Shown: one piece after another, positions 1 to 61,200 of the stretch | How the letters are laid out: each line of letters starts with the position of its first letter | Numbering within the stretch: the stretch's first letter is position 1 | DNA from: Phycisphaerae bacterium | GTDB lineage: Bacteria; Planctomycetota; Phycisphaerae; SM23-33 | Length of the DNA: 61,200 nucleotides | Assembly (NCBI GenBank): GCA_003551645.1 | Contig: PUND01000018.1 | Location: 1-61,200, forward strand | Direction: 5' to 3' | The notes under the pieces: model-generated | Database searches by the model: none | Told to the model about the DNA's origin: nothing | What the model saw: the letters and a program-made list of their open reading frames with translations, nothing else | Translations under genes and position numbers: made by a program

Positions 1-122
1 CTGTGCGGCAACGAGATACGGTTGTCTTGGACTACTCCGTTTATCGTCGCGCACAGGGTCTGCGCTCCACTCGTTCCGACCCTGCCGAAAGACCCCTCGA
101 AAAAACCCCTCAGTTTGAGACC

Positions 123-150
123 ATTATACGCTTGACAATCGCGCTCACAA
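123..150 (-). promoter_or_regulatory. Putative sigma70-type promoter for a leftward transcript running off the window
   Basis: Minus strand TTGTGA (150-145), 16 nt, TATAAT (128-123). Confidence 0.4.
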
Positions 151-357
151 TGGCGCCGGCGACAAATGGCGCGGCCGTAGGGGGCGGATATAGTTATGTG
201 ATGGGCCATGCGATATGTGTCAATCACGGCTGCTGTTGCCATCGGCCCGCCATCAGTGGCGTCCCGGCCGCTGTTCATGCGGTATTCGGGCGTTCGCGAG
301 GCGACTCCCAACAGAAGCCAACAGGTTACCTACGGATAGTGCACAAACGCCGTCTCG

Positions 358-373
358 CCCCCAGATGTAGGGG
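358..373. promoter_or_regulatory. Possible third (distal) NrdR box
   Basis: cccCcAgATgTaGggg fits the NrdR consensus acaCwAtATaTwGtgt at most core positions; upstream of nrdJ. Confidence 0.45.
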
Positions 374-492
374 AGGTTGGCTTTGCCCTCCTGTCTGTTA
401 GGTTGTAGTACGCGTCGGTGGGGCTGTCAGGGGTTGTTGGAAACCGGCCCGAAGGCCTCGCAAGCCCGTTCATGAGAAGGCCTTACGGTTGA

Positions 493-539
493 CCCCTAGA
501 TTTAGTAAAATTTTTCTTGACACGCACTATATGTAGGGA
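493..539. promoter_or_regulatory. Tandem NrdR boxes overlapping the nrdJ promoter
   Basis: cccCtAgATtTaGtaa (493-508) and gcaCtAtATgTaGgga (524-539), starts 31 bp apart as is typical of NrdR operators; TTGACA at 517-522 lies between them. Confidence 0.8.
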
Positions 540-743
540 TTACCTTGTTGTCATGCTGGATGGCCGGGAATCAGACGCAATGGTCGTCCAGAGGATGCTC
601 GGCGGCGAAGGCAATTCGGGAAAGCGAAGCTTGTTTCGCGTTCGGGTGTCTGTCTTTGCGCTGGGTTGCGGATGCCGGACCGGCGGAGCCGGTTTCGGCG
701 AGATAGAACGATTACCGGGCATTTCAACGCTGGGAGCGTTTTT

Positions 744-3700
744 ATGGTGTCGCACGAATCGGCGGAGTCGAGCCGCTCGCATAATTCCGACGGGTCCATC
801 AATACCGATGCCGGCGCCGGGCTGAGCATCGAGCAGGTGTTTTCGACGCCGGGTGTTCATCCGTTCGATGAAATCTCCTGGGAGAAGCGATCCGCCCGTA
901 TCACGGACGATAAGGGCGGCGTCGTTTTCGAGCAGGACGATGTCGAGATACCGGCCGACTGGAGCCAGCTCGCGGCCAACGTGGTCGTCAGTAAGTATTT
1001 CTACGGCCAGGGCGGCACCGACGAGCGTGAGAAATCCGTCCGCCAGTTCATCCACCGGGTCACGCGGACTATCGCCGACTGGGGCATGCAGGACGGCTAT
1101 TTCGCCTCGAAGGCCGACGCGGAGCGTTTCTATCAGGACCTGACCTGGCTGTGCGTGAATCAGCACGCGTCGTTCAACTCGCCGGTCTGGTTCAACGTCG
1201 GGCTGTATAACCAGTCGGGCGTTGTCGGCTCCGAGGGCAACTTCCACTGGGACGCCGAGCAGGGCAAGGCCGTCCGCACGCTCAACAGCTACGAGTACCC
1301 CCAGGCGTCGGCGTGCTTCATCCAGTCGGTTGACGACACGATGGAGGACATCATGCGCCTCGCCACCGACGAGGCGATGCTGTTCAAGTACGGCTCCGGC
1401 ACCGGCACCGACCTTTCGACGCTTCGCAGCAGCCGCGAGAAGCTCTCCGGCGGCGGCCAGCCGTCCGGGCCGCTGAGCTTCATGCGGATATACGACCAGA
1501 TAGCGGCCGTCGTCCGCTCCGGCGGAAAGACCCGACGCGCAGCGAAGATGCAGTCGTTGAGGGTGGACCACCCTGATATCCGCGATTTCATTACCTCCAA
1601 GATGGACGAGGAAAAGAAGGCCTGGGCGCTGATAGAGCAGGGCTATGACGGCTCGTTCAACGGCAACGCCTACGCCTCGGTGATGTACCAGAACGCGAAT
1701 CTTTCGGTCCGGGTGACCGATGAGTTCATGCAGGCCGCTCTGGACGACGACGAGTGGCAGACCTACGCGGTAACCACCGGCGATCCGCTGGAGAGGCACA
1801 AGGCCCGCGAGCTGCTGGGGCTTATCGCCGAGGGGACGCACATCTGTGGCGACCCCGGCGTGCAGTACCACAGCACCGTCAATCGCTGGCACACATGCCC
1901 CAACAGCGGTCCGATCAACGCCTCCAATCCGTGCAGCGAGTACATGTTCATCAACGACTCGGCCTGCAACCTGGCGAGCTTGAACCTGATGAAGTTCCGC
2001 CTCGCCGACGGCCGGCTGGACCTGAAGCGATTCAACGCCGCGGCGCGGGTAATGATCATAGCCCAGGATATCCTGGTCGATCACGCCAGCTATCCCAATG
2101 AACGAATATGTCGCAACAGCCACGAGTTCCGTCCGCTGGGGCTGGGCTATGCCAACCTCGGCGCCCTGATAATGTCGCTGGGTCTGCCCTACGACAGCGA
2201 CGGCGGCAGGGCGGTCGCAGCGGCCGTGACGGCGGTGATGACCGCCGCGGCATACCGAACCAGCTCCGAGCTTGCCGCCCGCAAGGGCACGTTCCTGCGA
2301 TTCGCGGAGAACCGCGACCCGATGCTGCGGGTCATCCGCATGCATCGCGCCGCGGCGGGCGATATTTCCGCCGAGCACTGCCCGGAGGAGCTTCGTTTCG
2401 CGGCCGTCGAGGCCTGGGACGAGGTGCTTGCCGCCGGGCAGGCCCACGGCTTCCGCAACGCCCAGGCGACGCTGCTGGCGCCGACCGGGACCATCGGATT
2501 CATGATGGACTGCGACACCACCGGCATCGAACCGGACATCGCCCTGGTCAAGTATAAGCAGCTCGCCGGAGGCGGGATGTTCAAGATGGTCAATCGGACC
2601 GTCCCGCTGGCGCTGGAGCGTCTGGGCTATTCGCGCAACCAGGCGGCGGAGATAATCGACTATATCGACGAGCACGACACCATCGAGGGCGCCCCGCACC
2701 TGAGCCAGGAGCATCTGCCGGTGTTCGACTGCGCGTTCCAGCCGGCCAACGGCGAACGGTCCATACATTACATGGGTCACATACGTATGATGGGCGCGGT
2801 CCAGCCGTTCCTGTCCGGGGCGATATCCAAGACGGTCAACCTGCCCAAGGACGTTACGGTCGAGGATATCTCGCATGTGTATGTCAGGGGCTGGGAGCTT
2901 GGACTGAAGGCGGTGGCCATCTACCGTGACGGCTCGAAGCGCACCCAGCCGTTCAACGTCACTGACACGGGAAAGGCCGGCGAAAAGCAGGCCCCCGAGT
3001 CGGTCAGCGTGGAACAGTTCGAGTCGGCCAAGCGAATGCCGCACCGCCATCGACTGCCGGCGACCCGCCCGTCGCTTACGCACAAGTTCGAGGTCGGCGG
3101 ACACGAGGGCTATCTGAACGTTGGTCTGTACGAGGACGGCCGACCGGGAGAGCTTTTCATAACGATGGCCAAGGAGGGCTCCACCGTAGGCGGGATGATG
3201 GACGCCTTTGCCACAGCCGTCAGCTTGTGTCTGCAGTACGGGGTTCCCCTAGAGGGCCTGGTCAAGAAGTTCTCGCATCAGCGGTTCGATCCGAGCGGGA
3301 TGACGTCCAACAGGGAAATTCCGTTCGCCAAGAGTATTGTGGATTACATCTTCCGCTGGCTGGGGATCACGTTTCTGGAGGAGTTCCGCAAAACCAACCT
3401 GCCGGACAGGAAACAGTCCGGCGGCAAGAAATCGTCAGCGCCCGAGGCGGTCAGGGACGACACGAGTTCCTCGGAAAACGGGCGCGCCGACCAGGCCGAA
3501 GGCAAGGATGCTGATCGGCCTGTCGGCGCCATTTTTGACGGGGCGTACGTCGGCGGCGGCAACGGCGGAGGTTTACGAAAGCCGGCCGCGCAGAAGAAGG
3601 CGGTGGCTGCGGCCGCCGACCGCTCCGCGGCGGTCCAGTCGGACCGGGTGGACCAGCAGTTCTCGCACTATCAGGAAGACGCTCCGGCGTGCGACGTCTG

Positions 3701-3773
3701 CGGGTCCATAACGGTCCGCAACGGAAACTGCTACAAGTGCTACAACTGCGGCTCATCGATGGGTTGCAGCTAG
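744..3773 (+). CDS. nrdJ: Vitamin B12-dependent (class II) ribonucleotide reductase with C-terminal TSCPD-like domain and Zn ribbon
   Basis: Motifs SFNSPVWFN, QASACFI, catalytic SNPCSEY, LAPTGTIG, GAISKTVN; C-terminal CDVC..CYKCYNC; ATG 744 with GGAG upstream; no N-terminal ATP cone evident. Confidence 0.95.
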   Translation: MVSHESAESSRSHNSDGSINTDAGAGLSIEQVFSTPGVHPFDEISWEKRSARITDDKGGVVFEQDDVEIPADWSQLAANVVVSKYFYGQGGTDEREKSVRQFIHRVTRTIADWGMQDGYFASKADAERFYQDLTWLCVNQHASFNSPVWFNVGLYNQSGVVGSEGNFHWDAEQGKAVRTLNSYEYPQASACFIQSVDDTMEDIMRLATDEAMLFKYGSGTGTDLSTLRSSREKLSGGGQPSGPLSFMRIYDQIAAVVRSGGKTRRAAKMQSLRVDHPDIRDFITSKMDEEKKAWALIEQGYDGSFNGNAYASVMYQNANLSVRVTDEFMQAALDDDEWQTYAVTTGDPLERHKARELLGLIAEGTHICGDPGVQYHSTVNRWHTCPNSGPINASNPCSEYMFINDSACNLASLNLMKFRLADGRLDLKRFNAAARVMIIAQDILVDHASYPNERICRNSHEFRPLGLGYANLGALIMSLGLPYDSDGGRAVAAAVTAVMTAAAYRTSSELAARKGTFLRFAENRDPMLRVIRMHRAAAGDISAEHCPEELRFAAVEAWDEVLAAGQAHGFRNAQATLLAPTGTIGFMMDCDTTGIEPDIALVKYKQLAGGGMFKMVNRTVPLALERLGYSRNQAAEIIDYIDEHDTIEGAPHLSQEHLPVFDCAFQPANGERSIHYMGHIRMMGAVQPFLSGAISKTVNLPKDVTVEDISHVYVRGWELGLKAVAIYRDGSKRTQPFNVTDTGKAGEKQAPESVSVEQFESAKRMPHRHRLPATRPSLTHKFEVGGHEGYLNVGLYEDGRPGELFITMAKEGSTVGGMMDAFATAVSLCLQYGVPLEGLVKKFSHQRFDPSGMTSNREIPFAKSIVDYIFRWLGITFLEEFRKTNLPDRKQSGGKKSSAPEAVRDDTSSSENGRADQAEGKDADRPVGAIFDGAYVGGGNGGGLRKPAAQKKAVAAAADRSAAVQSDRVDQQFSHYQEDAPACDVCGSITVRNGNCYKCYNCGSSMGCS

Positions 3774-4170
3774 ACGAGCCGCAGCGGCAGAGGCGTAACC
3801 GGGTGCCGGCTTACGCTCGCCACGGCTGGAAGTATCGGCCGGTATCCGTTCGACGGGTGTATGTGTATCGCGCCCGTGTTGCTTGGCAGCGGGAGAGCCG
3901 TTGTCCGATCGGTTTTTTCGGCTCTCCATGGTGGCGCGGCAATGCCCATGGCGCCGCCAGACGATTAATTTGAGCGTCCGGTGGGTGTGTCGCGCCGAGC
4001 GGACAAGTTAATGCAGACCAGGGACGGCGGAAGCGGCGCCCCACCGCCCCCATAAAAAGGAATCAGGTCAGGGCGTTTTCGTACTCGGAAATCTCGGCCA
4101 AAACTGAGATTCCGTCTAAAGGTTACAGGCCGAACATGCCGAGTAGACCTACACGCGAGTATAATAACAC

Positions 4171-4282
4171 GTGAGTTGTCCGCTGCACCCTTAACGATGT
4201 AGGTCCCCCTCCGCCTACGTCACGGGTTGCGGCATGATAGGGCGACACCGAGGTCTCCCTCCGCCTGGGTGTCGTCCTTTTC
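4171..4282 (+). ncRNA. Putative small RNA with two hairpins bearing C-rich CCCUCC loops
   Basis: TATAAT at 4160-4165; AGGTCYCCCTCCGCCT at 4201-4216 and 4251-4266, each in a stem-loop; second stem followed by TTTT. Confidence 0.55.
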
Positions 4283-4375
4283 ATGCGCAGCGGCGTTGAC
4301 AGCAGACGCCTTGTAAACGATGATGTGTCCCGACGAAGAGGCCCCCGCGCATACCCATCGGCAAGGGCCAAGAAC

Positions 4376-5053
4376 ATGACATGCTCACTGACGCTTTCGA
4401 CGGCTACACTTGAGAACCTGCACCTGTTCCCGGCGGCGCTGCTGGCGGTGTTCGCACTGGTCAACTGCTTCTTCGGGTACATGGTGTTCCGCGTACTGCT
4501 GGCCGTTTACGGTACGGTCGGGGGAATGGCCATCGGCATATCGATTGTCGCCTGGGCGAGGGCCGAGCCGACGACTGTTGACTACGTGGTCGCGGCCGGG
4601 GCGCTTGCGGTGCTGCTGGGGCTTCTGTCGTGGTACGTATTCCGTGTCGCTTTTGCGGCGCTGGTGGCTGTGGTGGTGGCGGCACTGCTGGCAAGGGTGT
4701 TCGGCGATCCGCCGCCGGTGGGCGGATGGGTGGTCGGTGGCATCGTAGGGGCCGTGGCCGGCCTGATGGCGTTCGCGGAACTCAGGCGGGTGGTCGTGTT
4801 CTTCACCGCCGTTACGGGGGGTTTCTCGGCCGTATTCATCCCGGCGATCGCCTATGCCGGCCCCGAAGGCCTGGCGGCGCTTGGTCCGTTTGTCGGGGCC
4901 GCTATTTTCATTGCCGGAGCCGGGCTGTCTGTGGGGGGCTTTTTTGCCCAGAGCAAGCTCGCTCGCGTGTTCGATACCGGCCTGACACCCCGCAGACGGA
5001 AACGTCAACCGACCGGCAGCACCGCCCTGAGGCCGCCTTTCACACGCGTCTGA
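4376..5053 (+). CDS. Multi-pass membrane protein, DUF4203/TMEM198-like
   Basis: About 7 hydrophobic Gly/Ala-rich segments; N-terminal CFFGYxxFR motif; basic C-tail. Confidence 0.65.
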   Translation: MTCSLTLSTATLENLHLFPAALLAVFALVNCFFGYMVFRVLLAVYGTVGGMAIGISIVAWARAEPTTVDYVVAAGALAVLLGLLSWYVFRVAFAALVAVVVAALLARVFGDPPPVGGWVVGGIVGAVAGLMAFAELRRVVVFFTAVTGGFSAVFIPAIAYAGPEGLAALGPFVGAAIFIAGAGLSVGGFFAQSKLARVFDTGLTPRRRKRQPTGSTALRPPFTRV

Positions 5054-5119
5054 TGCGCTTGCCCGCCGCCGGCGCCGGTGTATAATCCCTCCTCGAGTTC
5101 AGCGAAAGGCGCGAAACAC

Positions 5120-5686
5120 ATGGGCGAAAAGATACGCGGCAAGGCGTTCGTCGTCGGCGACAACGTGGATACCGACCAGATTATCCCGGCCATGCACTTG
5201 GTCTATGACCCCTCGGATCCGCAGCAGCGGAAGCTCTACGGCCGGTTCGCCCTTAGCGGCGTGCCCGTCGAGCAGTCCGGCTTGCCCGACGGGAACGTGC
5301 CGTTCGTGGCCGACGGCGCCGATAAGAGCGAGTTCGCGGTGATTATCGCCGGCCGTAACTTCGGCTGCGGAAGCTCGCGGGAGCACGCGCCGCTGGCGAT
5401 CTCCGAGGCCGGCTGCCACGCCGTCATCGCCGAAAGCTACGCCAGGATTTTCTACCGAAACAGCGTCAACGGCGGCTATCTCGTGCCGCTGGAGACGCCC
5501 TTGCGGCTCATCGAGCACATAGCCACCGGAACCGAGGTCGAGCTTGACCTTTCAGAGGGTGTCCTTACCGACACTGCCGCAGGGCAGAACCACAAGCTCA
5601 ACCCCCTGGGCGATGTGGCCGAGATAGTCGCAGCGGGGGGCATCTTCGACTACGCCCGTAAAACGGGGTTGCTTGAGAGCAAGTGA
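5120..5686 (+). CDS. leuD: 3-isopropylmalate dehydratase small subunit (aconitase swivel domain)
   Basis: DNVDTDQIIP, GRNFGCGSSREHAP, ESYARIFYRN motifs. Confidence 0.85.
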   Translation: MGEKIRGKAFVVGDNVDTDQIIPAMHLVYDPSDPQQRKLYGRFALSGVPVEQSGLPDGNVPFVADGADKSEFAVIIAGRNFGCGSSREHAPLAISEAGCHAVIAESYARIFYRNSVNGGYLVPLETPLRLIEHIATGTEVELDLSEGVLTDTAAGQNHKLNPLGDVAEIVAAGGIFDYARKTGLLESK

Positions 5687-5988
5687 AAGACGCCGAGAAC
5701 GTAAGCATCCGCCGAGACTCCGCCGGCGCGGTAATCGCCGTAAAGGTTGTCGCCGGATCATCGCGCGACGGGGCCGCCGGCGTGGTGGGGGACCGGCTGA
5801 AGGTCGCCACCACGGCCGCGCCGGAAAAGGGCAAGGCCAACGCGGCCGTGGTCGGAATCCTCGCTGCAATGTTCGGGCTGACCAGGAGGCAAGTCCGTCT
5901 CATCTCCGGAACGACCACGCCGACAAAGACCTTTCATCTCGAAGGCGCGAATCCTGAGACCGTACGGGAGGCATTGCGCCGGGTTTAG
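5683..5988 (+). CDS. DUF167 (YggU-like) protein
   Basis: LKV..TAAPEKGKANAAV...SGTTTPTK pattern; GTGA overlap with the leuD stop. Confidence 0.8.
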   Translation: MKDAENVSIRRDSAGAVIAVKVVAGSSRDGAAGVVGDRLKVATTAAPEKGKANAAVVGILAAMFGLTRRQVRLISGTTTPTKTFHLEGANPETVREALRRV

Positions 5989-6112
5989 CGGCCATGCGAT
6001 ACCGCGCGGGCTTTCGGGCGCCCACGGCTGAGCGGATCAAACGGGCGGTTCGGATCGGCGGCCGAGTATTCCGCCGTTTGGCGCAGCCGGCTACGGGCGT
6101 ATAATCCGGCAC

Positions 6113-7060
6113 ATGCCCAAATCGCCCAGCATAATCACGGTAAGCTTGAATCCCGCGGTGGATCGCGTGATGGAGGTCGCCGATTTCCGTATTGGCGCCC
6201 ACCAGTTGGGTCGCGAGGTCCGCCGCACGCCCGCCGGCAAGGGCGTGAACGTCTCCCGCGTGCTGGCGGCGATGGACACGCCGTGCGTCGCTACCGGTTA
6301 TCTCGGACGCGACAACCGAGACGAGTTCCGTCGCGTGCTTGGCGGGGGCAGGGTAGCGGATGAGTTCTTCCCCCTGCCCGGCCGGACGCGCGAGAACGTG
6401 ACCATCACCGACCCGGCCACTCGGCAGGAAACCCACATACGCGACGTCGGTCTTGAGGTGGATGAGCGGAACTTCCAGCGGCTTTTGACCAAGCTGCGGC
6501 TGATAGCACGGGAGGGCTACTTCGTGCTGTTCTGCGGCTCGATGCCGCCGGGGATAGGCCCCGATGAGTTCGCCCGGCTAGTCGATGCCTGCATCGAAGT
6601 CGGCGCCCGCGTGGCCGTCGATACCAGCGGCGAGCCCCTGCGTGCCGTCGCCGACAGGAAGCTCTGGCTTCTCAAGCCCAACACCGCCGAGCTTGCCGAG
6701 CTTGTCGGCCGCGACCTGCCCGACAGGGAAGCACAACTCGCAGCCGCTCGTGAACTTACCGAACACGTTGACGTGGTGCTGCTTACCCGTGGCGCCGAAG
6801 GGGCATACCTGCTGACCGGCGACCAGATCGTCCACGGGCATGCCGAGGCGGCCCCGGAGCTAATCTGCAACACGGTCGGCTGTGGAGATGTGATGCTGGG
6901 CGTGTTCGTCGCCGGGCTGCACGCCGGGCTTGGGGTCCGCGAGGCGTTCGGACAGGCGATAGCCGCGGCCACCGCCGCGGCCTGCTATCTTGCGACCGCC
7001 GAGTTCGACATGGATCTGTTCAAAAAGCTCAAACATGAAGTCGAGTTGACCGACCTTTAA
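6113..7060 (+). CDS. 1-phosphofructokinase-family hexose kinase (PfkB)
   Basis: TVSLNPAVD, AGKGVNVS, LKPNTAE, NTVGCGD motifs; TATAAT just upstream. Confidence 0.9.
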   Translation: MPKSPSIITVSLNPAVDRVMEVADFRIGAHQLGREVRRTPAGKGVNVSRVLAAMDTPCVATGYLGRDNRDEFRRVLGGGRVADEFFPLPGRTRENVTITDPATRQETHIRDVGLEVDERNFQRLLTKLRLIAREGYFVLFCGSMPPGIGPDEFARLVDACIEVGARVAVDTSGEPLRAVADRKLWLLKPNTAELAELVGRDLPDREAQLAAARELTEHVDVVLLTRGAEGAYLLTGDQIVHGHAEAAPELICNTVGCGDVMLGVFVAGLHAGLGVREAFGQAIAAATAAACYLATAEFDMDLFKKLKHEVELTDL

Positions 7061-7091
7061 GCGGCCTCGGCGGGGTGAGCCGGTCCGGTGA

Positions 7092-7916
7092 TTACAGCGT
7101 CGGTTCGATCAACTCGGATACGAACTCTCCGGCACGGGCGACTATATCGTCGCGCGACGCGCCTTGCTGAATCGCGTCGGCGATGCGGTGGACGATGGCC
7201 GAGCCGACTATCGCGCCGTCGGCGACCTCGCAGACGGTCCGGACCATCTCCGGCCGGCTTATCCCGAAGCCGATGCAGATGGCGGTGTCGGTATGGCCGC
7301 GAAGCTCGCGGACCTGCTCGATGGTGGCCTCGGGCAGCTTGTCGCGCTCGCCGGTGATGCCCGCGACCGAGACGTAGTAGATGAAGCCCCGGCAATGGCC
7401 GGCGATTTGCAGACGTCTTTGCGGCGGCGTGGTCGGTGCGATGAGCATGACGTTGGCCAGGCCGCGCTCGGCCGCCAGCGGCTCGAACTCGCCGGCCTCC
7501 TCCAGCGGCAGGTCAGGAATCAGCACGCCGTCGAAGCCGGCATCGGCGGCTTCGGAGAGGAACCGGCTAGCGTCGCGGCGGAAGACTATCGAATAGCTCA
7601 CCATCGCCACCAGTGCGATTCCGCCGCCGGCAGAGCGGTAGCCGCGGACAAGCTCCATGGCGTCGGCGGTGGTGAAACCGGCGTCCAGCGCGCTGGTGAA
7701 CGACGACTGGATGGTCGGGCCATCGGCTATCGGGTCTGAAAACGGTATCCCCAGCTCGCAGACCTTAACGCCGCGGGCCTCGAAGTCGTGCAGCAGGGCG
7801 GCCGTGGTCTCGACGTCCGGGAAGCCGGCCGTCAGAAAAGGCGACAGCGTCTTTCGCCCCGCCGAGCGAAGCTCGGCGAACGTCCGCACCAGTCGATTGT
7901 CGTCCAGTCCGCTCAT
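7092..7916 (-). CDS. trpA: Tryptophan synthase alpha chain
   Basis: ELGIPFSDPIADGPTIQ, VAGITG, GFGIS, DGAIVGSA; SD AGAAGGA before ATG 7916. Confidence 0.95.
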   Translation of the reverse strand: MSGLDDNRLVRTFAELRSAGRKTLSPFLTAGFPDVETTAALLHDFEARGVKVCELGIPFSDPIADGPTIQSSFTSALDAGFTTADAMELVRGYRSAGGGIALVAMVSYSIVFRRDASRFLSEAADAGFDGVLIPDLPLEEAGEFEPLAAERGLANVMLIAPTTPPQRRLQIAGHCRGFIYYVSVAGITGERDKLPEATIEQVRELRGHTDTAICIGFGISRPEMVRTVCEVADGAIVGSAIVHRIADAIQQGASRDDIVARAGEFVSELIEPTL

Positions 7917-7928
7917 TTTCGTCCTTCT

Positions 7929-8445
7929 ATTCGACACAGAGGCGCAGAGGTGCAGATAAGTTTATATGTGCTCGCTGGTTTCATATTCAGTTGATTACCC
8001 GCCTCACTCCTTCTCTTAGCGTGGGGCGATGGAAGTTCATCAGCAGCCCGACACGCTTGCCAGCGGCCTTGAGTGTGCTGCGAAGCTGCGCCTTGTGCAC
8101 GTCGGCCAACGCTTCGACTGTCTTCAGTTCAACTATAACGCTGTCGTCCACCATCAAATCGATACGGTGCTCGCCCACGACTTCGCCGCGATAGCCCACC
8201 CGGATTACGGCCTGCCGGTCAACCTTGTGCCCGCGCTGCTGAAGCTCATACGCCAGGGCGTTCTCGTATATCTTCTCGACGAATCCCGGGCCCCAAGCTC
8301 GCGATGCACCTCGACGCCGGCGGCGATGATCCGTTTGGTTAAGTCCTGTTGCGGATATTCACGCTCCGAATAAGTCACGTTGCAGGCCCCTATATAACCA
8401 GTTTCAGCTCTCTCACCTCTGTTCCTCTGCGCCTCTGTGTCGAAT
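7929..8445. mobile_element. Inverted-repeat-bounded GxxExxY cassette inserted between trpB and trpA
   Basis: Perfect 22-bp inverted repeat ATTCGACACAGAGGCGCAGAGG at 7929-7950 and 8424-8445, with further imperfect CAGAG units internally; splits the normally adjacent trpB-trpA pair. Confidence 0.65.
7987..8378 (-). pseudogene. GxxExxY protein (PD-(D/E)XK-like), frameshifted near 8291-8294
   Basis: GTG 8378 gives MTYSEREYPQQDLTKRIIAAGVEVHRELG; the protein continues in another frame as GPGFVEKIYENAL...RIDLMVDDSVIVELKTV...GLLMNF. Two extra bases in GAGCTTGGGGCCCGGGATTC break the frame. Confidence 0.85.
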
Positions 8446-9653
8446 CAGCCGCCCCTGCGTCTCCTTAGTATCTCCGCTATCTCGTTACAGTCCTTGTCAC
8501 CCCGGCCGGAGAGGTTCACCAGCACTATCTCATCGGCAGACATCTTCCCGGCCAGGTCCATCGCCTCGGCGACCGCGTGCGCGCTTTCCAGAGCGGGTAT
8601 TATCCCCTCAGCCCGCGAAAGCGCCGCCGTTGCGGCCAGCGCCTCGTCGTCGGTCCGGCAGGTGTAGCTGACGCGGCCGATCCGCTTCCAGTAGCTGTGC
8701 TCCGGGCCGACGCCGGGGTAGTCCAGCCCGGCCGATACGCTGTGGACAGGCGCTGTCTGGCCGTCCTCGCTCTGGAGGACGTAGCTCTTGGCACCGTGCA
8801 GGACGCCGGGCGAACCGGCGCAGAGCGTCGCGGCGTGTTCGCCGAGCCGCAGACCCGTGCCCGCGGCCTCCACGCCGACCATCCTGACCTGCTTGTCGTC
8901 GATCATCGGGTGGAAGATGCCCGCGGCGTTCGACCCGCCGCCGACGCAGGCGACGATCACCTCCGGCAGCCGCCCCTCGGCCGCGAGCATCTGTTCGCGC
9001 GCCTCGCGGCCGATGCAGCACTGAAACTCGCGGACCATCGTCGGGAACGGGTGAGGGCCGCAGACCGAGCCGAGTATGTAGTGGGTGTGCTCGCTGCTGG
9101 CCATCCAGTCGCGCATCGCCTCGTTGGTGGCGTCCTTGAGCGTCCGCTGGCCGGTCTCGACCGGCAAGACCCGCGCCCCCAGAAGCTCCATCCGGAAGAC
9201 GTTGAGCTGCTGGCGGCGGATGTCCTCGGTGCCCATGTACACGTCGCAGTCAAGCCCGAGCACCGTCGCGGCCGTCGCGGTCGCCACGCCATGCTGGCCG
9301 GCGCCGGTCTCGGCTATGACCCGCTTCTTGCCCATGCGGACCGCCAGCAGCGCTTGGCCGAGCGTGTTGTTTATCTTGTGCGCGCCGGTGTGGTTCATGT
9401 CCTCGCGCTTCAGATAAATCTTCGCCCCGCCGCACTTTTCGCTCAGCCGCCGGGCAAGGTAAAGCTCGCTGGGCCTGCCGGCTATTTCTCGGTGGCAGCG
9501 GTCCAGCTCCGCCAGGAACTTCTCGTCGGCCATCGCCTCGGCGAACGCGCGGTCAAGCTCCGCCAGCGCCGAGACAAGCGTCTCTGGCACGAACATGCCG
9601 CCGTATTCGCCGAAGTAGCCCTTCCGCGGGGTAGGTTGGGTTTTCCTGCTCAT
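8445..9653 (-). CDS. trpB: Tryptophan synthase beta chain
   Basis: [15 protein letters not shown] (PLP lysine), [25 protein letters not shown]. Confidence 0.97.
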
Positions 9654-9891
9654 GTCAATTCCAGTGTATCCCCCAACAGCCGATCTGGATAGCCCTTCCG
9701 TACTGCCTCCGGCTGTTGTCGCACCTGCGCCCTTCTCCGAGTTTGCTGAGTCCTCCGCGGCCCAAGGTCGAACGGCCGGCCTCGGACGCCGACCGGTTTT
9801 GGCAAGTCATGCCGAAAGCGCGTATAATCCGCGGCCCGGCGGCCGTGCCGGCGGCGGGGCGGGCGAGCATGGAACAGCCAAGGAACGACCA

Positions 9892-11280
9892 ATGACGACT
9901 TCACAGGGATTACAGGACCGGTTTGAGCGGAACGTGGTGTTCGAGGTTCGCGTGGCGCTTGCCGACGGCGCCGACCCGCTGGCGGCGGTGGTGTCGGCCG
10001 TGCGGGATTCCGGCGCCCGCGTCGGACGGATGGAACTTGCCGGAACCGACTCGCCCCCGCTGATATACGCCATACAGGTTTACGCGGCCGATGATGAGCA
10101 GATGGACGCGGCGGTGGAGGCGGTCTCGGCGGTCGAGGGCGTGGAGGTACTCCACGCTGTCGATCTGGCCATGGAGAGCCACCGCGGCGGGGCGTGCGAG
10201 CTTCGCAGCCGAAGCCCCATCCGCTCCAACACCGACCTTCGCATCGTCTATACGCCGGGTGTGGCGCGGGTGTGCAAGGCAGTCCAGGCCGACCCGTCCA
10301 AGGCGCGAGATTTTACCAACGTCGCCAACAAGGTCGCAATCGCCACCAACGGGACGGCCATCCTCGGACTTGGCGACATCGGACCGCTCGCGGGCCTGCC
10401 GGTGATGGAGGGCAAGGCGGCCATATTCTGGGAGTTCGCGGGCGTCTCGGCCGAGCCGGTGCTGGTGGATACCTACGACGCCGACGAGTTCATCTTCGTG
10501 ATGGAGAAGCTCGCAGCCGGCTTCGGCGCGATACAGATAGAGGACGTCAAGGCCCCGGAGTGTTTTCGTATTACGCGCGAGCTTGACCGTCGGCTGAAGA
10601 TACCGGTCTTCCACGACGACCAGCACGGGACGGCCACCATCGTGCTGGCGGGCGTCTACAGCGCCCTGAAAAAGACCGGCAAGCGGATGAGCGATTTGAC
10701 CGTCGCCATCAGCGGCGCAGGGGCCGCCGGGACCGCGATAGCGGATCTGCTGACCGCCGCCGGGGCCGGAGACATCGTACTCTGCGACAGTGCGGGCACC
10801 CTCCACCGAGGGCGGACCGAGAACATGAACCCGGAAAAGCAGGCCCTCGCCGAGCGGACTAACGCCGACAACATAAGCGGCTCGCTGGCCGACGCGATGG
10901 CCGGCAGGGGGCTGTTCATAGGTGTCAGTCAGCCCAACCTGGTCTCGCAGGATATGGTGCGTTCCATGGCGCCGGACCCGCTGGTGTTCGCACTGGCGAA
11001 CCCGGTGAGCGAGATAACCCCGGCCCAGGCGTACCAGGCCGGTGCATCGGTCGCGGCCGACGGGCGGATGATGAACAACGCCCTGGCGTATCCGGGCATC
11101 TTCCGCGGCGCGCTGGACGCCGCGGCCGAGTGCATCACCATGGAGATGATGATGGCCGCCGCTGATGCACTCGCATTGGCAGTGCCCGAAGGTGAGCTTA
11201 TGCCGGAAATGATGGACCCACAGACCCACCGGGCCGTCGCCGACGCGGTCCGGACCGCTGCGGGGCATACGAGCAAATAA
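9892..11280 (+). CDS. NAD(P)-dependent malic enzyme with N-terminal ACT-like domain
   Basis: [56 protein letters not shown]. Confidence 0.92.
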
Positions 11281-11293
11281 CCCGGGGGTGGAG

Positions 11294-12082
11294 ATGTTCC
11301 TGGCCTACTACGACGAAAGCGGCGACGACGGTTACCCGGAATATTCGTCACCGTTGTTCGTACTGTCATCTGTGTATATGCCGTGCACTAAATGGAAGCA
11401 GACCTTCGAGCGGGTCGCGGATTTACGCCGAGAGTTGCGAGACATATTCGGCCTTCCGGTCAAACTCGAGTGGCACACGAAGGCCCTATTGCTCAACAAG
11501 AAACCGTACCGTGAGCTTGAACTTGAAGATTCAGAGCGACTAGCGATGGTGGATCGGTACTGTGGGACGGTCGGTGCGTTGGACGTACGTATCGTGAACG
11601 TTGTGATCCACAAGCCGGCCATTCGCAGCCGCGGGTACCGGGTACTCGACACGTGCTTCCAATACTCAATCCAGCGCATCGAAAACGACCTGCTTAGAAG
11701 CGACCCGGACGAGCTGTTTATGATCATCACGGATGAGGGACGGGAAGCGTCGATGCGCAAGACCGCACGGAGGGTTCAGCGAGTTAACTATATCCCCTCG
11801 CGCTTCGGCGAAGTCCCGTATCGAAAGGAAATCGAGCGGCTCATCGAGGACCCTTTGGCGAAGGATTCGAAACATTCCCATTTCATCCAGATAGCAGATA
11901 TGGTCGCGTTTGTGGTGTACCTCCACAAGCTCGCGGAGTTGGGCGCGGGAAGCTATCACAATCGTATGCCTGCGCAGGTTACGCCGGAGAGGGTCCAAAG
12001 CTGGCTAGATATGCTGAAGCCAAGCATAAACCTGGCGGCCTCCGGAAAGGATCGTTACGGTATCGTCTGTCACCCCGCATAA
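11294..12082 (+). CDS. DUF3800 domain protein (predicted RNase H-like fold)
   Basis: N-terminal YYDESG, central IITDEG, C-terminal DS..S.FIQIADM; codon usage visibly less GC-biased than neighbours. Confidence 0.85.
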   Translation: MFLAYYDESGDDGYPEYSSPLFVLSSVYMPCTKWKQTFERVADLRRELRDIFGLPVKLEWHTKALLLNKKPYRELELEDSERLAMVDRYCGTVGALDVRIVNVVIHKPAIRSRGYRVLDTCFQYSIQRIENDLLRSDPDELFMIITDEGREASMRKTARRVQRVNYIPSRFGEVPYRKEIERLIEDPLAKDSKHSHFIQIADMVAFVVYLHKLAELGAGSYHNRMPAQVTPERVQSWLDMLKPSINLAASGKDRYGIVCHPA

Positions 12083-12122
12083 AAAACACCACCTACGGCG
12101 CATTAGCGCTTTCAGTGGTTCA
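12081..12122 (-). ncRNA. Putative DUF3800-associated small RNA, convergent with the gene
   Basis: Minus strand TTGCAA-18 nt-GATAAT promoter (12157-12128), then ACCAC-UGAAA-GCGC-UAAU-GCGC-CGUAG-GUGGU and a U6 tract ending at the stop codon. Confidence 0.55.
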
Positions 12123-12216
12123 ATAGTATTATCGGACACACCGGTATGCCCTTGCAAGAGTTTTCTTGCAGAATTTTCGCAGAAACGTAGCTTATTTTTC
12201 AAAGGTGGTGTATCTC

Positions 12217-12858
12217 ATGAAAGCACTGATAGTTTACGGCGGTTGGGAAGGCCACGAGCCGGATAAAGTCGCGGAGATACTTGCCGGCGAGCTTCGCGAC
12301 GCCGGTGCGGAGGTGGAGCTTTCGGATACGCTCGACGCCTTCGCCGACGGCGAGAAGCTCAAGTCGCTCGACCTCATCGTGCCGGAATGGACGATGGGCG
12401 AGATCAGCAAGGAACAACTCAACCCGCTGTGCGAGGCGGTCCGTTCCGGCGTGGGTCTGGCCGGCGTCCACGGCGGTCTGGGCGACAGTTTCCGCAAGGC
12501 CACCGAGTATCAGTTCATGGTCGGCGGGCAGTGGGTGGCCCATCCCGGCAATATCATCGACTACCGCGTACACATCGTGGACCACGCCGACGAGGTAACG
12601 GCCGGGCTGGACCACTTCGACATGCGCTCCGAGCAGTACTACATGCACGTGGACCCCTCGAACCACGTCCTGGCGACCACCACGTTCGAGTTCAACGGCT
12701 GCACCATGCCCGTCGCCTGGAAGCGCATGTACGGAAAAGGCCGGGTGTTCTACTCCTCGCTCGGCCACGTCGCCGCCGACCTGGACGTGCCCGAGGCCCG
12801 CACCATTATCCGACGCGGCATGCTCTGGGCGGGCGCGGGTAAGCAGGCATCTCAGTAG
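12217..12858 (+). CDS. ThuA-domain (trehalose-utilisation-like, class I GATase fold) protein
   Basis: ALIVYGGWEGHEP, GLAGVHGG, GGQWVAHPG, EQYY, GRVFYSSLGH. Confidence 0.85.
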   Translation: MKALIVYGGWEGHEPDKVAEILAGELRDAGAEVELSDTLDAFADGEKLKSLDLIVPEWTMGEISKEQLNPLCEAVRSGVGLAGVHGGLGDSFRKATEYQFMVGGQWVAHPGNIIDYRVHIVDHADEVTAGLDHFDMRSEQYYMHVDPSNHVLATTTFEFNGCTMPVAWKRMYGKGRVFYSSLGHVAADLDVPEARTIIRRGMLWAGAGKQASQ

Positions 12859-12882
12859 AGGCGGCCGGCCGTTGGCGGCGAG

Positions 12883-14268
12883 CTATTCGCCAGTCTGGTC
12901 TCGGGCGTTCAGCAGTGTGTCGAGCTTTTCGGCCGGCAGGACTTCTTTCTCCAGGCAGATTTCCCGGATGGTCTTTCCGGTGGCGTGGGCCTGTTTGGCG
13001 ATATCGGCCGCGGCGTCGTAGCCGATTTCCGGCGCCAGTGCGGTCACCATCGCCAGCGACCGCTCGATGAGCTGCTCGCAGCGGTCGCGGTCGGCTTCCA
13101 GGCCGGCGATGCATTTGTCAGCGAACACCCGCGCGACGTTAGTCAGCAGATCTATCTGCGTCAGCAGGTTCCACGCGATTACCGGCGTCGCGACGTTAAG
13201 CTCCAGTATGCTTCCCACCCCGCCGGTCGCACAGGCGGCCGTGGCCGCGTCCAGGCCCACCACCTCGGACGCCACCTGAATCACCGATTCGCAGATGACC
13301 GGGTTGACCTTTCCGGGCATTATCGAGCTTCCCGGCTGAAGGGCCGGCAGGTTCAGTTCGCCAAGCCCGCAGCGGGGGCCGGACGCCAGCAGGCGGATGT
13401 CCGAGGCGACCTTGCCCATCGCAAGCGCGGTTCTTCGCAACGTGCCCGAGACCTGAGCGGATGTATCGCGTGCGGCCTGTGCGGCGAAGCGGTTCGGGCA
13501 TTCGCGAAACTCCAGACCGGTCTTTTCCGATAGTCGGCGGCATATATCCCGGCCGAAGCCCTCCGGGGCGTTCAGCCCTGTGCCCACGGCCGTTCCGCCT
13601 ATGGGCACCTCGCACAGCGCATCCACGCAGCGGCGCAACTCGCCCACGGCCGCGTCGAGCTGGGCCGCCCAGCCGGCGAATTCCTGCCCCAGGCGAATCG
13701 GCACGGCGTCCATAAGGTGAGTCCGGGCTATCTTGACGACCTCGTCGAACTCGCTCGCCTTCGCTGCCAGGGCGTCCCGAAGCGCCTCGGCCGCCGGTAT
13801 CAGCCGCCGGTGTATGCCCAGAGCCGTCGCGACGTGCAGGGCGGTGGGTATCACGTCGTTGGACGATTGACCGCGGTTGACGTCGTCGTTGGGGTGCACG
13901 GGGGCGTCGTGGCCGAGAAGCCGGGACGCCCGATTCGCGATCACCTCATTGGCGTTCATGTTGGTGCTGGTGCCGCTGCCGGTCTGGAAGACGTCCACCG
14001 GGAAGTGCTCGTCGTGGTCGCCTTCGGCGACCTCGGCGGCGGCTGCGATAATCGCGTCGGCGACGGCCGGGTCCATCCGCCCGGCGTCTTTGTGCGACTC
14101 GGCCGCCGAGAGCTTTATCAGACCCAGGGCGCGGATAAACGGCGTCGGCATGACCCAGCCGGAAACCGGGAAGTTCGCCATTGCGCGTGCTGTCTGGGCG
14201 CCGTAAAGAGCGCCTTCGGGCACCTCCACCTCGCCGAGCGTGTCACGATTTTTGCGGGATTCCGACAT
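12883..14268 (-). CDS. fumC: Fumarate hydratase class II
   Basis: YGAQT.R, QTGSGTSTNMNANEV, HPNDDVN, GSSIMPGKVNP signature. Confidence 0.93.
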   Translation of the reverse strand: MSESRKNRDTLGEVEVPEGALYGAQTARAMANFPVSGWVMPTPFIRALGLIKLSAAESHKDAGRMDPAVADAIIAAAAEVAEGDHDEHFPVDVFQTGSGTSTNMNANEVIANRASRLLGHDAPVHPNDDVNRGQSSNDVIPTALHVATALGIHRRLIPAAEALRDALAAKASEFDEVVKIARTHLMDAVPIRLGQEFAGWAAQLDAAVGELRRCVDALCEVPIGGTAVGTGLNAPEGFGRDICRRLSEKTGLEFRECPNRFAAQAARDTSAQVSGTLRRTALAMGKVASDIRLLASGPRCGLGELNLPALQPGSSIMPGKVNPVICESVIQVASEVVGLDAATAACATGGVGSILELNVATPVIAWNLLTQIDLLTNVARVFADKCIAGLEADRDRCEQLIERSLAMVTALAPEIGYDAAADIAKQAHATGKTIREICLEKEVLPAEKLDTLLNARDQTGE

Positions 14269-14376
14269 GCGCTTCCCTTTCATCGAGGGCAGGTGGATTA
14301 TATGTCCGGCGGCCGTTCTGTGCCAGCGGTTGAGCGACGCTTGGCGCGGCCGATGCGGAATGCGTACACTCCCAAC

Positions 14377-16302
14377 ATGAAAGCATTTCTACTGTATCTT
14401 CGCGAGCACCCGTGGCAACGTCGGGTGCTGACGGCCGCCCTGGCGGTGGTGGCGGGTATGCTCGCCGCGGTGCTGGCATACCCGGTGGTGCGCGACCACT
14501 TGCTGCTTCGCCGCCTGGCAAGCGAGGACCACAGGGAGCAGTCCGTGGCAGTCGCCCAGGCCACGGTTCTGGCTGCGCAAAATCCGCGGACCTTGCGTCG
14601 CCTCGAACGCGCGCTGCGGACCGAAGACGACCGCAAGTTCCTGGCCGTGGCGGAGGTGCTCTGGAACCTGGGGCGCTTTCACACGCCCGACAGGGACCCC
14701 ACGAGCATAGACCGCTGGCGAGCTTTGCAGCTTGCTAGTCCGCTGGCGGCCGAATACACGCCCGACGCACTGGCCGGTCGCCTATCGTTGCTGATGCGGA
14801 CCATAACCGACGGGCGCGACAACAGGTATGTGCGCGGGGCGCTGTCGTCGGCCGCCGGCAGCCACGCCCCGGAGCTGCGCCGACTTTCGGCGACTCTGGC
14901 GGCCCGGCTGGAAGATTGTGATACGCTCGAGCGACTGCTGAAAGACGACTCCGAGGATGTCGCCGCCCAGGCCGCGCTCGCAGCGGGTGTGGGAGGGTGC
15001 GCATCGGTTGCCGACACACTCACCGATGTGTTCGGCGAAAGCGATTCCGTGGAAGTCGTATCGGCGGCCGCCTATGCGCTGGCGATCATCGACGCCGAAT
15101 CATGGTCGGAGCTGATTACCCATCGGATGCGCAACACGGAGACGGCCGAGCTGCGCGACCGGTTGCTGTTGCTGTCGCCTGTGCTGGACACGGCCGAGCC
15201 GGCCGTGGAAGAGATTCTGGAGCAAGCTCGTCGGCAGGAGGATTTTCCGCCCGCGGCCGCCTTGCTGGCGGCGGCGCGGATGGGAATCGAGGTCGCATCA
15301 CAATCGGCCCGCGATGTGCTGGCCGCCGCGGCCGAAGGCAGCGATAAGCTTAACGAGCCGCAGGTGCTTGCGGCGATCGATACAGCAAGAGTCCTCGATG
15401 TGCCTGTCGTCCGTGATCTGGATGCCTACTGCCGCGGATTCTGGTCTCACCGACTGTCGGCATCCATGGGCGCCGCGGCGCGGCTGCTCGCCGAGCAGGC
15501 CGACGTGGACGAAGAGCCGGAGGTTGTCGAACGGGCAATCGATACGCTGCGGCGGGCGGCTGTATATCCGCCGCCGGACCCGCAGTCCGGCGAGCCGAAG
15601 TCGCCCGGCACTCCGGGCGCATCGGCGGAGGCGGCGGTCGGGCTGTGGATTCTCGGATGCGAAGATGCGGAGCAGTACGTCCGACGTATCTCGCGGAGGG
15701 GAAACGCTATCGCCGTTGATGTGGTTGCATGGCGGCTGTCACGGGCCGACACGGAAGCGGCGTTCGAACTGGGTTTGCGCATGCTGCCCGTACCGGGTGT
15801 TCCGCCGGAACAGCGGGTCTATAACGACAATGAGCGTGCAACCGGGGCGATGCTTCTGGCCCTTTCTGCCCGGACGCCTCAGCAGCGGCAGGATGCTCTT
15901 CAACGGATGCGGCGGCGGCTGGACAGGGTGGCCGAGCCGTTCATCGTCCGCACCTCACTGCATTGCGGGCTGGTGATACTTGGTGAGCAGGACAGCCGGC
16001 CGATGCTCCGTGAGGTGCTCTCAGGGGAGGTATTCCCCCCGCGTCGCGCCCTGACGGCACTTCTGGCGTCCGGCGACAGGGCGGCGCTGGACTGGCTGCT
16101 GTGGAACCCCGACCTGACCGACGCCGAGCTACTGGAACTGCTCATCGACGAGGGGTTCGCGGAGGTCCTCGCCGAGGCGGTGCCGGAACTGCCTCGCGTG
16201 GACATGGGGGTCGGCCCGGACCTGCGATTCTGGCAATTGCGCATCTGCCGTCAGTACTACCTTGTTCATCGAGAGCGTTTACAGGCGGAGCTTGAGCGTT
16301 GA
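14377..16302 (+). CDS. Membrane-anchored alpha-solenoid (HEAT-repeat-like) hypothetical protein
   Basis: N-terminal TM helix, then Ala/Leu-rich helical repeats (e.g. LLKDDSEDVAAQAALA); stop overlaps the next start. Confidence 0.6.
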   Translation: MKAFLLYLREHPWQRRVLTAALAVVAGMLAAVLAYPVVRDHLLLRRLASEDHREQSVAVAQATVLAAQNPRTLRRLERALRTEDDRKFLAVAEVLWNLGRFHTPDRDPTSIDRWRALQLASPLAAEYTPDALAGRLSLLMRTITDGRDNRYVRGALSSAAGSHAPELRRLSATLAARLEDCDTLERLLKDDSEDVAAQAALAAGVGGCASVADTLTDVFGESDSVEVVSAAAYALAIIDAESWSELITHRMRNTETAELRDRLLLLSPVLDTAEPAVEEILEQARRQEDFPPAAALLAAARMGIEVASQSARDVLAAAAEGSDKLNEPQVLAAIDTARVLDVPVVRDLDAYCRGFWSHRLSASMGAAARLLAEQADVDEEPEVVERAIDTLRRAAVYPPPDPQSGEPKSPGTPGASAEAAVGLWILGCEDAEQYVRRISRRGNAIAVDVVAWRLSRADTEAAFELGLRMLPVPGVPPEQRVYNDNERATGAMLLALSARTPQQRQDALQRMRRRLDRVAEPFIVRTSLHCGLVILGEQDSRPMLREVLSGEVFPPRRALTALLASGDRAALDWLLWNPDLTDAELLELLIDEGFAEVLAEAVPELPRVDMGVGPDLRFWQLRICRQYYLVHRERLQAELER

Positions 16303-17069
16303 CTGCGCACCGGGCGCTTCTGGACGGCCTGTGGTCGGTGGCGGTGGGCCTTGGCGACCTGGTGCTCCCGCGGACCTGCCTGGGGTGCGGTTCTTCGGCC
16401 CCGGCGGCCGACGGACTCTGCGAGCGGTGCAGTGTCGATCTCCTGTCGCTGGTTGCTCTTCCTTCGTGCCCGCGATGCGGGGCTACGCTAGGCCCGAACA
16501 TCCCCGCCTCCGACGACGGCTGCGACGCGTGTCCGCCGACATTGCCGCGTTTCGAGTGTGTGGTGCGGCTCGGCCCTTACGCCGAGCCGTTGCGGAGCAT
16601 CGTGCGTGAGTTGAAGTACCGCCGTCGGATAATGCGAAGGCGTCTCGGCCGGATGCTCGCCCAGGCCCTGCGGACACGGCACGACGGAGGATTTGATGTT
16701 GTCATCCCGGTTCCGATGCACTGGCGGCGGCGGCTTCTGCGCGGCCAGAACCATGCGGAGGTAATCGCCTCTGCCGTTGCTTCGCAGCTGGAACTGCCGG
16801 TCGGCAATGAGCTTATCCGCGTCCGCAACACGCCGCCGCAGACGCATCTGCCTCGGTCCAGGCGCGCCGAGAATGTCCGTGGCGCGTTCGCCGCCGGGTC
16901 CCGATATGTGCTCGACGCCTCTGTGCTGCTGGTGGACGATGTGACCACGACCGGGGCCACCGCCAACGAGGCGGCCAGGACGCTCCTGCGAGCCGGCGCC
17001 AAGCGCGTGGTGCTGGCGGTGGTCTGTAAGGCCGAGCCGCCTACCGCCTACGCTCGGCATCAGGTCTGA
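16299..17069 (+). CDS. comF: ComF-family protein (double Zn ribbon plus phosphoribosyltransferase domain)
   Basis: CLGC, CERC, CPRC, CDAC; PVPMHWRR..RG.N; LLVDDVTTTGAT. Confidence 0.88.
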   Translation: MTAHRALLDGLWSVAVGLGDLVLPRTCLGCGSSAPAADGLCERCSVDLLSLVALPSCPRCGATLGPNIPASDDGCDACPPTLPRFECVVRLGPYAEPLRSIVRELKYRRRIMRRRLGRMLAQALRTRHDGGFDVVIPVPMHWRRRLLRGQNHAEVIASAVASQLELPVGNELIRVRNTPPQTHLPRSRRAENVRGAFAAGSRYVLDASVLLVDDVTTTGATANEAARTLLRAGAKRVVLAVVCKAEPPTAYARHQV

Positions 17070-17174
17070 AAAGCCCGGCTCGTTCAAAGCCCGGCGTCCG
17101 GTCGCAATATCTTTTCAGGGCCGCGGCCGGGGCGCACGTATCTGTGGGGCCTTCAAGCGGCGTTCGAGGGCGTC

Positions 17175-17624
17175 TTACCTTCTGTGGAACCGCTCGAGCA
17201 GCTCCTCCTGGCGGGCGTGCATTACCTCGGCCGAGGCCGCGTCGGTATCGTCGTAGCCCATCAGGTGCAGCAGTCCGTGGACGACGTACAGCATCAGTTC
17301 GCGCTGTACGCCTATGCCCCGGCGGCGGGCCTGCTCGACGGCCACGTCGCCGCAGACAATTATCTGTGCGGTCAGCGCGTCGCTTTGGGGGTCGGACAGG
17401 TCGAAGCTGATGACGTCGGTTGCCCGCCGGTGGTTGAGCCAGCGGCGATTGAGGCACGTGATCTCCTCGGCGTCCACCACCGCTATGTCAACTTCCTCCA
17501 GGGCGACGGCCTCGGCCTCGCCGACAAAAGCCACAAGCTCACGCAGCTTCTTTCGCGGTACGCGCAAGGCCGACTGGGACGACGACACCTCGACGAGCGG
17601 TTGCTTTGACGGCTTTCGTGCCAT
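17175..17624 (-). CDS. ybeY: rRNA maturation endoribonuclease YbeY
   Basis: LN..W......TDVISF and HGLLHLMGYDD motifs; downstream of phoH and the HD protein. Confidence 0.92.
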   Translation of the reverse strand: MARKPSKQPLVEVSSSQSALRVPRKKLRELVAFVGEAEAVALEEVDIAVVDAEEITCLNRRWLNHRRATDVISFDLSDPQSDALTAQIIVCGDVAVEQARRRGIGVQRELMLYVVHGLLHLMGYDDTDAASAEVMHARQEELLERFHRR

Positions 17625-17705
17625 GACGAGACGGTAACAGCCGACCGGGCTTCAAACAATGCCCACCGGCCAATAACGGTGATCGCCCTCGGCTACGGCG
17701 GTGGA

Positions 17706-20114
17706 TCACTCCTGTCCGGCACGCTGCCGGGCCTCGTTGGACTGCGGAGAGTCGGCGGGTTCTTCCGGTTGCTGCCGGTCCTCGGTCTGTTTCCTTGCAG
17801 CGTCGTTCTCGGCCGCGGAGGGCTTTTCGCCGGCAGGTGTGGGGTACGCGATACGGGAGTGATAGATAGAGCACAGACTCTTGACCAGCGAGGCCTCTAT
17901 CTGGTGGACCTCCCGAAGCATCAACTCGCACTCGTTGAGCTGTCCGTCCTGGAGGCGGCGCGCGACCATGGCGTGTACCTGATTTTCGATTCGCCCCGGC
18001 GTCGGGTCGGACATCGCGCGCACGGACGACTCCGCCGCGTCGGCGAGCATCAGGATGGCCGGTTCCTTGTGCCTGGGCTTCGGTCCGGGGTAGCGGAACT
18101 CGACGTCGTCGGGCGCCCGGTCGGCGTCGGCCTTTCTCTGCTCGGCGGCCTGTTGATAGAAATAATGCACCAGTGTCGTGCCGTGATGGGCGGTGATGAA
18201 CTCGTGCAGCTCGTGGGGCAGGCCATACTCGCGGGCCATCTCCAGCCCGTCCTTGACGTGCCCGATTATCACGAGCAAGCTCATCGCGGGCGAGAGCTTG
18301 GCGTGCTTTGAGGCGCCGGTCTGGTTTTCGATGAAGTATTCGGGCTTGTTGATTTTACCTATATCGTGGTAGTAGGCCCCGACGCGGGCCAGCAGCCCCC
18401 GCGCACCGATGGCGTCGGCGGCGGCCTCGCACATCGCTCCGAGCTGCAGCGAATGGTTATAGGTCCCCGGCGCCTCCATCGCCAGCCGCCGCAGCAGCGG
18501 CCTGGAGGCGTCGCACCACTCCAGCAACGTCATGCTGGTCGCGACGCGGAAGAACCTTTCCACCAGCGGAAGCATCGCCTGGATGATAAGCCCGACCGCC
18601 AGCGCCGATCCGCCGGCCCAGAGGGCGTTGTACATAGGGAACGACAGCGGAATACCCCGGAACATACCGACGGCCATCGTCGCGGCGAACACGGCGGCGG
18701 CCGAGATTGCCGAGACCTGTATCAGCTTGCTCCTTGTGCGGACTTCATGCAATTGGAAGACGGCCGTGGTTACCCCGGCCAGGGGCACGATGAAAACCTC
18801 CAACGGCGCACGGACCTGCAAGACCGCCAGAAGCGCTAGCGTCGTCCCGCCGGCCAGGGCGAACCGCCTGTCGAAGGCGATCCCGAGCACGACCCCCCCC
18901 ATCAGCACGGGCAGTACTACGGTATGCTCGTTCCATTCCAGCGCCCAGACGACCCCCTTGTTGACCGCCAGCATCAGCAGGAAGGTAGCAACCAACGCGA
19001 ACGCGCGCCAGTGGTCGGTCAACAGGCCGTGGTGGTAGTAGAACACGTAAAGCGACGCCGCCGCCGTGATAAGCAGTAGAATGACGGCTCGGCCGGTTAC
19101 CTGCCTGGCCAGCAGATAGGGGTTCTGCTGCCGTTTCTGTCGCAGGTACTGGCGGTGCTCGGTTCGCAGAAGCTCCAGTTCGCCGGAGGTCAGTCCTGAC
19201 GGGTCGGCCAGCAGACCGGTCGGACGGTCGGCATATACCAGGACGTCGCCGCGTTCGTATATGTCGAACACTTCGCTGGGCGGGTCGGCGGCCAACTGCT
19301 TGACGGCCTCTTCGACATCGGCCATCGTGCGATCGGCGTTGTAGTGGTAAAGCGGCCTGCCCTGCTGGATGAACACATGCAGCAGATAGGCCTCCACTGA
19401 CGGCTTGAGCCGATCGTCGAACACTGCGGCCAGCCGGGCCGCCTCTCTCTGGATTGCTCCGGTGTCCTGAAGCCCGATAAGAGCGGTCACGTTTCGCTCG
19501 ACGGCGTCATTGTCGTCGTAGAGTACGCGGACCCTGTTGGCCATGCGCTCGATCTGCTCTCTGGCCCTTTCCTCGGGCACGATCAATACCTGTCGAAGCT
19601 CCTGGCGAAGCCGCTCGGTCTGGTCTTCGAGGCGCTCGCGCCGATTGCCTTCGGCGTACTCGTGCCAGGTCTCCAACTGCTCGGCTTCCTCCAGCGCGAA
19701 CTGTTCGCGGATGCTCTCGTCCAGATCGGCCGGCTGGGTGGTCGTGCGGATCCGCTCTGGCAGTTGACGGAGCTTGGAGGCGATCTCGTCGAGCAGGTCT
19801 TCGTTGGGCCGGAACGTCGCGGGGGTGGCGCGCCGGGCGTTATCCTGGGCCTGTCGCAGGCGTTGTTCGGAGAGCACGCGGAAGGTCACACGCGCGCGGA
19901 TGTCTTCCGGGACGTGCTGGCCGGTACGGTAGGTCAGCGGCTCCATCGGCCAGGCGTCCATAATCAGCATGGCCGCGAAAAACACCACCAGCAGGACCGC
20001 GCTTACCGGTCCGCCGGCCTGGCTGAACCTGCGCCAGGCCGCCAACGGCCGGGACGCCGGCTTCTTGTGCAGGTCTATACGCCGTTTGCGGGGAGATTTC
20101 TTAAAAGACCACAT
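17706..20114 (-). CDS. 7TM-HD (HDIG) phosphohydrolase, PgpH/YqfF-like
   Basis: Extracellular region, multiple TM helices, APGTYNHS, YHDIGK, HHGT, MLADAAE. Confidence 0.9.
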   Translation of the reverse strand: MWSFKKSPRKRRIDLHKKPASRPLAAWRRFSQAGGPVSAVLLVVFFAAMLIMDAWPMEPLTYRTGQHVPEDIRARVTFRVLSEQRLRQAQDNARRATPATFRPNEDLLDEIASKLRQLPERIRTTTQPADLDESIREQFALEEAEQLETWHEYAEGNRRERLEDQTERLRQELRQVLIVPEERAREQIERMANRVRVLYDDNDAVERNVTALIGLQDTGAIQREAARLAAVFDDRLKPSVEAYLLHVFIQQGRPLYHYNADRTMADVEEAVKQLAADPPSEVFDIYERGDVLVYADRPTGLLADPSGLTSGELELLRTEHRQYLRQKRQQNPYLLARQVTGRAVILLLITAAASLYVFYYHHGLLTDHWRAFALVATFLLMLAVNKGVVWALEWNEHTVVLPVLMGGVVLGIAFDRRFALAGGTTLALLAVLQVRAPLEVFIVPLAGVTTAVFQLHEVRTRSKLIQVSAISAAAVFAATMAVGMFRGIPLSFPMYNALWAGGSALAVGLIIQAMLPLVERFFRVATSMTLLEWCDASRPLLRRLAMEAPGTYNHSLQLGAMCEAAADAIGARGLLARVGAYYHDIGKINKPEYFIENQTGASKHAKLSPAMSLLVIIGHVKDGLEMAREYGLPHELHEFITAHHGTTLVHYFYQQAAEQRKADADRAPDDVEFRYPGPKPRHKEPAILMLADAAESSVRAMSDPTPGRIENQVHAMVARRLQDGQLNECELMLREVHQIEASLVKSLCSIYHSRIAYPTPAGEKPSAAENDAARKQTEDRQQPEEPADSPQSNEARQRAGQE

Positions 20115-20139
20115 AGTGTAGCGCGGGTCCTTACCGATT

Positions 20140-21135
20140 TTATTCGCGGCTCGAGCCGTTGCGTCCGTAGGCGTCAACGATGCTCTGCACCAGGCGGTGG
20201 CGCACGATATCGGACCGGTCCAAGCGGACCATGGCCAGGCCCTTGATGCCGGCAAGACGCTCCTTCGCGTCCAGCAGCCCGCTGCCGGCGTCGTCGGGCA
20301 GGTCAACCTGGCTGTCGTCGCCTGTGACGATCATCTTCGAGCCGTGTCCCATGCGGGTCAGGAACATGAGCATCTGCGAGGCGGTGGTGTTCTGGGCCTC
20401 GTCCAGGATGATAACCGAATCATTCAGCGTCCGCCCTCGCATAAACGCCAGCGGAATAACCTCGATCAGGTCGTTTACCATGAACCTGCGAATCTGGTCG
20501 TAGTCCATCATATCGTGCAGCGCGTCGAACAGCGGGCGCAGATAGGGGTTTACCTTCGCCTGCATGTCGCCGGGCAGGAAGCCGAGCTTCTCGCCTGCTT
20601 CCACGGCCGGCCTGACAAGCACCAGGCGCTTGGCCTGCTGGTGCTTGAGCATGTGCACGGCCACGGCGACCGCGAGGTAGGTCTTGCCGGTGCCGGCCGG
20701 ACCCAGACAGAAGACCAGGTCGTGCGTCCGCATGGCCTCGATGTATCGGCCCTGGCCGGGCGTCTTCGGCTTGACGACCTGCCCGGAGACGTAAACATCA
20801 AGCACCTCGGAGGCCTGCTTGGCCTCCTCTCTGGCCGCGTTGCTTATCGCCTCGGCTACTGTGGACTCGCTGACCGTGTCCCGTTTGCGCATAGCACGCT
20901 GCAGGTGCTCGACCACAGCCGCGGCGCGGGAGACGTTCTTCGCCGCCCCGGTAAGCTTGATTCGTCCCTCTCGGGCGAAAATCTGCACGTCCAGGGCCTC
21001 GCGTATCATCCGAAGATGGCGGTCCCCCGGACCGAACAGGACGTCCCGCTTCTGGGGGTTTTCCAGCGTTATACTCAGTTCCACCGGCGGTCTTAGACCT
21101 CCACTATCGGCGGCCGCTGCTGCCGACATCGGCAT
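20140..21135 (-). CDS. phoH: PhoH-family ATPase with N-terminal KH-like region
   Basis: GPAGTGKT, RPAVEAGEKLGFLPG, MRGRTL, DEAQN, DIVRH; exact start uncertain. Confidence 0.92.
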   Translation of the reverse strand: MPMSAAAAADSGGLRPPVELSITLENPQKRDVLFGPGDRHLRMIREALDVQIFAREGRIKLTGAAKNVSRAAAVVEHLQRAMRKRDTVSESTVAEAISNAAREEAKQASEVLDVYVSGQVVKPKTPGQGRYIEAMRTHDLVFCLGPAGTGKTYLAVAVAVHMLKHQQAKRLVLVRPAVEAGEKLGFLPGDMQAKVNPYLRPLFDALHDMMDYDQIRRFMVNDLIEVIPLAFMRGRTLNDSVIILDEAQNTTASQMLMFLTRMGHGSKMIVTGDDSQVDLPDDAGSGLLDAKERLAGIKGLAMVRLDRSDIVRHRLVQSIVDAYGRNGSSRE

Positions 21136-21224
21136 AACGAGCGGTCCGCTACAGCACTCACAGTATCATTTTATCCCCGGTCCGGCCTCCATACGAGGGC
21201 GAATGCCCCCGCGCCGGCTGCGCG

Positions 21225-21260
21225 AAAAAACCGGGACGGCTCCAGAGGAGACCGTCCCGG
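21225..21260 (-). terminator. Intrinsic terminator of the prepilin-type gene
   Basis: CCGGGACGG/CCGTCCCGG 9-bp stem followed by U6 on the minus strand. Confidence 0.8.
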
Positions 21261-21311
21261 ATTTCAACGGCGTCGTTTTTCACGGCCGGGCGAGACACAA
21301 CTGCCTATCGA

Positions 21312-22085
21312 TCAGTCGTTGTCACGCGTGGTATATAGATGCGAATCGCCCGGGTAATCCAGATCGCCCAGACTTGAACTGCGGCCGGAGAGGTTACCGT
21401 CGTTGTCCATGTCCCTGGCGAATACGTGGTTGTTGTTGACGCCAACCATGTGTTTGCCCTCGTCCTCTTCCTCATGGGCGAGGCGGTCGTTCCAGTTCAC
21501 GTGCCCGCCTATGGCCAGCAGGTTGGTTCCTCGCCGTGCGTGGTTGGCCGAATGTTGGTCCATGGACGCCCGGTCGCCGGCTATGTAAGTTCCAGGCCCC
21601 TGCCCCGGTGCGCCGGGGTAGGCCATATTGTTGCGTCGGGCGGTGGGCTGAAAGGCGTAGGAGACGGCGCGCTCGTCGTCAAAGCCATACTCATCGTCGC
21701 TTTCCCTTGCCCGGTATCCGCCGTCGGCGGGGCACTCGAACATCCGCTCACTGACGAATGCACGGTCGCGGTCGGCCAGCAACCAGTAGGACTGTACGAT
21801 GGAGTCCCTCTCGTTGGACCAGAGGTTAGAGCGGCTCGTCTGGGCGCTCGGCTCGCTGCCCTGGTTGCCTGGGCTGCGGCCTCCGGCGAGCGTGGGCGTG
21901 GTGCCGAAATCGCTCTCGTAAAGACTGAGCGCGCTACCGATGCCGCTGAGGTTTGTGGCGCATCTTACGCGCCGGGCCATCGCGCGGGCCTGGCCGAGGG
22001 CGGGCAGCAGAATGCCCACCAGCAGGGCGATGATTGCGATGACCACCAACAGCTCAATCAATGTGAATCCACGTTTGTGTCGCAT
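21312..22085 (-). CDS. Prepilin-type N-terminal cleavage/methylation domain protein (planctomycete pseudopilin-like)
   Basis: [27 protein letters not shown]......C..NL; C-terminal [15 protein letters not shown] (variant H-X9-DG); SD AAGGAGG. Confidence 0.9.
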
Positions 22086-22661
22086 TTCGCGACCTCCTTG
22101 TGTTGCGCCAGGTTGGTTGCCCACGCGTTCGGGAACTCACATGAACCCATGAATAACCTATAAGACCGTTCGCTTCCGCGTGGGTCAACAGGATGCCTGA
22201 CTCGGCCGACTACACAGCCGACCTTACCTGTGTTCTCTGTGTGGGCGACCGTCGCCCGAATCGATTCTTGCGGCCGGGATACGCTCCACTACCGCAGCGT
22301 ACCGCCGGGACAACCGCAAACACAGAAGAAACGTTTCTCTGGCGAGAGGGGCAGGCGGGGATCAACAAATAACCAGCGTATGAGGGCGTATGCGTTCCCG
22401 CCTCATCTCTCACCATAATATCATTACCTGCGGCTGTGGGGGTTGTCAAGTATTTTCCCTGCCATTCCGGCGAGAATTGCCCTTGGCAGCGGTGGAGTGG
22501 CGTATTAGAATCCCGAGTTCCCCGTCGTCGCCAATGGTGACAGTAGTTTGCGTCCATGCGACGACCGCGCCAGGCCCACTGTACGATACTTGCGACACAA
22601 GGTGGATGTGGCGAAAAGTCGCGCCGAAGAAGGGCCGAGCAGACCGGACACTAAGGTCAAT

Positions 22662-25358
<2,697 letters not shown>

Positions 25359-25394
25359 GATGCGCGTTGGCGTCCGGAGATGTATCGTTTATCC

Positions 25395-25425
25395 TTGACA
25401 GGGAATCGGCGGCCTTTTCTAGTGT
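25395..25425 (+). promoter_or_regulatory. Putative promoter of the rpmF-plsX-fab operon
   Basis: TTGACA at 25395-25400; TCTAGT/TAGTGT -10 candidates 17-19 nt downstream. Confidence 0.45.
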
Positions 25426-25495
25426 CCTGCCACGCCTGGCGGGCGCCGGGGCGTCGGTTGAGAGTTTTTTGGCTGATTGACGAGGAAGAAGAACC

Positions 25496-25681
25496 ATGCT
25501 GGCTCCAACAAAGAAGACATCACATTCCCGGACCCGTCGGCGACGAAGTCATCAGGCCCTGCGGGCGGTGAACTACTCGGACTGTCCGCGCTGCAACTCG
25601 CCGAAGCTTCCCCACGCGGCGTGCGAGAACTGCGGGTACGTCCGTCCCGGGCTGAGTTTGGAGATTAAAGAGGAGAGCTGA
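25496..25681 (+). CDS. rpmF: 50S ribosomal protein L32 (Zn-ribbon type)
   Basis: PTKKTSHSRTRRRRSH, CPRC..PH.ACENCG; precedes plsX. Confidence 0.93.
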   Translation: MLAPTKKTSHSRTRRRRSHQALRAVNYSDCPRCNSPKLPHAACENCGYVRPGLSLEIKEES

Positions 25682-25684
25682 CGT

Positions 25685-26695
25685 ATGCGGATCGGCATCG
25701 ACGCCATGGGCGGAGACTCCGCCCCCGTCGAGGAGATCCGCGGCGCATTCAGCGCCCGCACGCTACTCGACGAAGACGACCGCATCGTGCTGGTGGGGCG
25801 AGAGGATGTCCTCCGCGAACACCTGGCGTCCTGCGACGGGTGGGAGGATTTCATCGAGATTCACCCCGCCGCCGACGTCATCGGCATGGACGAATCGCCC
25901 GTTGAGGCGCTGCGTTCCAAGCCCGACAGTTCGATCGCCGTCATGGCGGAGATGCACAAGCGAGGCGAACTGGATGCCTGCCTTTCGGCGGGCAATACCG
26001 GTGCCTTCGTGGCCGCGGCGCAGATGCGGCTGCGACGCCTTCGCGGCGTACACCGGCCCGGCATCGCCATTATCACGCCGACCCACGCCGGACCGGTCGC
26101 CCTGTGCGACGTCGGCGCCAACGTCCAGTGCCGCCCGCAGCATCTGCATCAGTACGCGTTGATGGCGTCGGTGTACCTCGATGCCCTCTGCGGTGTGGAC
26201 AAGGCCCGAGTGGGGCTTCTCAGCATCGGAGAGGAAGACGCCAAGGGAACCGATCTGGTCAAGCGGGCGCGCGACCTTATGCGCGAAGATCGCGACATCG
26301 AGCTGGTGGGCAACGTCGAGGGCCGCGACCTGTTCCGCGGTGTCTGCGACGTGATGGTCTGCGACGGCTTCGTCGGCAACGTGGTGCTGAAGCTTATGGA
26401 GGGGATGGCCGTCGGAGTCATCCACGGCCTGATCGGCGAACTCGTCGCCTCGATGCCCGATCACGAGGGCCGGATAGTGCAGGCGGCCGAAGGGATTGCC
26501 TCAAAGTACGACTTCAACGAATACGGCGGCGCTCCCCTGCTGGGCATCGCGGGTATTTGCATAATCTGTCACGGCGCCAGCGACCAGCGAGGAATAATGA
26601 ACGCCGTGCGGGTGGCCCGCGAATTCGCCGAGCAGAAGGTGAACGACCGAATCATAGAACTGTTGAACAAGGCACGAAGGACCGCTCATGCCTGA
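25685..26695 (+). CDS. plsX: Phosphate acyltransferase PlsX
   Basis: IDAMGGD, SAGNTGA, DVGAN, GNVEGRD, DGFVGN, GGAPLLG. Confidence 0.95.
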   Translation: MRIGIDAMGGDSAPVEEIRGAFSARTLLDEDDRIVLVGREDVLREHLASCDGWEDFIEIHPAADVIGMDESPVEALRSKPDSSIAVMAEMHKRGELDACLSAGNTGAFVAAAQMRLRRLRGVHRPGIAIITPTHAGPVALCDVGANVQCRPQHLHQYALMASVYLDALCGVDKARVGLLSIGEEDAKGTDLVKRARDLMREDRDIELVGNVEGRDLFRGVCDVMVCDGFVGNVVLKLMEGMAVGVIHGLIGELVASMPDHEGRIVQAAEGIASKYDFNEYGGAPLLGIAGICIICHGASDQRGIMNAVRVAREFAEQKVNDRIIELLNKARRTAHA

Positions 26696-27680
26696 CAGCC
26701 CCCGCGCGGCGATCAAAGGGCTGGGTGTCGCCGTTCCCGACCGCGTTTTGACCAATACCGACTTGGAATCCTTCGTCGATACCTCCGACGAATGGATAGT
26801 CCAGCGTACCGGAATCAGGCAGCGCAGGGTCGTCTCGAACGGTCAGACCACCGCCTCGCTGGCCGCCGACGCCGCGAAGGCGGCTCTGAACGACGCCGGC
26901 CTGGACGCCGGCGAGCTGGACCTTATTATCTGCGCCACCGTCTGCCCGGAGATGATACTTCCGGCGACGGCGTGTTTCATCCAGAGCGAGCTGGCCGCGA
27001 CCAGGGCCGCCGCCTTCGACCTGAACGCCGCCTGCAGCGGCTGGCTGTACGCACTGACCGTGGCCGACCAGTTCATACGCACCGGAACCTACAACAGGGT
27101 GCTGGTAGTCGGCTCCGAGACTCTCACACGCTTCACCGACTATACCGACCGAGCCACGTGCGTGCTGTTTGGAGACGGCGCCGGGGCCGCCGTCCTGGAG
27201 GCGGACGACTCCGGCCTGCGCGGCATACTCTACAACGTCATGCACGCCGACGGCTCCGGCTGGGATTTCATCCACGTGCCCGCCGGCGGGGCGCGGGAGG
27301 TGGCCTCGCACCGGACCGTCGCCGAACGCAAGCATTTCATAAAGATGCGAGGCCGCGACGTGTACAAGTTCGCCGTCGAGAAGATGCAGTGGCTGCTGGC
27401 CGACTGCACAAAGGCGTGTGGGCTTTCGCCGGACGACGTTGACTTGGTGGTCCCCCATCAGGTGAACGTGCGGATTATAAAGTCCGCCACCGACAAGGTG
27501 GGCTTGCCGCTGGATAAGGTTTACATAAACATCGACAGGTACGGAAATACATCGGCGGCGTCGATACCGCTGGCGCTGGCGGAGGCGAGGCAAGACGGCA
27601 GGATAGGCGTCGGCTCGCTGGTGCTGCTTGTGGCTTTCGGCGCCGGGCTTACCTGGGCCGGAACCGTCGTGCGGCTTTGA
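26688..27680 (+). CDS. fabH: Beta-ketoacyl-ACP synthase III
   Basis: DTSDEWI.QRTGI, AACSG, HQVN, GNTSAAS, FGAGLTW. Confidence 0.95.
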   Translation: MPDSPRAAIKGLGVAVPDRVLTNTDLESFVDTSDEWIVQRTGIRQRRVVSNGQTTASLAADAAKAALNDAGLDAGELDLIICATVCPEMILPATACFIQSELAATRAAAFDLNAACSGWLYALTVADQFIRTGTYNRVLVVGSETLTRFTDYTDRATCVLFGDGAGAAVLEADDSGLRGILYNVMHADGSGWDFIHVPAGGAREVASHRTVAERKHFIKMRGRDVYKFAVEKMQWLLADCTKACGLSPDDVDLVVPHQVNVRIIKSATDKVGLPLDKVYINIDRYGNTSAASIPLALAEARQDGRIGVGSLVLLVAFGAGLTWAGTVVRL

Positions 27681-27702
27681 TATGGAGCGAATGGGGCGAC
27701 AG

Positions 27703-28641
27703 ATGAACCTCGCAATGCTTTTTCCCGGACAGGGCGCACAGAAGGTAGGCATGGCCCGCGACGTTTGCGAGGCCTCCCCGGCGGCTATGGAGGTCTTCGA
27801 GCGGGCCGAGCAGGCCGTCGAAATGCCGCTGCGCAAGCTCTGCTTCGAGGGGCCGGAAGAGCAACTGGCGCGGACGGACGTCTGCCAGCCGGCGATCTTC
27901 GCCGCCTCGGCCGCGATGCTGGCGGCGATATCCGAGCGGCTCGGCGACGATGCGCCCCGGCCGGCGGTCACCGCCGGACTTAGCTTGGGCGAGTACACCG
28001 CGCTCTACGCCGCCGGTGGTGTGGACCTGGTAACAGGCGTCCGCCTGGTGGCGCGTCGCGGAGCTGAGATGCAGCGGGCGGCCGAACAGACAGACTCCGG
28101 GATGGTCAGCATACTGGGCGTTGATGAGGATTCGGCCTGGAAGCTCGCCGAAGCCGCCGCCGACGGGCAGGTGCTGGTCTGCGCGAATTTCAACTGCCCT
28201 GGCCAGGTGGTCCTTTCCGGCGACTCGTCCGCCTGTAGGCGGGCGGCGGAGCTTGCCGAGCAGTTCGGCGCAACCGGTGCGGTTCCGCTAAAGGTGGCGG
28301 GCGCTTTTCACAGCGAGATGATGCGCCCCGCGGCCGAGGGCCTTGCCCGCACGCTGGCCGAGGCGGAAATCCGACCACCCCGTGTGCCGGTTGTCTCCAA
28401 CGTGGATGCGCGAGAACACACAGAGCCGGAGGACATCCGCAGGTGCCTGCTCGAACAGCTCACCTCGCCGGTACGCTGGCAGCAGTGCATGGAGCGCCTG
28501 CTCGGCAACGGGACGAAGACCCTTTACGAGGTCGGTCCGGGCAGGGTGCTCGGGGGTCTGATGAGACGTATAGACAGAGGCGCGGATTTCACTAGCATCA
28601 ACGGCCTGAATGCGATAGAGAAGCTGGCTCGAAGCGAGTAA
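27703..28641 (+). CDS. fabD: Malonyl-CoA:ACP transacylase
   Basis: FPGQG, GLSLGEY, GAFHS, EVGPG; alternative start 27682. Confidence 0.95.
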   Translation: MNLAMLFPGQGAQKVGMARDVCEASPAAMEVFERAEQAVEMPLRKLCFEGPEEQLARTDVCQPAIFAASAAMLAAISERLGDDAPRPAVTAGLSLGEYTALYAAGGVDLVTGVRLVARRGAEMQRAAEQTDSGMVSILGVDEDSAWKLAEAAADGQVLVCANFNCPGQVVLSGDSSACRRAAELAEQFGATGAVPLKVAGAFHSEMMRPAAEGLARTLAEAEIRPPRVPVVSNVDAREHTEPEDIRRCLLEQLTSPVRWQQCMERLLGNGTKTLYEVGPGRVLGGLMRRIDRGADFTSINGLNAIEKLARSE

Positions 28642-28664
28642 CGGCTGTATGGTTGAGGGACAGA

Positions 28665-29414
28665 ATGGCTGAAAAGACACATGACAATGCGGTTGCGATA
28701 GTCACCGGCGGCGCCCGCGGGATCGGGCTGGAGATATGCCGGGAGCTTCTCTCGGCCGGAATGACGGTGGTGGCGGTGGACCTCCGCGACGACCTGCTGG
28801 CCGGGCTGCCGGATGCGCTGGGTTCTCCCGGCGAGCGGCTCGCCACGCGGGCGATGGACGTTACCGACAGCGAGGGCTTCACCGCCCTTATCGACGAGGT
28901 CGCCGAGCAGCACGGCCGACTCGACGTGCTGGTCAATAACGCCGGCATAACCCGCGACGGCCTGCTTATGCGGATGGAAGACGAGGACTGGGAGATGGTG
29001 CTCAAGGTGAACCTCACCAGCGCCTTCATCGGCATCCGCGCCGCAAGCAGGCACATGATGAGGCAGAGAGGCGGAAGCATAATAAACATGGCGAGCTTCT
29101 CCGGATTGGAAGGCAATCGCGGCCAGGCGAACTACTCCGCCTCCAAGGCCGGGCTTATCGGCCTGACCAAGACCACCGCCAAGGAGTTCGCCGGCAAGAA
29201 TGTCCGCTGCAACGCCGTGGCGCCGGGCTTCATCCAGACCGAGATGACCGACGCCCTGCCGCAGCAGGCCAAGGACGTCGCCCAGGGCCTTATACCGATG
29301 AAGCGCTTCGGCGAGCCGTCCGACGTGGCCAGGGCGGTTGCGTTCCTTGCCTCCGACGCCTCCGGCTACATGACCGGACAGGTACTGAGCGTGGACGGCG
29401 GGATGCACATGTAG
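28665..29414 (+). CDS. fabG: 3-oxoacyl-ACP reductase
   Basis: TGGARGIG, NNAGITRD, YSASK, VDGGM. Confidence 0.95.
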   Translation: MAEKTHDNAVAIVTGGARGIGLEICRELLSAGMTVVAVDLRDDLLAGLPDALGSPGERLATRAMDVTDSEGFTALIDEVAEQHGRLDVLVNNAGITRDGLLMRMEDEDWEMVLKVNLTSAFIGIRAASRHMMRQRGGSIINMASFSGLEGNRGQANYSASKAGLIGLTKTTAKEFAGKNVRCNAVAPGFIQTEMTDALPQQAKDVAQGLIPMKRFGEPSDVARAVAFLASDASGYMTGQVLSVDGGMHM

Positions 29415-29560
29415 CTGGCTGAGAATTACGGTTGCATGGCCCGTGTCGGGCCTTCAGGATGGTGTTGCGTGGCCTTGGTGGCCACGCTATAGTACCGCCG
29501 CTCCTTGTGGGCGGCAGGCAAAATTAGCCAATAACGGTCCTTTGCATGGAGGACGAACCG

Positions 29561-29806
29561 GTGCCGGACGAAGTCGAAGATAGAGTTATCGAGATTGTTG
29601 CCGAACAGATGGGTGTGGACAAGAGCGAGATCACTCGAGAGACGTCGTTCATAAACGACCTCAACGCTGACTCGCTTGACACTGTGGAACTGGTCATGGG
29701 GTTCGAGGACGAGTTCGAACTGTCCATACCCGATGAAGAGGCCGAAAAGATTCAGACCGTCGGCCAGGCCATCGACTACATCAAAGAACACACCAGCAAG
29801 GTCTGA
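29561..29806 (+). CDS. acpP: Acyl carrier protein
   Basis: [14 protein letters not shown] phosphopantetheine site; GGAGGA SD before GTG. Confidence 0.95.
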
Positions 29807-29827
29807 GCGAGCACAGGGACTTACCCC

Positions 29828-31108
29828 ATGGTCAGACGCCCCAACGGGACGTCCCTCACGCCGCGCCGCGTGGTGATCACCGGGCTTGGAACGGTGAACC
29901 CGCTCGGGCACGACGCCGACCGTTTCTGGCAGGCGCTGCTCGACGGGACAAGCGGCATCCGGAAGATCCAGAGGTTCGATCCGGAGCCGTTCACTTCGCG
30001 CATCGGCGGCGAGGTGCTGGACTGGGAATCCGTTCCGCCGGATATGCTTGATCCGCGCGAGAGCAAGCGGATGGACCGGTTCAGTCAGTTTGCCGTCGCC
30101 AGCGCCGTCGAGGCGGTGCGGGACAGCGGGCTGGATTTCGACAACGAGGACCCGGACCGCGCCGGCGTGATCGTCGGAAGCGGCATAGGCGGACTGCAGG
30201 AGCTGGAAGACCAGCACAACCGCATGATCGCCAAAGGTCCCGGACGGGTCAGCCCCTTCACCGTGCCCAAGCTCATGGGCAACGCCGCGGCCGGGAATAT
30301 ATCCATCCTGTGGGGCCTTCGCGGCCCGAACGCATCCGTGGCCACCGCGTGCGCCTCGGCCACCAACGCCATCGGTGAGGCCCTTCGCATGATACAGCGC
30401 GGCGATGTTGACATCATGGTCACCGGAGGTAGTGAAGCGGCGCTTACGCCCATAGGCCTGGCGAGCTTCTGTGCCCTGAAGGGGCTGTCCACCCGCAACG
30501 AGGATCCGAGCCGCGCATCCAGGCCGTGGGACAAGGACCGCGACGGATTCATACTCTCAGAGGGCGCCGGCGTGCTGGTGATTGAGACACTTGAGCACGC
30601 CCAGGCCCGCGACGCCCGAATATACGCCGAGCTGACCGGCTACGGATCCAGCGGCGATGGTTACCACATCACCGCCCCCCAGCCGGACGGCACCGGCGCC
30701 TGCATGGCGATGCAGCGTGCGCTTGATGACGCCCGGCTCAACGCCGAGGACGTCGGATACATCAACGCCCACGGGACAAGCACCATGCTGGGCGACGTAG
30801 CGGAGGTCAGGGCGGTCAAGAAGGTCTTCGGGCCTCACGCGACCGACCGGCTGGCCATATCCTCCACCAAAAGCGCGCACGGACACCTGCTGGGCGCATC
30901 AGGTGGTGTGGAGCTTATCGCGACCATCAAGACCATCACCGAGGGCGTTCTACCGCCGACGCTTAACCTCGATGAGCCGGATGAGAAATGCGACCTTGAC
31001 TTCGTGCCCCACACGCCGAGAGAGCAGAAGGTCGAGGCGGCCATGAGCAACAGTTTCGGCTTTGGCGGCCACAACGCCTGTCTCATCGTCAGACGCTTCA
31101 CCGGCTGA
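29828..31108 (+). CDS. fabF: Beta-ketoacyl-ACP synthase II
   Basis: RRVVITGLG, TACAS, NAHGTST, GHLLGA, SNSFGFGGHN. Confidence 0.96.
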   Translation: MVRRPNGTSLTPRRVVITGLGTVNPLGHDADRFWQALLDGTSGIRKIQRFDPEPFTSRIGGEVLDWESVPPDMLDPRESKRMDRFSQFAVASAVEAVRDSGLDFDNEDPDRAGVIVGSGIGGLQELEDQHNRMIAKGPGRVSPFTVPKLMGNAAAGNISILWGLRGPNASVATACASATNAIGEALRMIQRGDVDIMVTGGSEAALTPIGLASFCALKGLSTRNEDPSRASRPWDKDRDGFILSEGAGVLVIETLEHAQARDARIYAELTGYGSSGDGYHITAPQPDGTGACMAMQRALDDARLNAEDVGYINAHGTSTMLGDVAEVRAVKKVFGPHATDRLAISSTKSAHGHLLGASGGVELIATIKTITEGVLPPTLNLDEPDEKCDLDFVPHTPREQKVEAAMSNSFGFGGHNACLIVRRFTG

Positions 31109-31279
31109 GCCGGGCCCAACGCAGGCCGCCTTCGAAACAGGACAGCACGCGCGAGCGGAGGGGTGCATTTCAGGGCCTCATATCGAGCCGACAGGTCGCT
31201 GTATGCATCCGATAGCAAAAGTTTACTTTGGCAATCCCCGCCTTGCCATGTGCTAGTCTCTATCCGCTAGGCACCGTTC

Positions 31280-32362
31280 TCACCGCTGATAAATGGGCAA
31301 CTGCCTCAGCGGAACACTCAGGGAGAGCACGGCCATGGCCGTGGCGTAATTGGCCCCTGCCCTCTGTTCGCCGCCCGTCGTGGTCGGCCAGGAGCCGTCA
31401 TCCCGCTGATTAGGCAACACCAGGTCGTACATGTGCTCAGCCCACTGGACCCAGTAGTCGCCGCCGAGCTGAAACATGCCCTGCGAACAGTGGTATATCG
31501 CGTAGTAGAACCACAGCCCGCCGAAGGTGTCCGGAAGGTTCTGGAGTATCCAGTCTCCCGCGGCGGCGCACGCCTCGTCGCCGCGTCGGCCGCCCATCTT
31601 CAGACACAACAGGCCGGTGCCCGTTCGCGCAAGGCCGGGGCTTCCCGGACTACCCGGCATGTAAAGGAATCCACCGCTGGGATGCCGACAGTTCAGGACG
31701 AACCTGACGGCCTGTTCGATCGACTCCGCCGGGACCGGCGCTCCGTTGATCCTGGCCGACCGAAGCGCCATCATCGCCCAGCCGCTGCAGGATATATCGC
31801 TGTCCGTGCTGTCGGTCTGATATCGCCAGCCGCCCTGGTGGTCCTCTCGTTTCCGGACCTGCTGTGCCGACAGCAGCAGCCCGATGGCCTTCGGGAGCAC
31901 CTCGTCTATGCGTTGCTGCCTTTGCCGGTCAATGACCATCCCGGATACTTCGGTCAGCATCAGGGTCGAGATGGAATGGCTGTACATCGGCCCGTGAGAG
32001 GTCGCCGTGCCGAGGAGCATGCCATTCTCCTGGGCGTTGTCGAGGATGAAGTCGATTCCTCTGTCTATGACATCACCGTACGGCCCGGTTCCCGGCGTGT
32101 AGCCGCTGGCCAGGAACGCCATCACGCCCAAAGACACGATGCCCGTGTTTCCCTCCAGATGCGGAGCCGCCCAGGAGCCGTCCTCTTTCTGCTGTTCGGC
32201 CAGATATTCAAGCCCGTGGTCGATGGCCTCCTCCACGCGGCTTTCGTAGCGGGCAAGCTCGCGATGGGGCTTGTCGCCACCATCGTCGGCGGCAACCGTC
32301 GCCGGCAAGACAGCGGCCACCACGGCCGCAACAGCAACTCGATATATCCTGTAACTATTCAT
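31280..32362 (-). CDS. Secreted prenyltransferase/squalene-oxidase-repeat (alpha/alpha barrel) protein, copy 2
   Basis: Signal peptide; QW-type repeats (QKEDGSW, QGGWRY, QRDDGSW); C-terminal LPIYQR; near-identical to 32497-33585. Confidence 0.85.
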   Translation of the reverse strand: MNSYRIYRVAVAAVVAAVLPATVAADDGGDKPHRELARYESRVEEAIDHGLEYLAEQQKEDGSWAAPHLEGNTGIVSLGVMAFLASGYTPGTGPYGDVIDRGIDFILDNAQENGMLLGTATSHGPMYSHSISTLMLTEVSGMVIDRQRQQRIDEVLPKAIGLLLSAQQVRKREDHQGGWRYQTDSTDSDISCSGWAMMALRSARINGAPVPAESIEQAVRFVLNCRHPSGGFLYMPGSPGSPGLARTGTGLLCLKMGGRRGDEACAAAGDWILQNLPDTFGGLWFYYAIYHCSQGMFQLGGDYWVQWAEHMYDLVLPNQRDDGSWPTTTGGEQRAGANYATAMAVLSLSVPLRQLPIYQR

Positions 32363-32450
32363 CTGCCAGCTCCGGTGTACGCTCGCTCCGATCGTCGCCG
32401 CTGACGCCTCGTAGGCATCTGCGAAAAGGTCCAAGTCGAACCATGGTTTA
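32355..32450 (-). pseudogene. Internally deleted remnant of the 3' end of the 33578-37243 gene
   Basis: Encodes KPWFDLDLFADAYEASAA (cf. EPWFDSDLMAEAYEAAAA at ~33980-34033), then in another frame RSERTPELADE* (cf. RSERTPEQEDE*). Confidence 0.8.
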
Positions 32451-32496
32451 TCGCCGGCTTACCTCCCGGATTGCTTAACGTTCACGCCCTCGAACT

Positions 32497-33585
32497 TCAT
32501 CGCTGATAAATGGGCAACTGTCTCAGCGGAACACTCAGGGAGAGCACGGCCATGGCCGTGGTGTAATTAGGCCCTGCCCACTGCTCGCCGCCCATCCCGG
32601 TCGGCCAGGAGCCGTCATCCCGCTGATTAGGCAACATCAGGTCGTACATGCGCTCAGCCCACTGGACCCAGTAGTCGCCGCCGAGCTGAAACATACCTTG
32701 CGAACAGTGGTATATGCCGTAGTAGAACCACAGCCCGCGGAAGGCGTCCGGAAGGTTCTGGAGTATCCAGTCTCCCGCGGCGGCGCAGGCCTCGTCGCCG
32801 TGTCGGCCGCCCATCTTCAGGCACAACAGCCCGGTGCCCGTTCGCGCAAGGCCGGGTCCTCCCGGACTACCCGGCATGTAAACGAATCCACCGCTGGGAT
32901 GCCGACAGTTCAGGACGAATCTGACGGCCTGTTCGATCGACTCCGCCGGGACCGGCGCTCCGTTGATCCTGGCCGACCGAAGCGCCATCATCGCCCAGCC
33001 GCTGACTGTTATATCGCTGTCAGTGCTGTTGGTCTGATATCGCCAGCCGCCCTGGTGGCCATCTGGTTTCTGGACCTGCTGAGCCGACAGCAGCAGCCCG
33101 ATGGCCTTCGGGAGCACCTCGTCTATGCGTTGCTGCCTTCGCCGGTCAATGACCATCCCGGATACTTCCGTCAGCATCAGAGTCGAGATGGAATGGCTGT
33201 ACATCGTCCTTTGAGAGGTCTCCGTGCCGATGAGCATGCCATTTTCCTCGGCGTTGTCGAGGATGAAGTCGATTCCTCTGTCTATGACATCACCGTACGG
33301 TCCTGTCCCCGGCGTATAGCCGCTGGCCAGAAACGCCATCACGCACAAAGACACGATGCCCGTGTTTCGCTGCATGTGCGTGTGCGGAGCCGGCCAGGAG
33401 CCGTCCTCATTCTGTTGCCCGGCCAGATACTCAAGCCCGCGGTCGATGGCCTCCTCCACGCGGCTTTCGTAGCGGGCAAGCTCGCGATGGGGCTTGTCGC
33501 CACCATCGTCGGCGGCAGCCGTCGCCGGCAAGACAGCGGCCACCACGGCCGCGACAAAAAACCGATATGTCCTGTGGCTATTCAT
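32497..33585 (-). CDS. Secreted prenyltransferase/squalene-oxidase-repeat (alpha/alpha barrel) protein, copy 1
   Basis: Same motifs as copy 2; start overlaps the stop of the upstream large gene. Confidence 0.85.
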   Translation of the reverse strand: MNSHRTYRFFVAAVVAAVLPATAAADDGGDKPHRELARYESRVEEAIDRGLEYLAGQQNEDGSWPAPHTHMQRNTGIVSLCVMAFLASGYTPGTGPYGDVIDRGIDFILDNAEENGMLIGTETSQRTMYSHSISTLMLTEVSGMVIDRRRQQRIDEVLPKAIGLLLSAQQVQKPDGHQGGWRYQTNSTDSDITVSGWAMMALRSARINGAPVPAESIEQAVRFVLNCRHPSGGFVYMPGSPGGPGLARTGTGLLCLKMGGRHGDEACAAAGDWILQNLPDAFRGLWFYYGIYHCSQGMFQLGGDYWVQWAERMYDLMLPNQRDDGSWPTGMGGEQWAGPNYTTAMAVLSLSVPLRQLPIYQR

Positions 33586-36500
33586 CTTCCTGCTCCGGCG
33601 TCCGCTCGCTCCGGCCGGTCCGGCGGGCGAGTTCGCGGAAATACCTGGATATCAGTTCCCGGTATTCCTCCGGCGCGGTGGTCTCGTGGGCGTGCAGGAC
33701 GCGTCGCTGCAGATCCCCCGGCAGCCGTGCCCAGTCGTCGGCCGACATGCCCAGATCACTGAGCATTTGGTCGGTGAGTATCACCGGCATCTCGCCGGCT
33801 CCAAACAGTGACTGCTGGCCCTCTTCGTCGCCGCCGGGCATCGGCACCAACATGGCCATGCTGGGCATCTGCTGCGGCTGCAGGCCCATCGCCATCGCCT
33901 GGTCCATTGCCTGACCCACCAGCGCCTGAAGATATTCCGCCGCCTGGGCCGCATCGGACTGGCTTGCCTGCTCGGCCGCCGCCGCTGCCGCCTCGTAGGC
34001 CTCGGCCATAAGGTCCGAGTCGAACCAGGGCTCTTGTTGGTCGGCCGCCGCCTCCGCCATCTCCTCGCGGAGCTCGGCAAGCTCGTCGCCGAGCTGCTCC
34101 AGCGCGTCGGCGGCCGCGTCAAGTTCATCGGAGGCCTGTTTCTGATGGCCGACCGCCCGGTCCGCGCGCCGCCGCGTTAGACGGTCCAGCGAACTGTCCT
34201 GTTCTTGCAAGGCCCGATACACGTGCTCTTTCGCTTCCGCCGCCAGTTGCCGCATGTCTTCTTCCGGCAGCAGGTCCGTCGCGTGCCGGTCCAGCAGCGC
34301 CACATCCGCGTGAAGCTCCCCGGTGTCCTCGGCTAGGGCTTGTTGTCTGGTCTCAAGCAGCGCCTCCGGGTCGTCCTCGCCAAGGGCCGCAAGCTCATCG
34401 GCCGCACGTCGCTGCCGGCGCGCAAGCAGATGCAACTGTTCCGCCAGGGCCTCACGTTGCTGCTGGCGCGCCATCTCACGGAACATTTCCGCCAATTCCG
34501 GGGGCAATTGATCTGACGAGTCGGTATCCTCATCCTCATCCGGCTCGCCGGCAACGTCGGCCTGCTCATCCGGCGGCTCGGCGGTGGAAGTATCCTCCTC
34601 TGCTGGCGCCGCATCGCCGCTGAGGCGCTCGGCAAGCTCAGAGAGCTTCTCGGCAGCGGCCGCTGACCGCTCCGCCGCCTCGGACCGGTTTTCAGACTCA
34701 ATGCTTTCAACCGCGTCCGTTATTGCCCTGGCGGCGCGGGTCTGGAGTCGATCCGTTTGCGGGAACTCGCTCTCGAGCACATCAGCCAATTCGGCCGCCT
34801 CGCCGGCAAGATCCTCGTGCTCACTCTGAATGCGCCGCCTCTCAATGTTGACGAAGGCCGACCGAAGCTCGCGTCGGCTACGCTCCGGTTCGTCTTGCTG
34901 ATGTTCTTCGTCCTGGGCGCCGTGGTCTTCGCGCAATTTGCCGGCGAACTCGGTCTTTTCGGCCAGTTTCCGCTGACGGGCCGCAAGCTCGCGCGCTCGT
35001 TCGGCCAGCGTGCGGCTGCGTTGCTCGTCCCGCTGGGCCAGCTCCGCAAGAGCCGACTCCATCTCGCTCATCATCTCTGCTATCTGCGACGCCACCTCGC
35101 TCTGGTCTTGCGTCCACTGCTCAGGGCTTAGCATCATATCGCCGTCGGCCTCTTCAGCGGCCGACGCCTCATCCCAGTCAACGTCCGCCTCGGCCAGTTC
35201 CTCCTCCCACTGCGCAAGGTCCTGAAGTGCCTGCAGTTGCTGCATAAGTTCCGCCATGGCGGTGAACTGCTCAAGCAGGTCCTCGACTTTCTGCTCGGCG
35301 AGGGCCGTGTGGTCATCGCCCTCTTCGGCCAGGTCCGCCCAAAGCTGCGGTTCGTCCGAAAGCTGTATCTCGAGCAGCAATTCAGAGGCCCTGGTCACGT
35401 GCGACTGGTCCACATCCGCGACCGTCTCCGCGAGGACATCGAATACGCCGTCGGCAAGGTCCTCCGCCAGGTCGCCCAGCTCCTCTGAGGCGTCTCCCAG
35501 GTGTTGCCGTGCTTCCTCGATTTTCTCGCCCATCGGCTCGGTAAGCTCGGTCGCCTCGGATGTTTCATCGCGCAGCGGCTTGCTGTGCTCTCGCGCCTGG
35601 CGCAACTGCTCCAATGCCTGCTCGAGGGATTCGCTGATATTGAGCATCTCGGCAAGCAGCGCCTGTTCATCGTAGGTATCCGCATCGTCTTCCAGTCGCA
35701 CCGTGACCGGACGCGAGCGGCCCTTCTGCGGGCCTCCAAGCTCGGCCGGCAGAGTGTCCAGAGCTACCAGGTGAAAGGTCAGCTCTCTCACCTCCTTAAA
35801 CTCAGGATCACTCAGCTTCAGGGCGGTCCGGTCGCTGTGGCGGGGGGCGGGTGATTCGGGCTGGTAAATGGTTCGCGGCTCCATCTGCTTGCCGTCGGCA
35901 CGGATGTGAAGCTCCACCGCCGCTATGCCGAAATCGTCCGCCGCATCGAACGTCACCGGCAGATCGCTGCGGCGTGATACCTCAATCTCGCTCTCGGCCG
36001 GGTCGTTCAGGCGGATGCGAGGCGCCGCATCCGCCACCGCCTCCACGCGTCGCGACAGCGGCCGTGAAACCAGACCGTGCTCGTCGGTAAGCTCCAGCGA
36101 CCAGCGGTCGTCCAACCCGGATTTCAGCTCCATCTCGAACGACACGCTCGAAGTGTCCGCATCCTCAAGCAGAGTCCGGCTAGTGTCGCCCACGGCCAGA
36201 ACGGCCGAGCTTATCGGTTTGTTGAACGTGGCGTCCACGGTTACGGTCGTGCCGGTGACGGCGGATATATCGCCCGATGCGTCAGTGCGGATCTCATCCT
36301 CGCGGGCGGTGTAGGCAGGGTAGCGGAAGGTCAGATCGATGCTCTCGACCGCCGGCCGCTCGGTAACGTCCACACGGAAGTACCTGCTCAGCGCATCGCC
36401 GGCATGTACGCGATAGCGGAACCCCTCCTGAACGTCAGGGATGGTCAGGACGAATCTGCGGGTCCCTTCCTCGTCCGTCGGCATCGCAGTCATTGCCATG

Positions 36501-37243
36501 GGCGTTTCGGTCTGTCCGTCGCGTACCATGCGCAAAGAACTCCGGCGAACGGGGACGCTGTCCACCTCGACCTCGACACCGAACGATTCACCCGCCGGTA
36601 CCACCACATCCCGGCCGGGCGAGATGCGAAGGTCGCCCGCGGCGATATTCGGCAGGTTCGCGTGCGGGGCGACGGCGCGCGCGAGCAGACGCCGGGCCTG
36701 TCCGGGCCAGGCCGTCAACAGTACCAAAAGCACGGCCGCCAGCGACGCGGCCGCAATCGCTACCGGACGAAGCGACCGCAGCGTCACCTCTCGCTGGGGC
36801 TGGAGCGAGCGGACGTCGTCGGCCGCCCTGGCCGAAAGCGCCGATATCAGGGTCTCCGAGCCGCGCAGGGGTTCGTCGTCACGGCTGGTCAGAAGCTCGA
36901 CCGCTGAGCTTACACGCTCCTGCAACTCGGGGTGTCGCAGCTCGACCGCACGGGCGACGCCGGTAAGCGTAAAGCTCCTGGCAAGGGGCCGGACCAGCAA
37001 AAACAGCGCGGCCATGACCGTCGCTGTGCCGGCCGACAGAGTAAGTGCCCAGCGGATGCGCGGGGAGAAAAGAGTAACCCAGGCATCGATCGCCATCACC
37101 ACCAGCAGCGCCCCCACGGCGACCGCGGTCACCGCCAGCAGGCCGCGCAACAAAATGACCACCCTCAGCCGTCGGATGAGCCGGCGGAGCTTTTGTTCGA
37201 TTGTCGGCGGAACGCCGTCACGATGCAGTGCGCTGTCGGTCAT
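33578..37243 (-). CDS. Large membrane-anchored protein with beta-rich domains and a long acidic coiled coil (DUF4175-like)
   Basis: 3 N-terminal TM helices, L.ERV.SA, F.YPAYT, DDFG motifs, E/Q/A-rich helical region, C-terminal W..LP...PEEYRELISRYFREL. Confidence 0.7.
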   Translation of the reverse strand: MTDSALHRDGVPPTIEQKLRRLIRRLRVVILLRGLLAVTAVAVGALLVVMAIDAWVTLFSPRIRWALTLSAGTATVMAALFLLVRPLARSFTLTGVARAVELRHPELQERVSSAVELLTSRDDEPLRGSETLISALSARAADDVRSLQPQREVTLRSLRPVAIAAASLAAVLLVLLTAWPGQARRLLARAVAPHANLPNIAAGDLRISPGRDVVVPAGESFGVEVEVDSVPVRRSSLRMVRDGQTETPMAMTAMPTDEEGTRRFVLTIPDVQEGFRYRVHAGDALSRYFRVDVTERPAVESIDLTFRYPAYTAREDEIRTDASGDISAVTGTTVTVDATFNKPISSAVLAVGDTSRTLLEDADTSSVSFEMELKSGLDDRWSLELTDEHGLVSRPLSRRVEAVADAAPRIRLNDPAESEIEVSRRSDLPVTFDAADDFGIAAVELHIRADGKQMEPRTIYQPESPAPRHSDRTALKLSDPEFKEVRELTFHLVALDTLPAELGGPQKGRSRPVTVRLEDDADTYDEQALLAEMLNISESLEQALEQLRQAREHSKPLRDETSEATELTEPMGEKIEEARQHLGDASEELGDLAEDLADGVFDVLAETVADVDQSHVTRASELLLEIQLSDEPQLWADLAEEGDDHTALAEQKVEDLLEQFTAMAELMQQLQALQDLAQWEEELAEADVDWDEASAAEEADGDMMLSPEQWTQDQSEVASQIAEMMSEMESALAELAQRDEQRSRTLAERARELAARQRKLAEKTEFAGKLREDHGAQDEEHQQDEPERSRRELRSAFVNIERRRIQSEHEDLAGEAAELADVLESEFPQTDRLQTRAARAITDAVESIESENRSEAAERSAAAAEKLSELAERLSGDAAPAEEDTSTAEPPDEQADVAGEPDEDEDTDSSDQLPPELAEMFREMARQQQREALAEQLHLLARRQRRAADELAALGEDDPEALLETRQQALAEDTGELHADVALLDRHATDLLPEEDMRQLAAEAKEHVYRALQEQDSSLDRLTRRRADRAVGHQKQASDELDAAADALEQLGDELAELREEMAEAAADQQEPWFDSDLMAEAYEAAAAAAEQASQSDAAQAAEYLQALVGQAMDQAMAMGLQPQQMPSMAMLVPMPGGDEEGQQSLFGAGEMPVILTDQMLSDLGMSADDWARLPGDLQRRVLHAHETTAPEEYRELISRYFRELARRTGRSERTPEQEDE

Positions 37244-40200
37244 GGCAAATGCTCCTTTTTTCGTATCAACCACTCTGCCGTCGCCACCCCAATAACGATG
37301 ATCAGCGCCGGCCAGGAGTCCCACAACGAATAGTCACGCCGCTGCACGCGAACTATTTCCGGCTCGCCGAGCACGTCCGTGACCCTTTCAGCCAGGTGAG
37401 CTCCGACCGCCACGCCGCCGGAGGCCTCCGCCATGCGCCGGGCCAGGGAGAAATCGGGCTTAAGCTCGATCTGCTCTCGGTCGGCCGCCGGGTCCACGGA
37501 TATATCCATCGCCACCTTTTCAACGCCTTCGGCCTCCAATCGTTCTTGCACCGCCGGGGCGTCCAGCTCCAGCCGATACACGCCTCCCGGGGGCGGCTCG
37601 AACTCGGCGGCGTAGGTTCCGGGACTGCCGGTAAGCGGGTGCAGCCCGGTTCGCAGGACCGACTTGCCATCCTCGTCGAATAGGTTTACACCCACGCGGT
37701 CGGTAACAAGCGGTGAATCGCCGGCGTCCAGCAGTCTGGCGCGAACCCTTACCGGGGTGCGCGCCGCGTATCGCGTACGATCCGTGCCGAGCCGGGCGAA
37801 GTCCACGCCCACCGGAAGACTCTGCCTGCCGGCCCACTGCACCACCTGCGACCAGAACCGGTGATGGCGGGCGTCGCCGGCTCGGTAGCGCAGCCGCCAG
37901 GTCCGGTCGAAACCCATAAACATCGCCCGGCCCATACCTGTATCATGATATGCAACGAGTGCGTGTCTTCGCTGGTGTCGGGTCGAAGAACCGCCGGAGG
38001 TCTCGTAATCCTGCCCGCCCGTTCCCTCGGCCTCCGGCGCGTCGGGTGTGCGGGCGTAAGCCAGCACCTTCGCGGCCGGTTTGGCCTCGGTTATCGGAAA
38101 CCGCCAGTGCAGCTCCGGAAGCTCCCGCCATATCTCCGCGCCGGATTCCGGGTCGTCGGCCTGCCTCATCATCGGATGGTCAAGCCCGGTGTCGGTCAAT
38201 TCCAGTCGATAGGCGTCTTCCGGCGCCCCGGCCGTGTCGTCAAGGGCCTCGAAAGTTACCGGCATAAGATCGGCCAATTCGGTCCCGCTCCAGGCGTGCG
38301 GCATGTGGTGCGGGCCTGCGACGACCACCAGGGACTTGCCCATATCACTGACAAAATCCTCCAGCGCCCGACGGTCGGCGTCGGAGAGCATCTCCGGGGC
38401 GACGTCGCCGAGAATGACCACGTCGAACTTCATCCATTCCTCGAAGCTCTCCGGCGTGGCGGTGGCGCCGGGGCTGTCTTCGGGCCTGGATACGGAGGCC
38501 GGGATTACCGGTGTTCCGTCCTGGCCATGCACGCGGTCCGGTTGAAGCAGGACATATTGCAGCCGCACCGATGGGTCGCGGTCGGTGAAGAGGTTCCTCA
38601 GATAACGGAACTCCCAGCGGGGCCGACCCTCCAGCAGCAGTACTTTGGTCGGTTCATCGGTAACGGCAACGCTGAATTCGTATTCGTTGTTCTCGGCGAA
38701 GGCCTCCTGCTCAAAGCGTTCCACCACCACTCGATAATCGACCGAGCCGGTCTGTTCGGGGGTATCGGTCAGCCGCACGCGCATCCGCGCCTCCCGCGAC
38801 TCCGGGGTCACGACCTTTTCATCACACAATCGCCCCTCGCTGAAAAGCGACACCGTCACCCGCCTGCCGGCGAGGCCGTCCAGCTTCAAATCGGCGGTCA
38901 CTTGCACCTTGTCGGATTCGTGGATGGTCTCCGGCGCTTCCACGCCGACGACGGCGGCGTCGCGAGGCGGATACCGGCCGCCGAGCACCACCGAGCTTAC
39001 CGGAACACCGCCCAGACCCAGTCGTCCGGCGATCTCTTCCGGCTCGCCCGGTGTGTTATGCCGTCCGTCGGTAAGCAGGATAATGCCGGCAAGGTCCTCG
39101 GCCGGAATCTCCGCCGCGACTCGTGAAAGGGCGCTTGCGATATCCGTCCCTCCGGCATCGTCCGGCGGCTCCTCCTGGGACAGGGCGTCGTCGTCGATGC
39201 GCAGCTTGGCGATCGAGGCCGGCTCGATATCGTCGCCGAACTGATACGCCCTGACGCGGTAACGGTGATCGATTGTATTCAGCAGTGATGTGCCTCGGCG
39301 GCCTTCGTCGTGGTCGGGGCGTCTGTTAAGCGCGGCCAGCGCCTGCTCGCGTCGCGTACGCGCCCTCGCCGCGGCCCTCATCCGCGACTGCTGCTGCTGC
39401 GACAGTGACCGATAAAAGGCGGTGTCAAGCTCATCCGCCAGCCGGCGGGACAACCCGGCGGATTGCTCAAGCTCTCCCGCGGCGTTGCGGATCGCTTCTA
39501 TAAGCTCCTCGGCCGGGGCGTCAGCGACGGTCCGGCCCGAGTCGGCTATCTCGGCGGCTTGTTCGAGACGGTCCCGGCCTTGTACAGCCAGCCGGGAGCG
39601 CAGGTCCGCCAGCGACGTTTGAGTGTCGGAGTCCAGCTCCAGCAGCCCGTCGATCGGCTCGGCCACCGCGTCCATCTGTTCGGCTACGTCTTCGCGCATG
39701 CGCTGAAGCGTCTCGCCCAGGGCCTGTCCACGGTCGCCGAGCGGGTCCGAGTCCGGTCCCGCCGCCCGCATGCGTGCCGACAGCGTTTCGTCCAGGTCGG
39801 CAAGCTCGCGGGCGATCTCAGACAGCCGTTCGGAGACGGTCTCCAGCCGGTACGGGCGGCTAACGTCCATGTCCGCCACGACCTCGGCCAGCCGCACGGT
39901 TTCGGCTTCGGTCAGCGCCGTGTCGCGGATGTGCATGGAGCCGGAATTGTCGATAAGTATCGCCACGCTCCTTCGTCGCCGGTCGGTCCGCGAGGTGGAT
40001 AGTACCGGCTGGGCGAGCATAGCGACCACTATCAGCACCAGTGCGATGCGAAGCCAGGTTGCAGCCGTGCCGCCCCGGCCGCCGGCGATGCGGCGCTCCA
40101 GGGAGTACAACGCGACAACCGCCTCGACGGCGATGGCCCCGACAATCGCAAGCAGCCACAACGGCCAGGGCGTCACCGGGACCACGACGCGTTGTGCCGC

Positions 40201-40410
40201 ATCAGCCGCCAGTACAAGGGTCAAAATACCGGCCCCCACCCTAAGCACGGCCACCACGACGGGCCTGAAGGAGTGGACGGACTTGCCGCCCCGCGGGTCC
40301 AGCCGGTGCAGCGCGACCCAGGCAACGGCGGCGGCCGCCGCCAGTATCAAGGCCCAAGCCCCGTGCAGGTCCGCGGGCAGCAGAACGGGTTGTTCGACTG
40401 TGGCTATCAT
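37240..40410 (-). CDS. Membrane vWA-domain protein with class I GATase-like domain
   Basis: MIDAS DNSGS, LLTDG, PRWEFRYL, DRTWRLR, TM helices at both ends, EWLIRK C-terminus; ATGA overlaps. Confidence 0.8.
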   Translation of the reverse strand: MIATVEQPVLLPADLHGAWALILAAAAAVAWVALHRLDPRGGKSVHSFRPVVVAVLRVGAGILTLVLAADAAQRVVVPVTPWPLWLLAIVGAIAVEAVVALYSLERRIAGGRGGTAATWLRIALVLIVVAMLAQPVLSTSRTDRRRRSVAILIDNSGSMHIRDTALTEAETVRLAEVVADMDVSRPYRLETVSERLSEIARELADLDETLSARMRAAGPDSDPLGDRGQALGETLQRMREDVAEQMDAVAEPIDGLLELDSDTQTSLADLRSRLAVQGRDRLEQAAEIADSGRTVADAPAEELIEAIRNAAGELEQSAGLSRRLADELDTAFYRSLSQQQQSRMRAAARARTRREQALAALNRRPDHDEGRRGTSLLNTIDHRYRVRAYQFGDDIEPASIAKLRIDDDALSQEEPPDDAGGTDIASALSRVAAEIPAEDLAGIILLTDGRHNTPGEPEEIAGRLGLGGVPVSSVVLGGRYPPRDAAVVGVEAPETIHESDKVQVTADLKLDGLAGRRVTVSLFSEGRLCDEKVVTPESREARMRVRLTDTPEQTGSVDYRVVVERFEQEAFAENNEYEFSVAVTDEPTKVLLLEGRPRWEFRYLRNLFTDRDPSVRLQYVLLQPDRVHGQDGTPVIPASVSRPEDSPGATATPESFEEWMKFDVVILGDVAPEMLSDADRRALEDFVSDMGKSLVVVAGPHHMPHAWSGTELADLMPVTFEALDDTAGAPEDAYRLELTDTGLDHPMMRQADDPESGAEIWRELPELHWRFPITEAKPAAKVLAYARTPDAPEAEGTGGQDYETSGGSSTRHQRRHALVAYHDTGMGRAMFMGFDRTWRLRYRAGDARHHRFWSQVVQWAGRQSLPVGVDFARLGTDRTRYAARTPVRVRARLLDAGDSPLVTDRVGVNLFDEDGKSVLRTGLHPLTGSPGTYAAEFEPPPGGVYRLELDAPAVQERLEAEGVEKVAMDISVDPAADREQIELKPDFSLARRMAEASGGVAVGAHLAERVTDVLGEPEIVRVQRRDYSLWDSWPALIIVIGVATAEWLIRKKEHLP

Positions 40411-42893
40411 GTTCGACCTGTTGCCCCGACCCGCGGTCGGGTCGATTGCCTCCGACCAGGTGAGGGCGTATGGAATTCCGAGGTATCCACATTATCGCCG
40501 CCGAACCGGATGGTCTCGGCGGTGTGCATCCGTCGGCGGGTGGCTATCCAGCGGCTAAGCACAAGCTCTGCCAATAATGCCAATCCCGCAATCGGCAGTA
40601 TGTGCCGCCATATTTCCTGCCCGGGCGTGCCGCCGGCGACGGCCGCGGTAAGCTCGTCGGTCGAATTGCATGCGACGAGGTCCACGTGCCTTGCCAGGGC
40701 CGCCATGTCCTGTTCGTCCAGAAATTCGAAGCGGCTCTCGTCCGGGTCGCGCCGGGCGGTGAACGGCAAGGACTCGGCGGGCCTATCGAGCATGTCCGCT
40801 ACCTCCTCTGTAAGCTCAAGTCCGTACAATCCCGGCCGGGTGGGCGTGAAGGACAGGTGCAAATGCCCGCCTACGACCGCGGCCCCGGCCTTAAGCCGAC
40901 GGCCATCGGGCGTGGCGGCCTTGGCGGAAACATCATCCGGTGACGGCTCATCCATCAGCGGCAGGGTCAGGCGAAGCTCCTCGCCCGGGGCCACGTCGGT
41001 CTGCGCCTGGGTCGGCTCAGACAGGTGTGCGATTATCTCGTGCAGGGCCACTACGTAGCTTGCCAGTGAGGGCAGGTCGCTGTCGGCCTCGCCGAGCGAG
41101 ACCGCCGAGATGAACACTCGTCCACGTCCGAGCGGTCGCTCCACCAACATCGGGTTGCCCGTGGACAGCCGTGCCGCTGTCCGTGCGGCCGGGGCTGTGT
41201 CGCGAGCCGACAAAACCCAGTAGGAGCGTATGTTCGCCTCGCCGATATCCGAGCGTGTCTGGTCGGCGGTGAGTCGCATCGCGGGATGGTCGAAGCTGTC
41301 CGTCAGCGGCCGGGCCGGGTCCTGTGGCGTGATACGCTCGACAAGCTCCGCGGGCGTTACGGGCAGGTTGCGCCGGTCGGTCCAGTTATTGTAGAAGTCA
41401 GCGGCGGTTGCGCGGTCCGGTGCGATCAGCAGTCCGCCGCCGCCTCGAACGTAGTTTTCGATCCGCCCGGCGACGGCAGACGGCAACCGCGGCACGCCGG
41501 CGAGCACGATCGCCCGGTATCGCGAGAAGTCGTCCACCCTGGCCAGGTCGGTCGCGTCAACCAGCTCGGGGCGAACCAGCGAGCCAAGGGCGTCGTCTTC
41601 GGCGCCCGGCGCAAGCGCAAGAGAAGCAAGCTCTGCGGCGGTCCTGTCGCGATCGGCGCCCGATGAGCCGCAGACCACCAGAACCGGCAGAACGTCCAGG
41701 ACGTCCACCACATGGTGGCGGGTATTGTCGGCGGGCAGGTCGTCGTCGATATCGAGCCGTGCGGTGAGCACCTGCCGGCCGGGCGAATCAAAATGATGCT
41801 CAAAACGCACGCTGGCGGATGAGCCGGGTTCTATCTCGCCGGTCCTGCGTCGGCCGATGTCGCTGTCGCCGACGAGCAGCTCCACCGGTCCGGGGTCCAT
41901 CGGCTCGACGCCGGTGTTGGCTATGCGAACGTCGATGCCGACGGGCCGATCGGCGCCGACGATACGGCGGGAAAGCGTTATGCCGTCAACGGCGGCGTTG
42001 GTCGGCGGTACGGGCGGACGCAGGTCGCGGAATATGACCTTAGGCCTTTCACGCAGCGCGTCGAAGCCGGACGATACGTAGTCCCACCGGGCGTCGGAGT
42101 GCAGTTCCCAGCCGTGTTTTTGTCCGTCGGTGATGACGACGATTTTCTTGGCGGCGTTGCCGCCGGCGGCCAGGGCGTCGGTTGCGGCGGAAATGGCCGA
42201 CGCGGCGTCCATCGAGCCGCCGACCAGGGAAGCGGAGTCCAGGGCGGCGAGCAGTTCCCGGCGGTCCGAGACCGGCGCCGGGACTGGCGATTCGATGGCT
42301 GAGCCGGCGAGCATGACGGCCGCCGCGTCGCCTGTCGGCAGTGAGCCGATGAGCGTTCGGGCCTCGTTGACGGCGCGGTCGAAGCCGGTCTGCTCGCCGA
42401 CGGCGACGGACATGGAATCGGATGCGTCGATGATAACGGCCAGGTCGCGTGCGTCATCGGCCGCCGACCAGAGCCGTCTTTGCATGAGTCGCTCGGCGGC
42501 GGAGGCGGTGACGGCCAGCAGCAGAAGCCCGCCGGCGGTCGCAAGCAGGGTCCATCGGAGTCGTCGGCTGGTCCAGACGGCGGCGGCCAGTCCCGCGCAT
42601 ACCGCGGCTATGAGCACGGCCGGCAGCACCAGCGGCCAAGGCAGGCCCGGACGGCTGGGCAGCAGAGGCCTGGCCAGAGCCAGAACCAGCAGGGCCACCC
42701 ACAGGCATCTCATCGCCAGCAGGAGCATCTCTTCGATGCGAATACGCCGGTTCCTCGCCGCCAGCGACGCCAAAAGAAACCGCATCGCGCCCCAGTGGAC
42801 CACCTTGGCCCGACGTTGATTGAGCAGATGAATGACGACGGGTATCGCCACGGCCGAGAGTGCGAAGAGGATTGTCAGGTTTAGGAAAGTCAT
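40407..42893 (-). CDS. BatA-domain/vWA membrane protein
   Basis: N-terminal PVVIHLL..W.AMRFL double-TM domain, LARP, DASDS MIDAS, ITDGQ, DDLPADN, C-terminal TM. Confidence 0.85.
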   Translation of the reverse strand: MTFLNLTILFALSAVAIPVVIHLLNQRRAKVVHWGAMRFLLASLAARNRRIRIEEMLLLAMRCLWVALLVLALARPLLPSRPGLPWPLVLPAVLIAAVCAGLAAAVWTSRRLRWTLLATAGGLLLLAVTASAAERLMQRRLWSAADDARDLAVIIDASDSMSVAVGEQTGFDRAVNEARTLIGSLPTGDAAAVMLAGSAIESPVPAPVSDRRELLAALDSASLVGGSMDAASAISAATDALAAGGNAAKKIVVITDGQKHGWELHSDARWDYVSSGFDALRERPKVIFRDLRPPVPPTNAAVDGITLSRRIVGADRPVGIDVRIANTGVEPMDPGPVELLVGDSDIGRRRTGEIEPGSSASVRFEHHFDSPGRQVLTARLDIDDDLPADNTRHHVVDVLDVLPVLVVCGSSGADRDRTAAELASLALAPGAEDDALGSLVRPELVDATDLARVDDFSRYRAIVLAGVPRLPSAVAGRIENYVRGGGGLLIAPDRATAADFYNNWTDRRNLPVTPAELVERITPQDPARPLTDSFDHPAMRLTADQTRSDIGEANIRSYWVLSARDTAPAARTAARLSTGNPMLVERPLGRGRVFISAVSLGEADSDLPSLASYVVALHEIIAHLSEPTQAQTDVAPGEELRLTLPLMDEPSPDDVSAKAATPDGRRLKAGAAVVGGHLHLSFTPTRPGLYGLELTEEVADMLDRPAESLPFTARRDPDESRFEFLDEQDMAALARHVDLVACNSTDELTAAVAGGTPGQEIWRHILPIAGLALLAELVLSRWIATRRRMHTAETIRFGGDNVDTSEFHTPSPGRRQSTRPRVGATGRT

Positions 42894-42902
42894 TTCTTAT
42901 CT

Positions 42903-42944
42903 TAGCCACTAGCCATTAGCCACTAGCCACTAGCCATTAGCCAC
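42903..42944. repeat. Heptamer tandem repeat (TAGCCAY)x6
   Basis: tagccac tagccat tagccac tagccac tagccat tagccac, read directly. Confidence 0.95.
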
Positions 42945-43114
42945 CAGGCATTAACCAGTTTTCACTGGCCGCTTGTCATTAGGCAACCGGCTGTGTGTAA
43001 CTTTGGCTTTCGTAACGAAGACCACAGTCAGCAGCCGGCAACCACTGCGGGTCGGGCATCGGATCGGCCGGGTCCTTGCTACCTGTTCTTGTGGCGGCGC
43101 AAACCTGGCTGCAT

Positions 43115-43486
43115 TTACTGCGGGTTCTTCTGCACACTCCGTATCAGGCCGTTCAGCACCCGCGAACACTCGTCACAGGCGCTGTGCAAAGCGGCGGCTG
43201 GGACGGTCTGAATGTATTGGAAGTCGGCTGCCAGCCGGATAAAGGTCTGCATCTCGTACAAGCTGCCGCGGGCGTTGCGAAGGAATCGCACGTAATCGGC
43301 CGTCGTGCCGCGCCCCCAGCCTTCGGCGATATTCGCAGGAATGGAGGCCGCGGCGCGTCGAAGCTGCTGTGTCAAACCGAACTGCTCGTTGGCCGGGAAT
43401 CCGGCTGTGGCGTCGTAGATGCTTCGGCAAAGCTCCATGGCCTTTTGCCATGCGATCAGATCCGTGTAATCCGTAATAGATTCCAT
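43115..43486 (-). CDS. Four-helix-bundle protein (23S rRNA intervening-sequence protein family)
   Basis: DLIAWQKA, FP.NEQFGL..QLRRAA.SIPANIAEG, FLRNARGSLYE. Confidence 0.92.
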   Translation of the reverse strand: MESITDYTDLIAWQKAMELCRSIYDATAGFPANEQFGLTQQLRRAAASIPANIAEGWGRGTTADYVRFLRNARGSLYEMQTFIRLAADFQYIQTVPAAALHSACDECSRVLNGLIRSVQKNPQ

Positions 43487-43714
43487 GCCCCGTTTTCCTC
43501 CGGCGGCATAAATCGGCGGCCTTTCGGGCCAGCCGGCACGGCTTCGGCTCGTCCGGCCCCGGTGCCGAACGCCGAGACTGCGTCTGTTGGCAATGTACCG
43601 CGATTCTTGATTTCACGCCATAAGGTCTCGGCAACCACCTTTTTTGTGACGTTATTCGCCAATTCTGTTCCAGCCACCAATGGCTCCCGACTTGTGTAGG
43701 ACACATCGTGACTG

Positions 43715-43756
43715 TTGGCTCAGGCCTAATGGCTCGTGGCTTGTGGCTCATGGCTC
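43715..43756. repeat. Degenerate heptamer repeat (RTGGCTY), inverted relative to 42903-42944
   Basis: ttggctc aggccta atggctc gtggctt gtggctc atggctc. Confidence 0.85.
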
Positions 43757-43762
43757 TTCGCT

Positions 43763-44701
43763 TCACTTCCTACCCCTCCTGCGGGCCAGGTAGTCGGCCA
43801 GCGCCTCGTCGAAGGGGGTGCTGGTTGGCAGTTGTGCGTAGTCGATGCCCATTCTTCCGCAGCCGGTGCGGATGGTCTCTATGTGCGCCCGCAGCCGGTC
43901 GAGGTATTCTGCGCGGATGGTCTGGGGGTCGAGTTGGACCCCGGCCGCGACGCTCTCGAGGTCGCGGAAGTCGCTCATCTGATCGAACGGGAAGGTCAGC
44001 TCTTCCTCGGCGAGCACGTGCAGTATCACGACTTCGTGTTTGCGGAATCGGAAATGCTGGAAGGCATTGAGCAGGGCCTCGGCGTCGTCGAGCAGGTCTG
44101 AGATGATCACCACAAGCCCGCGCCGGTGGATTCTCTCGGCTACGTCGTGATACACATCCGCAAGGGCGGTCTCCCTGCCGGGGGCGGTCTCGGCAAGCTC
44201 GTTCAGCAGAACCCGCAGGTGTCCGGGCCTGCTGCGTGCGGGTATGTATCTCCTGACGGTGGAATCGTGCGTCACCAGGCCCACGGCGTCCTGCTGGTGG
44301 ATGAGCAGGTGCGCCATCGAGGCCGCCAGCATGCGGGCGTAGGCGAACTTGCCCAGCCGGCCGTCGGCGCCGATCGATGCCTTCTGGCCGGTGTAGTCCA
44401 TCGAGCCGGAGGCGTCCACCAGCAGCGTAGCTCGGAGGTTGGTCTCCTCGACATACTGCTTTACGTAGTAACGGTCGCTCTTGCCGTAAACCCGCCAGTC
44501 GAGGTCGGCCACATCGTCGCCGGGTACGTACTGGCGGTGTTCGGCGAATTCCACCGAGAAGCCCTTGTACGGGCTGCGGTGCCTGCCGGTGATGAACCCC
44601 TCTACCATGCCCCGAGCGACCAGCTCCAGCCGGTGGATGCGCGAGAGCGCATCGGGGTCGAGCAGGCGAAGGTAGCTTGTGGTCTTTTGTCGCTTGCTCA
44701 T
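43763..44701 (-). CDS. DUF58 (vWA-like, MoxR-associated) protein
   Basis: G.H.SP..GFSVEFAEHRQY.PGDD..DW, DASGS, ISD. Confidence 0.92.
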   Translation of the reverse strand: MSKRQKTTSYLRLLDPDALSRIHRLELVARGMVEGFITGRHRSPYKGFSVEFAEHRQYVPGDDVADLDWRVYGKSDRYYVKQYVEETNLRATLLVDASGSMDYTGQKASIGADGRLGKFAYARMLAASMAHLLIHQQDAVGLVTHDSTVRRYIPARSRPGHLRVLLNELAETAPGRETALADVYHDVAERIHRRGLVVIISDLLDDAEALLNAFQHFRFRKHEVVILHVLAEEELTFPFDQMSDFRDLESVAAGVQLDPQTIRAEYLDRLRAHIETIRTGCGRMGIDYAQLPTSTPFDEALADYLARRRGRK

Positions 44702-44726
44702 TATCCTGTCCAACAGGGCGTGGGGT

Positions 44727-45500
44727 TCAGGCGGCTTCTATCTGCTCGCGCAAGGCGGCGACGGCCCGCGGAAGCTGTGCGGTCAAATCTTCCCACTTGG
44801 CCTCGATGGATACCCGTCCGTCGTATCCGGCGGTCTTGAGGGCCTTGAAGTATGCGCCGTGGTCTTCCTTTCCGAATCCCAGCGGGAGTCTCCCTCGTGA
44901 ATCGGCGCAGTGGGCGTGTTTTATCAGGTCACCGGCCTCGCGTATGTTCAGCGCCGGTTCGTACTCCAGGGCCATGTGGTATGTGTCGGCCAGCAGCCGC
45001 ACCCTCGGGTGGTCGGCCCGGCGGACAAGCTCGGCCCCGGCCTTTACGTTGTTGACGATGTTGCATTCGCCTGTGTTCAGCGGCTCAAGCACCAGCATTA
45101 CGCCGTGTTCGTCGGCGATGGGGCCCCAACGGCACAGATGGTCCACGAGCTGGTCGGTCGCCTCCTGCATGTAGAAACCCTCCGGGACCCTCCTGCTGCC
45201 GCCGGAGCCGAAGACCAGTACCTCCAGACCGGCCAGCCCCGCGCGGCGGAGCACGGTTTCCATGTATGCGTCCAGGGCGGGGTTGTCCACTTCGGGGCCG
45301 GTGGTTTTCAGGTCACCGGGAAAGAGGCAGTTGGCGGCTATCACCGGCAGCGGGGCCGCGTCGGCCTCGGCGCGGCGGCACTCGAACTGCTCCTCGGGAT
45401 CCCGCGGGCAGAGCAAATGCGCCACAGTGGTTTCGATATAGTCCAGCCCCTCGACCTTGTCAGGGATATCGGTCGGCTTGCAGCAGACTCCAATCTGCAT
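44727..45500 (-). CDS. Sugar-phosphate isomerase/epimerase family (xylose-isomerase-like TIM barrel)
   Basis: VFGSG..R, LEPLN..E, DTYHM, HAH.AD..GR, SIE metal ligands. Confidence 0.85.
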   Translation of the reverse strand: MQIGVCCKPTDIPDKVEGLDYIETTVAHLLCPRDPEEQFECRRAEADAAPLPVIAANCLFPGDLKTTGPEVDNPALDAYMETVLRRAGLAGLEVLVFGSGGSRRVPEGFYMQEATDQLVDHLCRWGPIADEHGVMLVLEPLNTGECNIVNNVKAGAELVRRADHPRVRLLADTYHMALEYEPALNIREAGDLIKHAHCADSRGRLPLGFGKEDHGAYFKALKTAGYDGRVSIEAKWEDLTAQLPRAVAALREQIEAA

Positions 45501-45524
45501 TGAATCCTTCCTCATCCTTCCGGC

Positions 45525-46574
45525 CTAAGAGAACTGCTCTTGTTCCTCGGGTTGCAGCTCGGCCAGCAGCCGGAGGACCACCTCGTCGGCCGAGATGCCG
45601 GCCGCCTCGGCGTTGAACGTCGTGATTACCCGGTGTCTCAGCACCGGAAGCGCCATCTCGCGAACGTCCTCGGTGGTCGCGTGGTAGCGTCCATGGAGGA
45701 TGGCCCTGGCCTTTGCGGCCAGCATCAGGCATATGCCCGCTCTCGGCCCGGCCCCCCATTGTACAAGTTCGTTGACGAAATCCGGGGCGTCGTCGGAGGC
45801 GGGCCGGGTCGCGCGTGCGAGGTCGCGGGCGTACTGGAAGACGTGCTCGGCCGCCGGGACTCGATGCACGATGTCCTGGAGCTTGCTGATGTCCTCGCCT
45901 GAGAGTACCGGCTCGAGCTTCGCCTGGTACGAGCCGGTTACCCGCTTCATGATCTCGAGTTCCTGGTCGCCGTCGGGATAGTCCACGACGATCTTGAACA
46001 TGAACCTGTCGAGCTGGGCCTCCGGCAGGGGGTAGGTTCCCTCCTGCTCGATCGGGTTCTGTGTCGCCAGCACGAAGAACGGCTCATCCAGGTGGTATGT
46101 GCGTTCGCCGACGGTGACGCTGTGCTCCTGCATCGCCTCCAGCAGCGCCGCCTGCGTCTTGGGCGGGGCGCGGTTTATCTCGTCGGCAAGGACCATGTTG
46201 GCGAACAGAGGCCCGTGCACAAAGCGGAACACCCGTTTGCCGGTGGTGCGGTCCTCCTCAAGCACGTCCGTGCCTGTGATGTCCGAGGGCATCAGGTCGG
46301 GCGTGAACTGGATGCGCTTGAAGCTCAGGTGCAGCAGGTTGGCCAGCGTTTGCACCAGCAGGGTCTTGGCCAGCCCCGGTACGCCCACCAGCAGCCCGTG
46401 GCCCCGGCAGAACATGGACACGAGCACTTGCTCGACGACGTCGTTCTGTCCGACCACGACGCGCGAGATGTTGTCTGTCATCTCGGCGTAGGCATCCGAC
46501 AGGGCCTTTACGGCCTGTACGTCGTCGGCTTCCGCAATACGGTTTACCCCGTCACCGGCATCGTTGGCTGACAT
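45525..46574 (-). CDS. MoxR-family AAA+ ATPase
   Basis: GVPGLAKT, RIQFTPDLMPSD, DEINR, ATQNPIEQEGTYPLPEAQLDRF. Confidence 0.95.
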   Translation of the reverse strand: MSANDAGDGVNRIAEADDVQAVKALSDAYAEMTDNISRVVVGQNDVVEQVLVSMFCRGHGLLVGVPGLAKTLLVQTLANLLHLSFKRIQFTPDLMPSDITGTDVLEEDRTTGKRVFRFVHGPLFANMVLADEINRAPPKTQAALLEAMQEHSVTVGERTYHLDEPFFVLATQNPIEQEGTYPLPEAQLDRFMFKIVVDYPDGDQELEIMKRVTGSYQAKLEPVLSGEDISKLQDIVHRVPAAEHVFQYARDLARATRPASDDAPDFVNELVQWGAGPRAGICLMLAAKARAILHGRYHATTEDVREMALPVLRHRVITTFNAEAAGISADEVVLRLLAELQPEEQEQFS

Positions 46575-46714
46575 ATAAGTCTCCTGAATAAGAGTGAATC
46601 ATTCTATCACAATCGGTCCACACTTACCCCACCGGAAATTCAACCCTCCGGCGGCCGCGGGGTGTGCGATAATCTATCGGTCATCCTAAGTCGCCGCGCA
46701 TCCGCGCCGGCCGG

Positions 46715-48175
46715 CTAATCAGCCAGCCCGGTGGGGTTGTCGGCGAGAAAATCGGCGTGATGCTCCCGGCCGGTGTCGCGCAGCCGTTGTATGTAATCCT
46801 CGGCTCGCGACCCGCGGGTGTGGAACGGTCCGCCTTCCCGCATCACCAGCCACATCGGGTCCGTTGCCGAGTCGCTTTGGGTCATCATCTCGGCTGTCCA
46901 GCTTTCAAGCAGCGCCTGGCCGTGGTCGGCCAGGTCCGGCCTGTCGGCCGAGAGGTCGTTCAGCTCGTGGGGATCCTCGGCGACGTTGAACAGCATCCTC
47001 GCCGGATAGTGTTTCAGGCCGGTGTGATAGGTGCGGAGCATCAGCCAGTCGTCCCAGCGGACCGACCGCTGACAGCTCCAGCAGCACTGCCCGGAGACCA
47101 GGAAGTCGCGCCCGGAAGATTCACCCGCCCGGAATGCATCGGCGAAGCTCCGCCCATCCCAGTGGCCGGGGACCTCGGCGCCGGCAAGCTCCACGAGCGT
47201 GGCGCCTATATCGGTCTGGTAGTGCAGCGAGGAGTCCGCGCGTCCGCCTGGCAGCCCGGGGAACCGCACAATCATCGGCACGCGGCAGGCGACGCGGTCG
47301 GCGGCGGCGTGGTCGCCTGTGACGTTCAACTCGCCCATTTGCTCGCCGTGATCGGAGGTGATCATGATGACCGTCTCGTCCAGGACGCCCGCCTGCTCCA
47401 GCGTCTGGAGCACCTTTGCGAACCATTGGTCTGCGTAGCGGATTCCGCAGTCGTAGCCGTCCACCCACCGCTTGTAGTCGTCCATGGACTCTATGCGGCT
47501 GGGCTGGCGGGGATGCGAGCTTGGCTTACCCATATCGCCGGCCGGCTCCTGAGGTGTCCCGGGGCCGAAGTCGTCCCACTGCCGCTTGAAAAGCTCCTCT
47601 GTGTACCAGCCCTCAAGCGGCTCGTCGGCGAACGGATTGCCGAACTCCTCGGGCGCCCGGTAGGGCGTGTGCGGGTCCCAGATATTGATGTGACAGAACC
47701 AGTTGTCCTCGGCGCCGTGGCGTTTGAGCCAGTCGATCGCCGCGGGCACGACCTCGTGGGCCTGCTCGCCGCCTTTCTTGCCGGTGTTGTGGAACTCGCG
47801 CCAGCCCTCGTAGAACCACCAGGCCGAGTGCCGCTCGGCGAACGGGCTGAAGCTTACAGGGTACAGGCCCGCCTGTCGCATCTGCCAGACAAGCCCCGGT
47901 CTTTGGTTCATCGTGGAAAACGACCGGTCAGTGCCGACCGGCCGGAGGTCGGCCGCGGAGCCGCCGTGACCGACGATGCCGCTGTGGATGCCGAACATGC
48001 CGGTGAACATGCTCGCCCGGCTGGGCAGGCATGGGGCGTCGGACACCTGGCATTCGTCGAAACGGACTCCTTCGGCCGCGATGCGGTCGATGTTGGGTGA
48101 AGTATCGCGATGGTAGCCGTAGCAGCCGAGGTGATCGGGGCGGAGCGTATCGATATCGAAATAAAGGATTCTCAA
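46715..48175 (-). CDS. Formylglycine-dependent sulfatase (Cys type)
   Basis: DTLRPDHL, CLPSR, DPHTPY, TSDHG, DPHE; no signal peptide evident. Confidence 0.9.
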   Translation of the reverse strand: MRILYFDIDTLRPDHLGCYGYHRDTSPNIDRIAAEGVRFDECQVSDAPCLPSRASMFTGMFGIHSGIVGHGGSAADLRPVGTDRSFSTMNQRPGLVWQMRQAGLYPVSFSPFAERHSAWWFYEGWREFHNTGKKGGEQAHEVVPAAIDWLKRHGAEDNWFCHINIWDPHTPYRAPEEFGNPFADEPLEGWYTEELFKRQWDDFGPGTPQEPAGDMGKPSSHPRQPSRIESMDDYKRWVDGYDCGIRYADQWFAKVLQTLEQAGVLDETVIMITSDHGEQMGELNVTGDHAAADRVACRVPMIVRFPGLPGGRADSSLHYQTDIGATLVELAGAEVPGHWDGRSFADAFRAGESSGRDFLVSGQCCWSCQRSVRWDDWLMLRTYHTGLKHYPARMLFNVAEDPHELNDLSADRPDLADHGQALLESWTAEMMTQSDSATDPMWLVMREGGPFHTRGSRAEDYIQRLRDTGREHHADFLADNPTGLAD

Positions 48176-48338
48176 GGAAGGCCTTCCTTTGCATCAATTG
48201 AGACATCCATCACTATAAGAACCGACTAAGAGGTGTCAACGCCCGCGCCGGCGGGTAGAGGAAGGTGACCAGCGAACAGCGACCGGCAAAAGGCGACAAG
48301 CGAACAGCGGTTGGCGAATCGTCAGCGGCGGGGCGGGG

Positions 48339-49208
48339 TCAGGTGAACCATTTGCGCCAGTCGGCGGGCAGTTCGTACTGCCGGACCTTCGCGGCCATTG
48401 GCCCGGCACACTCGCACGGCTCTGCGTCCGCCGGTATGTCGGCCGCGACTCGACGGGCGATTTCGCTCATCGCGCCGACCGCCGAGGCCAGCCGCTGCCG
48501 CTCGCGGTCCTCCGGCGGCTGTCCGAACAGGTCCACCGAGGGAAAGGGGCGGTGCCGGCTGCCGGTCTCGGCGTAGTTGACCACGTAGCAGACGCTCGCG
48601 TAACAGAGCTGAAGCTCCCTGGCCAGGAAGACTTCCGGCACAAAGGCGTGAGTAAGCAACTCCGCTCCCATGGTCGCGAGCATCCTGACCTCGGCGGGGG
48701 TTTCCAGTCGCGGGCCTTCCCGGACGCCGGCCACGCCCGTACCGTGGTACACCAGCTTCATATCGTGCAATACGTCGCCGAGTGTCCGCCGCAGGCGGGG
48801 GCAGAAGACCGGAAACTGGCGGAGGTAGCCCAGCGGCGAGTCCTCGAAAAACGTCTTGTCGCGCAGGAACGTCTGGTCGATCACGTCGCTCAGTATCACC
48901 AGGTCGCCGACGGCGACGTTGTGGGTCACCGCCCCGGCGGGTCCCCAGGAGATGACCGCCTCGGCCCCGAGGTCTTTAAGGGCATACAGGTTGGCGCGGT
49001 CGTTGACGCGGCGAGGTGCGGTTTTTTCCAGTCCAGGCCCGTGGCGGCAGACCAGCAGGAACCCGTCGCCATCATCCTCGACGCGGAACATTTCGCCGCT
49101 TTGTCCGAAGGGGGTCTTGCGTGAGCCGAGGCGTTGGCCGCCGATGCGGCCGGCCTGCCACTGTCCGTGTACCTCCTCGCCGGCGATGCACGCTATCGTC
49201 ACGGCCAT
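48339..49208 (-). CDS. MTAP-family purine nucleoside phosphorylase (divergent)
   Basis: TPFG, RHG, RANLYALK, EGPRLETPAE, PEVFLAREL..CY, VNYA. Confidence 0.8.
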   Translation of the reverse strand: MAVTIACIAGEEVHGQWQAGRIGGQRLGSRKTPFGQSGEMFRVEDDGDGFLLVCRHGPGLEKTAPRRVNDRANLYALKDLGAEAVISWGPAGAVTHNVAVGDLVILSDVIDQTFLRDKTFFEDSPLGYLRQFPVFCPRLRRTLGDVLHDMKLVYHGTGVAGVREGPRLETPAEVRMLATMGAELLTHAFVPEVFLARELQLCYASVCYVVNYAETGSRHRPFPSVDLFGQPPEDRERQRLASAVGAMSEIARRVAADIPADAEPCECAGPMAAKVRQYELPADWRKWFT

Positions 49209-49273
49209 GCGCAAACCTCTGTCAAAGGGTCTCGGTGCGGCTTCGCGAAGCGTCGGCCGACGGGCCGGCGCAT

Positions 49274-49654
49274 TCAGAACTCGTACCGCGGCTCGCCGGC
49301 AATATCAACGGCGTAGAACTGACCCGGCACGAGGCGGACTTTTTTCAGTGCGTCGGGGAAGCGGCTTTGGATCTCACCCAGCAGCCCGCCGTTGAGCAGC
49401 ATCTGCAGGCGGAAGCGGTGGGCGGCCGAGTCCACCATCACCGTCAGCGTGCCCCGCTGGAATCGCTCCAGCGCGGTGTGCTCACGTATCTCGGCCGGCA
49501 CTACCTCGTCCCAGATACTCGCCAGTCGGCTCAGGGCGCGGACTCGACGGGCGAGATGGTATTTCATGAAAATCTGGAGGGGCTGGCTGACGTGAGAGAC
49601 CCGTTTGTCCGGCCGTCGCTGTTGCCAGACCGTCTGCAGCAGTGCGTCATCCAT
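49274..49654 (-). CDS. DciA/DUF721-family protein
   Basis: W.EVVP.EI.EHT......GTL.V.VDSAA...L pattern. Confidence 0.75.
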   Translation of the reverse strand: MDDALLQTVWQQRRPDKRVSHVSQPLQIFMKYHLARRVRALSRLASIWDEVVPAEIREHTALERFQRGTLTVMVDSAAHRFRLQMLLNGGLLGEIQSRFPDALKKVRLVPGQFYAVDIAGEPRYEF

Positions 49655-49896
49655 GACTACCACTCCCTGGCGATCGCGTCGGTAATCTGTCGTTCAAAAA
49701 CACCCACGACATCTGGACACGAAAGCTACCAACTGAATCGAGGAAGTCAACGCCAAAACTTGAGTCCTTTGCGACGCCCTGTTGCCACAATGGCTCGCGG
49801 GGCGGTATAATTTACCCGCTATCAGCAAAAGCGTCGCGGCAGTTCGGGCTGTGGCGCGGTCCGTAGCATAAAGAACGCATCTCAAGGAGCTGTCTC

Positions 49897-50643
49897 ATGT
49901 CAGGCAAAGCGTTCACGTTGATTGAGCTTCTGGTTGTCATCGCCATCATCGCCCTGCTTATGAGCATCCTGATGCCGGCCTTCGGGCAGGCGCGGGAGCT
50001 CGCTCGCAATATCAAGTGCGCGACCAATCTGCGGGGCTATGGAACCGCGCTGCACATGTACACGGTGGACAGCGACGATGTACTGCCGCCGAGTTTCGAC
50101 TGGTTGTTCATGCGCGGCGGCGACGCCACAAGGGGACTTTTCGAGCCGGACGTACAGCCGGATGGGTATCTCTGGCCGTACCTCAGGCACCGGGAAATAC
50201 ACATGTGCCCGGTGTTCGAACGAGTCGCCGACGAGGGATACCGGTACTCCTACGTGCAGAACGCCTTTCTGCACGGCGACGGCTTTCGAGGTGACTACGG
50301 GTATGATTTCAAGGTAACCAAGCTCACCGAAATCAGCAACCCAACCGAAACGCTGGCATACACAGAGGAGAACACCTGGGTTGTGGACGGGTTGTATAGC
50401 GTGGCCCGCAACGACACCAACATTCGCCCCGCCGGCCCAACCGGCAACCCCCTGGATGGCGTGGCGACCTACCATAACCCGCCCGGCGGCGACATCAACG
50501 CCGGCGAGGCGAACGCGGTGTTCGCGGATGGACACGTTGATAGCATCACAGCCGACGATCAGCGCGAGGGAAAAGTCGCCAAACTTGCCTGGCCGCTGCC
50601 GTCGAGGCCGGACTGGATAGAGAACCTGCGTCCGAGGAACTGA
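49897..50643 (+). CDS. Prepilin-type N-terminal methylation protein with H-X9-DG-like C-terminus
   Basis: [30 protein letters not shown]; SD AAGGAG; TATAAT at ~49806. Confidence 0.9.
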
Positions 50644-50749
50644 TCTGCTCGGTCGCAAGGGCGTCCGTGTGCCACGGACATATCAGGGTGCGCCCGGCGT
50701 TCCGGAATGGTTCTCGTTTCCGGCGTGCGCTGGCCGGCGGTAGCGACGC

Positions 50750-51595
50750 TTAGTCATCGGGTCCGGCGGCCAAGCGCCCTGCGTTCACCGGCCAGCTTTC
50801 GCCACTCACCCACGGCGCGACGTGCCCTGCGACGAATTCGGGCCTGGTGGACGCCTGGTGCGGGCTGCCGGCGTCGGCGGGTACCCTGATTTGGAATAGC
50901 TTGCGATAGGCCCGGCGCTTCTCGGCCGGGGTGTCTGCTCCGGGCGTGGCGAAGCCCTCAAGCCCCGCCGACGAGCCGCGGGCGCCGTCAACGGTGCCGG
51001 CGAGTGTGGTGCCCAGCCCCAGCAGTCCCACGTCGCGGGGGTTGTGGAAGTTGACTATGCCCTTGCGGCAGTTGTTCAGCGCCTCGGTCAGGTCGTAGTT
51101 TGAAGAGATGCTCGCCGACAGCAGCACCAGCCCGTCTATCCTTGAGCCGTCGGGCATCGCCTCAGCGGCGAAGACGGCTATGCCGCCGCCGCCGCTGTGT
51201 CCGATGATATACACCGGCCGTCCGGGGTAGGACTCCTTGTACTCGACGATTTTTCCCGCGATGCGCCTTCCGGCCCGTCGGTTGCCCGCCACATCAATCT
51301 GGTTGAGCACCATACCCGCAAGGGGTATGGGTCGGCCCCAACTGTATATGGGCATGGCCGCCTCGACACCGGCCGTATCCAGCCCGCGGCGGATGTTGCG
51401 ATTCAGCGAGCTTTCGCCCTCGATACCGGGCAGAATTACGACAAGCCCCTCGTTCTCACGCTGTTGGGTGACGTACACTTCATTGCCTCGCCCGCAGCCG
51501 ATGATGGCCGCGGACAATACCGTCACAAACACCGCCACCGGCGGCCGGGCGGGGGTGGCGTCACCGCGAACCGTGTTGGATCGTTGCGAAAACAT
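50750..51595 (-). CDS. Putative alpha/beta-hydrolase lipoprotein
   Basis: Lipobox-like IIGC, LPGIEG oxyanion region, GHSGG nucleophile elbow, later D and H; start uncertain. Confidence 0.7.
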   Translation of the reverse strand: MFSQRSNTVRGDATPARPPVAVFVTVLSAAIIGCGRGNEVYVTQQRENEGLVVILPGIEGESSLNRNIRRGLDTAGVEAAMPIYSWGRPIPLAGMVLNQIDVAGNRRAGRRIAGKIVEYKESYPGRPVYIIGHSGGGGIAVFAAEAMPDGSRIDGLVLLSASISSNYDLTEALNNCRKGIVNFHNPRDVGLLGLGTTLAGTVDGARGSSAGLEGFATPGADTPAEKRRAYRKLFQIRVPADAGSPHQASTRPEFVAGHVAPWVSGESWPVNAGRLAAGPDD

Positions 51596-51791
51596 CCGAT
51601 TTGTCGCCTCGCTTATTCAGCCGCAGGCCGCGGGTTCGCTGCCGCGGATCCAGGCCGGCGCCGAGCGAGCCGCCGTCCGAACGGCGGCTGTCGGTGCCGA
51701 CGTTCAATTTTAGTTGAAAACTTTGGACTTTAGTGCCGAAAATTAGCAAGTAATCGTACCATCGGGTCCGCTGCCAAGGATGAGGTCCGCC

Positions 51792-52250
51792 ATGTCGCTG
51801 GAAGATGATGAATTCAGCCCTCCCGAGGCGTCAGAGGAATTCGTGCCTGTGGTGTTCGCCCGTTCGGTTGACCAGGCCGAGGTGTACTGCGAACTACTAA
51901 ACGACCACGACATCCCGGCCATGGTGGGCGACGTCGAGGATGAGGACGACTCCGCCGAGCGAACGCCGAGCATGGCCCGGGGCGTGCCGGTGCTGGTGCC
52001 AGAGGCGCTGCTGGACGAGGCCGGGGAGGTAATCGCCGAGCGGGAGGACGCCGAAGGCGAGTTCGAGCTTGGCGAGGAAGATGTGGACGACGAGGAAGAC
52101 GACGAATTTGATGAGCTGGACGAGGAATTCACGCCGGGACCGCCGGTAGAGGCCGAAGACGAGTACCTCGGCGATCTCGACGACCTCGATGATGAGGACG
52201 GCCTCGACGACGAGGACGATGAGGAAGATGAAGACGACGAAGACATATAG
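51792..52250 (+). CDS. DUF2007-like protein with a very acidic C-terminal tail
   Basis: A.....LL..HDIPA...GVPVLVP....EA core; D/E-rich last ~65 aa. Confidence 0.65.
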   Translation: MSLEDDEFSPPEASEEFVPVVFARSVDQAEVYCELLNDHDIPAMVGDVEDEDDSAERTPSMARGVPVLVPEALLDEAGEVIAEREDAEGEFELGEEDVDDEEDDEFDELDEEFTPGPPVEAEDEYLGDLDDLDDEDGLDDEDDEEDEDDEDI

Positions 52251-52343
52251 CCGTGCGGAGCGGACCTTGGCGGTCGTGCTCATGCCCCGGTGCCGGCTGG
52301 TCGATAATTCGACCGGAGAGACTATGCGCCGAGGAGGCCTGTA

Positions 52344-52685
52344 ATGTCGGAATCGTCCGAGAAGACTTCTGAGAAAACCCAGGACCGCCGCGAAGGCGGC
52401 GACCGTCGCGCAAGCGTTGTGGACCGTCGCAGCGGGCTTGACCGCCGCAGGAAGAATCAGCCGTATCCCGGGCTGGAGCGCCGTCGCGGGCCTGGCCGGC
52501 GAAGAAGTGACACTCGCCGGTCGGCCGAGGAAGGCGAAATGACCGACGAGCAGTTCGCGTTCATCCGGGCCATCGACGAATACAAGCGGATCAACGGCCG
52601 ACCCTTCCCGACATGGACCGAGGTGCTGGACGTAATAAAAGCCCTTGGGTACAGAAAAGTGGCGGAACCGGAAGATATCCGGTAG
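52344..52685 (+). CDS. Hypothetical protein with DRR/ERR arginine repeats
   Basis: DRREGGDRR, DRRSGLDRR, YPGLERRRGPGRRR; C-terminal AIDEYKR.N.RPFPTW.EVL..LGY. Confidence 0.75.
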   Translation: MSESSEKTSEKTQDRREGGDRRASVVDRRSGLDRRRKNQPYPGLERRRGPGRRRSDTRRSAEEGEMTDEQFAFIRAIDEYKRINGRPFPTWTEVLDVIKALGYRKVAEPEDIR

Positions 52686-52709
52686 AATTACGGTAACGGC
52701 GGATGTCGG

Positions 52710-53354
52710 ATGAACGCACTGTGTATGGTCAGCTTGAGCGGGTCCCTTCGTGTCACGGCTGTCGTGGCGCCGGTGGCGGCGTACTTTCTGATTCTGGGAC
52801 TGCTTAACAGCCGATTCCGCCCGCAGCTTCTTACCGCCCGGCTGGACTTCGCCCTGTTGGTGACGCCGCTGGTGCCTCTGGTTCTGATCCCCGTGCTGGA
52901 ATACATCGGGACCGTTGCGGGGCTGGTTGTGGCATGTGTCGCAATGCTGGCCGCATTCGTCCTGCTGGCCCCGGGCCGGGGCGAGTGGGTCATATACAAC
53001 ATGCCGGTCGGACAGGGCCGTCGGGCGGTCCGCCGCGCATTCGAACGGGCCGTCGCCGCCGATGTGCGCGAGGCGGGCGATGACCTGGAAAACGCCGACT
53101 CGACGGCGCGTGTTGAAATCAGCAGCTTCCCGCTGCTACGGAACCTATCAGTCGCCCTTCGGGGAGGCGACGAGGCGCTCAGGCGGCGGCTGGAGTCCGA
53201 GCTGTCCGCGGAGGTCGGAACGGTCGAGGCGAGGACAAGCCCGATGGCCGTCGCCCTGCTGCTGGTCGCCACCGGCATGCTGGTGCTGCCGCTGACGCTG
53301 GTCGCACCGCGGGCCGGCGAGATAGTCCGCCTGCTGACAGACCTGTTACCGTAG
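52710..53354 (+). CDS. Hypothetical membrane protein
   Basis: Several hydrophobic segments; co-oriented in the gene string; start uncertain. Confidence 0.6.
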   Translation: MNALCMVSLSGSLRVTAVVAPVAAYFLILGLLNSRFRPQLLTARLDFALLVTPLVPLVLIPVLEYIGTVAGLVVACVAMLAAFVLLAPGRGEWVIYNMPVGQGRRAVRRAFERAVAADVREAGDDLENADSTARVEISSFPLLRNLSVALRGGDEALRRRLESELSAEVGTVEARTSPMAVALLLVATGMLVLPLTLVAPRAGEIVRLLTDLLP

Positions 53355-53469
53355 CCGTCGGGGGGGGTTGGCGTTTTTGCACGATTGTGCCCCTTGAACC
53401 CGGCGGCTCTTATGGTAAACTGGCGGTTTCGGAACAGTCCCAGGAACCAGTAACCCCAGAGGCATCACC

Positions 53470-53718
53470 ATGAAGAAGGACATACATCCCGATTACTCCG
53501 AAGTGACCGTGACCTGTGCGTGCGGCGCCAAGGTTACCACGCGCTCCACCCTCGGCCGCGACGTCACGACCGAAATCTGCTCCAGTTGCCATCCGTTCTA
53601 CACCGGCCGGCAGAAGTACGTCGATACGGCCGGTCGAGTGGAGAAATTCCAGCGCAAGTACGGGCAGGACTACTTCAAGCCCCGCGAGACCGGCAAGAAG
53701 AAGACGGCCCGACGCTAG
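53470..53718 (+). CDS. rpmE: 50S ribosomal protein L31 (Zn-binding type)
   Basis: [27 protein letters not shown]. Confidence 0.96.
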
Positions 53719-53737
53719 CTCAGCCGGAACCTCAAAG

Positions 53738-53775
53738 CGCCGACACGACCCCCGCGCGGACGGTCGGCGTTTTTT
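53738..53775 (+). terminator. Putative intrinsic terminator between rpmE and prfA
   Basis: CGCCGAC...GTCGGCG stem followed by a T-run. Confidence 0.55.
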
Positions 53776-53811
53776 GTGCCCGCACAGATCCCGCTGAGAT
53801 GGTTGCCAACA

Positions 53812-54921
53812 ATGTCTGAGCGACAGGACACACTCACCGACAAGCTCGAACAGTTAGAGGCGCGCTACGACGAGGTCGCCGGGCAGATGAACGACCCCGA
53901 AACCGCCTCGGACGGGCGGCGCATAGTCGCACTTTCCAGGGAGCACGCAAGGTTGGGCAGGATCGTCCAGCCCTACCGCCGTTACAAAGACCTGACCCGC
54001 CAACTGCAAGAGGCCCGGGCACTGGCCGAAGACCCCGACGGCGACCAGGAAATGCGCGAGCTTGCCCAGGCGGAGGTTGAGGAGCTTGCCCCGAGCGCTG
54101 AGCAGTGCCTTGAGGAGGTCAAGGGGCTGCTGGTGATGTCCGACGATGAGCGGATAGACTCGCTGATCATCGAGATTCGCGCCGGCACCGGCGGCCAGGA
54201 GGCGTCGCTGTTCTGCGCGGACCTGCTGGGCATGTATCGCCGCTACGCCGAGAGCAAGGGCTGGACGTTTGAGCTTCTCTCGGGCAGCGCGACCGAGATG
54301 GGGGGCTACCGTGAGGTCGTCGGCAACATCCGCGGCGAGGGCGTCTGGAGCCGCCTGGGATACGAAGGCGGCGGACATCGCGTGCAGCGGGTGCCGGAGA
54401 CCGAGGCCCAGGGGCGGATACACACCTCCGCGGCCACCGTGGCCGTTCTGCCGGAGCCGGATGAGGTGGAAGTGGACATCGACTGGGACAACGACGTCGA
54501 AGAGCACGTCAGCCAGGCGGGCGGTCCGGGCGGCCAGAACGTCAACAAGGTGGCCTCAGCCGTCAAGCTCGAGCACCTTCCCACCGGCATAACCGTCTCG
54601 ATGCGTGATGAGAAGTCGCAGCACAAGAACCGCGCCAAGGCCAGGCGGATACTGTCGGCCCGCGTAGTGGAGCATCTCCACAGCCAACAGCAGGCCGCCG
54701 AGGACGCCGCCCGGAAGGCGATGATCGGCTCCGGCGACCGCTCGCAGCGGGTGCGGACATACAACTTCCCGCAGAACCGCTGCACCGACCACCGGCTCAA
54801 GGGCGAAGGGCAGGAAGGCGCCAACTTCAACCTCGAAAGGGTCATCGCCGGCGACTTGGATCCTGTTATCGAGGCGCTGATTGCCCGCGACAAGGCCGAG
54901 CGGCTCGCGCAGTTCGCCTGA
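53812..54921 (+). CDS. prfA: Peptide chain release factor 1
   Basis: PxT motif RVPETE, GGQ motif, RTYNFPQ.R.TDHR. Confidence 0.95.
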   Translation: MSERQDTLTDKLEQLEARYDEVAGQMNDPETASDGRRIVALSREHARLGRIVQPYRRYKDLTRQLQEARALAEDPDGDQEMRELAQAEVEELAPSAEQCLEEVKGLLVMSDDERIDSLIIEIRAGTGGQEASLFCADLLGMYRRYAESKGWTFELLSGSATEMGGYREVVGNIRGEGVWSRLGYEGGGHRVQRVPETEAQGRIHTSAATVAVLPEPDEVEVDIDWDNDVEEHVSQAGGPGGQNVNKVASAVKLEHLPTGITVSMRDEKSQHKNRAKARRILSARVVEHLHSQQQAAEDAARKAMIGSGDRSQRVRTYNFPQNRCTDHRLKGEGQEGANFNLERVIAGDLDPVIEALIARDKAERLAQFA

Positions 54922-55053
54922 TACCCCTCACGACAGTTGAATGCTCCTAGGGGTATTACCTCGGCCGCCGCGAAAACACACAAACAGACCGGGCCGTCGC
55001 GCTAAGGGGGTAGTTGGCGGTTCGCGGCTCGCAAGTCGCGACTCGACAGAGTC

Positions 55054-55245
55054 CTATTCGAGGATTTCGAGCAGCCGTTCCGTGAGGACGATGTGCTTGC
55101 GCTTCTGCCGACGGACCTGGTCTATCCGCTCGCGCTCTTTGGCGTCGGATACATAGCCCGCCAGTTGGGCGTACACCTGCTCGGCCTCCCGCTGATCGGC
55201 CAGCAGGCCTTCGATCTGCTCGCGTAGCATTGCCTGTTCAAGCAC
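55054..55245 (-). CDS. Small helical hypothetical protein
   Basis: Amphipathic two-helix pattern; overlaps the stop of the upstream small ORF; GGAC/GGCGG upstream. Confidence 0.55.
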   Translation of the reverse strand: MLEQAMLREQIEGLLADQREAEQVYAQLAGYVSDAKERERIDQVRRQKRKHIVLTERLLEILE

Positions 55246-55477
55246 GGCCGCCGTCCTTCACATACTTGCCGGCGATTTGTGCCGCCTGGTCGCGGTGCAG
55301 GTTGGTTTCGTTCCGCAGTGCCGAGATAATCGCGTACACCTCGGCCCGCTGTTCGGGGTCGAAACACTCTGCGTGCGCGATCTCATCGGCCGCGGCGTCC
55401 AGGGCGGCGGCAAGCCGATCCTCGATGGCCGCCAAGTCCGACAAATTTCTATTTCCCGAAGTGTTCAAATCGGTCAC
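55238..55477 (-). CDS. Small helical hypothetical protein
   Basis: GTG start with GAGG/AAGG upstream; host-like codon usage. Confidence 0.55.
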   Translation of the reverse strand: MTDLNTSGNRNLSDLAAIEDRLAAALDAAADEIAHAECFDPEQRAEVYAIISALRNETNLHRDQAAQIAGKYVKDGGRA

Positions 55478-55626
55478 AACCTTGCCTCAATGCCGACGGC
55501 GCAAAAAAGGACATGTCCCTTATTCTCATTATCCCGCGCGGCGGCCTCCGATGCAAGAGCGTTACCGACAAAATCCGGCGAAAACGCATCCGACGCCGAA
55601 GCGGGAAACCGGCCCGGCATACCCCC

Positions 55627-55661
55627 AAAAAAGGCAGGCCCGCCGGCTTTGACGGGCCTGC
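55627..55661 (-). terminator. Intrinsic terminator downstream of tRNA-Leu
   Basis: GCAGGCCCG/CGGGCCTGC stem followed by U6 on the minus strand. Confidence 0.75.
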
Positions 55662-55693
55662 TTTGGGCAGAAGCTGTCCGCTGCGCGGGTAAA

Positions 55694-55780
55694 TGCCCGG
55701 GACTGGATTCGAACCAGCACGGGGTATAATGCCCCATCAGGCCCTCAACCTGACGCGTCTGCCAATTCCGCCACCCGGGC
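55694..55780 (-). tRNA. tRNA-Leu(GAG), 87 nt, CCA not encoded
   Basis: GCCCGGG acceptor stem, GGAATTGGCAGAC D-arm, TCAGG-TTGAGGG-CCTGA anticodon arm, long variable arm, GGTTCGAATCC T-arm. Confidence 0.96.
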
Positions 55781-55923
55781 GAGCATTCCCGCCCAGAAGC
55801 ACGATACGCCACCGGCTTTGACCTGTCAAGCACCACGGGTGCTTCATGTGGTCCCCTAGACTTGGCAATTTACCGGACGGGCATTCACGGCCGGGGCGGC
55901 CGTGCCGCACACCGCTCGGACGT

Positions 55924-56946
55924 TCAGAACTCACGCAGCAGTTCCAGCAGTTTGCGGTCCAGTTGGTGGCCGCGGAACGGCTCGTAGTCCGCATCGTCGC
56001 GGCCGGAGTCCAGCACGCCGAACGGACCGCGGAGGTTCCACAAGGCCCAGCCGATGCCGTGCGAGGTGAGTATCTCCAGCACGTCGCGGAACCACCGCAG
56101 GAACACATCGTGCGGCGTGCGGTTGTAGCAGCCGCCCTCGCCGCAGTGGGCGCCGACGCCGGAGTCGATCAACTCCCCCCACGGCCGATAAAAATCCTCC
56201 AGCGTGGAGCGGTCCCAGGTTTTCCCGTAGTAGCCGACAGCGCCCGGCCAGGTCGGTTCCGGCCAGCGGCCGCCGTCAACCCAGCGGGCCTTATAGTGGC
56301 TGACTCCGAGTGGATGGTAGCCCCGGCAGCTCTGGGCAGCGCCGGTGTCGGCCAGTTCCGGGCAGGCCAGTCGCCCGGCGGCCAGCCCGTCGATGATGAT
56401 AAGCCGGTCGGGATCGATTCCGTGGATGCGCTCGATGGCGGTTCGCATGACCCGCTCGTGGTCGTCGCGGCTCATGCGGGGGTCGTCCGGCTCGGGCGGT
56501 TCGTTGATAAGGTTGAAGCTTATTCCCCGCGGGTCTCGTCCCTGGTATCGCTCGGCCATCAGCTCCCAGTGCCGGCAGAATAATTCCAGGGCGTCATCGT
56601 CGGTCCACAGGTTGCCCGGCTCGCCGACGCGTTTGTTGATGCAGTAGCCCGGGGCATGGTGGAAATTCACACTCACGTGCAGATCGCGCGAGCGGCCGAG
56701 GTCAACGGCCCGGTCAAGCTCGACAAGTGCCGACTCCTCCAGGTCTGATTTCGGATCTTCTGGGTCTTTCAGCCAGAGCCGATAGCACAGCGGCAGGCGG
56801 ACGAAATCAAAACCCCACTCGGCGATGAGGTCGAAGTCGGATTCGGCGAAACCATCGCACCTGCGACGGCTGAACATGCCGAGCAGGTTGAAGCCCCGCC
56901 AGCGGGGAAGGTCATTTGGGCGTCGCGTGTTTGTGTTGTCGCTCAA
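55924..56946 (-). CDS. Glycoside hydrolase family 5 (cellulase family)
   Basis: WRGFNL, GFDFVRLP, INEP acid/base, HCGEGG nucleophile, GWALW; TTG start after SD GGAAGGA. Confidence 0.88.
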   Translation of the reverse strand: MSDNTNTRRPNDLPRWRGFNLLGMFSRRRCDGFAESDFDLIAEWGFDFVRLPLCYRLWLKDPEDPKSDLEESALVELDRAVDLGRSRDLHVSVNFHHAPGYCINKRVGEPGNLWTDDDALELFCRHWELMAERYQGRDPRGISFNLINEPPEPDDPRMSRDDHERVMRTAIERIHGIDPDRLIIIDGLAAGRLACPELADTGAAQSCRGYHPLGVSHYKARWVDGGRWPEPTWPGAVGYYGKTWDRSTLEDFYRPWGELIDSGVGAHCGEGGCYNRTPHDVFLRWFRDVLEILTSHGIGWALWNLRGPFGVLDSGRDDADYEPFRGHQLDRKLLELLREF

Positions 56947-56959
56947 GGGGGAATCCTTC

Positions 56960-57132
56960 CGGAAACCTCGAGATACGGAACTCGGCATCCGAAGCAAAAC
57001 CTAAGCCCCAAATTCATAAGATGTTGCGCCTCCGGCGCCGATCTGAAGACACACGCGGTTCCTGACATTGAACGTTTGGGCTTCGCTATTGTCGGGTGCT
57101 TGGTGCTTCGTGATTATCTGTTTTTCGTGCTT
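56960..57132. repeat. Long degenerate inverted repeat with ~7-nt periodicity, no ORF
   Basis: AGATACGGAAC-TCGGCATCCGA-AGC..AAGCCCCAAA pairs imperfectly with TTTGGGCTT..GCT..TCGGGTGCTTGG-TGCTTCG..TATCT. Confidence 0.45.
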
Positions 57133-57149
57133 TTACCCGCGGCTGCGCT

Positions 57150-58286
57150 TCAGTCTATTTCCGACAGCGCCATGCCCAGGATGCCCTTGGCCAGTTCGTT
57201 AAGCGCGTCAAAGTCACCCTTGAAATGAATGGTCCTGTGTGAGTGGGTTATCGCCTCCCCGCCTTCCAGTTCGGCCGCGGGCGATGATGTTTCGATCTCG
57301 TAGAACGGTCCCATCGGCTCCTCGCCCGGCGCCGGAGGCCCGTCGTTGTAGCTGTTGATGACGTCCCCGGCGTAGGGGTCGTCCTGTATCTTCCAGAGAC
57401 TGTTGACATAAGGCAGATCCGAGGCGTTATCGGGCAGGTTGAACTGCACCACTGTCAACACGCCTGCGTCGGGGTCGTAGCTTCCGAGTACGTCTTTGGC
57501 GCGTCGGGGGGCGATGCCTATTTTGCTGCGGAACTCTCCGTCGCAGGTGAACAGCACGTGGCCGTCGGTGGTGCGGCAACGGTCGGGTGGAAGCTCGCCG
57601 AAATAGTCGGTCGTCACCCCGTCGGACGGCTCGGCCGGGGAACCGGCCAGGGGCACGATGACTTTTCCGCGCGGCAGGGGTCTGAACTGCCCGACTATCC
57701 AGATGCTCAAAAGGCCGGTCTCGCGCTTCCACGGGCTGTCACCGGCGTTGATGAGCGTGTTGACCGACTCGAACGCAACGGTCGAGACGTCTTTCGGGGT
57801 CCGCGCCAGCAGATGCGAGATGCGGTCATCGTCGAGCACGTGGATCGTTCTGTGAACGTCGCAGGCGAAGGTCGTACCGCCGTAGTTCGCTACCTCAAAC
57901 CGCCTGGCCATTTCAACATGATCCGGCTTGGCCGAGACGACCTCGAAGGCGCCGGAGTTGAACCCCGGCGGCGTGCGCCAGTGGTCCAGGTCGAACGGCT
58001 CGCCGTCGCGGAACCACAGCCCGAACTGTCCCGCCTCCGGTCCGAGCCAGAAGCGGTCCTCGCCGCCGTAGTTGTTGAAATGCTCGTCTTCGGCGCCGGA
58101 GGCGATAAACCGTTCGTTGATCCAGCCGAAGCTGTCGCCGTCGTCGCCGGCGAGCGTGGAGGTCATCACCCGGCCCTGGAAGGCGGGCGCCACGGCCGCG
58201 GCGGCTCCCGACGGTCCGGTAAGCTCGACCACCTCCGCGTGTTGTTTGAGAAATGCCACATCGTCGGCATAGGTCCTGCCGGGCAT
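57150..58286 (-). CDS. Conserved hypothetical protein (DUF6786-like, probable beta-sandwich/mutarotase-like fold)
   Basis: QGRVMTST, SFGWIN, GGEDRFWLGPE.GQF, SYNDGP, FYEIETSSPA. Confidence 0.7.
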   Translation of the reverse strand: MPGRTYADDVAFLKQHAEVVELTGPSGAAAAVAPAFQGRVMTSTLAGDDGDSFGWINERFIASGAEDEHFNNYGGEDRFWLGPEAGQFGLWFRDGEPFDLDHWRTPPGFNSGAFEVVSAKPDHVEMARRFEVANYGGTTFACDVHRTIHVLDDDRISHLLARTPKDVSTVAFESVNTLINAGDSPWKRETGLLSIWIVGQFRPLPRGKVIVPLAGSPAEPSDGVTTDYFGELPPDRCRTTDGHVLFTCDGEFRSKIGIAPRRAKDVLGSYDPDAGVLTVVQFNLPDNASDLPYVNSLWKIQDDPYAGDVINSYNDGPPAPGEEPMGPFYEIETSSPAAELEGGEAITHSHRTIHFKGDFDALNELAKGILGMALSEID

Positions 58287-58464
58287 GTCGGTTTCCTTTC
58301 GTTCGAGGCCGGGATAAGGGCTTTCCCGTGCGGCAAGCATTTATCACAAATGAGGCCACCGGACAACCCTTTGGCGGCCGGCGTCGTAAGACAGATAATG
58401 GCGGTGTGAATTTTGAAGTCCCGCTGGCCGATTAGTAGGATGGCGGCCGGGTTGCCCGCGCGGG

Positions 58465-58493
58465 TTGAATGGCGGACGCCCGGTAAATAGAAT
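58465..58493 (+). promoter_or_regulatory. Putative sigma70-type promoter of clpC
   Basis: TTGAAT-17 nt-TAGAAT. Confidence 0.6.
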
Positions 58494-58605
58494 GTACTGA
58501 GGCGTAAGAGCCGATCGTGGCTTACGCCGCAACAGGATATACACCGCCGGCCGCACAGGCCTGCCAAACGCTCCGGAAGCGGGCAAATACTTACAGGAAA
58601 CCGCG

Positions 58606-61134
58606 ATGTTCGAAAGATTTACAGAACGCGCACGCAAGGTGATGGCCCTGGCCAACCAGGAGGCCCAGCGGTTCAATCACGAGTATATCGGTACCGAACA
58701 CATCCTCCTTGGTCTGGTCAAGGAGGGTTCCGGCGTCGGCGCGAACGTGCTGAAGAACCTCGGCGTGGACCTGCACAAGGTCCGGCTGGAGGTCGAGAAG
58801 CTCGTCAAGGCCGGCCCGGACATGGTCACCATGGGCAAGCTCCCGCAGACCCCGCGGGCCAAAAAGGTGATCGAATACGCCATAGAGGAGGCGCGCAACC
58901 TCAACCATAACTATGTCGGTACGGAGCACCTGCTGCTGGGGCTTCTGCGCGAGCAGGACGGCGTGGCCGCCCAGGTGCTTATCAACCTCGGGCTTAAGCT
59001 CGAGGAGGTCCGCGAAGAGGTGCTCAATCTGCTCGGCGCCGGCGTCGAGCCGGAAGAGGCGACCGCGGGCATGGGCGGCGACCCTTCGCAGCGCCGAGGC
59101 AAGAGCAAGACTCCGGCGCTGGACAACTTCGGCCGGGACCTGACCGAGCTTGCCCGCGAGGGACAGCTTGACCCGGTAATCGGCAGGATGAACGAGATAG
59201 AGCGGGTCACGCAGGTCCTCTGCCGCCGGACCAAGAACAACCCCGTGCTGCTCGGCGAGGCGGGTGTCGGTAAGACCGCGATTGTCGAGGGCCTGGCCCA
59301 GAAGATCGTGGACAACGACGTGCCTGAACTGCTGCACGACAGGCGCATCGTGGCGCTGGACCTGGCAATGATGGTCGCCGGCACCAAGTATCGCGGCCAG
59401 TTTGAGGAGCGGATAAAGGCGGTGATGAATGAGGTCCGCCGAGCCCGCAACGTGATACTGTTCATCGACGAGATGCACACGCTGGTCGGCGCCGGCGGCG
59501 CCGAGGGCGCCATCGACGCGGCCAACGTGCTCAAGCCATCGCTTTCACGCGGCGAGCTGCAGTGCATCGGTGCGACCACGATGGACGAGTACCGCAAGCA
59601 CATAGAGAAGGACGGCGCGCTTGAGCGCCGTTTCCAGACCATCATCGTCAACCCGCCGACCGACGAGCAGACGCTGGAGATCCTTCGTGGGCTGCGCGAC
59701 CGCTACGAGGCCCACCACCGCGTGCATATTGACGAGCTTGCCCTGAGGCGCGCGGTAGAGCTTTCCAGCAGGTACATCACCGGTCGAGTCCAGCCGGACA
59801 AGGCCATCGACGTTATTGACGAGTCGGGCGCGCGGGTGCGGCTGAAGACCATGACCAAGCCGCCGGACCTGGCGTCGCTGGAAGCCGAGATGCAGAAGCT
59901 TCAGGCCGAGAAGGACGAGGCCGTCAAGAACGCCGACTACGAGCGGGCCGCCGATGTGCGCGACCAGATCGAGCAGCTTCGCAGACAGAAGGAAGAAAAG
60001 CAGAGCGAATGGCAGAAGCAGGCCCGCGAGGTTGACGGTGCGGTTGACGAGGAGGTCGTCGCCGAGGTGGTCAGCAAGATGACCGGCGTGCCTCTGACCC
60101 GGCTGGAGAAGGAAGAGGCCCAGCGCCTGCTGGAGCTGGAGAAGGAGCTTCACAAGCGTGTGGTCAGCCAGGACGAGGCGATCAAGGCCGTTTCAAAGAG
60201 CATCCGGCGCGCCCGTAGCGGCCTGAAGGACCCTCGCAGACCGATGGGCAGCTTCATCTTCGCCGGGCCCAGCGGTGTCGGCAAGACGCTGCTGAGCAAG
60301 GCGCTGGCCGAGTTCATGTTCGGCGACGAAGAGGCGCTGATGCAGATCGACATGTCGGAGTACATGGAGAAGCACAACGTCTCGCGTCTGGTCGGCGCTC
60401 CTCCGGGATACGTCGGGTATGAGGAAGGCGGCCAGCTTACCGAGAGCATCCGACGCCGCCCCTACGCGGTGTTGCTGCTGGATGAGATCGAGAAGGCGCA
60501 CCCGGACGTGTTCAACATGCTCCTTCAGATAATGGAGGAGGGGCACCTGACCGATTCGTTCGGCCGGCGGGTGGATTTCCGCAACGCGGTCATCATCATG
60601 ACCACGAATATCGGCGCCGACATGATCAAGAGCGGTGGCGGGTTCGGTTTCGGCCGGCGCGACGAGGAAGCCAGCTACGAGAAGATGAAGGAGATGCTCA
60701 CCAAGGAGGTCGAGCGTCACTTCCGGCCGGAGTTCCTGAACCGGCTCGATGATGTGATCGTCTTCCAGACGTTGAACCGAGAAGACCTCAAGACCATCAT
60801 CGACTTCGAGCTGCGGAAGGTCCGCGAACGCCTCGCCACCGAGCACGATCTGGAGCTGGAGTTGACCGACGGCGCCAAGGAGTTCCTCATCGAGAAGGGC
60901 TACAACCCGGACTTCGGTGCCCGACCGCTGCGACGGGCCATCGAGCATCACGTGGAAGACCCGATCAGTGAGGAAATCCTCCGCGGCGGATACGCCGACA
61001 AGGCCAAGGTCGTTGTATCGGTCAAGGAAGAGGACGAAGATAAGCACCTGTACTTCGAGGGCGTCGGTAAGAAATCAGACGAGGACGAGACCGACGACTC
61101 CAAAAAGGTCAAGCAGCTTCACGAGACCACCTGA
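58606..61134 (+). CDS. clpC: ATP-dependent Clp protease ATP-binding subunit ClpC
   Basis: Twin Clp-N repeats (GTEH), [11 protein letters not shown] coiled coil (YERAA.VRD), GPSGVGKT, ClpP-docking FGF loop, GARPLRR. Confidence 0.96.
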
Positions 61135-61148
61135 GCAGTCCGCGGCAG

Positions 61149-61193
61149 CGCGTGGGCAAGTCGGATGCCGAGCGACAGCGGCTTGCCCACGCG
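61149..61193. repeat. GC-rich inverted repeat (REP-like or terminator) after clpC
   Basis: CGCGTGGGCAAG / CTTGCCCACGCG perfect 12-bp arms. Confidence 0.6.
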
Positions 61194-61200
61194 GTCTGTC

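Follow-up and report, generated by a model that had tools for sequence, protein, structure and literature searches.

What does the gap between nrdJ and the next gene encode in this Phycisphaerae bacterium, and what would its product do in the cell? The window, the whole 61,200-nt stretch of contig PUND01000018.1 that we analysed, carries nrdJ, the gene of a vitamin B12-dependent (class II) ribonucleotide reductase, at 744..3773 on the + strand (NF005122, 1416 bits against a cut-off of 859; the start is that of our own gene caller), and a gene for a predicted membrane protein, with no Pfam or NCBIfam match, at 4376..5053 (+). The gap between the two is non-coding and houses a putative sRNA gene of ~110 nt (4174-4281, +), made up of two hairpins and a U-tail. 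We are close to certain that 4174-4281 is a genuine non-coding RNA gene, and it belongs to a real, apparently uncatalogued sRNA family that extends across the window's order. The twin loops mirror ribosome-binding sites and probably let the RNA silence mRNAs.

Two hairpins display the same C/U-rich loop

The RNA opens with a conserved 5' leader, AGUUGUCC (4174..4181, +), which is single-stranded in the predicted fold; among 30 BLAST-selected homologues its UGU is invariant and its CC is at least 90% conserved. Hairpin 1 (4182..4233, +) consists of two stacked helices and carries the loop CCCCCUCC at 4205-4212, and hairpin 2 (4239..4278, +), which is also the intrinsic-terminator stem, carries CUCCCUCC at 4255-4262. 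Because a U-G pair closes each top stem, the loops are 8 nt long. The motif AGGT(C/T)(C/T)CCCTCCGCCT occurs at 4201-4216 and again at 4251-4266. The initial annotation had reported these twin motifs, and lower stems that pair despite differing in sequence; both are there as described. The spacing of exactly 50 nt that it emphasized is correct for the window but not fixed, varying from 46 to 56 nt among 100 homologues. Likewise, the second stem does end in TTTT (the U-tail, 4278..4281, +), but a consensus terminator scan did not list a terminator there; the tail is short in the window's genome, whereas 88 of 100 homologues have at least six T in the 10 nt past the stem.

The segment 4160-4300 has a minimum free energy of -67.7 kcal/mol (z = -5.56), a stability reached by 0 of 200 shuffles and by 4 of 400 segments of 110 nt drawn at random from intergenic DNA in the same genome. 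The 16-mer motif occurs only four times in the 2.83-Mb genome, so that a chance pair within 100 nt would be expected about 0.0003 times.

Structure and loops are under selection, and the + strand is the RNA

Covariation was assessed in 103 sequences, which are kin and were aligned by fitting to a covariance model. Standard pairs filled 97.4% of cells, and compensatory (two-sided) change was found at 27 of the 30 base pairs, a value equalled by none of 500 shuffles; in slid-partner controls on the same alignment, only 30–49% were paired. Both hairpins contributed: helices 1–3 (hairpin 1) were 96.6–98% paired with compensatory change at 14 of 16 pairs, and hairpin 2 was 97.1% paired with compensatory change at 13 of 14. 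A free MAFFT/RNAalifold alignment of 30 sequences arrived at that fold as well, with compensatory change at 6 of 29 pairs. The three weakest second matches were kept for covariation and dropped for strand, spacing, and motif counts, leaving 100 homologues. Among these, 393 G-U/U-G combinations against 15 A-C/C-A identify the + strand as the RNA.

The loop C(U/C)CCCUCC was found in 59 of 60 loops of the 30 BLAST-selected homologues and in all 36 loops of 18 model-selected matches (7 of which duplicate the BLAST set). As neither set was filtered on the loop, its conservation is not an artefact of pattern searching. Both loops are open in the minimum free energy structure of 102 of 108 metagenome members. 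The top-stem GG/CC pairs beneath the loops hardly vary (102 of 102–103), which indicates that the sequence there, and not pairing alone, is selected. These data bear out the proposal that conserved loops on divergent stems reflect selection on RNA structure, and the failure of loop conservation in homologues that would have spoken against it was not observed.

The RNA is found in nearly every genome of the order

When 61 related genomes were searched by BLAST, the ~110-nt stretch, but not its flanks, was found across the window's family and order. A covariance model built from the 30 BLAST-selected homologues, a search that the initial annotation had proposed, revealed an order-wide family: 98 of 99 genomes of the order have one to seven matches each (E ≤0.001), two of the 98 best per-genome matches being weak (E 3e-5 and 3e-4). 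The sole exception among the 99, G007 (95% complete), gave no match to the model. The window's genome holds one full copy and four weaker relatives (five matches, E <0.001), with weaker relatives lying at C5 and in a tandem array at C140. Beyond the order, weak matches were obtained in 12 of 130 genomes sampled from the class's other orders (≤31.5 bits) and in 13 of 150 genomes across the phylum (≤24.4 bits). Twenty of these out-of-order matches were taken for inspection by eye; one slice was empty, and the others were rejected as members because they looked like coding sequence, chance, or single terminator-like hairpins.

A two-loop pattern scan identified at least 119 stretches in named genomes, and metagenomes contributed at least 119 further members; seven stem-less tandem-repeat matches to the pattern (L034, L042, L056, L062, L073, L115, and L132) were left out of the counts. 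Of the 80 titled sequences among the matches listed, 74 were Planctomycetota/Phycisphaerae MAGs, one was an unclassified bacterium, and five were unrelated tandem repeats; these titles point to membership of the order in Phycisphaerae. Viral contigs gave no match. The recommended Rfam scan yielded nothing above threshold, with five sub-threshold matches at the locus and four, all sub-threshold, at 12 paralogous or divergent loci. A housekeeping RNA in disguise was discarded as a candidate, SRP and 6S RNA being located elsewhere in the genome. We found no description of the twin-loop RNA in the literature searched, most subscription papers being outside its coverage.

A sigma-28-type promoter precedes the RNA

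A bipartite element, TAAAG-N17-CCGA, occupies 4117-4142. Its -35-like half, TAAAGGTT (4117..4124, +), stands at a fixed offset to CCGA (4139-4142) within the -10-like half with which it pairs, GCCGAGTA (4138..4145, +), and we liken the whole to the sigma-28 (FliA/WhiG-type) consensus. The offset from TAAAG to CCGA is 22 nt in 55 of 112 homologues, and no other offset between 18 and 25 is represented more than twice; the 108 metagenome members gave 51 matches at the same spacing and at most two at others. When offsets of 21–22 were allowed, the motif preceded the RNA in 27 of the 30 top homologues.

The initial annotation had instead pointed to a TATAAT ahead of the stem-loops. The box is present at 4160-4165 (+), downstream of the bipartite element, and a similar one often lies just past CCGA in homologues and 6S genes, making it a possible second (sigma-70 -10) element. 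However, the conserved signal is the sigma-28-type element; TATAAT has no -35 partner in the window, and a promoter scan of 3700-4500 did not list it as sigma-70. Compared with same-genus copies, a short insertion parts the promoter element from TATAAT in the window.

An element of the same type, T(A/C)AAG-N16/17-CCGA, precedes 6S RNA in 18 of 30 loci (L342-L371; none at other offsets), where it is often trailed by a TATAAT-like box; the copy in the window's genome is at C36:51223-51252. The same promoter words occur before flagellin genes, where they stand 20 nt apart (11 matches among 30 loci), the spacing before the RNA exceeding that before flagellin genes by 1–2 nt in the same genomes. 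That 6S RNA and flagellin genes are preceded by the same type of element supports its status as a promoter, and Phycisphaerae 6S RNA may be under the control of a sigma-28-family factor. The flagellin promoters (L203-L231) read T(A/C)AAG-N15-(C/T)CGATAA, and a recurrent hairpin, CAGGCTGCGTGGGTCTG, was seen in the leaders of these loci in several family genomes.

Two FliA/WhiG sigma factors are encoded in the window's genome, at C136:21439-22104 and C130:24904-25563, and it thus has both a fixed-spacing bipartite promoter and a sigma factor of the type that defines a sigma-28 regulon. At least one such factor (TIGR02479) was detected in 44 of 45 relatives, including eight of nine family genomes without a flagellin match. 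The factor L198 (C136:21439-22104) adjoins a MinD/FlhG-like gene, and a factor in this position is kept in eight of the nine family genomes in which no flagellin was found. The promoter motif before the RNA is kept in five of six flagellin-less family genomes examined. We infer that the RNA is transcribed by a FliA/WhiG paralogue unlinked to flagellin. A genome-wide scan with a promoter PWM peaked only weakly at offset 22, with 10 intergenic sites there and 2–8 at other offsets, indicating that the regulon is small or degenerate.

The loops complement Shine-Dalgarno sequences

The loop sequence, (CUCC)x2, is complementary to GGAG, the top enriched 4-mer before start codons (723 vs 140 of 2253, without SD weighting). 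At least five Watson-Crick pairs can form between the loop and 484 of 2227 RBS windows, versus 104 upstream and 143 coding windows, a count inflated by the SD weight used in calling starts. A shuffled loop of the same composition matched 568 RBS windows against 484 for the real loop; the anti-SD fit is therefore a property of any C/U-rich 8-mer. No Hfq, ProQ, or DUF1127 was found in the 94%-complete genome, and KhpA/B gave no match over the cut-off.

Individual targets were sought in several ways. Among 49 orthologue groups, the flagellin RBS ranked first in loop pairing (8/14; background 25/672), and in 11 of 16 family genomes this site, AGGGAG, can form at least six pairs with the loop. The signal fell to one of seven in the order's second family, although the RNA is present there, and stood at two of seven in outside genomes where the RNA had no match; genomes in which no flagellin was found keep RNAs with identical loops. 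We take AGGGA to be a CsrA-type site by consensus as well. The flagellin RBS would accordingly be the best single target candidate in flagellated members, one confounded with CsrA sites. A screen of GAGGGAGA...ATG sites, covering 61 ORFs of at least 50 aa from 110 of 239 sites in 19 genomes, found no family shared among them. The nrdJ RBS was rejected as a feedback target, its pairing being ordinary (rank 859 of ~2,250 genes) and reaching six pairs in none of nine orthologues. Nor did the genome show strand-specific avoidance of the loop complement, the corresponding 6-mers being no more depleted on the sense than on the antisense strand. The most depleted coding words were 6-mers containing AGCCT/AGGCT and the palindromes GAGCTC, CAGCTG, GTCGAC, and GGGCCC, a pattern that suggests restriction-site avoidance.

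We consider an Hfq-independent sRNA that acts in trans by pairing with RBSs to be the probable identity of this RNA, with appreciable room for doubt. The proposal of a trans-acting, RBS-targeting RNA is supported insofar as the loops complement the SD core of the genome, but the screen yielded no universal target. To a similar degree of confidence, the data fit a many-target RBS blocker of modest specificity better than a one-target switch. Under this model, an independently transcribed, ~110-nt non-coding RNA (4174-4281, +) would act in trans. A FliA/WhiG-family sigma, kept even without flagellin, would drive its transcription, a second promoter of TATAAT type being probable. Each (CUCC)x2 loop would then pair with GGAG, GGAGG, or GGGAG SDs through G-C-rich contacts for which Hfq would be unneeded, and such pairing would keep 30S subunits from loading on many mRNAs, its specificity being modest and not confined to one dedicated target; where members are flagellated, flagellin mRNA (RBS AGGGAG) would be the best individual candidate.

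Could the loops bind a protein, or CsrA sites, instead?

Alternatively, the RNA could be a protein decoy or an RNP scaffold, in which the GGU-CUCCCUCC-RCC modules titrate an RNA-binding protein that is dimeric or has two domains. Such a function would fit the presence of the module in two identical copies, in which the top-stem GG/CC pairs scarcely covary; the copy number varies, from one to seven, as it does for sponges, and no common mRNA target was found. The 16S 3' end of the genome, ...GAUCACCUCCUUU, has CCUCC in common with the loop; the titrated protein might be of the cold-shock, KH, or S1 type, or a factor normally bound to the 16S anti-SD tail, suggestions that we hold as tentatively as the decoy itself. 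However, no candidate protein gene is a constant neighbour of the RNA, and the C-rich-loop RNAs tested in the papers cited below work by base-pairing, according to the available parts of those papers. We regard a decoy as unlikely, while still deserving attention.

A second alternative connects the RNA to CsrA: the loops would pair with GGA-containing CsrA sites, competing with CsrA or reinforcing it. UCC is present in all three conserved single-stranded parts of the RNA. The window's genome has one CsrA, and CsrA was found in 40 of 45 relatives, including all nine family genomes without a flagellin match. The csrA RBS, GGAAGGAG, matches the loop complement at seven of eight positions in 17/23 and 6/6 genomes of the order's two families (background 127/2293). 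Yet this match includes an A-C mismatch, no covariation between loop and target was seen, and the identical csrA RBS is found in six of nine genomes outside the order, so that CsrA autoregulation explains its conservation without the RNA. The site looks like a CsrA autoregulatory site; a conserved form, NGGAAGGAG, often with UCCA before it, was seen both inside and outside the order (L482-L520).

The spacer between nrdJ and the RNA also bears on this alternative. An alignment of 26 spacers defined a second conserved hairpin at 3799..3850 (+), whose loop holds GCCACGGCTGG (3819-3829); with at most one mismatch, this loop motif is present in 30 of 64 nrdJ 3' spacers (for example L004, L005, L017, and L030). 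In 24 of the 64, a CANGGANG hairpin that resembles a CsrA site and varies in its stems comes next, shortly before the RNA; it had 0 occurrences on the minus strand and 0.17 in shuffles, and was not recognisable in the window's genome. The spacer hairpin element has no Rfam match and is possibly a CsrA-binding 3' UTR or a separate RNA. Another hairpin, at 4021-4051, contains GCGGCGCC in its loop, an 8-mer present in 21 of 64 spacers and often located 100–150 nt ahead of the RNA. Overall, we give little credence to a CsrA counterpart, and equally little to flagellin AGGGAG, the csrA RBS GGAAGGAG, and the CANGGANG hairpin of the nrdJ 3' spacer as its sites.

A broader scheme can be drawn that would unite these observations. 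The twin-loop RNA and 6S RNA would form the non-coding arm of a lineage-wide programme under a non-flagellar sigma-28-family factor, in which 6S would damp housekeeping transcription. The twin anti-GGAG RNA would exert a broad damping effect on translation initiation and, by pairing over the CsrA sites of flagellin, csrA, and the nrdJ 3' hairpin, would mirror CsrA through base-pairing in Planctomycetota that lack Hfq. As a whole, this scheme is speculative and rather improbable.

The RNA is probably independent of its neighbours

The RNA could also be a cis element of the nrdJ transcript, whether a 3' UTR, a terminator, or a processed 3' fragment. An upstream nrdJ on the same strand was indeed seen at 60 of 85 unique loci, and in one genome outside the order (G129, L320; 1 of 20 outside nrdJ loci) a single CCUCC-loop terminator lies directly 3' of nrdJ. 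Against this, the RNA has a promoter motif of its own at fixed spacing, the nrdJ-to-RNA spacer ranges from 92 to 812 nt, 25 of the 85 loci have no nrdJ seen upstream, many genomes have further copies, and the nrdJ RBS has no special complementarity to the loop. This origin is very unlikely.

On the downstream side, the RNA might serve as a 5' leader or attenuator, the GUUGUCC leader pairing with the 5' arm of the terminator as an antiterminator. A 7-bp helix between leader and arm is possible in the window sequence, and 39 of the 50 assignable downstream genes (among 79) are on the same strand. But the helix does not covary (score 0.155 vs 0.155 shuffled; 78.9% vs 78.1% paired), which speaks against the leader-terminator antiterminator; the downstream genes are heterogeneous, with 11 of the 50 on the opposite, convergent strand; and the gene downstream in the window has its own sigma-70-like promoter, TTGACA-17-GATGAT (4296..4324, +), the only site listed in 3700-4500. 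The membrane protein is moreover an inconstant neighbour, with a homologue downstream of the RNA in just 9 of 85 loci. Attenuation is hardly credible. Further along the window, a DUF3800 protein gene lies at 11294-12082.

As negligible in probability is a REP-type repeat, or a minus-strand mini-gene with the loop complement as its SD (type I toxin-antitoxin-like): the minus strand does read GGAGGGAG, a strong SD, and contig C140 has a tandem array of related hairpins, but the five matches in this genome (one full copy and four weaker relatives) and one to seven in relatives are not the tens to hundreds of a REP class, the RNA has a promoter motif and is syntenic across genera, viral contigs have no match, a start codon stands behind the minus-strand SD in 25 of 100 homologues and only 10 stay open, differences in loop spacing are not multiples of 3, and the wobble pairs point to the + strand. 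The dispersed, promoterless copies that the initial annotation had named as the sign of a REP repeat are thus not what we found, and we consider both readings largely refuted.

Related hairpins and significance

Other C/U-rich-loop hairpins were noted in the window's genome. An array at C140:5690-6430 (L153, L640) has one unit with the exact cuckoo motif, CCUCCUCCC, and, after it, a 195-nt repeat in three copies. The first hairpin varies among the copies (its loop is AAGGAAGGA in two of them) and is joined in each by a hairpin with the loop UUUUCCUCCUUUC and a terminator with the loop CUCCCUCC; by BLAST, the array had a match in 1 of 44 same-genus genomes. Two such hairpins follow TTGCAA/TATAAT at C5:5556-5673(-), two lie within a three-way junction at C107:37431-37530(-), twin CUCCCCCU loops with a U-tail occur at C59:~5450-5530(-), and one hairpin is found past a stop codon at C127:270-315(+). 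Genome-wide, CCUCC-loop hairpins showed no overall excess (18.6 vs 16.9 per 1000 for GGAGG), and those with a T tail numbered nine, against two for GGAGG. In two genomes of other orders, single terminator-like CCUCC-loop hairpins (L320 in G129, after the nrdJ stop, and L179 in G170) are possible simpler relatives, or chance.

In the literature that we searched, there is almost nothing on the sRNAs of Planctomycetota. Here, in a genome in which neither Hfq nor ProQ was found, is an RNA family whose seed-like element is clear, whose promoter is defined, and whose retention, in 98 of the order's 99 genomes, matches that of a core gene. The analysis has also provided a promoter motif, in common with 6S RNA, for a FliA/WhiG-type sigma that is retained even where no flagellin was found.

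Comparison with known RNAs

CsrB/RsmZ-type decoys of CsrA carry multiple ANGGA motifs in hairpin loops; the loops of the twin-loop RNA carry the complement of ANGGA, and ANGGA occurs anywhere in 12 of 100 members. In the ftsZ-DE motif (RF02985), which presumably lies after ftsZ, the consensus of the terminal hairpin, GGuCUCCCUgCC plus U-tail, aligns with hairpin 2. However, the match reached 17 bits where the gathering score is 72.2, the loop here is 2 nt longer and present twice, and ftsZ is not a neighbour of the twin-loop RNA.

The design is that of C-rich-loop base-pairing sRNAs, with C/U-rich loops exposed on stable, covarying stems. CJnc190 and RepG (PMC8687705) and AbnZ (PMC11724286) pair C/U-rich loops with G-rich RBSs without Hfq, and FliA-dependent FlmR (CJnc170; PMC11187230) provides an earlier example of an sRNA that is driven by sigma-28 and acts on flagellar genes, as far as the available parts of these papers go. 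No sequence relationship to any of these RNAs was seen, and in contrast to all four, the RNA described here has twin identical loops and is retained order-wide.

The initial annotation had also pointed to the 6C and cuckoo RNAs; the similarity in C-rich-loop design is real, but neither the loop motif nor the Rfam scores make the RNA a member of either family. In the part available of the source on actinobacterial 6C RNA (PMC6486639), C-rich loops pair with G-rich mRNAs at multiple targets independently of a chaperone, which is the model assumed here, and six loop C are conserved; CCCCCC occurs in none of 100 twin-loop members, and Rfam gave no match.

The cuckoo RNAs of Alphaproteobacteria (RSs0680/CcsR1-4, ar14, RF02344) are the nearest in architecture. 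As in the twin-loop RNA, adjacent hairpins carry the same anti-SD-like loop on variable stems, and paralogues, tandem arrays, an alternative-sigma promoter, and an end terminator are common to both (PMC4615179, available part). The two hairpins and 5-nt linker here also agree with the two to four adjacent hairpins and linkers of at most 10 nt stated for cuckoo RNAs. Their given limits of 9–27 nt for loops and 24–50 nt for hairpins, in contrast, exclude the 8-nt loops and the 52-nt hairpin 1 (same source). The cuckoo loop motif CCUCCUCCC occurs in none of 100 members, in which the loop is the 8-nt C(U/C)CCCUCC. The CcsR1 Rfam model scored 13.4 bits at the locus against a threshold of 65.3, and the ar14 model 30.7 against 58.8, the latter for the C140 relative only. 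We take the small upstream partner gene of cuckoo RNAs to be DUF1127; none was found in the 94%-complete genome, where the usual neighbour is nrdJ. Unlike in cuckoo RNAs, sequence conservation extends to the stems and 5' leader throughout an order, here of Planctomycetota, and the RNA lies next to nrdJ and behind a sigma-28-type promoter. The accessible part of PMC4615179 names RpoHI/II as the cuckoo promoter sigma and reports that RSs0680a binds Hfq, a protein not found in the window's genome.

The same part of that paper regards C-rich-loop RNA families as convergent and leaves open whether RNAs with anti-SD loops are global translational repressors or target-specific (PMC4615179). Because it evolved independently, has pure (CUCC)x2 loops, and showed no one target that is conserved, the twin-loop family allows global and specific repression to be tested against each other directly.

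Follow-up and report, generated by a model that had tools for sequence, protein, structure and literature searches.

The DNA between trpB and trpA in this Phycisphaerae bacterium is best explained, at a probability of roughly 55%, as a minimal promoterless selfish cassette that consists of one small gene with a PD-(D/E)XK nuclease fold between inverted arrays of three 8-mers, the arms probably being DNA ends recognised by the encoded protein. Across phyla, gene and arms form one unit that is found almost only in co-oriented gene pairs just behind the upstream stop codon, and one and the same junction can hold the full, the gene-less, the single-arm, the replaced or the absent state. The cassette was followed from the window, i.e. 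the whole stretch of 61,200 nucleotides analysed here, to its relatives in other genomes.

Layout of the trpB-trpA insert and its gene

The features of the locus are collected in Table 1. The two arms are 28 nt long each and 93% complementary. The sequence-only reading had described a 22-bp inverted repeat that reaches from the trpB UGA to the Shine-Dalgarno (SD) sequence of trpA, and this description is exact: on the mRNA (minus) strand the first arm opens at A 8445, the second ends at 7929, and AGAAGGA-CGAAA-AUG of trpA follows with no gap. The loop-out of about 470 nt that it proposed corresponds to 473 nt between the perfect arms. Of perfect 22-bp inverted repeats within 1.5 kb, the genome of 2.83 Mb contains only one besides this, a tight palindrome, so the repeat between trpB and trpA is not due to chance. 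In a 1.2-kb context, RNA folding predicts a pairing probability of 0.9-1.0 for all 22 pairs and a stem of -49 kcal/mol, with a folding z of -2.67 for the whole region. The G+C content of the insert is 56% as opposed to 67-68% in trpA and trpB. No promoter-like or terminator-like site, no Rfam match and no DDE transposase was found in the insert, whose only ORF is the one matching PF13366. A trp-specific regulatory RNA, such as an attenuator or a TRAP-like element, was rejected because the same arms flank unrelated operons and because of the missing Rfam match.

Table 1. Features of the trpB-trpA locus (positions in the window)
Feature	Positions	Strand	Remarks
trpB, tryptophan synthase beta, 402 aa	8445..9653	-	TIGR00263, 603 bits; stop UGA = 8447-8445
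Upstream arm, three tandem 8-mers ending CAGAG	8418..8445	-	outer 22 bp (8424-8445) perfect; first base = A of the trpB stop
SD-like AGGGG preceding the GxxExxY start	8387..8391	-	inferred from sequence
GxxExxY / PDDEXK_3 gene	7987..8378	-	GTG at 8378, stop at 7987, frameshifted at 8291-8294
G-run with reading-frame break	8291..8294	-	sequence
Downstream arm, reverse complement of the upstream arm	7929..7956	-	outer 22 bp = 7929-7950
trpA leader outside the stem	7917..7928	-	AGAAGGA (7928-7922) and 5-nt spacer; about half unpaired (predicted)
trpA, tryptophan synthase alpha, 274 aa	7092..7916	-	TIGR00262, 237 bits

A profile search places the gene of the insert in the GxxExxY family by score, with 113 bits for TIGR04256 (cut-off 35) and 114 bits for PF13366 (cut-off 22), but it differs from typical members in belonging to a QxxxT subclade and in being frameshifted. 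This frameshift, like the fact that the arms are part of a genome-wide 8-mer family, was absent from the sequence-only reading. The intact frame of about 130 aa is missing in this copy, since reading from the GTG ends after 57 aa and the nuclease domain lies in a different frame. A contig from run X1 (557 nt, depth 20.4) has identical letters at the G-run, which argues against an error of a single assembly, although this run possibly comes from the source sample itself. A contig from run X2 (depth 2.18, about 95% alike) has two letters fewer at the G-run, the congener G002 carries an intact orthologue of 129 aa, and both gene halves keep a low dN/dS against G002 (0.076/0.93 and 0.094/1.73), so that the break looks recent. 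A recent inactivating insertion is the preferred cause, and a programmed frameshift was rejected, as no slippery heptamer of the type X XXY YYZ was seen by eye in the upstream frame and close relatives are in frame. With its gene broken, this copy would be unable to drive its own mobility now, unless the frameshift is read through; taken alone, it is a recently broken member of modest importance. Another X1 contig, with a joint 7931-8469 (depth 4.81), may stem from a co-occurring relative with another allele and was excluded from the counts.

The structure of the protein was modelled, based on an alignment, for the intact orthologue of G002. The model (pLDDT 93.7) has a minimal PD-(D/E)XK, i.e. 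restriction-endonuclease-like, fold with D...ExK, and its best fold match is Cas4 SSO0001 (Z 8.1, rmsd 3.2, 98 aligned), with several other nucleases tied at 7.5-7.8 and lambda exonuclease also among the nearest folds. The GxxExxY protein is accordingly modelled as a nuclease-fold protein, a likeness that alone is no proof of activity. E34, D73, E83, K85 and Q97 are invariant across 22 diverse members and are the putative catalytic residues. The motif of the clade found between trpB and trpA reads E, D, ExK, QxxxT, in which QxxxT replaces QxxxY; the Y is missing in 26 of 96 loci. The protein is under purifying selection, with a dN/dS of about 0.08 between this genome (G000) and G002, low values in 11 further pairs, and dN far below dS in every pair tested. 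Our query detected the family on 8 of 72,556 plasmids, all of them non-mobilizable, and on 0 of 50,697 phages. PF13366 is described as a family of unknown function with multiple transfers (PMC3424549), and the available part of that source does not mention the flanking arms.

Two Rho-like genes were noted on contigs C60 and C51 of this genome, with 637 and 492 bits (cut-off 509). Elsewhere in the window, a DUF3800 gene (PF12686) lies directly behind a malic-enzyme-like ORF (11288-12082, plus strand), and two adjacent ORFs with near-identical N-termini (31280-33585, minus strand) represent a recent tandem duplication.

The cassette family and the states of one junction

TIGR04256 matches (185) were obtained in 65 of the 92 family genomes, with none in the other 27, many of which are incomplete; a genome carries 0-9 copies at unrelated junctions. 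The family set of 96 loci, composed of 86 of the best-scoring loci and 10 trp loci with four duplicates dropped, is not a random sample. Arms with a stem score of at least 14 were found at 93 of these 96 loci compared to 15 of 96 with swapped flanks, and at a score of at least 20 the numbers are 72 and 1. Where both neighbours were called, 83 of 92 loci lie in a co-oriented gene pair, as against about 28% expected from the intergenic lengths of this genome. The left arm starts within -6 to +10 of the upstream stop in 49 of 87 loci and within 3 nt in 22 of 87, and the right arm ends at a median of 14 nt before the next start; gene calls came from our own hexamer model, in which stops are reliable and starts are rough. 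As the sequence-only reading had expected, arm ends are tied to gene boundaries rather than placed at random, the median being 4 nt after the stop (6 nt with symmetric scoring) and still 4 nt when each of the 36 upstream gene families is represented by one locus. Its view of a sporadic unit that carries no transposase is likewise borne out by the patchy junction alleles and the lone PF13366 ORF. In other phyla and archaea, for which the best 80 of 599 loci were used, arms are present at 69 of 80 loci (16 of 80 with swapped flanks), 50 of 80 are co-oriented, and the left arm starts at a median of 9 nt after the stop.

The arm motif tracks the protein clade (Mantel rho 0.47, 0/999 permutations), a correlation that shared descent alone could yield. 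In a quick protein tree, in which 50 of 93 inner branches are open, the clades are largely found each at its own junction, such as nusB-ftsY, purL-purQ, hisH-hisF and others, the names being read from translations; one member of the trpB-trpA clade (L177) lies at another site. The loose arm-pattern match of L070 in the census is probably due to chance. At L058 and L161 (both hisH-hisF) and at L064, the stem joins the last codons and the stop of the upstream gene to the bases directly preceding the AUG of the next gene, an arrangement by which translation of the two genes would have to be coupled and which is lacking in L136 at the same hisH-hisF junction.

Each arm consists of three tandem 8-mers, and about 30 further arms are present in the genome (31 hits at no more than two mismatches). 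Most copies of this repeat family are gene-less pairs: 11 inverted pairs of 60-198 nt were identified in this genome, 10 of them between co-oriented genes. The congeners G001 and G002 contain 18 and 22 arms (control 1 and 0). The second GxxExxY gene of the genome (L043, contig C85, ~19.8-20.9 kb) is intact, of the QxxxY type, and lies between nusB-like and ftsY-like genes; its arm motif is a different one, and several additional copies of the arm are present. On contigs C88 and C107, gene-less arm pairs are clustered and interleaved with heptamer arrays of the type that accompanies four-helix-bundle genes. A second cassette of the same layout was observed in the window itself (42904-43762, minus strand), in which a four-helix-bundle gene (TIGR02436, 43115-43486) lies between inverted heptamer arrays, the left beginning at the upstream stop and the right ending 10 nt before the next ATG. 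In G001 and G002, a GxxExxY cassette lies between genes similar to the neighbours of this second cassette, the orthology of the junction resting on 39-57% identity. Among the four-helix-bundle genes of this bacterial family (L400-L402 and L404-L432), inverted heptamer arms flank 29 of 32, both neighbours are co-oriented in 26 of 32, and G·U and A·C mismatches in their arms number 39:37.

The trpB-trpA junction was compared in relatives by collecting 90 trpA loci, of which 65 include the 3' end of trpB and 25 have trpB elsewhere or end with the contig. The complete cassette of arm, GxxExxY gene and arm is present at 10 of the 65 junctions; an eleventh, in G020, is split across two contigs. Empty alleles, which the sequence-only reading had called for, do exist: 32 of 65 junctions are short, 23 of them with the genes overlapping or no more than 5 nt apart and 9 with 11-33 nt free of arms. 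The same arm type without the gene is found at five junctions (three pairs, one single arm, one doubtful), other arm motifs at 11 (four single arms of another GxxExxY type, three pairs or remnants of further types, four heptamer arrays), and other DNA at seven. In total, at least six different other arm motifs occur at trpB-trpA in other genomes, and single unpaired arms persist there in five. The tight junction is probably the ancestral state, since most genomes outside the family have it.

That the exact bridge from stop to ribosome-binding site is the selected feature is not supported by the comparison of orthologues. The stem includes or touches the trpB stop in only 4 of 10 (G000, G002, G054, G080) and begins 10-29 nt further on in the other six, the distance from stem end to trpA start varies between 1 and 40 nt, single arms persist, and the stems show no excess of G·U pairs; the exact fit seen in this window thus marks one extreme. 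On the rpoB tree the distribution of carriers is scattered, with 7 changes compared to a shuffle mean of 7.6, and on the trp tree it shows slight clustering (8 changes, mean 10.4, 25/1000); both are FastTree trees that are poorly resolved at depth. Their cassette proteins form one clade with 54-78% identity, compared to 57-74% for trpA, as expected from long vertical residence. In genus g16, the loci L004, L092, L093, L096 and L116 have only the left arm of another GxxExxY type, between trpB and trpA or before trpA, and in L006, L097 and L153 arm-like 8-mers lie within the final trpB codons, so that the repeat extends into coding sequence. The rpoB matches of L200/L206, L201/L205, L248/L258 and L237 (G020, G051, G032, G085) either fall into separate parts within a single long open frame or are longer than expected, pointing to inteins or large insertions.

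Arm symmetry, mobility and the competing explanations

Selection on an mRNA helix predicts more G·U than A·C mismatches on the transcribed strand, while symmetry at the DNA level predicts a ratio of 1:1, and the scoring used treats both mismatch types alike. The arms gave G·U:A·C ratios of 128:126 in 93 family loci, 91:114 in 69 loci of other phyla and archaea, and 8:10 in 13 trpB-trpA junctions, as opposed to 34:7 in 73 control hairpins behind stops (Fisher p 8e-5). The ratio is also about 1 in the cleanest stems, in the outer 12 pairs (33:36) and in the abutting subset (69:61), and a subsample with one locus per family gave 52:43. The test is weaker for long stems, in which a single mismatch costs little, the control hairpins are shorter, and related loci do not count as independent. 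The arms nevertheless covary: at the 13 trpB-trpA junctions, three of their linker columns show 3-4 different Watson-Crick pairs, with two-sided changes that include transversions. The lack of a G·U bias argues against selection on the mRNA stem, and arms that mirror each other without wobble are in keeping with copying from arm to arm or with recognition of the DNA itself.

A target-site duplication had not been evident from the sequence of this locus, and the comparison with congeners, which are only about 75% identical, showed none either: of 18 sites compared, nine gave two-flank alignments (five shared, four differing), with a duplication in none. Among the four differing sites, one resembles a deletion in which the outer six bases were retained and three are ambiguous. 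Recent transposition was not observed, as neither near-identical copies at different sites nor a clean pair of filled and empty sites were found.

For the selfish cassette we propose that the arms would be the DNA ends of the element and that the protein may bind the tandem 8-mers and nick or cut there, by analogy with the action of SsnA on NTS or of RAYT on REP. From time to time, repair or recombination in the host might then place a copy of the cassette or of a gene-less arm pair at a new junction, and copying from one arm to the other could maintain the mirror-image arms. Insertions would survive only where transcription of the operon passes through and the upstream stop and the downstream start signal are spared; with -4 to about 30 spare bases per junction, such a survival filter would place the ends at stop and ribosome-binding site without further cause. 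Formation of the mRNA stem is very likely and might help the host to tolerate the insert, but the stem would be a by-product and not the selected device. Against this reading stand the clades that track junctions, the vertical-like identities, the rarity on plasmids and the absence from the phages searched, the lack of any transposition caught in the act, and the 26 of 96 loci without the Y.

The model of the sequence-only reading, in which the cassette is an intervening sequence of the mRNA, is possible but doubtful. Its arms would pair and loop out the cassette so that stop meets start and coupling is kept, or RNase III would cut the stem as in rRNA intervening sequences, or the terminating ribosome would melt the base of the stem and free the start. 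It gains from the residual spacer (stop to arm plus arm to start), which measures -20 to 40 nt in 50 of 79 loci compared to 3.9% under length-weighted random insertion, and from G080 and G054, in which the stem is lengthened by at least 10 unrelated pairs that cover the trpB stop and, in G054, the trpA SD as well. Several downstream genes start 0-5 nt past the arm, which leaves no space for an SD, and an SD was detected in front of 28 of the 84 downstream genes as against 49% of 1,980 genes of this genome, the start calls being rough and made differently. The host has RNase III (rnc) and Rho, and cassettes with four-helix-bundle genes, which are kin of rRNA intervening-sequence genes, have the same layout. 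Two weak signals lean towards RNA pairing at the stem edges, namely 45 G·U versus 26 A·C in the 3 nt just beyond the stem end (p 0.03) and a more stable sense duplex at 59 versus 30 family loci (p 0.007). However, the sense strand has no advantage in other phyla (35 versus 34), the stems themselves lack the G·U bias, exact abutting is limited to four of ten orthologues, single arms persist, trpA retains its own SD here, and the 11 gene-less pairs of this genome lie 4-1299 nt from gene ends.

A free-standing homing endonuclease, of which each clade would cut the empty allele of one operon junction and be copied in by repair, in a cycle of invasion, decay and loss, appears unlikely. The tracking of junctions by clades, the presence of every stage of such a cycle at trpB-trpA with its 32 empty alleles, and the purifying selection would all fit, a PD-(D/E)XK homing endonuclease is known in I-Ssp6803I (PMC3424549, as far as its text was available), and protein distances follow those of trpA+trpB (rho 0.66, 1/999, n=10). 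In the seven genomes that also have rpoB, however, this correlation is not significant (rho 0.53, 84/1008; rho 0.03 for rpoB), the sequences of the empty junctions vary too much to share a single target, no two distant hosts have unusually similar GxxExxY proteins, and neither the clade member at another site nor the gene-less pairs at 11 other sites are explained. It is quite improbable that protein and repeats are a domesticated module that serves the host, e.g. by restricting incoming single-stranded DNA as SsnA does, with its position being incidental. Strong purifying selection, the vertical-looking divergence and the scarcity on plasmids and phages, which is described likewise for RAYTs in the accessible part of 10.1101/2021.07.10.451892, are in line with it, but 0-9 copies at unrelated junctions, 27 of 92 genomes without a match and the frequent decay, including that of this copy, are not. 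The four readings overlap and are not fully exclusive.

Relation to known systems and significance

The Ssn/NTS system, in which the gene of the GIY-YIG nuclease SsnA is flanked by its own hairpin repeats (PMC11893778, as partly accessible), resembles the cassette in its small single-domain nuclease gene, cognate repeats on both sides, gene-less copies elsewhere and covariation of repeat and protein. The cassette differs in its PD-(D/E)XK fold with a putative activity, in arms made of tandem 8-mers that pair across the gene instead of forming local hairpins, in tens rather than hundreds of repeats, and in its strong tie to operon junctions. With REPIN-RAYT, judging from the available portion of 10.1101/2021.07.10.451892, it shares gene-less extragenic inverted pairs (about 60-200 nt) whose spacer varies, and an enzyme gene that has stayed at one site for a long time and seldom occurs on plasmids; it has, however, no HUH/Y1 tyrosine transposase, its arms are tandem direct 8-mers and not palindromic REPs, several gene copies occur per genome, and archaea carry it too. 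The ORF-bearing intervening sequences of 23S rRNA (S23p / four-helix bundle; PMC4990558, in the part available) are similar as sporadic inserts of about 450 nt with a 28-bp terminal stem and a small ORF, and four-helix-bundle cassettes of the same layout exist at mRNA junctions, one of them in the window. Unlike them, the cassette lies between protein genes and not in rRNA, has a nuclease-fold gene and no G·U bias, and its stem is an RNA prediction only. Tentatively, GxxExxY and four-helix-bundle cassettes might together be regarded as a widespread class of "operon-junction intervening sequences", mobile genes that would hide themselves from translation and whose arms would zip the insert out of the mRNA, so that stop and start are reunited, or let the terminating ribosome unzip the downstream start, while the nuclease-fold protein would move the unit by the same arms without a transposase.

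Insertion sequences and MITEs with terminal inverted repeats differ from the cassette, which has no DDE transposase; a target-site duplication was not seen in the comparison with congeners of only about 75% identity. With homing endonucleases it shares a small nuclease gene between conserved genes and a patchy, decaying occurrence, but it has inverted repeat arms and gene-less derivatives and no intron. Phage genes of the mobE/SegB type are examples of free-standing homing endonucleases.

The pair trpB-trpA is a textbook case of translational coupling. Its junction provides a natural allelic series of empty, full, gene-less and single-arm states and of other arms, by which DNA and RNA models can be separated. 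This series, the measured distances and the wobble test are what is new from this locus; our literature search, with subscription papers and supplements outside its scope, found no description of a GxxExxY cassette. Common in bacteria as well as in archaea, GxxExxY genes still lack an assigned function, and the clade-specific arms offer a direct substrate to test. If the GxxExxY protein cuts its arms, RAYT/REP and Ssn/NTS would be joined by a third, independent pairing of an enzyme with its repeats, and a protein of 125 aa would offer a natural panel of specificities.
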